Positions 1-24,000 of a stretch of DNA of 24,000 nt are shown here, piece by piece. The stretch spans positions 5,058 to 29,057 of the forward strand of contig JAJPJX010000117.1 of NCBI GenBank assembly GCA_021324015.1, written 5' to 3'. Under the pieces are notes generated by a model. The model saw only the letters and a list, made by a program, of their open reading frames with translations, did not search any database and was not told where the DNA came from. Each line of letters begins with the position of its first letter. Positions within the stretch are counted from its first letter, which is position 1. Made by a program: the position numbers and the translations under genes. Source of the stretch: Solibacteraceae bacterium (GTDB lineage Bacteria > Acidobacteriota > Terriglobia > Bryobacterales > Bryobacteraceae).

Positions 1-1
1 C

Positions 2-1911
2 TTGGATAGGAACTATAACATTATGCGCCCCGCTGCCTTCGACCCCTCTGTCCTCCGTCAGCACTTGCGCCGCCACAAAATCGCTGACCTGCCGGAACTC
101 AAACGGGTGCTGGGCACCGACACGCCGCTCACCGTGTTCCGCAAGCTTAAGCAACTCGGCTACCTCGCCAGCTACACCCATCGCGGGCGGTTTTACGCCC
201 TCGCCGACATCCCCCAGTTTGATGATCGCGGGTTGTGGTCCCACCAAGCCGTCTGGTTCTCCCGGCATGGCACCCTACTGGCTACCGTGGAGGCCTTCGT
301 CCTGGCTTCTCCCCACGGCTATTACGCCGATGAACTTGCCGACGTTCTGCACGCCGAAGTGCGGGAGCCTCTCCGCCACCTGGTTCAGCGGGAACGTCTG
401 AGCCGGACCGAAGTCGACGGCCAGTTCCTCTATTCCGCCATCGAGTCGCCCGATCGCCGCAACCAAATCATGACTCGGCGCAGCGCCCAAGTGGTCCCAT
501 TGGCCGCCCACTCAGCCGGCCTCGAAGTCTCTCCCGGTGAACTCAAGGCCGCGATCATCTTTTTCTATGGCCTACTCGACGAACAGCAACGCCGTTTGTT
601 TGCCGGCTTGGAATCCATCCGGCTCGGCCACGGTGGCGACACCCTCCTCGGCGATTTCCTGGGCCTGGACGCGCACACCGTCGCTCGCGGTCGTCAGCAA
701 CTGCTGGACCCCAACGTAATCAGTGGGCGGATACGCCGCCAGGGTGGCGGCCGTCAGCCCGCGGAAAAAAAACGCCGGACATAATCGACGTCCTACATTG
801 CTGGAACACGACACGGCCGGCGATCCCATGACGGGGCTGCGCTGGTCGCGCCGCACGACCATCCGAATCTCCGAGGAACTTTGCCAACTCGGCATCGCTG
901 TCTGCCCCAATACCGTCGCCCGCCTGCTCCCTCAGATGGGCTATTCCCTGCGCGTCAATCACAAGCAGATCACCACCGACTCCAGTCCCGATCGCAATCT
1001 CCAGGTTCGAATACTTGGCCGAACTGCGCGGTCGGTTTCAACGTCGTCATCTGCCTATCATCCGTGTCGATACCAAGAACCGCGAACTGGTCGGCAATTT
1101 CCGTAATCCAGGCCGTCGCTGGGAATGCAGCCCTCGCCGCGTCTTCGACCACGACTTTCGCACCGACTCCATCGGCATCGCCATTCCCTATGGCATTTAT
1201 GACATCACCGAAAATCGCGGTGCCTTCGTCATCGGTGTTTCCCACGACACGTCCGCCTTTGCCGCTCATGCCATCGCCCATTGGTGGCAGCAGGAAGGCT
1301 CCCGTCGCTATACCGGCTCGCGCCAACTCCTCATTCTGGCCGATACCGGCGGCAGTAACAGCTATCTCTGCTACGCCTGCAAGACCGAGCTTCAGTACCA
1401 ACTGGCCAACTCTTTCGGTCTGTCGGTCACCGTAGCCCACTACCCGACCGGAGCTTCAAAATGGAACCCTGTCGAACATCGTCTCTTCTCCGAGGTGTCG
1501 CGAAACTGGGCTGGTGAACCGCTCGACTCCTACCGGAAGATCCTCAATTACGCCCGAACCACCAAAACCCAAACCGGTCTCACCGTCACCGCCTACCTCG
1601 ACCGCCGCCAATACCCATGCGGTCTCAAACCCTCACCAGAACCAGTCGCGTCTCTGCGACTGCAGCACCATGAAACCCTGCCGAAGTGGAACTACACCAT
1701 CAAGTTGTTTTTGCGTCGGCCCTTAGTCGTGAGGTGGCAGACCCGCCGGGAACTGCGCCAGAGGGCGTACGCCAATGCCGCAATGCACGCCACGCAGAAA
1801 CCAACCGCGATGGAATCCAACGACGTTCTCCTGAAGGTGGGCAGTTCCGGGCCACAACCCCGGCTCGGAGGTTTGGCGCGAGGCGGCCGACGCGCAGAGA
1901 TTCCAAGTTAG
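2..1911 (+). pseudogene. ISAzo13-family DDE transposase, decayed by frameshifts. The 5' end is at or beyond the window edge (possible ATG at 23).
   Basis: Three consecutive ORFs in different frames (2-784, 723-1106, 1015-1911) together spell one ISAzo13-type transposase. Recognisable stretches: LDEQQRRLFAG...GHGG, GRIRRQGGGR, TAGDPMTGLRWSRRT, SPDRNLQ then FEYLAELRGRFQRRHLPIIRVDTKNRELVGNF, ILADTGGSN, HYPTGASKWNPVEHRLFS, KWNYTI. One frame break is at about 1004-1005 (extra G in CAGGTTC). Another is at or just after the A8 run at 765-772. Family-like sequence ends near 1710, but the ORF reads on to 1911. Confidence 0.8.
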
Positions 1912-2501
1912 CATGACGCAGATCAGAAAATGATGCTGACGTTGGAGCACCCAGCGGCGTTGCCGGAAGAGATGCTGGGGGCGTTCGTGCCCATCGCGGC
2001 CGGCTGGTGCGCGGGTGGCGACCCATCTTGACGCCAGTGATCATGAAAGCGGAACGCTGGAGGACGGCTCCGCGCGCCGGGCTGTATGATAGCGAGCGGT
2101 GAAGGTCAGGGATTTCATCCGCGGTCTGGCGGCTGGCGGCAGGCAACTCAAGACGACCAGGGGCAGCCACCGCCAGACCGGCACCTTGAAAAAGGAATGG
2201 CTGTCACAGTAGCTGGTCATCCCGGGTCCGATCTTCCGGAACACCGAAGGCGATTCTGCGCAGCTTCGGACTGTAAGAGAAGAGAAGAGCGGATGAAGTT
2301 CATAGGTATTTCCATCCCCAGACCGTCGAGCGCTGCGGGCGTCATTGAAGTGGACTCTGCCGCCTGACGCGCCTACGATTTCGAATCCGGGTGTCGAGGC
2401 GGCTGTTCCCCCTCTGCCAGGGCTCCCCGGCGTTACCGCGCGAACTTCAGGGCTTGCGCCGAGACCTATGTTCTGCCGCCCGTGCGGGCTGGTCAAGCCC
2501 C

Positions 2502-3314
2502 TCATGGCGCCGGGCGGGGCAGGCGCCATTTTGTTCGGGTGTAGGCGATGCGGAATCCTTGGCGCTCGGCGTTGCGCTGGGAGTCGGTGCCGGCTCCGGC
2601 GACCATCATGGCCAGGTCGCAGCCATGATCGACGGCGTAGCGCATCCGTTCTTCGAGCAGCGCGGACTGCAATCCGCGGCGGCGCAGTTCCGGAATGGTG
2701 GCGGAACCGGCGAACAGGGCGACCCCGTCGTGGATGCTCAGCGCGGCGGCGGCACCAGGTACGCCGCCAATCTCAGCGAGGAAGCAGAGACTGCCCTCGC
2801 GTGCCGTAGCGATCACGCCGATTTCCTGAAGGAAATCCAGAAATTCGTGATGCTCGTGCGCCCAGCCCCTGGCGCTGACGCCGGCCCAGAGTTGGGATTC
2901 CTCCGCACGGATCACGCGCACCTCGATGCCAGGATGGTCTGCCGCCCCGGGTTTCTCCACGCTTCGATATAAAACGTTGCTGATCTCGACGGGTCTGTAG
3001 CTCCTGGTGCAGAGCAGGTCGAGAACAGACACCCCGGCGAGCGGACTCACTTCGTGGACCGCCGGCGCGCCGCGGGCGAAAAAAAAGCGCTCGATTTCCT
3101 CCAGCGCGGCCGCGCTCAAGTCCTCGAAGATGCCGAGCCCGAAGCTCTGGGTGACCGGGGAATCGACGCCGTCGAAGACGGCATAGGCGCCTGCGCATTC
3201 CATCCACCCGGCGCCGCTTGCGGGGAACAGACGAAGCCGGCTCTCGGCGAACCGGACACAGGCATATCCTTCCGCCCCCTCCAGGCGTCTCGAGAGTGCA
3301 AGGTCGGAGAACAC
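2502..3314 (-). CDS. GNAT-family N-acetyltransferase (two-lobed, about 270 aa)
   Basis: 270-aa ORF with a GTG start. The C-terminal half has a GNAT acetyl-CoA-binding motif context (IPELRRRGLQSALLEERMRYAVDHGCDLAMMV ... SQRNAERQGFRIAYTRTKW). It is divergent from alkB with a 58-bp spacer. Confidence 0.8.
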   Translation of the reverse strand: MFSDLALSRRLEGAEGYACVRFAESRLRLFPASGAGWMECAGAYAVFDGVDSPVTQSFGLGIFEDLSAAALEEIERFFFARGAPAVHEVSPLAGVSVLDLLCTRSYRPVEISNVLYRSVEKPGAADHPGIEVRVIRAEESQLWAGVSARGWAHEHHEFLDFLQEIGVIATAREGSLCFLAEIGGVPGAAAALSIHDGVALFAGSATIPELRRRGLQSALLEERMRYAVDHGCDLAMMVAGAGTDSQRNAERQGFRIAYTRTKWRLPRPAP

Positions 3315-3372
3315 GATTCGCTCGTGTCATGTTACACAGCAGCGATCCGCCCAGGCAACGCGTGGTAGGAGA

Positions 3373-4044
3373 ATGGAATGGGGAGCGGGATGTGCCGTGG
3401 TTTCTCTTTTCGATAGCCAAGGGCTGCCGCCGTCCGAGGAGCGGCTGGAAGAGGGGGCCGTGCTGTTGCGCGGTTTCGCGGCGGCGGAGGCGCCCGCGCT
3501 GCTCGAAGAAGTGGCGCGCATCGCGCAGACCGCGCCTTTCCGCCACCTGGTGACGCCGGGAGGTTACGGCATGTCCGTGGCGATGACCAACTGCGGCCGC
3601 GTGGGTTGGGTCTCCGACCGTAATGGCTACCGCTACGATCCCGTGGACCCAGACAGCGGAGCGCCGTGGCCGGTGATGCCCGGGGTGTTTCTGGACGTGG
3701 CGGTGCGCGCCGCCGCGGCGGGCGGGTTCGCGGGGTACGATCCCGACGCCTGCCTGATCAACCGTTACGTGGAGGGCGCCAAACTTGGGCTGCACCAGGA
3801 CCGCGACGAGAAGGACGCTTGGGCGCCGATCGTCTCGGTTTCGCTCGGGTTGCCGGCCGTATTTTTGTGGGGCGGCAAACGCCGCGCCGATCCGGTGCGC
3901 CGGCTGCGCGTGGAACACGGCGACGTGGCGGTGTGGGGAGGGCCGGCGCGCTTTGTGTATCACGGCGTGGCGCCGCTGCGGCACGGGCAACATCCGCTGA
4001 CCGCCGGGGCACGCATCAACTTGACGTTTCGGAAGGTGTTTTGA
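3373..4044 (+). CDS. alkB: Alpha-ketoglutarate/Fe(II)-dependent dioxygenase AlkB (oxidative DNA/RNA demethylase)
   Basis: Collinear with E. coli AlkB as I recall it: FRHLVTPGGYGMSVAMTNCGRVGW, PWPVMP, PDACLINRYVEGAKLGLHQDRDE (the HxD iron ligands), APIVSVSLGLPAVF, EHGDVAVWGG, FVYHGV (third iron ligand), RINLTFR. The true start may be a few codons downstream of 3373. Confidence 0.93.
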   Translation: MEWGAGCAVVSLFDSQGLPPSEERLEEGAVLLRGFAAAEAPALLEEVARIAQTAPFRHLVTPGGYGMSVAMTNCGRVGWVSDRNGYRYDPVDPDSGAPWPVMPGVFLDVAVRAAAAGGFAGYDPDACLINRYVEGAKLGLHQDRDEKDAWAPIVSVSLGLPAVFLWGGKRRADPVRRLRVEHGDVAVWGGPARFVYHGVAPLRHGQHPLTAGARINLTFRKVF

Positions 4045-5725
4045 GGTAGCCGCCGTAGAATTCCTCTCTTACGCCGGCGAGCAGGCGAGCGGCCAGGGCG
4101 CCGTCGGCCGGATATCGAATCAGGGCCTGGCGGACCAATTCGACGCCGCCTTCAAACTCGGCCTGGACGACGGCGTCCACTCCCAGTTTGCGCAGTGCGG
4201 TCATCTGCTGCGGCCGGGCAGCGCGCGCGATGGTCACGATGGCCGGGTTCAGGCGCCGGGCGCGATCGACGCCCAGCTCCGCGGTGCTCAGGTCCGGCAC
4301 GGCCAGCACCAGCATGCGGGCGCTCTCGATGCGGGCGGCATGCTGGATCTCCTCGCTGGTGATATCGCCCCAGACTCCCGCCAGGCCGTGCTCGTGCAGC
4401 GCGCCGAACACGGCATGGTTCAGTTCCACGACGACCAGGGGGATGCCGGCCGCGCGTAGGACGCGGGCGACGGCCTGGCCGCTGCGTCCGTAACCGGCGA
4501 CGACGATGTGGCCGTGGAGCGCTTCCGGCGGGAGTGCGACAGGCGCGGGCGCTGCGGCGGGCTTGCGCCAGGACCGCCAGGCGCGCCCGAGGGGAAGGGC
4601 CAAGCCGGATACCGCCGGGGAGAGCGCCATGGTGAGGATCGTGCAGGTCAGCGCCAGATCGTAGGCGGGTTTTGAGAGAGCCCCGGAGGCGACGCCGGTC
4701 CGCGCGAGCAGGAAGGAGAACTCGCCGACCTGCGACAGGCCCAGCCCGACGATCCAGGGGGCCATGTTGACGTATCCGAACGCTCTGGCGAGGCCGCCGG
4801 CGATCAGGGATTTTCCCAAGAAGATCAGCGGAACGATGAGAGCGATGCGGGCGGCATGGGCCAGGGCGTAGCGGGGATCGAGCAGCATGCCCACGGTAAC
4901 GAAGAACAGGAGGCCGAAGATGTCGCGCAGCGGGACAACGTCGCTCAGGGCCTGGCGGCTGAATTCGGATTCGCTGAGGATGAGGCCCGCAACGAAGGCG
5001 CCCAGGGCGAAGGAGAGGCCCATGCGCTCGGTGGCGTAACCGACCCCGACGCCGATGGCCACCACGGATACCAGGAACAGCTCCCGGGATCCCAGCCTCA
5101 GCACCCGCCGCAGCAACGGGGGCAGCAGCCGGACACCCAGAACCACGACGGCGGCGAGAAACACGGCGGCGATTCCGATGGCGCGCGCGAGCCTGAGGGG
5201 GAGATGGCCGGGGTCGCCAAGCTGGGGCAGGATGATGAGCATCGGGACCACGGCCAGGTCCTGGACCACCAGCAGACCGATCATCACCCGGCTGGCCAGC
5301 GTGGAGGTAACGCCCGCCGCGGACAAGGTCTTCAGCACGACGACCGTGCTGGAGAGGGAAATCATGGCGCCGAACCAGATGGCCTCGGTGACCGGCATTC
5401 CCAGAGCAGTGCGGCCAGCGGCGGCGGCGGCGAGGGACGTCAGAAGAATCTGGAGCGGGCCTCCGATCAGGGCCATGCGGCGAACGGGTTGGAGATCCTG
5501 AAAGGACATCTCCAGGCCGAGGGAGAAGAGCAGCAGGGCCACGCCGATATCGGCCAGGCGTTCAATCTCGTGAACCTGCACCACGGTGGGGCCGGCCGTG
5601 TAGGGGCCCACGAGTACCCCGGCGGCCACGTAGCCGACCAGCAGCGGCACACGCAGGGCGCGCGCCAGGAGGCCCCCCAGGAGGCCGGCGAGGACGATCA
5701 ACACAAAGTCGGAAGCGATGCCCAA
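4016..5725 (-). CDS. CPA2-family monovalent cation:proton antiporter (KefB/KefC-like) with a C-terminal TrkA-N/RCK domain
   Basis: 569-aa polytopic membrane protein with a Na+/H+-exchanger-type N-terminus (VLAGLLGGLLARALRVPLLVGYVAAGVLVGP ... ADIGVALLLFSLGLE). It is followed by a Rossmann RCK motif (HIVVAGYGRSGQAVARVL...VVVE). The 3' end overlaps the alkB 3' end by 29 bp. Confidence 0.9.
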   Translation of the reverse strand: MGIASDFVLIVLAGLLGGLLARALRVPLLVGYVAAGVLVGPYTAGPTVVQVHEIERLADIGVALLLFSLGLEMSFQDLQPVRRMALIGGPLQILLTSLAAAAAGRTALGMPVTEAIWFGAMISLSSTVVVLKTLSAAGVTSTLASRVMIGLLVVQDLAVVPMLIILPQLGDPGHLPLRLARAIGIAAVFLAAVVVLGVRLLPPLLRRVLRLGSRELFLVSVVAIGVGVGYATERMGLSFALGAFVAGLILSESEFSRQALSDVVPLRDIFGLLFFVTVGMLLDPRYALAHAARIALIVPLIFLGKSLIAGGLARAFGYVNMAPWIVGLGLSQVGEFSFLLARTGVASGALSKPAYDLALTCTILTMALSPAVSGLALPLGRAWRSWRKPAAAPAPVALPPEALHGHIVVAGYGRSGQAVARVLRAAGIPLVVVELNHAVFGALHEHGLAGVWGDITSEEIQHAARIESARMLVLAVPDLSTAELGVDRARRLNPAIVTIARAARPQQMTALRKLGVDAVVQAEFEGGVELVRQALIRYPADGALAARLLAGVREEFYGGYLKTPSETSS

Positions 5726-5778
5726 TCCCGGCGGATCTCCTTCCCCGAGATTTCATTGTCGCGCGGATGCTGCGCGAT

Positions 5779-8421
5779 TCAGCCTTCCTCGCGCAGGGTG
5801 TCGGCGGGGTCCACGCCGGCCGCGCGCCGGGCGGGAAGGAAACCCGCGAGCAGGCCGAGCAGGGCCATGGAGGCGCAGGCGGCGGCCAGCGCCACGGGAT
5901 CAAGGGGCGACACCTCGAACAAGAGACTCTTCATCACGCGGGTAAGGGCCACCGTTCCGAGCAGGCCGAAGGCAAGGCCCACGGCCACCAGGCGGAGCGC
6001 ATGGCGCAGCACCTGTGAGAGCACGGCGGCCGAGCGCGCGCCCAGGGCCATGCGGATGCCGATTTCGCGGCGCTGGAGCGTGACGGTGTGCGCGAGCACG
6101 CCGTAGAGGCCGGTGGCGGTGAGCAGCACGGCGACGAGGGCGAAGGCGCCGATGAGGCCGGCGGGCCGGCTGACGCCCCACAGCGTCCGGTCCCGCACCT
6201 GCTGCATGGTGGCGATATCGCCCAGGGGCAGGTTGGGATCGACGTCGCGAACCGCTTCGCGGATGGCGGGCATGACCGCGGCGGTGGCGAGCGCGGTGCG
6301 GATGACAAGTTTCACCTGAGGCGAGGGCGCCTGCGCCAGCGGCACGTAGACCACCGGCGGATCGGGATCGCCCGGAGAGGAGACCCGCTCGCTCCGGATG
6401 ACGCCCACGATCCGGACTTCCGGAATGAAGACTTTGGTCTCCAGGTAGCCGGGCGTGGACACACGAACCACCCTGCCGACGGGATCCTGCATGCGGCCAA
6501 GCTCGGCCAGGCGCGACGCCAGAGCCTGGTTGATGACCATGACGCGCGGCGCTCCTTCGCGGTCTCCGGCGGTGATGCCGCGGCCGGCCAGCACGGGGAT
6601 GCCGAGGGCGTGGAAATAGCCGGGATCGACGCGTTTGAAGCGCACGCGGAGAAGCTCGGAAACGCCCGGGAGGACGATGGCCTCGCCATTCGAGATCCAC
6701 TCGAGGGGCAGACACGTGGACAGGCCCGCCTGCGAGACTCCCGGAGCAGCCGCGAGCCGCTGGCTGAGCGCCTGGTAAAAGCGGGCGGCGTTCCCTGGCG
6801 CCGGGTAGGCGGCGGCCGGCAGGTCCAGGGACATGGTGATCACGTTTTTGATATGCACGCCGGTGTCGATTTGCTGCAAGTTGAGGAGGCTCCTGAGCAA
6901 CAGGAGCGCGCTCATCACCAACACCAGCGAGAGGGCGACCTCGCTCACGACGATGGCGCGGCGCATGCGCGCGTGCACGCCGGAGGAGCCGCGTCCCGTC
7001 CGGTTCAGGGAGGCCGCCAGATTGCCGAAAGAAGCCCGCAGCGCCGGCAGCGTGCCGGCCAGCAGTGCGACTCCCAGCACCACCGCGCCGGCGAAAGAGA
7101 CGACCCGCAGATCCAGGCGGACATCGGCAGTGAACGGCAGGGACTGCGCCAGGATCGAAGACGCGGCACGGATCAGAAGGGCGGCGGTGGCAGCGCCCGC
7201 CACGCCTCCGAGCAGGCACAGGAGCAGGCTTTCGGTCAGCAATTGCGCCACCAAACGGCCGCGGCTGGCGCCCAGGGCGGCGCGGACGGCAAGCTCGCGG
7301 CCGCGCGAAGCAGCCCTGGCCAGGAGCAGATTGACCACGTTGGCGCAGGCGATCAGCAGGACCAGGGCGACGGCGCCAAACGCGACCAGGATGGATCGCC
7401 GCAAACCGGAGCCGACCAGCAGGCGGGCGAGCGGTTCGACGACGATGGCGCCTTCGCGATCGTGGACGGAGCGGGTATCCGCCAGAGCGGCATAAATGGC
7501 CTGCATGCGTTCAGCGGCCCGGGCTACGGAGACGCCGCCGCGCAGCCGGCCGTACACGGTGAGCCAATGGATATCGCGCACCTGCTGGTCCGGGAGAAGG
7601 ATCAGCGGCTTCCAGAAGCGAGTCTCGTCCCGATCGAAGGCGCCGGGCGGCAGAACGCCCACGACTTGGCGCGGTTCGCCATCCAGGATGGGGCGGCGGC
7701 GCAGGATGCCGGGGTCGCCGCCGAAGACGTTCTGCCAGGCGGCATGACTGAGGACGATCACGGGGGCGGCACCGGGCCGGCCGTCCTCGGGCACGAATGT
7801 GCGGCCCAGCAGGGCTCCGGTGGAGAACACGCGAAAATAGTCCGGCGTGACGGCCTTGCCGGCGAGGCGTATGGCATCGGCGGGACCGGTGAGCGCCGCC
7901 GAGATGGACTGTTCGGCGGACAGCGCCTCGAAGACGGGGCTCGCCAGGCGCTGCCAATCGAGAAAATCCGGGGTGCTGGTGGCATTGACGACCCCCGGCC
8001 GCGGCGCTTCCCAGACGCGGACGATGCGGTCCGGCTGCGGGAACGGCAGGGGGCGGAGAAGGACCGCATCGACCACACTGAACATGGCGACGTTGGCGCC
8101 GATGCCGAGGGCCAGCACGCTCACCACCGTGGCGGTGAAGCCGGGCGCTCGCCGGAGCGAGGCCAGGCCGTATCGGAGGTCGCGGAGTAAGGTTTCGATC
8201 CCTCGAAAACTGCGCTGGTCGCGATGTTCTTCTTTCATCTTTTCGACTCCGCCAAAGCGCAGGCGGGCGGCGCGGCGGGCTTCCTCGGCGGACAGGCCGC
8301 GCGCGAGGGCGTCGCGTTCGGCCAGTTCCAGGTGAGCGAGAATCTCGTTTTCGAGTTCGCGGTCCAGGCGCCGCCGGGAGGCCAGCGCGCGGAGGCGCCC
8401 GATCACGCGGCGAAGGGTCAT
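5779..8421 (-). CDS. ADOP-family permease (acidobacterial duplicated orphan permease; MacB-like periplasmic domain plus FtsX, duplicated) with an about 68-aa N-terminal helical prefix
   Basis: 880 aa. Characteristic start of the permease body: LRDLRYGLASLRRAPGFTATVVSVLALGIGANVAMFSVVDAVLLRPLPFPQPDRIV. There are two FtsX-type four-helix modules (e.g. GIRMALGARSAAVLSQVL). The start ATG overlaps the padR stop (ATGA at 8418-8421). This matches my recollection of TIGR03434. Confidence 0.9.
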   Translation of the reverse strand: MTLRRVIGRLRALASRRRLDRELENEILAHLELAERDALARGLSAEEARRAARLRFGGVEKMKEEHRDQRSFRGIETLLRDLRYGLASLRRAPGFTATVVSVLALGIGANVAMFSVVDAVLLRPLPFPQPDRIVRVWEAPRPGVVNATSTPDFLDWQRLASPVFEALSAEQSISAALTGPADAIRLAGKAVTPDYFRVFSTGALLGRTFVPEDGRPGAAPVIVLSHAAWQNVFGGDPGILRRRPILDGEPRQVVGVLPPGAFDRDETRFWKPLILLPDQQVRDIHWLTVYGRLRGGVSVARAAERMQAIYAALADTRSVHDREGAIVVEPLARLLVGSGLRRSILVAFGAVALVLLIACANVVNLLLARAASRGRELAVRAALGASRGRLVAQLLTESLLLCLLGGVAGAATAALLIRAASSILAQSLPFTADVRLDLRVVSFAGAVVLGVALLAGTLPALRASFGNLAASLNRTGRGSSGVHARMRRAIVVSEVALSLVLVMSALLLLRSLLNLQQIDTGVHIKNVITMSLDLPAAAYPAPGNAARFYQALSQRLAAAPGVSQAGLSTCLPLEWISNGEAIVLPGVSELLRVRFKRVDPGYFHALGIPVLAGRGITAGDREGAPRVMVINQALASRLAELGRMQDPVGRVVRVSTPGYLETKVFIPEVRIVGVIRSERVSSPGDPDPPVVYVPLAQAPSPQVKLVIRTALATAAVMPAIREAVRDVDPNLPLGDIATMQQVRDRTLWGVSRPAGLIGAFALVAVLLTATGLYGVLAHTVTLQRREIGIRMALGARSAAVLSQVLRHALRLVAVGLAFGLLGTVALTRVMKSLLFEVSPLDPVALAAACASMALLGLLAGFLPARRAAGVDPADTLREEG

Positions 8422-8756
8422 CCCGCCGGCTCCAGGAAGCGGGCCACCAGGGCCGCCGTCTTTTCCCAGTTGGCCACCTCGACCAGCAGTTGTTTACGGC
8501 CGGCCCGGGTCAGGGAATAGAACTTCACTTTGCGATTGGTCTCCGAGATGCCCCATTCGGTGCGGATCCAGCCTTGCTGCTCCAGGCGGATGAGGGCGGG
8601 GTGCACGGAGCCCTGGCTCAACTGGAGAGCGTCGCCGGAGACCTGTTCGATGCGCCGGGCGATGGCGTAGCCGTGCAGGGTTCCCATGGCCTCCAGGGTT
8701 TTGAGGATGAGAAGATCCAGCGTTCCGTAGGGCACTTCGGATTGGGATTTCGACAT
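8418..8756 (-). CDS. PadR-family transcriptional regulator (acidobacterial-type, ADOP-associated)
   Basis: 112 aa with a winged-HTH PadR signature: GTLDLLILKTLEAMGTLHGYAIARRIEQVSGDALQLSQGSVHPALIRLEQQGWI...EWGISETNRKVKFYSLTRAGRKQL. Translationally coupled to the downstream ADOP gene. Matches my recollection of TIGR03433. Confidence 0.92.
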   Translation of the reverse strand: MSKSQSEVPYGTLDLLILKTLEAMGTLHGYAIARRIEQVSGDALQLSQGSVHPALIRLEQQGWIRTEWGISETNRKVKFYSLTRAGRKQLLVEVANWEKTAALVARFLEPAG

Positions 8757-8775
8757 GTCGATAACCGACAGCTAT

Positions 8776-8804
8776 AGTATGGACGCCGGCCGGCGGCTTG
8801 TCAA
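8776..8804 (-). promoter_or_regulatory. Candidate sigma70-type promoter for padR-ADOP
   Basis: The minus strand reads TTGACA (8804-8799), a 17-nt spacer, then CATACT (8781-8776), about 20 nt upstream of the padR ATG. A perfect -35 hexamer stands out in GC-rich DNA. The implied leader would be very short and has no obvious SD. Confidence 0.3.
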
Positions 8805-8817
8805 GCGGCGGTGCGGC

Positions 8818-9915
8818 TCAGTGTTTCGGATATCCCTGCCAGAGATACTCGAGGGCTTCGGGCAGGGTCTGTTGTTTCACGGTGCGGTCGGTGTGCCCGG
8901 CATTGGTGGCAAAGACGAATTGATAGGGATAGCCCTTGGCCGCGAGCACGCGGGCCATGTTCTCGTTCGCCAGGACCCAATCGTGGAAATTGTCGCGGGT
9001 GATGAGGTTGTCGCGGTCGCCGACCTCCATCCAGATGCGGATGAGCTTTCTGGGGCTGTTGGGGATGAGATGCTCGCGGAACTCCCAGGCGCCGTGAGGG
9101 GTCTCGGGGTTCCAGGGCCACTGCTTGTTGACGAACGTGCCGGAATAGGAGAGCACGCGGTGGTAGAGGTCCGGGTGGTACCAGGCCATAGCGAGGGCGC
9201 AGGAACCGCCGGAACTGCCGCCCATGGTGGCGCGGCCCTCGGGATCTTTGGTGAGCTTTACGTGGTATTGCTGCTCGACGAGCGGCAGGACTTCCTTTTC
9301 AACGAACTCCGCGTACAGGCCGGACATGGTGTCGTATTCCAGGCCGCGCTGGCTGCCCTGGGCATCGCCGCTGCCGTTGCCGATGGAGATGGCGATCATG
9401 ACCGGCACGCGGCGCTCGGCGATCAGATTGTCGAGGGCGGTGAACAGGAGCGGGTCAGGACCGTCCGCGCCGACGATGAACGGCGCGGGCGAGCCGGGGA
9501 CGTATTGCTTCGGGACGTACACGGCCACGCGGCGGGTGTAGGGAGCGGGGTGGGACTTGACGATCACCTTGGTGGGGTCCGCGGGGTCCGCCACGGGATA
9601 GGTGTTGGGCTCGCGGGCGATGCCGGGGTAGATCTTGCTGGCGGAGGATTCCATGGTGAAGTTATAGACGGTTCCGTGCGGCACCTCCGGGCGAACGGTC
9701 ATCTCCGGCGCGGGGTTGTGGGTGGGGCCGAGGATGAAGTTTCCGCCGGCATTGACCGGGGCATTGGCGCCATCCGGGAGCTCCCGCGCCTTCACGTAGC
9801 CGGGCGTGTGCGGATCGCGGGTGGGGTGTTCCACGCGCGTGCGTTGCAGGAAGGCCGAGGGCGGTTGGGCCATCGCCGAGCTGAGGATGAAGGTGAAGGT
9901 CAGAACAGGGAACAT
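8818..9915 (-). CDS. Secreted alpha/beta-hydrolase of the putative-esterase family (esterase D / enterochelin-esterase-like)
   Basis: 365 aa. N-terminal signal peptide (MFPVLTFTFILSSAMAQP). Nucleophile elbow GxSxG in ATMGGSSGGSCALAMAWYHPDLY. A C-terminal His context (NAGHTD) typical of this family. Confidence 0.8.
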   Translation of the reverse strand: MFPVLTFTFILSSAMAQPPSAFLQRTRVEHPTRDPHTPGYVKARELPDGANAPVNAGGNFILGPTHNPAPEMTVRPEVPHGTVYNFTMESSASKIYPGIAREPNTYPVADPADPTKVIVKSHPAPYTRRVAVYVPKQYVPGSPAPFIVGADGPDPLLFTALDNLIAERRVPVMIAISIGNGSGDAQGSQRGLEYDTMSGLYAEFVEKEVLPLVEQQYHVKLTKDPEGRATMGGSSGGSCALAMAWYHPDLYHRVLSYSGTFVNKQWPWNPETPHGAWEFREHLIPNSPRKLIRIWMEVGDRDNLITRDNFHDWVLANENMARVLAAKGYPYQFVFATNAGHTDRTVKQQTLPEALEYLWQGYPKH

Positions 9916-9957
9916 ATGGGGATCTTACATCAGCCGGCCCCGCGGGCACGATGTACA

Positions 9958-12900
9958 ATGGTCACGACGTTTGTGAGGGGGACCAGTTTCCCAGTGGGCG
10001 GGAGAGCCCTTTTGGTTTTGCTAGGCTGCGCGGGCGCGCTGGCGGGCAGTCCCTCGCTGGACCGGCAATTCGACCAGAGCGTGCGGCCGTTTGTCACTAA
10101 GTATTGCGCCGGATGCCATAGTGGCAAGGCGGCCGCGGCGCAGTTTGACCTGAAGGCATTTACTTCCGTCGAGATGGTGAGGCGGGAGTTTCCGCACTGG
10201 ATGCTGGTGAGGGAGCGGCTGAAGGCCAAGGAAATGCCTCCGAAGCCCATGCCGGCGCCATCGGCAGCCGCGGTACAGCAGGTGATTGACTGGATCGGGG
10301 CACTGCGCGCGGACGAGATCCGCAGATCGGCGGGCGATCCGGGGCTGGTGCCGGCGCGCCGGTTGAGCAGCGCGGAGTACGACTACACGATCCGGGATCT
10401 GACGGGCCAGGACCTGCGGGTGACGCGGGAGTTTCCGGTGGATCCGGCGAACCCGGAGGGCTTCGACAATTCGGGCGAGTCGCTGACGATGTCGCCGGCG
10501 CTGCTGAACAAGTTCCTGCGCGCGGCGCGCGAGGTGGCGGACCACGCGGTACTGCTGCCGGACTCGATCGGCTTCGCGCCCTATCCCATGCTGGTGGAGA
10601 CGGACCGCGAGAAGTACGCGATCCAGCGGATTATCGCGTTCTATCGGCGGCAACCCACCGACTACGCGGAGTATTTTCATGCGGCCTGGGTGTACCGGCA
10701 TCGCGCGGCGCTGGGAAAGCGGGATGCAACCCTGGCCTCGGTGGCGGCGGAAGAGAAGGTGAGCACCAAGTACCTGCCGCTGGTCTGGCAGATTCTGCAC
10801 GATCGGGACGCGGCGGGTCCGGTTTGGAAGCTGCAACAGATGTGGCAGGCGCTGCCGCCGCCTGGGGCGGGCGATGCGGATGCAGTGAAAACCCAGTGCG
10901 CGGCCATGCGGGACTTCGTGAAGAGGATCCGCGCGCACACGGCGATGCAGTTCGCGGCGCCGGTGGTGAAGGGCCTGCCTCCCGCCTCCCAGCCCCTGCT
11001 GAACTGGAAGCTGCGGGAGTTTGCGTCGCACCGCCGCGAGAGCGATCCGAACGACCTGCGCAACGATACGGATCCGCCGCCGGTGCTGCCGGAGATTCCG
11101 CCCTATGCCAAGCTGCACCAGGAGGCAGCGCCGCGCTGGGCGGCGATTTCGGCCAGAGCCCGCGCGGGGGATACGGACCTGATCGTTCCCGCCGCTGAGC
11201 GGAGCCGCTATGAAGCGGCCTTCGCGCGCTTCGCCTTTGTTTTCCCGGACACCTTTTATGTGACGGAGCGCGGCCGCTATTTCCCGGACGACTCGGATGA
11301 CAAAGGGCGGCTGTTGAGCGCAGGCTATCACAGCGTGCTGGGCTTCTTCCGCGACGATGTGCCGCTCATGGAACTGATTCTGGACGAGCGGGACCAGAGG
11401 GAGCTGGACCGGCTGTGGAACGAATTCGACTTCATCGCCCATTTCACGGCGCGCACGTGGATCCAGTATTTCTTCAACCAGAGCGGCGAGGTGCAGGGAA
11501 AGGGCGCCGAGAGCGCCACGGCGCGCCCGGTGGGTCACGAGGTCACGGACGAAGCGGTGATCCTGGCGATGCGGGACGCTTATCTGGCCAAGGCGATGGC
11601 CGACCCGCGGAACGATCCGGTGGCTCCGCGGGCGATCCGCGAACACTTCGAGGGCGTGAACGCCACGCTGCGGGCCTTGGAGAGGGAGCACAAGGAGGCG
11701 GAGCCGAAGCACTTGCAGGCGCTCGTCCGGTTCGCCGCGCGGGCGTACCGCCGGCCGCTGAGCGAGGCGGAGCGCGACGATCTGCTGGGGTACTACCGGA
11801 CGCTGCGCACGAAGAACGAGCTCACGCACGAAGACGCCATCCGCGAGTCGATTGTGAGCGTGCTGATGTCGCCCGATTTTCTCTACCGGATCGACCTGCT
11901 GGAGAGCGGCGCGGCGCCGGCGAACCGGCTGGTGCGGCGCGCGGCTCTGACCGGCCCCGGGACGCCGGCGCGCCAACCGCTATCCGCCTACGCCCTGGCG
12001 AGCCGGCTGAGCTATTTCCTGTGGTCGAGCATGCCGGACGAGGAGCTGCTGCGGCACGCGGCGGCGGGCGATTTGCAGCGGCGGGACGTGCTGCTGGCGC
12101 AGGCGCGGCGCATGTTGAAGGACGGCCGGGTGCGCGGATTCGCCACGGAGTTCGCGGGCAACTGGCTGGGCTTCCGGCATTTCGAAACGAACAACTCGGT
12201 GGATCGCGAGCGCTTTCCCGCGTTCAACAACGACTTGCGCGAGGCGATGTTCGAGGAGCCCATCCGGTACATCGAAGACGCCGTGCGGCACGACCGCTCC
12301 ATCCTGGACCTGCTGTTCGGCGACTACACCTTTGTGAATCCGGCGCTGGCGAAGCACTATGGCATCCCGGGGGTGACCGGGGATACGGACCATTGGGTGC
12401 GCGTGGACGATGCCGGCCGGTACGGGCGCGGCGGGCTGCTGCCGATGGCCGTGTTTCTGACCGAGAACTCGCCCGGGTTGCGGACCAGCCCGGTGAAGCG
12501 CGGGCATTGGGTGGTGCAGCGGGTGCTGGGAGAGGTCATCCCGCCGCCGCCCCCGGTGGTTCCCGAATTGCCGAACGACGAGGCGAAATCGGATCTGCCG
12601 GTGCGTGATATGCTGGCCAGGCATCGAGAGAATCCCGTGTGCGCCGCCTGTCACGCGCGCTTCGATTCGTTCGGCCTGGCATTCGAGGGTTACGGACCGG
12701 TGGGGGACGCCCGCACCAGGGACCTGGCGGGGCGGGTGGTTGAGACCGGCGTGAGTTATCCGGGCGGCTTCCAGGGCGACGGGTTGGAGGGGCTGCGAAG
12801 CTATATCCGCGCCCACCGGCAACAGGATTTTGTGGATACGCTGAGCCGCAAACTGCTGGCGTATGCGCTCAACCGCTCGTTGCAGCTTTCCGATGAAGCG

Positions 12901-13056
12901 CTCATCGAGGAGATGACGGCGCGGCTGGCGGAGGACCAATACCGATTCAGCTCCCTGGTCGAGACCATCGTGGCGAGTCCGCAGTTCCGGAACCGGCGAG
13001 TGGCGGATGCGCGCGAAACGGCCAGGGCCGGACCCCCATTCAGAGAGGCGAAATAG
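9958..13056 (+). CDS. DUF1592/DUF1595/DUF1587/DUF1588/DUF1585-family protein (planctomycete-type cytochrome-c-domain protein) with two CxxCH motifs
   Basis: Only the 3' two-thirds of the 1433-aa track ORF is real. The ATG at 9958 precedes a signal-like segment (RALLVLLGCAGALAGS). Then come FVTKYCAGCHSG (CAGCH at 10105-10119), RRLSSAEYDYTIRDLTG, FPVDPANPEGFDNSGESL, DFLYRID, LASRLSYFLWSSMPDEEL, FATEFAGNWLGF and HRENPVCAACHARFDSFG (CAACH at 12640-12654). The start codon choice is less certain than the gene call. Confidence 0.88.
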   Translation: MVTTFVRGTSFPVGGRALLVLLGCAGALAGSPSLDRQFDQSVRPFVTKYCAGCHSGKAAAAQFDLKAFTSVEMVRREFPHWMLVRERLKAKEMPPKPMPAPSAAAVQQVIDWIGALRADEIRRSAGDPGLVPARRLSSAEYDYTIRDLTGQDLRVTREFPVDPANPEGFDNSGESLTMSPALLNKFLRAAREVADHAVLLPDSIGFAPYPMLVETDREKYAIQRIIAFYRRQPTDYAEYFHAAWVYRHRAALGKRDATLASVAAEEKVSTKYLPLVWQILHDRDAAGPVWKLQQMWQALPPPGAGDADAVKTQCAAMRDFVKRIRAHTAMQFAAPVVKGLPPASQPLLNWKLREFASHRRESDPNDLRNDTDPPPVLPEIPPYAKLHQEAAPRWAAISARARAGDTDLIVPAAERSRYEAAFARFAFVFPDTFYVTERGRYFPDDSDDKGRLLSAGYHSVLGFFRDDVPLMELILDERDQRELDRLWNEFDFIAHFTARTWIQYFFNQSGEVQGKGAESATARPVGHEVTDEAVILAMRDAYLAKAMADPRNDPVAPRAIREHFEGVNATLRALEREHKEAEPKHLQALVRFAARAYRRPLSEAERDDLLGYYRTLRTKNELTHEDAIRESIVSVLMSPDFLYRIDLLESGAAPANRLVRRAALTGPGTPARQPLSAYALASRLSYFLWSSMPDEELLRHAAAGDLQRRDVLLAQARRMLKDGRVRGFATEFAGNWLGFRHFETNNSVDRERFPAFNNDLREAMFEEPIRYIEDAVRHDRSILDLLFGDYTFVNPALAKHYGIPGVTGDTDHWVRVDDAGRYGRGGLLPMAVFLTENSPGLRTSPVKRGHWVVQRVLGEVIPPPPPVVPELPNDEAKSDLPVRDMLARHRENPVCAACHARFDSFGLAFEGYGPVGDARTRDLAGRVVETGVSYPGGFQGDGLEGLRSYIRAHRQQDFVDTLSRKLLAYALNRSLQLSDEALIEEMTARLAEDQYRFSSLVETIVASPQFRNRRVADARETARAGPPFREAK

Positions 13057-13058
13057 AG

Positions 13059-14390
13059 ATGTCCCGCTCGAGAACGAATTCCGCTCCCCGCATGACCCGG
13101 CGGACGGTGCTGCGCGGCGCCGGGTGCGCCATGACATTGCCGTGGCTGGAGTCACTGGACGCGTTTGCGGACACGCCGCCGGCGTCCGCTTTTCCGAAGC
13201 GCTTCGGCGTGGTGTTTATGGGGAATGGCATCAACGAGGATCATTGGAGCGGCGAGGGGCAGGGCGCGGCCATGCAGCTCAGCAAAACGTTGTCGCCGCT
13301 CGATGCGCTGAAGCAGAAGATCAACGTGATCGACGGGCTGTACGTGCAGGCGCTCACCGGCCAGGGGATCCACCCGGGGCAGACGGGGAGCCTGCTCTCG
13401 GGCGCGCACATTTCCAAGGGCGCCGTGATCCACTCCGGGATCAGCGTCGACCAGATGATCGCCAAGCGGGTGGGCGAAGACACGCCGCAATCCAGCATCG
13501 TGCTGGCGTGCGACCAGCCCATGACCGGGTATCACGAGACGAACTTTTCGATGGCGTACAGCTCGCACATCTCGTGGCAGAGCCCGGATTCGCCCGTGCC
13601 GCTCGAGGTATATCCTTCGCTGGCCTGGGACAACCTGTTCGACAACCGGGGGAGCCTGCTGAACCTGAGCATCCTGGACCGCGTGAAGGACCGGGCCCAG
13701 GCTCTCACGACCAAGCTCAGCTCGTCCGACACGAGTAAGTTGGATGAATACCTGACCAGCGTGCGCGAGGTGGAGAAGCGCGTGGAAGGCATGCGCAAGG
13801 GCAAGACGGAGGCGGAGGACGCGGCGAAAGCGAAAAACACCGTGACCGCCGCCATGGACCGGCCGGCCAACGGGCTGCCGGAAGACCTGAGGGAACACGC
13901 GCGGCTGATGTGCGACATTATCGCCATCGCGTTCCAGACCGACAAGACGCGGGTGGCGTCGCTGATCATCTCGCGCGATCTTTCAGCGATGTACTACCCG
14001 TTCCTGGGGGTGCAGGAGGGGCATCACGCCGCGTCGCACAACAACAATTCCGACGGGTACGAGCGCATCGCGCGGTTCCACGTGAGCCAGTTCGCGTATC
14101 TGGCTTCGAAGCTCGACAGCATGCAGGAAGGGGACGGCTCGGTTCTGGACCACAGTTGCCTGATGTTCCTTTCGAATATGTGGATCGGCCGGAAGCACGA
14201 TAACTTCCGGCTACCGCTGGTGCTGGCCGGCGGGCTGGGCGGGACGCTCGAGACCGGGCGCACGCTGAACTATCTGAAGGAGAGCGAGGAGAAGCGCAAG
14301 ATGTGCAACCTGTATCTCTCGCTGATGGACCGGTTCGGGGCGAAGCTGGAGCGGTTCGGGGACGCGGAGGGGCGGCTGGAAGGGCTGTAG
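13059..14390 (+). CDS. DUF1552-domain protein with a twin-arginine (Tat) signal
   Basis: 443 aa, starting 2 nt after the upstream stop. Tat-like N-terminus MTRRTVLRGAGCAMTLPWLESL. It is the canonical partner of DUF1592-family genes. Conserved stretches include FPKRFGVVFMGNG, SVDQ, LDEYLTSVREVEKR and CLMFLSNM. Confidence 0.9.
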   Translation: MSRSRTNSAPRMTRRTVLRGAGCAMTLPWLESLDAFADTPPASAFPKRFGVVFMGNGINEDHWSGEGQGAAMQLSKTLSPLDALKQKINVIDGLYVQALTGQGIHPGQTGSLLSGAHISKGAVIHSGISVDQMIAKRVGEDTPQSSIVLACDQPMTGYHETNFSMAYSSHISWQSPDSPVPLEVYPSLAWDNLFDNRGSLLNLSILDRVKDRAQALTTKLSSSDTSKLDEYLTSVREVEKRVEGMRKGKTEAEDAAKAKNTVTAAMDRPANGLPEDLREHARLMCDIIAIAFQTDKTRVASLIISRDLSAMYYPFLGVQEGHHAASHNNNSDGYERIARFHVSQFAYLASKLDSMQEGDGSVLDHSCLMFLSNMWIGRKHDNFRLPLVLAGGLGGTLETGRTLNYLKESEEKRKMCNLYLSLMDRFGAKLERFGDAEGRLEGL

Positions 14391-14433
14391 GGGGGCGGTG
14401 CGGCGCGGGGAGATAATATTAGCGGAGTGTCCC

Positions 14434-14535
14434 ATGCTGGACTGGACGAGCTGCCCCGCCGTCGAAAGGCACCCTGACCGAGTAAGCGGTCGCAAGGGCG
14501 CACTATGCGCCCGACGCGGCCCTGCGGGGCTATGA
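14434..14535 (+). pseudogene. Truncated DUF433-family gene stub (N-terminal about 19 codons recognisable)
   Basis: The ATG at 14434 gives MLDWTSCPAVERHPDRVSG, which resembles the N-terminus of one DUF433 subfamily. This is followed by unrelated RKGALCARRGPAGL and a stop. The conserved GTRxPV core is absent. Confidence 0.4.
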
Positions 14536-14569
14536 AAGTGCGGCAGTCGCTCTGCGGTTTTGTCGAGCG

Positions 14570-15281
14570 TTAATTGAGGCGATACAGCCGCCTGCTATCC
14601 GTGATATAGCGGTTCAGAAACCAGATCTCCTGAAACCTTGTCTTCAACTCAGGTGCAGCATTCAGCAGTGCCCGGGCTAGTTCTGTGAGTTCGTTGGCGT
14701 TCATTCCAATCCCAGAAGCGTCCACAACTCCTGACTTTGGTAGCGTGTGTAGGACTAGCACGTCTGCCGAATATGCCGGTCCTTTTGCAGTTTTAGTGCC
14801 TAGAGCCCGCCAGACCGCGGCCGGAATCTCACCGTGGCTGTACCAGACCACGGGGTTCGCAATCACGGGGTCGTCAGCCCGCGAACCACCCGGCACGATC
14901 TCCTGCTCTCTCATGTGATGAAACAAAATGGCGCCGAAGTACCTCGACAGAATAGGGTAACAGAGCGTTCCATCGGCCTTTCGAAGCTGACCAAGGAGTG
15001 CGCCTCCATCCTTATTTCCCCATACTGTGCTAAGATCCTCGAATCGCTCGTTAAGGAGGTCTCGAAAGTCGTTGACGAGCTGATGTCCTTCACTACTCCT
15101 TATGTCAGGGAGCTGCATGGGGCGGTTCTGCTCGACATACTGATGATGAGGCTGGAGCGTGATTTTCACTCTTCCATAGCGTGGCCGTTGGCTCTGCAAA
15201 GCAGTCAAGAATTTTCGTCTATAAACATCGAAGTAGCTAACTTCCTGATTAACAAACGGCAAGACGACTGAGACGAATTCA
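14570..15281 (-). pseudogene. 3' fragment (codons 51-287, the two copies sharing the duplicated ATTCA) of a 287-codon hypothetical gene split by the IS1380-family element
   Basis: The track ORF 14570-15463 is genuine only up to 15281. Its first 61 codons read out of the IS left end. Visibly lower GC than the flanks. In frame with the 5' fragment at 17088-17244 once the IS and one TSD copy are removed. Confidence 0.75.
15277..15281. repeat. Target-site duplication, left copy (ATTCA)
   Basis: ATTCA immediately abuts the IS left terminus. An identical pentamer abuts the right terminus at 17088-17092. Confidence 0.75.
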
Positions 15282-15296
15282 CCTGCGTTATGCACA
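15282..15296 (+). repeat. IS1380-family element left terminal inverted repeat
   Basis: CCTGCGTTATGCACA. Matches the reverse complement of 17073-17087 at 12/15 positions, including a 9-bp perfect core TTATGCACA. Confidence 0.7.
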
Positions 15297-15419
15297 GCGT
15301 CTGACGCGGCGCTGCCCGGCTGAGGCGTGAGGCCATTTGGGACCTCTGAGAATCCTGCGTTAAAACAGTAGGTCCGCGGAGTTCGCAGCTTCGCGAGCCG
15401 ATTCTCAGAAGCCACCCAA

Positions 15420-16874
15420 ATGGTTAACGAACAACAACAGGATAGCGGCCGAAGGCCCGCCAATCAAGGGGTTCGGGGTGTTATTCCGGAACCCAATAAA
15501 ATCAATGCTTCCACGCCCTATGACTTCTCCGGTAAGAATCTGACCCCCTACGGCGGGCTACTGCCGGTCATTACCATGCTGGAGAAACTCGGATTCCAGT
15601 CCCTGGTGGAACAGACCGTGACCTCGAAGCGGAGTCCCCGTGCCATGGACCTGTACCGGTTCGTGCTGGGAATCGTCCTCGGCCTCTACATCGGCTTTCC
15701 GCGGCTGAATCAATTACGCTTCATCGCCCGCGACCCGATCCTGACGGGCATTCTCAAAGTCGCCAAGCTGCCAGTGCAATCCACCTTCTGGAGATTCGTG
15801 AATGCCCTGCATCGTAATGTCGCCCGGCAGATGCTGACGATCATGCGAACCATGCGTGAACGCGTCTGGGAAGCGGCCAACGTGAAACTGGAGGTCGTCA
15901 CCATCGACACCGACACCACCGTGCACACGCTCTACGGGCAGCAGATGGGCGGACGCAAAAGCTACAACCCGAAGAACAAGGGCAAGAAGAGCTATCAGCC
16001 CATGCTGACGTTTATCGCCGAGACGCGAGAATACGTCTGGGGCGAGTTGCGCAACGGCGACCGCCCCACCGGCAAACAGATCGGCGATCACCTGCGGAAT
16101 GTCGGCGCGGCGGTGCCGCCGGGAGTGAAGCAGATCTATGGCCGGGCGGATTCGGGGTTCTACTGCCGGGAAGCCGTCGAAGGATATGAACAACTCAATG
16201 CCCGCTTCGTGGTCTGTGCGCGCAAAACGGCCCGCTTGGTCGAGCAACTGCGTCAAGCCGAGTGGAGGCCCTCGCCCAAAACGGATGCCGGCTGGGAGTG
16301 CGAATTCCGCTACCAGCCGGACGGATGGAGCAAGCCCTACCGGTTCGTGGCCCTGCGCTACGAGAAGACGCGCGAGGAACAGGAAGAGGAGGAAACTGAG
16401 CAGTACCAATTATTCGCCACCAGCCAGTACAAATACCGGGTGTTTGTCACCGACTTCGTCGAGCCCATCGATTTCGTGGTTTGGTTTTACGGACAGCGCG
16501 GCGGTGCCGAAAACCTGATCAAAGAGGCGAACAACGATGCCGGGCTGGCGGCACATCCGTCGGGCCGCTTTGACGTGAACAGCAATCACTTCCAGTTGGC
16601 CATGCTGGCGTACAACTTGAACTGCTGGCTGATGCTATTCAACCGCGAGCCGCAGGCAGACGCCACCGCACTCCGGCACACCACTCTGGCGACTTCGCGG
16701 CTGCGCTTCCTGTTCGTGGCGGCCAAGATCTGGCGCCACGCCGGCCGCACCGGAGTGAGCTACAGCGATCATTATGACGAGAAGGGCGTGTTCGAGCGAC
16801 TGATGGACCGGTTGCGCCGGATTGTGCCGCGCGGCCAAGGCTACGCACCGGCGATGCTGCCGGCTTTGCGCTGA
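15420..16874 (+). CDS. IS1380-family DDE transposase
   Basis: 484 aa with hallmark blocks: NLTPYGGLLPV, VTIDTDTTVHTLYGQQMGGRKSYNPKNKGKKSYQPML, YGRADSGFY, YRVFVTD, FYGQRGGAENLIKEANNDAGL, NHFQLAMLAYNLNCWL. No internal stops. Confidence 0.93.
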   Translation: MVNEQQQDSGRRPANQGVRGVIPEPNKINASTPYDFSGKNLTPYGGLLPVITMLEKLGFQSLVEQTVTSKRSPRAMDLYRFVLGIVLGLYIGFPRLNQLRFIARDPILTGILKVAKLPVQSTFWRFVNALHRNVARQMLTIMRTMRERVWEAANVKLEVVTIDTDTTVHTLYGQQMGGRKSYNPKNKGKKSYQPMLTFIAETREYVWGELRNGDRPTGKQIGDHLRNVGAAVPPGVKQIYGRADSGFYCREAVEGYEQLNARFVVCARKTARLVEQLRQAEWRPSPKTDAGWECEFRYQPDGWSKPYRFVALRYEKTREEQEEEETEQYQLFATSQYKYRVFVTDFVEPIDFVVWFYGQRGGAENLIKEANNDAGLAAHPSGRFDVNSNHFQLAMLAYNLNCWLMLFNREPQADATALRHTTLATSRLRFLFVAAKIWRHAGRTGVSYSDHYDEKGVFERLMDRLRRIVPRGQGYAPAMLPALR

Positions 16875-17072
16875 AAAGGCCCCCGCCGGACCTTTGAGCG
16901 CCGTGCATAGAACTTTATGCACTGGCGGCAAGCGCAACGGAGCAAGTAACTTCGGCGCGGGATCTGGCGGGAACGGATTTTCCGGAGGGCGATGAAGCAG
17001 CGAAACTCGACCTGACCTACTCAACCACGAATGACATCAACCGAATGAGGCCCACGCTCCGGACGCCGGTTG

Positions 17073-17087
17073 TGTGCATAATTCAAG
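17073..17087 (-). repeat. IS1380-family element right terminal inverted repeat
   Basis: TGTGCATAATTCAAG on the plus strand. See IRL. Confidence 0.7.
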
Positions 17088-17092
17088 ATTCA
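17088..17092. repeat. Target-site duplication, right copy (ATTCA)
   Basis: Identical to 15277-15281. Choosing this copy rather than the ATTCA at 17081-17085 is the only option that restores an open reading frame across the empty site. Confidence 0.75.
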
Positions 17093-17244
17093 ATACCGAC
17101 CTCGCGACCATCAGGTGCTTCGAGAATCACGTCAGGAAAAGGCTGACCCATGCGCTTGAACGCATACGACTGACCAGTTTCACGCTCGTACTCCGTGATG
17201 AATTCCCGGCTGGCGTACCTATTGAACTCGGTTTCGTCGCCCAT
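17088..17244 (-). pseudogene. 5' fragment (codons 1-52) of the IS-split 287-codon hypothetical gene
   Basis: A minus-strand ATG at 17244-17242 gives MGDETEFNRYASREFITEYERETGQSYAFKRMGQPFPDVILEAPDGREVGIE. As it stands, the frame runs 2 codons into the IS and stops (TGA at 17083-17085). It is below the 60-aa cutoff of the ORF track. An in-frame stop lies 3 codons upstream of the ATG. Confidence 0.7.
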
Positions 17245-17421
17245 TGCCCCATTTTAGTATGCTTCTTGGGACAAACGGTACTGCGAAGAGATGCCGACAG
17301 CTTGCGAGGTCGACATAACCGGTTGGTCACTATATTGCTTTTCTTGGATGGGAGCCAATGCAGACCGGTTTGGGGCGGTCAGGGATGTGTCCGTTTGAAC
17401 GCCTTGGAGTCAGCGGTTCCG

Positions 17422-17904
17422 CTATAGCCCGTATGCGGTCTTCAGAACCTCTCCGGCGGTTTTGAGGAGGTGTCCTCCGGGGCCTTTCCAGGAGTTTCGG
17501 TCGTAGTAGTAGAACCAGGGCACGCCGGGAAAGTAGTGGCGCAGGAGCGGGGCGCACATTTTCGGGCAGGGAATGCGCTCGGTGAAGATTTGCAGGACGC
17601 GGAGATCGGGCCTCACGCGGAACCACTCGGCGGCCTTGCCTTCGGAGTGGATCCCCACCTCGGCATCCGGGGTGTCCGCCGGCCCGAATTGGCGCAGTAA
17701 TTCCGCGATGGTGGTGTTGGGGTTCACCAGAATCCGTTGGACGCCTTGCTTGTCCCGATAGAGCCAGGCGGTGACGTTGATCGCGCCGAGATATTTGGGA
17801 GTGGTCAAGGGCGGCGCATGGGTGCGCCGAAAGGTGAGCGCCGCCTCCGGGAGACGCATGTCGCAATGGGCTTCGATCGGTCTGGAGTTGGGGATCTTTG
17901 GCAT
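17422..17904 (-). CDS. Hypothetical 160-aa protein with a cytidine-deaminase-fold-like zinc motif (HSE ... PCx3C); putative toxin-type nucleic-acid/nucleotide deaminase
   Basis: Intact ORF with AGGAG 6 nt upstream of the ATG. H86-S-E88 is encoded at 17641-17649 and P112-C-P-K-M-C117 at 17554-17571, within GIHSEGKAAEWF...LRVLQIFTERIPCPKMCAPLL. The functional call rests on motif and secondary-structure-context recognition only. Confidence 0.6.
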   Translation of the reverse strand: MPKIPNSRPIEAHCDMRLPEAALTFRRTHAPPLTTPKYLGAINVTAWLYRDKQGVQRILVNPNTTIAELLRQFGPADTPDAEVGIHSEGKAAEWFRVRPDLRVLQIFTERIPCPKMCAPLLRHYFPGVPWFYYYDRNSWKGPGGHLLKTAGEVLKTAYGL

Positions 17905-17910
17905 GGCTTA

Positions 17911-17915
17911 CTCCT
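17911..17915 (-). promoter_or_regulatory. Shine-Dalgarno sequence of the deaminase-like gene
   Basis: The minus strand reads CCAGGAGTAAGCCATG: AGGAG, a 6-nt spacer, then ATG. Confidence 0.5.
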
Positions 17916-18117
17916 GGACGCCGGTGTGCCGAGAATCGGTTGTAGCATATTTTGTTCGCGGCGGAGCAGCGGTGGCGGGGAGTGCGAGACGATGCAGCGT
18001 TCTTTCGCCCCTGACGGGGCGTGGAGGCGGGGAATTACTTCCGGTGGAGGGAGCCGGAGAGAACGGAGCCGCAGGGTTGAAGGACGCGAGCAACGGCACG
18101 TGTGGCTGCGAGGGGAG

Positions 18118-18489
18118 CTATCGGAGCGGCAGGACCCGGGCGCGAGGACGGCCCGACCAGTCAAGCGACACGACTGCGCCACGTGCGAGGTCCTCGGCGC
18201 AATCGGCAAGTGCTTGCAGTAGTGCCCGACCGCGGAGCTCGGGTAGGAGTGGCTCGCCGCGCAGCAAGACTATGCTGGGTCCCGCGGCACCCGTGTGGGC
18301 GAGGATTTGCGGGAAATCCAGGTCGTTGGTCAGAAGCACGTATCCGAGCGTGCGGGCGTACTCGCAGATTTCCTTATCTTTCGCTGATGCGGAACCGAGG
18401 GAAGACCAATGACACGCCTCATGACCATTGTTGTTGAGATATTCAACCCAACGGGGCGTCAGATTCATGTCCAGAAGGATGCGCATCAA
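18118..18489 (-). CDS. DUF5615-family PIN-like domain protein (putative toxin of a DUF433/DUF5615 pair)
   Basis: 123 aa: MRILLDMNLTPRWVEYLNNNGHEACHW...SAKDKEICEYARTLGYVLLTNDLDFPQIL. This matches the DUF5615 pattern (acidic residues in LLD, a TxD-DF block). It overlaps the upstream DUF433 gene by 4 bp. Confidence 0.8.
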   Translation of the reverse strand: MMRILLDMNLTPRWVEYLNNNGHEACHWSSLGSASAKDKEICEYARTLGYVLLTNDLDFPQILAHTGAAGPSIVLLRGEPLLPELRGRALLQALADCAEDLARGAVVSLDWSGRPRARVLPLR

Positions 18490-18758
18490 CTCGCGAGGCG
18501 AACTTCATGGCCTTGAGCCAAGCGGGCGGCGAATGCGAGCGCCTCACGGATGTCCTGCGCTTCCAGATAGGGAAAATCGGCGAGCAATTGCTCGACCGTC
18601 CGCCCCGCAGCTAGAGCTTCCACGATCATTCCGACAGTCACCCGCATGCCCCGAATACACGGCTTACCGCCCATGACCTCAGGATCCATGGTGATGCGAA
18701 GAAATTCCTGCACGGCGCCATCATAACGTATCCAGCAGGGTTCGGGGCGCGGGATCAC
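18486..18758 (-). CDS. DUF433-domain protein (putative antitoxin/HTH partner of DUF5615)
   Basis: Core ITMDPEVMGGKPCIRGMRVTVGMIVEALAAGRTVEQLLADFPYLEAQDIREALAFAA is the canonical DUF433 signature. The annotated GTG start overlaps the ADOP stop (GTGA). An internal start is possible. Confidence 0.85.
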   Translation of the reverse strand: MIPRPEPCWIRYDGAVQEFLRITMDPEVMGGKPCIRGMRVTVGMIVEALAAGRTVEQLLADFPYLEAQDIREALAFAARLAQGHEVRLAS

Positions 18759-21187
18759 TCCTGGCGGAGGGCCTGGAGGGGATCGAGGCGGGCGGCGCGG
18801 CGGGCGGGGAGCCAGGCGGCGATTAGGGCGGTCGCGGCGAGGAGAGTTAAGGCCGCGGCGAGCATCCAGGGGTCTTTGGCGGAGACCTGGAAGAGCATGG
18901 TTTGCAGGAGGCGGAGGGCGAACAGGGCTCCGGCGGCTCCGAGCAGGGCTCCGGCCGCGGTCCAGCGGGCGGCATGCAGGAGGATGAGGCGGGCGATGGC
19001 GGCGGGCGTGGCGCCCAGGGCCACGCGGACGCCGATTTCCTGCGTGCGCTGGGCCACCAGGAAGGAAACCACGCCGTAGAGGCCGATGGCCGCGAGCAGC
19101 AGCCCCATGCCGGCGAACAGGGCCAGCAGGACGGCGTTGAAGCGCGGGCGCTGAGCCAGCTTGCCGATTTGCTGGTCCAGGGTCTCGATGCTGACGGGGA
19201 GGGTGGCGTCGAGCGCGGCGACTTCCGCGCGCACCCAGCGGGACATGGCCGCGGGATCCATGGGCGTGCGGATTACCAGGGCGGCGGCGCGCGGCAGGTT
19301 GGCGGGGGCGCGCTTACGGATGTCGTAATACTCGGGATCCTGGCCCGCGGCCAGGCCGGTGTTCTTCACATCGCCCGCGACGCCGATTACGGTGCGCCAG
19401 GGACCGATGCGGCCCGGCCGGATCTGCCGGCCCAAGGGGTCCTGGCCGGGAAAGAGGCGGCGGGCGAGCGCGTCGCTGAGGATGACCACGTCGTGCCCGG
19501 GCAGGCGGTCGTCTTCCTGGTAGGGGCGGCCGCGGAGGATGGGGATGCCGAGGGCGGCGAAATAGCCGGGGGTGATGAGGCGCCAGTTGACGCTGCCGCC
19601 GGTTCCGGCGGTGAAGCGCGGGCGGCCCTGCACGTCGATGGCGGCGTAGAGCATGGCGCCGGCCGGATTGGGCAAGGGCGGCAGGGAATCGCTGAGGGCC
19701 AGTTGGGCTACGCCGGGGACGCGGGTGAGGCGGGATTCGAGGGCGTCAAAGAAGGCCGCGCGGCGCGCCGGGTCCGGATAGCTGTTACGGCCGAGAGTGA
19801 AGGTGGCGGTGAGGACGCGATCGGGGCGCATGCCGAGCGGCTGGTTCTGAAGGTTCCAGAAGCTGCGCAACAGCAGGCCGGCTCCGGCCAGCAGGACCAC
19901 GGAGACGGCGAACTGGGCGGCGACCAGGGCATGGCGGAACAAATGACGACGCGCGCCCAGGGTGCGGGCGCCGGTGAGCCCCTCGGCGGTTGGACTCTGC
20001 CAGGCGGGCGCCAGGCCGAACAGGACGCCGGAGACGAGCGACAGCGCCAGGGCGAACAGGAGCACGCGCAAGTCCAGGGAGGCTTGATGCAGGCGCGGAA
20101 TGCCTTCGGGCGCGATGGCCACGAAGAGGCGCAGCAGCAGGAAGGCCAGGGCGCATCCGGCAGCGCCGCCGGCGAGCGCCAGCAGCGTGCTTTCGGTGAG
20201 CGCCTGGCGGAGGAGGCGGCCACGGCCGGCGCCGAGGGCGGCGCGCACGGCCAGTTCGCGGCGGCGCGCGGCGGCCCGGGCCAGCAGCAGGTTGGCAACG
20301 TTGGCGCAGGCGATCAGCAGCACGGACAGCACCGAGGCAAACAGGATCCAGGAGGCCAGGCGCGCCTCCCTTACCTGGCGGTCGCGCAGGGAACGGACGC
20401 GGAGCTTGATCTCCTTGCGGAACTCGGGCGATACGAATTGCAGCGCGTCCTCCAGGAGCGGCTGTAAGGCGGCCGCGGCCTGTGCCTCAGTGATGCCGGG
20501 TTTGAGGCGCGCGATGGTCCGTACCAGGATGGCGGTGCGGCGGGTACGCTGCTCGGCTTCGTCGAGGGCCTGGGGGACCAGCAGATCGGCAGGGGCGAGC
20601 CAGGGCATCTCGAAATCCGGCGGCAGCACGCCTACGATGGCGGCGGATTGCCCGTCGAGCGGGAGGGGCTTGCCGACGACGGCGGGGTCCGCGGCGAAGC
20701 GGCTGCGCCAGAGCCCGTAGGAGATGAGCGCGACTTTAGGCGCCTTGGGGCGGTCGTCCTGCGGGGTGAAGTTGCGGCCGAGGACGGGCTGAACCGCCAG
20801 CGTGGGCAGGAAGGCGGCATCCACGTAGGCGCAGCGCAGGCGCACAGGATTGGCGTCGGTGAGGTCGCAATCGCCCACGCCGGTGGAGGAGGCCATCGAG
20901 ACGAAAGGGGTCTGGCGGGTGCGCCAGTCGAGGTAGTCGTAGCCCAGGAGAAATTCCTGCGGCGCGATGGGGGCGAGCATGCCGAAGGAGACCAGGCGAT
21001 CCGCCTGGGGGTAGGGAAGACTGCGGAAGAGGATGCGGTCCACGACGCTGAAGACCGCCGTTCCGGCGCCGGCGCCCAAAGCCAGGGCGAACACCGCCGC
21101 GAAGGTGAACAGGGGCGCGCGGCGGAGGCCGCGGGCGGCGTAGCGCAAATCATGCGCGAGGATTTCGAGATGGCGGGAGAAGGACAT
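18755..21187 (-). CDS. ADOP-family permease (duplicated MacB-like/FtsX), second paralog, without prefix domain and without adjacent PadR
   Basis: 810 aa. Begins HDLRYAARGLRRAPLFTFAAVFALALGAGAGTAVFSVVDRILFRSLPYPQADRLV. There are two FtsX modules (e.g. GVRVALGATPAAIARLIL). The C-terminus WLPARRAARLDPLQALRQE is typical of the family. Confidence 0.9.
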   Translation of the reverse strand: MSFSRHLEILAHDLRYAARGLRRAPLFTFAAVFALALGAGAGTAVFSVVDRILFRSLPYPQADRLVSFGMLAPIAPQEFLLGYDYLDWRTRQTPFVSMASSTGVGDCDLTDANPVRLRCAYVDAAFLPTLAVQPVLGRNFTPQDDRPKAPKVALISYGLWRSRFAADPAVVGKPLPLDGQSAAIVGVLPPDFEMPWLAPADLLVPQALDEAEQRTRRTAILVRTIARLKPGITEAQAAAALQPLLEDALQFVSPEFRKEIKLRVRSLRDRQVREARLASWILFASVLSVLLIACANVANLLLARAAARRRELAVRAALGAGRGRLLRQALTESTLLALAGGAAGCALAFLLLRLFVAIAPEGIPRLHQASLDLRVLLFALALSLVSGVLFGLAPAWQSPTAEGLTGARTLGARRHLFRHALVAAQFAVSVVLLAGAGLLLRSFWNLQNQPLGMRPDRVLTATFTLGRNSYPDPARRAAFFDALESRLTRVPGVAQLALSDSLPPLPNPAGAMLYAAIDVQGRPRFTAGTGGSVNWRLITPGYFAALGIPILRGRPYQEDDRLPGHDVVILSDALARRLFPGQDPLGRQIRPGRIGPWRTVIGVAGDVKNTGLAAGQDPEYYDIRKRAPANLPRAAALVIRTPMDPAAMSRWVRAEVAALDATLPVSIETLDQQIGKLAQRPRFNAVLLALFAGMGLLLAAIGLYGVVSFLVAQRTQEIGVRVALGATPAAIARLILLHAARWTAAGALLGAAGALFALRLLQTMLFQVSAKDPWMLAAALTLLAATALIAAWLPARRAARLDPLQALRQE

Positions 21188-21238
21188 GCCGGCTCCCTCA
21201 AAGAATTTAGAAACCGGGGCGGGGTGGAAGTTCCCGGG

Positions 21239-23560
21239 CTAGTACAGGAGGTATTTGGCGCGGAGGGCCAGAAAGGGCTGGAGATCGGTTTGTTGTTTCT
21301 GCTGTATGGCGCGCGGATCTTCGCCGGCTTCGAGGGCGCGCATGGTTTCCTGGTTCCCGATGAGGCGGCGGTTGTCTTCGAAGCGGATCTTGGCGGGATA
21401 GAGCTTTTGCAGGGCGGCGGCGATTTCGAGGCCGAGGCGGGAGGAATCGAAGCGTTCCCGATCGGTGATGACAAAACGCACGCCCTCGACGGTCTTGCCG
21501 GCCAGGTGCGATGCAGACGGGCGGAGACGCGTGGGGTAGACGCGCACGCCGGGGATCATGCGCTGGTTCAGATACGTGGCGAATTCCTCGCCCTGGATAA
21601 AGTCCGCGCCGATTTGTTCGAAGGGGGCATCGGTGCCGCGGCCCACGGTGTAGTTTTCGGCATATTCGAGCATGGCTACGCCGGGGTAGAGGAGGGCGGC
21701 GTTCAGGCCGCGGATATTGGGGGAGGGATCGACCCAGGGGAGGCCGGTGGAGTCGAACCAATCGCCGCGCTGCCAGTCCTGCATGCGGACGACGGTGAGC
21801 CTGGCCCCGATGTGGTTTTCGGCGTTGAACATGGTTGCCATTTCGCCCATGGTCATGCCATGGCGCAGGGGCAGCGGGAAGTAGCCGACGAAGGAGAACT
21901 TGTCGCGGTCGAGCAGCGGGCCTTCGACGCGCACGCCGGTGATGGGGTTCGGGCGGTCCAGCACATAGTAGGGGATGCCGGCCTTGGCGGCTTCCTCCAT
22001 GGCGTAGGCCATGGTGGCGATGTAGGTGTAGAAGCGCGCGCCCACGTCCTGGATATCGAAGACCAGGGCGTCGAGGCCGCGCAGCATTTCGGGCGTGGGG
22101 CGGAGAGTTTTGCCGTACAGGCTGAAGACCCGGATGCCGGTGGCAGGGTCGGTAGTATCGGCGAGGCCGGGGCGGTCTTCCCGGCCGGCGAAGCCGTGTT
22201 CGGGGGAGAAGAGCGCCTGGATGCGGACGCCGGCGGCCAGCATCCGGTCGATGTTGCGGCGACCCTGGCGGTCGATGCCGGTGTGATTGGTGATCAGGCC
22301 GATGCGTTTGCCGGCGAGGGGGCGGAACTGGCCGGCCTCGAGCACATCGAGGCCGGTGCGGACGGCGGCGTTGCGGGCCACGGCGCGGTGGATGCCGGCG
22401 CCGGCGAAGGTTTCGTTATAGCCGGCCAGGATGACGCCGGGCGCGGCCACGCCCAGCGCGGCGGCGGCGATGGTGGCCACCTTTCCGCGCAGCGCGGTAA
22501 TGGCGTTGCCGCGGTGCGGGTGGACGCTGTTGGTCAGCAGGATGACGTACGTTTTGGAAGCGGGGTCCAGCCAGAGAGAGGTGCCGGTGAAGCCGGTGTG
22601 GCCGTAGGAACCGAGCGGGAAGAGATCGCCGCGGTTGCCGGAATAGGGCGAATCGATGTCCCAGCCAAGGCCGCGCAGGATGGGTTGGTCCGGGGGGCTC
22701 TGCGGCGAAGTGAACTTGGCCACGGTAAGCGGGCCGAACAGGCGCGTGCCGTGGAGCTCGCCGCCGTTGAGGAGCATCTGGCAGAAGCGGGAGAGATCGC
22801 CGGCGGTGGAGAACAGACCGGCGTGGCCGGCGACGCCGCCCATAGAGCGCGCGGTCTCGTCATGAACGGCGCCGCGGAGCACGGGGCCGTCGGTGCCCAG
22901 TTTTTCCGTGGGAGCGATGCGTGGTTTCCAGGAGGCCGGCGGCAGGAAGGTGGTCTCGCGCATGCCGAGAGGCTCGAAGATGTTGCGGCGCGCGTATTCG
23001 TTAAGCATCTGGCCGCTGAGGCGGTGGACGATCTCGCCCAGCAGGATGAAATTGATGTCGCTATAGACGAAACGTGCGCCGGGCGGACCGGCGGGCTTAT
23101 CGATCAGAGCCAGGCGGATGCCGGTCTGGTAGCCACTCCAGGCGGGTTCGAGCGTGAGATCGGGGCGCAGCCCGGAAAAATGCGTCATCAGGTTGCGGAT
23201 GGTGATGTCGCTATGGCCGCCTTGAAATTCGGGGAGATACTGGGTGACACGGTCGTTGAGGCGGAATTTGCCCTCCTCGAGGAGTTTCATCAGCGACGGG
23301 GTGGTGGCCACCACCTTGGTGAGGGAGGCGAGATCGAAGATGGTATCCACGGTCATGGGTTCCAGTTCGGGAACCAAGGCGCGGTGGCCGTAGGCTTTGC
23401 GGTGCACGACCTCGCCGTTGTGGCCGATGAGCAGCACGGCGCCGGGGATCTGCTTCTCGCGGATGGCTTCCTCGACGGCCTGATCCAGCAGCGGAGACGC
23501 AGAGAAGCTTTGCGCGAGGGCGGGCGCGGCGGCGACAATCGCACACAGAAGCGAGCGCAT
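21239..23560 (-). CDS. Secreted fusion protein: N-terminal beta-lactamase-fold serine hydrolase (AmiE/AmpH-like) plus C-terminal DUF1343/NamZ exo-beta-N-acetylmuramidase-family domain
   Basis: 773 aa. Signal peptide MRSLLCAIVAAAPALAQS. SxxK (DLASLTKV), YSD and HTGFTG motifs of the class-C-like beta-lactamase fold in residues about 20-370. From about residue 385 come DUF1343 blocks: GKRIGLITNHTGID, ALFSPEHGF, DALVFDIQDVGARFYTYI, VLDRPNP, PLPLRHGMTMGE and PWVDPSPNI. Confidence 0.88.
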   Translation of the reverse strand: MRSLLCAIVAAAPALAQSFSASPLLDQAVEEAIREKQIPGAVLLIGHNGEVVHRKAYGHRALVPELEPMTVDTIFDLASLTKVVATTPSLMKLLEEGKFRLNDRVTQYLPEFQGGHSDITIRNLMTHFSGLRPDLTLEPAWSGYQTGIRLALIDKPAGPPGARFVYSDINFILLGEIVHRLSGQMLNEYARRNIFEPLGMRETTFLPPASWKPRIAPTEKLGTDGPVLRGAVHDETARSMGGVAGHAGLFSTAGDLSRFCQMLLNGGELHGTRLFGPLTVAKFTSPQSPPDQPILRGLGWDIDSPYSGNRGDLFPLGSYGHTGFTGTSLWLDPASKTYVILLTNSVHPHRGNAITALRGKVATIAAAALGVAAPGVILAGYNETFAGAGIHRAVARNAAVRTGLDVLEAGQFRPLAGKRIGLITNHTGIDRQGRRNIDRMLAAGVRIQALFSPEHGFAGREDRPGLADTTDPATGIRVFSLYGKTLRPTPEMLRGLDALVFDIQDVGARFYTYIATMAYAMEEAAKAGIPYYVLDRPNPITGVRVEGPLLDRDKFSFVGYFPLPLRHGMTMGEMATMFNAENHIGARLTVVRMQDWQRGDWFDSTGLPWVDPSPNIRGLNAALLYPGVAMLEYAENYTVGRGTDAPFEQIGADFIQGEEFATYLNQRMIPGVRVYPTRLRPSASHLAGKTVEGVRFVITDRERFDSSRLGLEIAAALQKLYPAKIRFEDNRRLIGNQETMRALEAGEDPRAIQQKQQTDLQPFLALRAKYLLY

Positions 23561-23625
23561 GCAGCCATGATAGCGGAGGGTGCGCTCTTTACGGTCGCGG
23601 CCCGGTTACCGGGGTGGGGGGCGCC

Positions 23626-23655
23626 ATGCGGGTGGGATGCCGGCCTGCCTGTCCA
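23626..23655. repeat. Perfect 12-bp inverted repeat (hairpin GATGCCGGCCTG-cctgtc-CAGGCCGGCATC); possible terminator or operator
   Basis: Read directly from the sequence. It lies between the ABC-F gene stop (23833) and the fusion-gene start (23560). No T-run follows on either strand. Confidence 0.6.
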
Positions 23656-23832
23656 GGCCGGCATCGCTTCAGGACAGCGCGGGGTAGTGTGCGAGGTTCC
23701 TACGGGGAATTTGGCGCGGGGCGGTTTGCTTGGCTAGGGTTGGATTGGGGATCAGGCCCAGCATCGTTGCGGATAATATCACCAGAAAAAGACCAGGTCA
23801 ACCGGAATTTTTCAGAAATGATGTGGAGTTTA

Positions 23833-24000
23833 TCACGATTTCAAAGTGGATTCGAGCTCGGCCCAGCGGTCGTAGAGGCGGCTGACGGCTTCCTCGGCGG
23901 ATCGGAGGCGGTCATAGGCTGCCTGCATGCGGACGGGGTCGCGGACCACGTCCGGGGCGTGCAGGTGGGCCTTGGCGGATTCCACTTCCTGCTCGGCTTC
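23833..24000 (-). CDS. 3' end (last 55 codons plus stop) of an ABC-F-type ATPase gene, truncated by the window edge
   Basis: The minus-strand translation is open to the window edge: EAEQEVESAKAHLHAPDVVRDPVRMQAAYDRLRSAEEAVSRLYDRWAELESTLKS, then a stop. The coiled-coil tail ending in LYxRWxELE is typical of ABC-F (Uup/YheS-like) proteins. It is too short for the ORF track. Confidence 0.55.
   Translation of the reverse strand, partial: EAEQEVESAKAHLHAPDVVRDPVRMQAAYDRLRSAEEAVSRLYDRWAELESTLKS

Follow-up and report, generated by a model that had tools for sequence, protein, structure and literature searches.

Is a lone protein of 160 amino acids with a deaminase-type zinc motif a weapon, a metabolic enzyme or an enzyme acting on nucleic acids inside the cell that produces it? 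This question was raised by a gene in a stretch of 24,000 nucleotides of Solibacteraceae DNA, hereafter called the window (Table 1). A preliminary description, made from the sequence alone, had read the minus-strand ORF as a complete unit behind its own AGGAG. Both the ATG start and the AGGAG were confirmed, as was the residue numbering (H86, S87, E88, E109, R110, P112, C113, C117) by alignment and sequence. The predicted product (P0001) is identical to a public 'hypothetical protein' of a Bryobacteraceae metagenome-assembled genome, and contigs of several samples carry the same locus, including a nearby insertion sequence (IS).

Table 1 Features of the window referred to in the text (positions counted from the first nucleotide of the window)
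Feature	Position	Strand	Remarks
XOO_2897-like deaminase CDS, stand-alone, complete, 160 aa	17422–17904	−	ORF listing; start ATG
Shine-Dalgarno element AGGAG	17911–17915	−	Sequence; 6 nt before ATG (17904–17902)
Codons H86-S87-E88	17641–17649	−	Predicted zinc-ligand His and catalytic Glu at the start of helix 2; invariance and model, roles inferred from the deaminase superfamily
Codons E109-R110-I-P112-C113-P-K-M-C117	17554–17580	−	Glu-Arg (family-specific) after strand 3 and two predicted zinc-ligand Cys at the start of helix 3; alignments; PCPKMC codons at 17571–17554 (sequence)
Weak −10-like element TGCTACAAC	17947–17939	−	Upstream of the deaminase
DUF5615/PIN-like, 123 aa	18118–18489	−	213 nt before the deaminase
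DUF433, 90 aa	18486–18758	−	TA-type pair with DUF5615/PIN-like, 4-nt overlaps
Duplicated MacB_PCD/FtsX permease, 810 aa	18755–21187	−	
Duplicated MacB_PCD/FtsX permease	5779–8421	−	
PadR-type regulator	8418–8756	−	Precedes the permease at 5779–8421
53-aa ORF	17083–17244	−	Downstream of the deaminase, co-oriented; sigma-70-like site before it (17358–17329)
Low-GC stretches (52–57%)	14570–15285 and 16913–17421		Flank the IS
IS element	~15289–16909		Transposase 15420–16874 (+), 484-aa DDE_Tnp_1_4
Candidate terminal inverted repeats of the IS	15289–15299 and 16899–16909		TATGCACAGCG and CGCCGTGCATA

A Pfam search matched the protein to PF14440 (Xanthomonas XOO_2897-like deaminase) with an E-value of 8.7e-7 and 29.4 bits against a gathering cut-off of 27. 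The match was partial and marginal, aligning residues 83–136 with profile positions 26–84 of 101, and the assignment was bridged by relatives scoring 35–58 bits. The toxin-type relatives P0181, which also contains an eCIS_core domain, and P0179 scored 58 and 48 bits, respectively, and some homologues had already been labelled 'XOO_2897-like deaminase' by JGI. Judged by its sequence, the window protein is thus a member, albeit a marginal one by the gathering threshold, of a named family, although the preliminary description had not placed it in one. A profile of its clade, run against 1.84 billion representative proteins, retrieved 67 clusters only, including longer proteins with a C-terminal deaminase domain. 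Neither the deaminase nor the small ORFs flanking it gave any match in NCBIfam, PADLOC (at E ≤ 1) or PHROGs, and a search of PDB sequences with the family profile returned nothing meaningful, that is, no relative of solved structure was detectable by sequence. Since PF14440 is a toxin deaminase family, the assignment supports the earlier reading of the protein as a toxin-type nucleic-acid deaminase rather than a housekeeping enzyme such as Cdd, TadA or RibD. The more specific proposal of an SCP1.201/DddA-like or DYW-like enzyme had to be given up, as the XOO_2897-like family was assigned to the Helix-4 division, together with AID/APOBEC (Iyer, Zhang, Rogozin & Aravind 2011, PMC3239186).

Alignments showed that H86, S87, E88, E109, R110, P112, C113 and C117 were invariant in 33 homologues of 68–86% identity. 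Furthermore, R26, N43, N63, H86, E88, E109, R110, C113, C117 and Y158 remained invariant in a 23-sequence alignment reaching down to 28% identity, where P112 was nearly invariant; Y132, Y133 and W139 were invariant within the clade. The motif residues hence passed the conservation check that had been suggested for them, six of them even at 28% identity. This invariance and the strong purifying selection described below argue that the motif did not arise by chance. The family is recognized by a conserved HxE in helix 2 and a conserved PC…C in helix 3, both of which were found, and by a glutamate between strand 3 and helix 3 (Iyer 2011, Table 1, PMC3239186), here E109 of T-E-R-I-P-C, which was invariant in all alignments. 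The C-x3-C spacing, at first regarded as unusual, turned out to be the commonest form in the family: 149 of the 170 retrieved sequences having the motif show three intervening residues, while 17 show two and four a longer gap. It also occurs in the eCIS-type toxin relatives that match PF14440 strongly. With a gap of 23 residues between E and P, the signature of the window protein reads H-x-E-x23-P-C-x3-C. It falls inside the classical AID/APOBEC pattern, H-x-E-x23-28-P-C-x2-4-C, and this fit is in agreement with the grouping of XOO_2897 by Iyer et al.

Structure prediction was performed with AlphaFold (AF2). An alignment of the 33 close homologues gave a mediocre model (pLDDT 74, residues 62–86 below 50) with weak Foldseek matches, which was remedied by including distant relatives in the alignment (pLDDT 93.6, pTM 0.87). 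The N-terminal half of the improved model comprises a strand (6–8), two helices (17–28 and 36–41), two strands (44–50 and 56–62) and an inserted helix (66–73). The C-terminal half consists of a helix starting from H86-S-E88 (87–96), a strand (102–110), a helix starting from C117 (117–124), a further strand (130–134), a loop and a last helix (150–158). The order of elements is therefore α1-β1-β2-insert-α2(HSE)-β3-α3(C..C)-β4-α4, with no strand 5 and nothing beyond helix 4. Such a truncation has been described for the XOO_2897 clade (PMC3239186). Among the top 30 Foldseek matches in the PDB, 28 were cytidine, blasticidin-S or dCMP deaminases, DddA or APOBEC3A (probability 0.75–0.99). All of the top 22 were deaminases (probability 0.84–0.99): cytidine deaminases occupied ranks 1–17, followed down to rank 22 by a viral dCMP/dCTP deaminase, more cytidine deaminases and DddA; blasticidin-S deaminase and APOBEC3A/3F appeared further down. 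TM-scores were 0.4–0.56, and the modest E-values (5e-3) can be explained by the fact that no XOO_2897 structure has been solved. A search of viral folds in BFVD gave short, meaningless matches only. Prediction and Foldseek thus recovered a deaminase fold and, together with the above-threshold PF14440 match and the invariant motif residues, corroborated the cytidine-deaminase-like fold with a zinc motif that had been proposed.

The best structural matches were enzymes acting on free cytidine, and one explanation might be that the window protein acts on a small molecule such as a free nucleotide or nucleoside, either in metabolism or as a defence enzyme that modifies the nucleotide pool. A small-molecule substrate would explain why the protein is harmless without an immunity protein, and the lack of an immunity gene and the housekeeping neighbours of the homologous genes are consistent with it. 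These neighbours include one adenosine kinase and sugar-nucleotide enzymes, but none of them recurs, and no conserved metabolic operon was found among the loci. Moreover, strand 5 is missing from the model, as are the C-terminal elements through which Cdd-type enzymes seal the nucleoside pocket and oligomerize. Within the superfamily, the sequence of the window protein groups with the toxins and AID/APOBEC rather than with Cdd, dCMP deaminase or RibD, and the family is uniformly basic (median pI 9.3, range 8.45–9.76 in 111 members). Finally, those XOO_2897-family members that were tested act on ssDNA, in which they deaminated cytidine in a reporter screen (bioRxiv 10.1101/2023.05.21.541555). 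We thus regard a small-molecule deaminase as improbable.

Searches of 5.8 billion proteins revealed 312 homologues, nearly all of them 157–163 aa long, of which the best 120 listed show 68–86% identity along their full length; the clade is tight (65–86% identity). A scan of 185,579 species genomes detected 33 loci, a lower bound since the scan was pattern-based, with one locus per assembly and all of them in Acidobacteriota. Carriers belong to Bryobacteraceae, Solibacteraceae, Acidobacteriaceae, Pyrinomonadaceae, Terracidiphilus, Paludibaculum and Candidatus Sulfotelmatobacter, and all 33 genomes are metagenome-assembled. A spread as patchy as this is seen more often with accessory or conflict genes than with housekeeping genes. 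Pairwise dN/dS values of 0.05–0.18 demonstrated strong purifying selection, the GC content of the gene tracks that of its locus and host, and a neighbour-joining tree roughly follows taxonomy. No relatives were found in 72,556 plasmids, 50,697 phages and 2.9 million viral contigs (IMG/VR). The deaminase domain makes up the whole 160-aa protein, which has neither a signal peptide nor an N-terminal trafficking, repeat or secretion domain of the kind found in polymorphic toxins. The stand-alone architecture that had been noted for the window protein thus holds for nearly all of its homologues.

In long relatives of metagenomic origin (P0181, P0172, P0179 and P0180), the deaminase is C-terminal and preceded by a linker common to them (…AEQDPTRLDN…GKVAKL…). 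P0181 possesses an N-terminal eCIS_core domain (PF13699), suggesting that extracellular contractile injection systems carry at least some members of the wider family as cargo. [quoted passage not shown] A small sub-clade of fusions (P0123, P0135, P0209, P0210, P0211; loci L042, L051, L052) shows the deaminase at the N-terminus, the reverse of the usual toxin layout with its C-terminal toxin domain. The deaminases of P0135 and P0123 are 54–66% identical to the window protein. In these fusions the deaminase is followed by a conserved tail of ~190 aa, which is helical, contains one hydrophobic, membrane-like segment and was found only in such fusions; examination of the tails of P0123 and P0135 gave no functional clue. 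The distant stand-alone relatives P0123 and P0127 lie on contigs of insufficient length to be informative.

Alignment with the long toxins revealed that the stand-alone protein begins exactly where their toxin domain starts. It might accordingly be an exported effector, i.e. a bare toxin domain handed over to a secretion or injection machine encoded elsewhere (eCIS, T6SS or other) and aimed at eukaryotic grazers, fungi or distant bacteria. The protein belongs to a toxin family, P0181 places an eCIS_core domain before the same deaminase, and P0172, P0179 and P0180 carry it as a C-terminal toxin tip. Effectors directed against eukaryotes or distant bacteria would not need an anti-kin immunity gene, and XOO_2897 versions without immunity genes have indeed been noted, with eukaryotic hosts proposed as targets (Iyer et al., PMC3239186). 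The lack of a signal peptide and of a trafficking domain, however, speaks against export, as does the absence of secretion, VgrG/Hcp/PAAR, eCIS or adaptor genes among the 71 immediate neighbours at 36 loci. In addition, a DNA deaminase would endanger its producer before being exported, yet no inhibitor gene is linked to it, and the strong and uniform purifying selection is unlike that on arms-race effectors. Export as an immunity-less effector hence appears unlikely to us, though it deserves consideration.

We searched for conserved neighbours by all-against-all clustering of the ORFs at 36 loci, among which only permeases of the ADOP type recurred. These MacB_PCD/FtsX permeases occur within 6 kb of the deaminase at 9 of the 36 loci, which is about the frequency expected by chance from a rough estimate of their copy number in Acidobacteria, and the link was therefore rejected. 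The window itself contains two large, duplicated permeases of this kind, one of them preceded by a PadR-type regulator. According to a Pfam scan, the 71 immediate neighbours encode TonB-type outer-membrane proteins, LytTR regulators, transporters and assorted enzymes, and no immunity, secretion, defence or mobile-element family recurs among them. The downstream gene is convergent at about two-thirds of the loci and no small co-oriented partner recurs; the immunity gene that would immediately follow a polymorphic toxin was thus missing at the 36 loci. Synteny is kept in shallow clades only, e.g. DUF72 / deaminase / radical-SAM in Pyrinomonadaceae-like genomes, and neighbours are unrelated across clades. 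A co-oriented DUF6642 gene was observed 77 nt upstream of the deaminase at L001–L003 and L017 (~5319–5924 in L001), but its confinement to the lineage of Acidobacteria bacterium OLB17 led us to reject it as a general partner.

The surroundings of the gene in the window had been described as a lower-GC islet beside a TA-type pair and an IS. Pair, IS and low-GC patches are real; the gene itself, however, has a GC content of 62.5% (window, 65.5%), and the dips to 52–57% at 14.5–15.5 kb and 17.0–17.5 kb lie beside it. The DUF433 and DUF5615/PIN-like genes directly follow a duplicated permease and appear to form a TA-type pair complete in itself. A clear target-site duplication could not be seen for the IS, whose insertion is shared by every public contig of the window species. 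The ORFs in the low-GC stretches are fragmentary or ambiguous: at 14.6–15.3 kb, frames of 237–297 aa (−) or 117–145 aa (+) are available and public gene calls disagree. They had no match in Pfam, NCBIfam, PADLOC or PHROGs, and an accessory gene that became disrupted may have left them behind. No hit was obtained when the window was scanned with Rfam and for tRNA genes.

The position of the gene between the TA pair and the IS, with a small co-oriented ORF downstream, could indicate that the deaminase is the toxin of a local TA or abortive-infection module, whose antitoxin would be the DUF433/PIN-like pair or the 53-aa ORF, or that it is a dead, orphaned polymorphic-toxin cassette. Comparison with the 40-plus other loci, however, revealed no similarity to either flank, and the DUF433/DUF5615 pair and the 53-aa ORF were absent from all of them. 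DUF433 and DUF5615 already form a complete pair by themselves, and the convergent downstream genes and the lack of a recurring small partner mentioned above argue against a module as well. A relic is excluded by the dN/dS values, the constant length and the conserved start and Shine-Dalgarno element, and no large toxin gene lies nearby. A TA module or relic is thus highly improbable and essentially excluded. None of the TA pair, the IS and the low-GC context is conserved at any other locus; they are specific to the window genome and incidental.

The start region was conserved among the homologous loci: a Shine-Dalgarno-like element was found in the same position at 32 of 36, and the start M-P-(K/R)-x-P is common to all. 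An extended −10-like element in its strict form, TGnTAnnnT, occurred 30–70 nt upstream at 10 of the 36 loci, compared with 1.35 expected from shuffling. Elements such as TGGTAGAAT, TGGTAAAAT, TGCTATGAT and TGGTATCAT lie 25–35 nt upstream of the deaminase start (L007, L019, L020, L034, L038, L041 and others), at a near-constant position of about −31 from the start codon, suggesting that the gene is transcribed independently, with a very short 5′ leader. Only a weak version of this element is present in the window. The deaminase gene thus probably has its own promoter. A search for SOS control in the 36 upstream regions found no LexA box: the alpha-type box GTTCN7GTTC occurred in one region and CTGT-N8-ACAG in none.

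On balance, we consider it somewhat probable that the window protein is a functional zinc-dependent cytosine deaminase of the XOO_2897 clade, which represents the bare catalytic domain and most likely works inside the producing cell. Its catalysis, substrate and cellular role we infer as follows, carrying activity and substrate over to the Acidobacteriota clade by analogy with other family members. As in the deaminase superfamily, one zinc ion would be held by H86, C113 and C117 and would activate water, with E88 presumably serving as proton shuttle. Hydrolytic deamination would then turn cytosine into uracil after the base has flipped out of a polynucleotide, most probably ssDNA, while the invariant residues R26, N43, N63, E109, R110 and Y158 probably shape the substrate pocket. 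Cytosine has been predicted as the substrate of XOO_2897 from a loop common to AID/APOBEC (Iyer et al., PMC3239186). The assumption of a polynucleotide substrate is favoured by the basic pI, the kinship to AID/APOBEC and the ssDNA activity of XOO_2897-family members.

A cell-autonomous role is favoured by the single copy, the host-like GC content, the strong purifying selection, the scattering among housekeeping genes and the lack of a delivery domain and an immunity gene. We tentatively assume, at a little less than even chances, that the enzyme acts cell-autonomously on a restricted or regulated substrate. Its substrate could be a specific RNA or, if it restricts or mutates DNA in the manner of APOBEC, foreign or replicating ssDNA. 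The patchy spread, the missing defence-island context, the lack of a PADLOC match and the lack of a LexA box speak against this reading. If no inhibitor restrains it, a DNA deaminase acting cell-autonomously should cause mutations in its own host, and no feature was found that explains how this is avoided. It is conceivable, if rather unlikely, that a toxin-derived polynucleotide deaminase was domesticated in Acidobacteriota as a single-gene, cell-autonomous counterpart of AID/APOBEC, serving in restriction of foreign ssDNA, programmed mutagenesis or editing of a specific RNA and rendered harmless by its substrate specificity or its regulation instead of an immunity protein. Bacterial toxin deaminases are regarded as the ancestors of eukaryotic AID/APOBEC enzymes. 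If domestication took place, a lone, conserved chromosomal deaminase without immunity would represent a natural intermediate between weapon and cellular enzyme. Moreover, a naturally minimal deaminase of 160 residues, from a clade with reported ssDNA activity, would be a candidate for a compact base-editor module. If the protein were an ordinary exported effector, it would merely be another member of PF14440.

How does this deaminase compare with known systems? The defence systems of PADLOC-DB yielded no match to the window protein at E ≤ 1, and no defence family recurs among its neighbours. Cdd and TadA share the core fold, and Cdd structures were the top Foldseek matches, but the window protein has no sequence match of the PF00383 type, is truncated at the C-terminus, has a basic pI and shows a patchy, phylum-restricted spread. 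DddA (BaDTF1, SCP1.201-like) and SsdA (BaDTF2) likewise use a bacterial toxin-type fold on DNA cytosines, and DddA was among the fold matches. Both, however, belong to the C-terminal-hairpin division and form the tips of large T6SS effectors always accompanied by an adjacent immunity gene (DddI, SsdI), none of which applies to the window deaminase. An antibacterial delivered toxin should possess a trafficking domain and a linked immunity gene; the search for both was negative, which favours a cell-autonomous enzyme.

The window deaminase resembles AID/APOBEC in its Helix-4 division (Iyer et al., PMC3239186), its zinc signature and the occurrence of APOBEC3A and APOBEC3F among the fold matches. 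Like AID/APOBEC, which are stand-alone cellular enzymes requiring no immunity protein, it stands alone. It differs in lacking an APOBEC Pfam match at E ≤ 1, sub-threshold matches being confined to the distant relatives P0172 and P0175, and in lacking strand 5 and the following helices, so that it is ~30–40 residues shorter. As far as sequence and model indicate, it is not a member of AID/APOBEC and has only the zinc signature and the structural division in common with them. Classical XOO_2897-like deaminases, in turn, are C-terminal tips of RHS, PAAR, T6SS, T7SS or eCIS toxins, whereas here the domain is the entire 160-aa protein. Versions without immunity genes, as in the Acidobacteriota clade, had already been noted, while the phyletic list of 2011 did not include Acidobacteriota (PMC3239186). 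In contrast to the classical XOO_2897-like deaminases, this clade is tight, single-copy, under strong purifying selection and located amid housekeeping genes. It is thus not a new kind of enzyme but a new member, stand-alone and confined to one phylum, of a toxin deaminase family already known.
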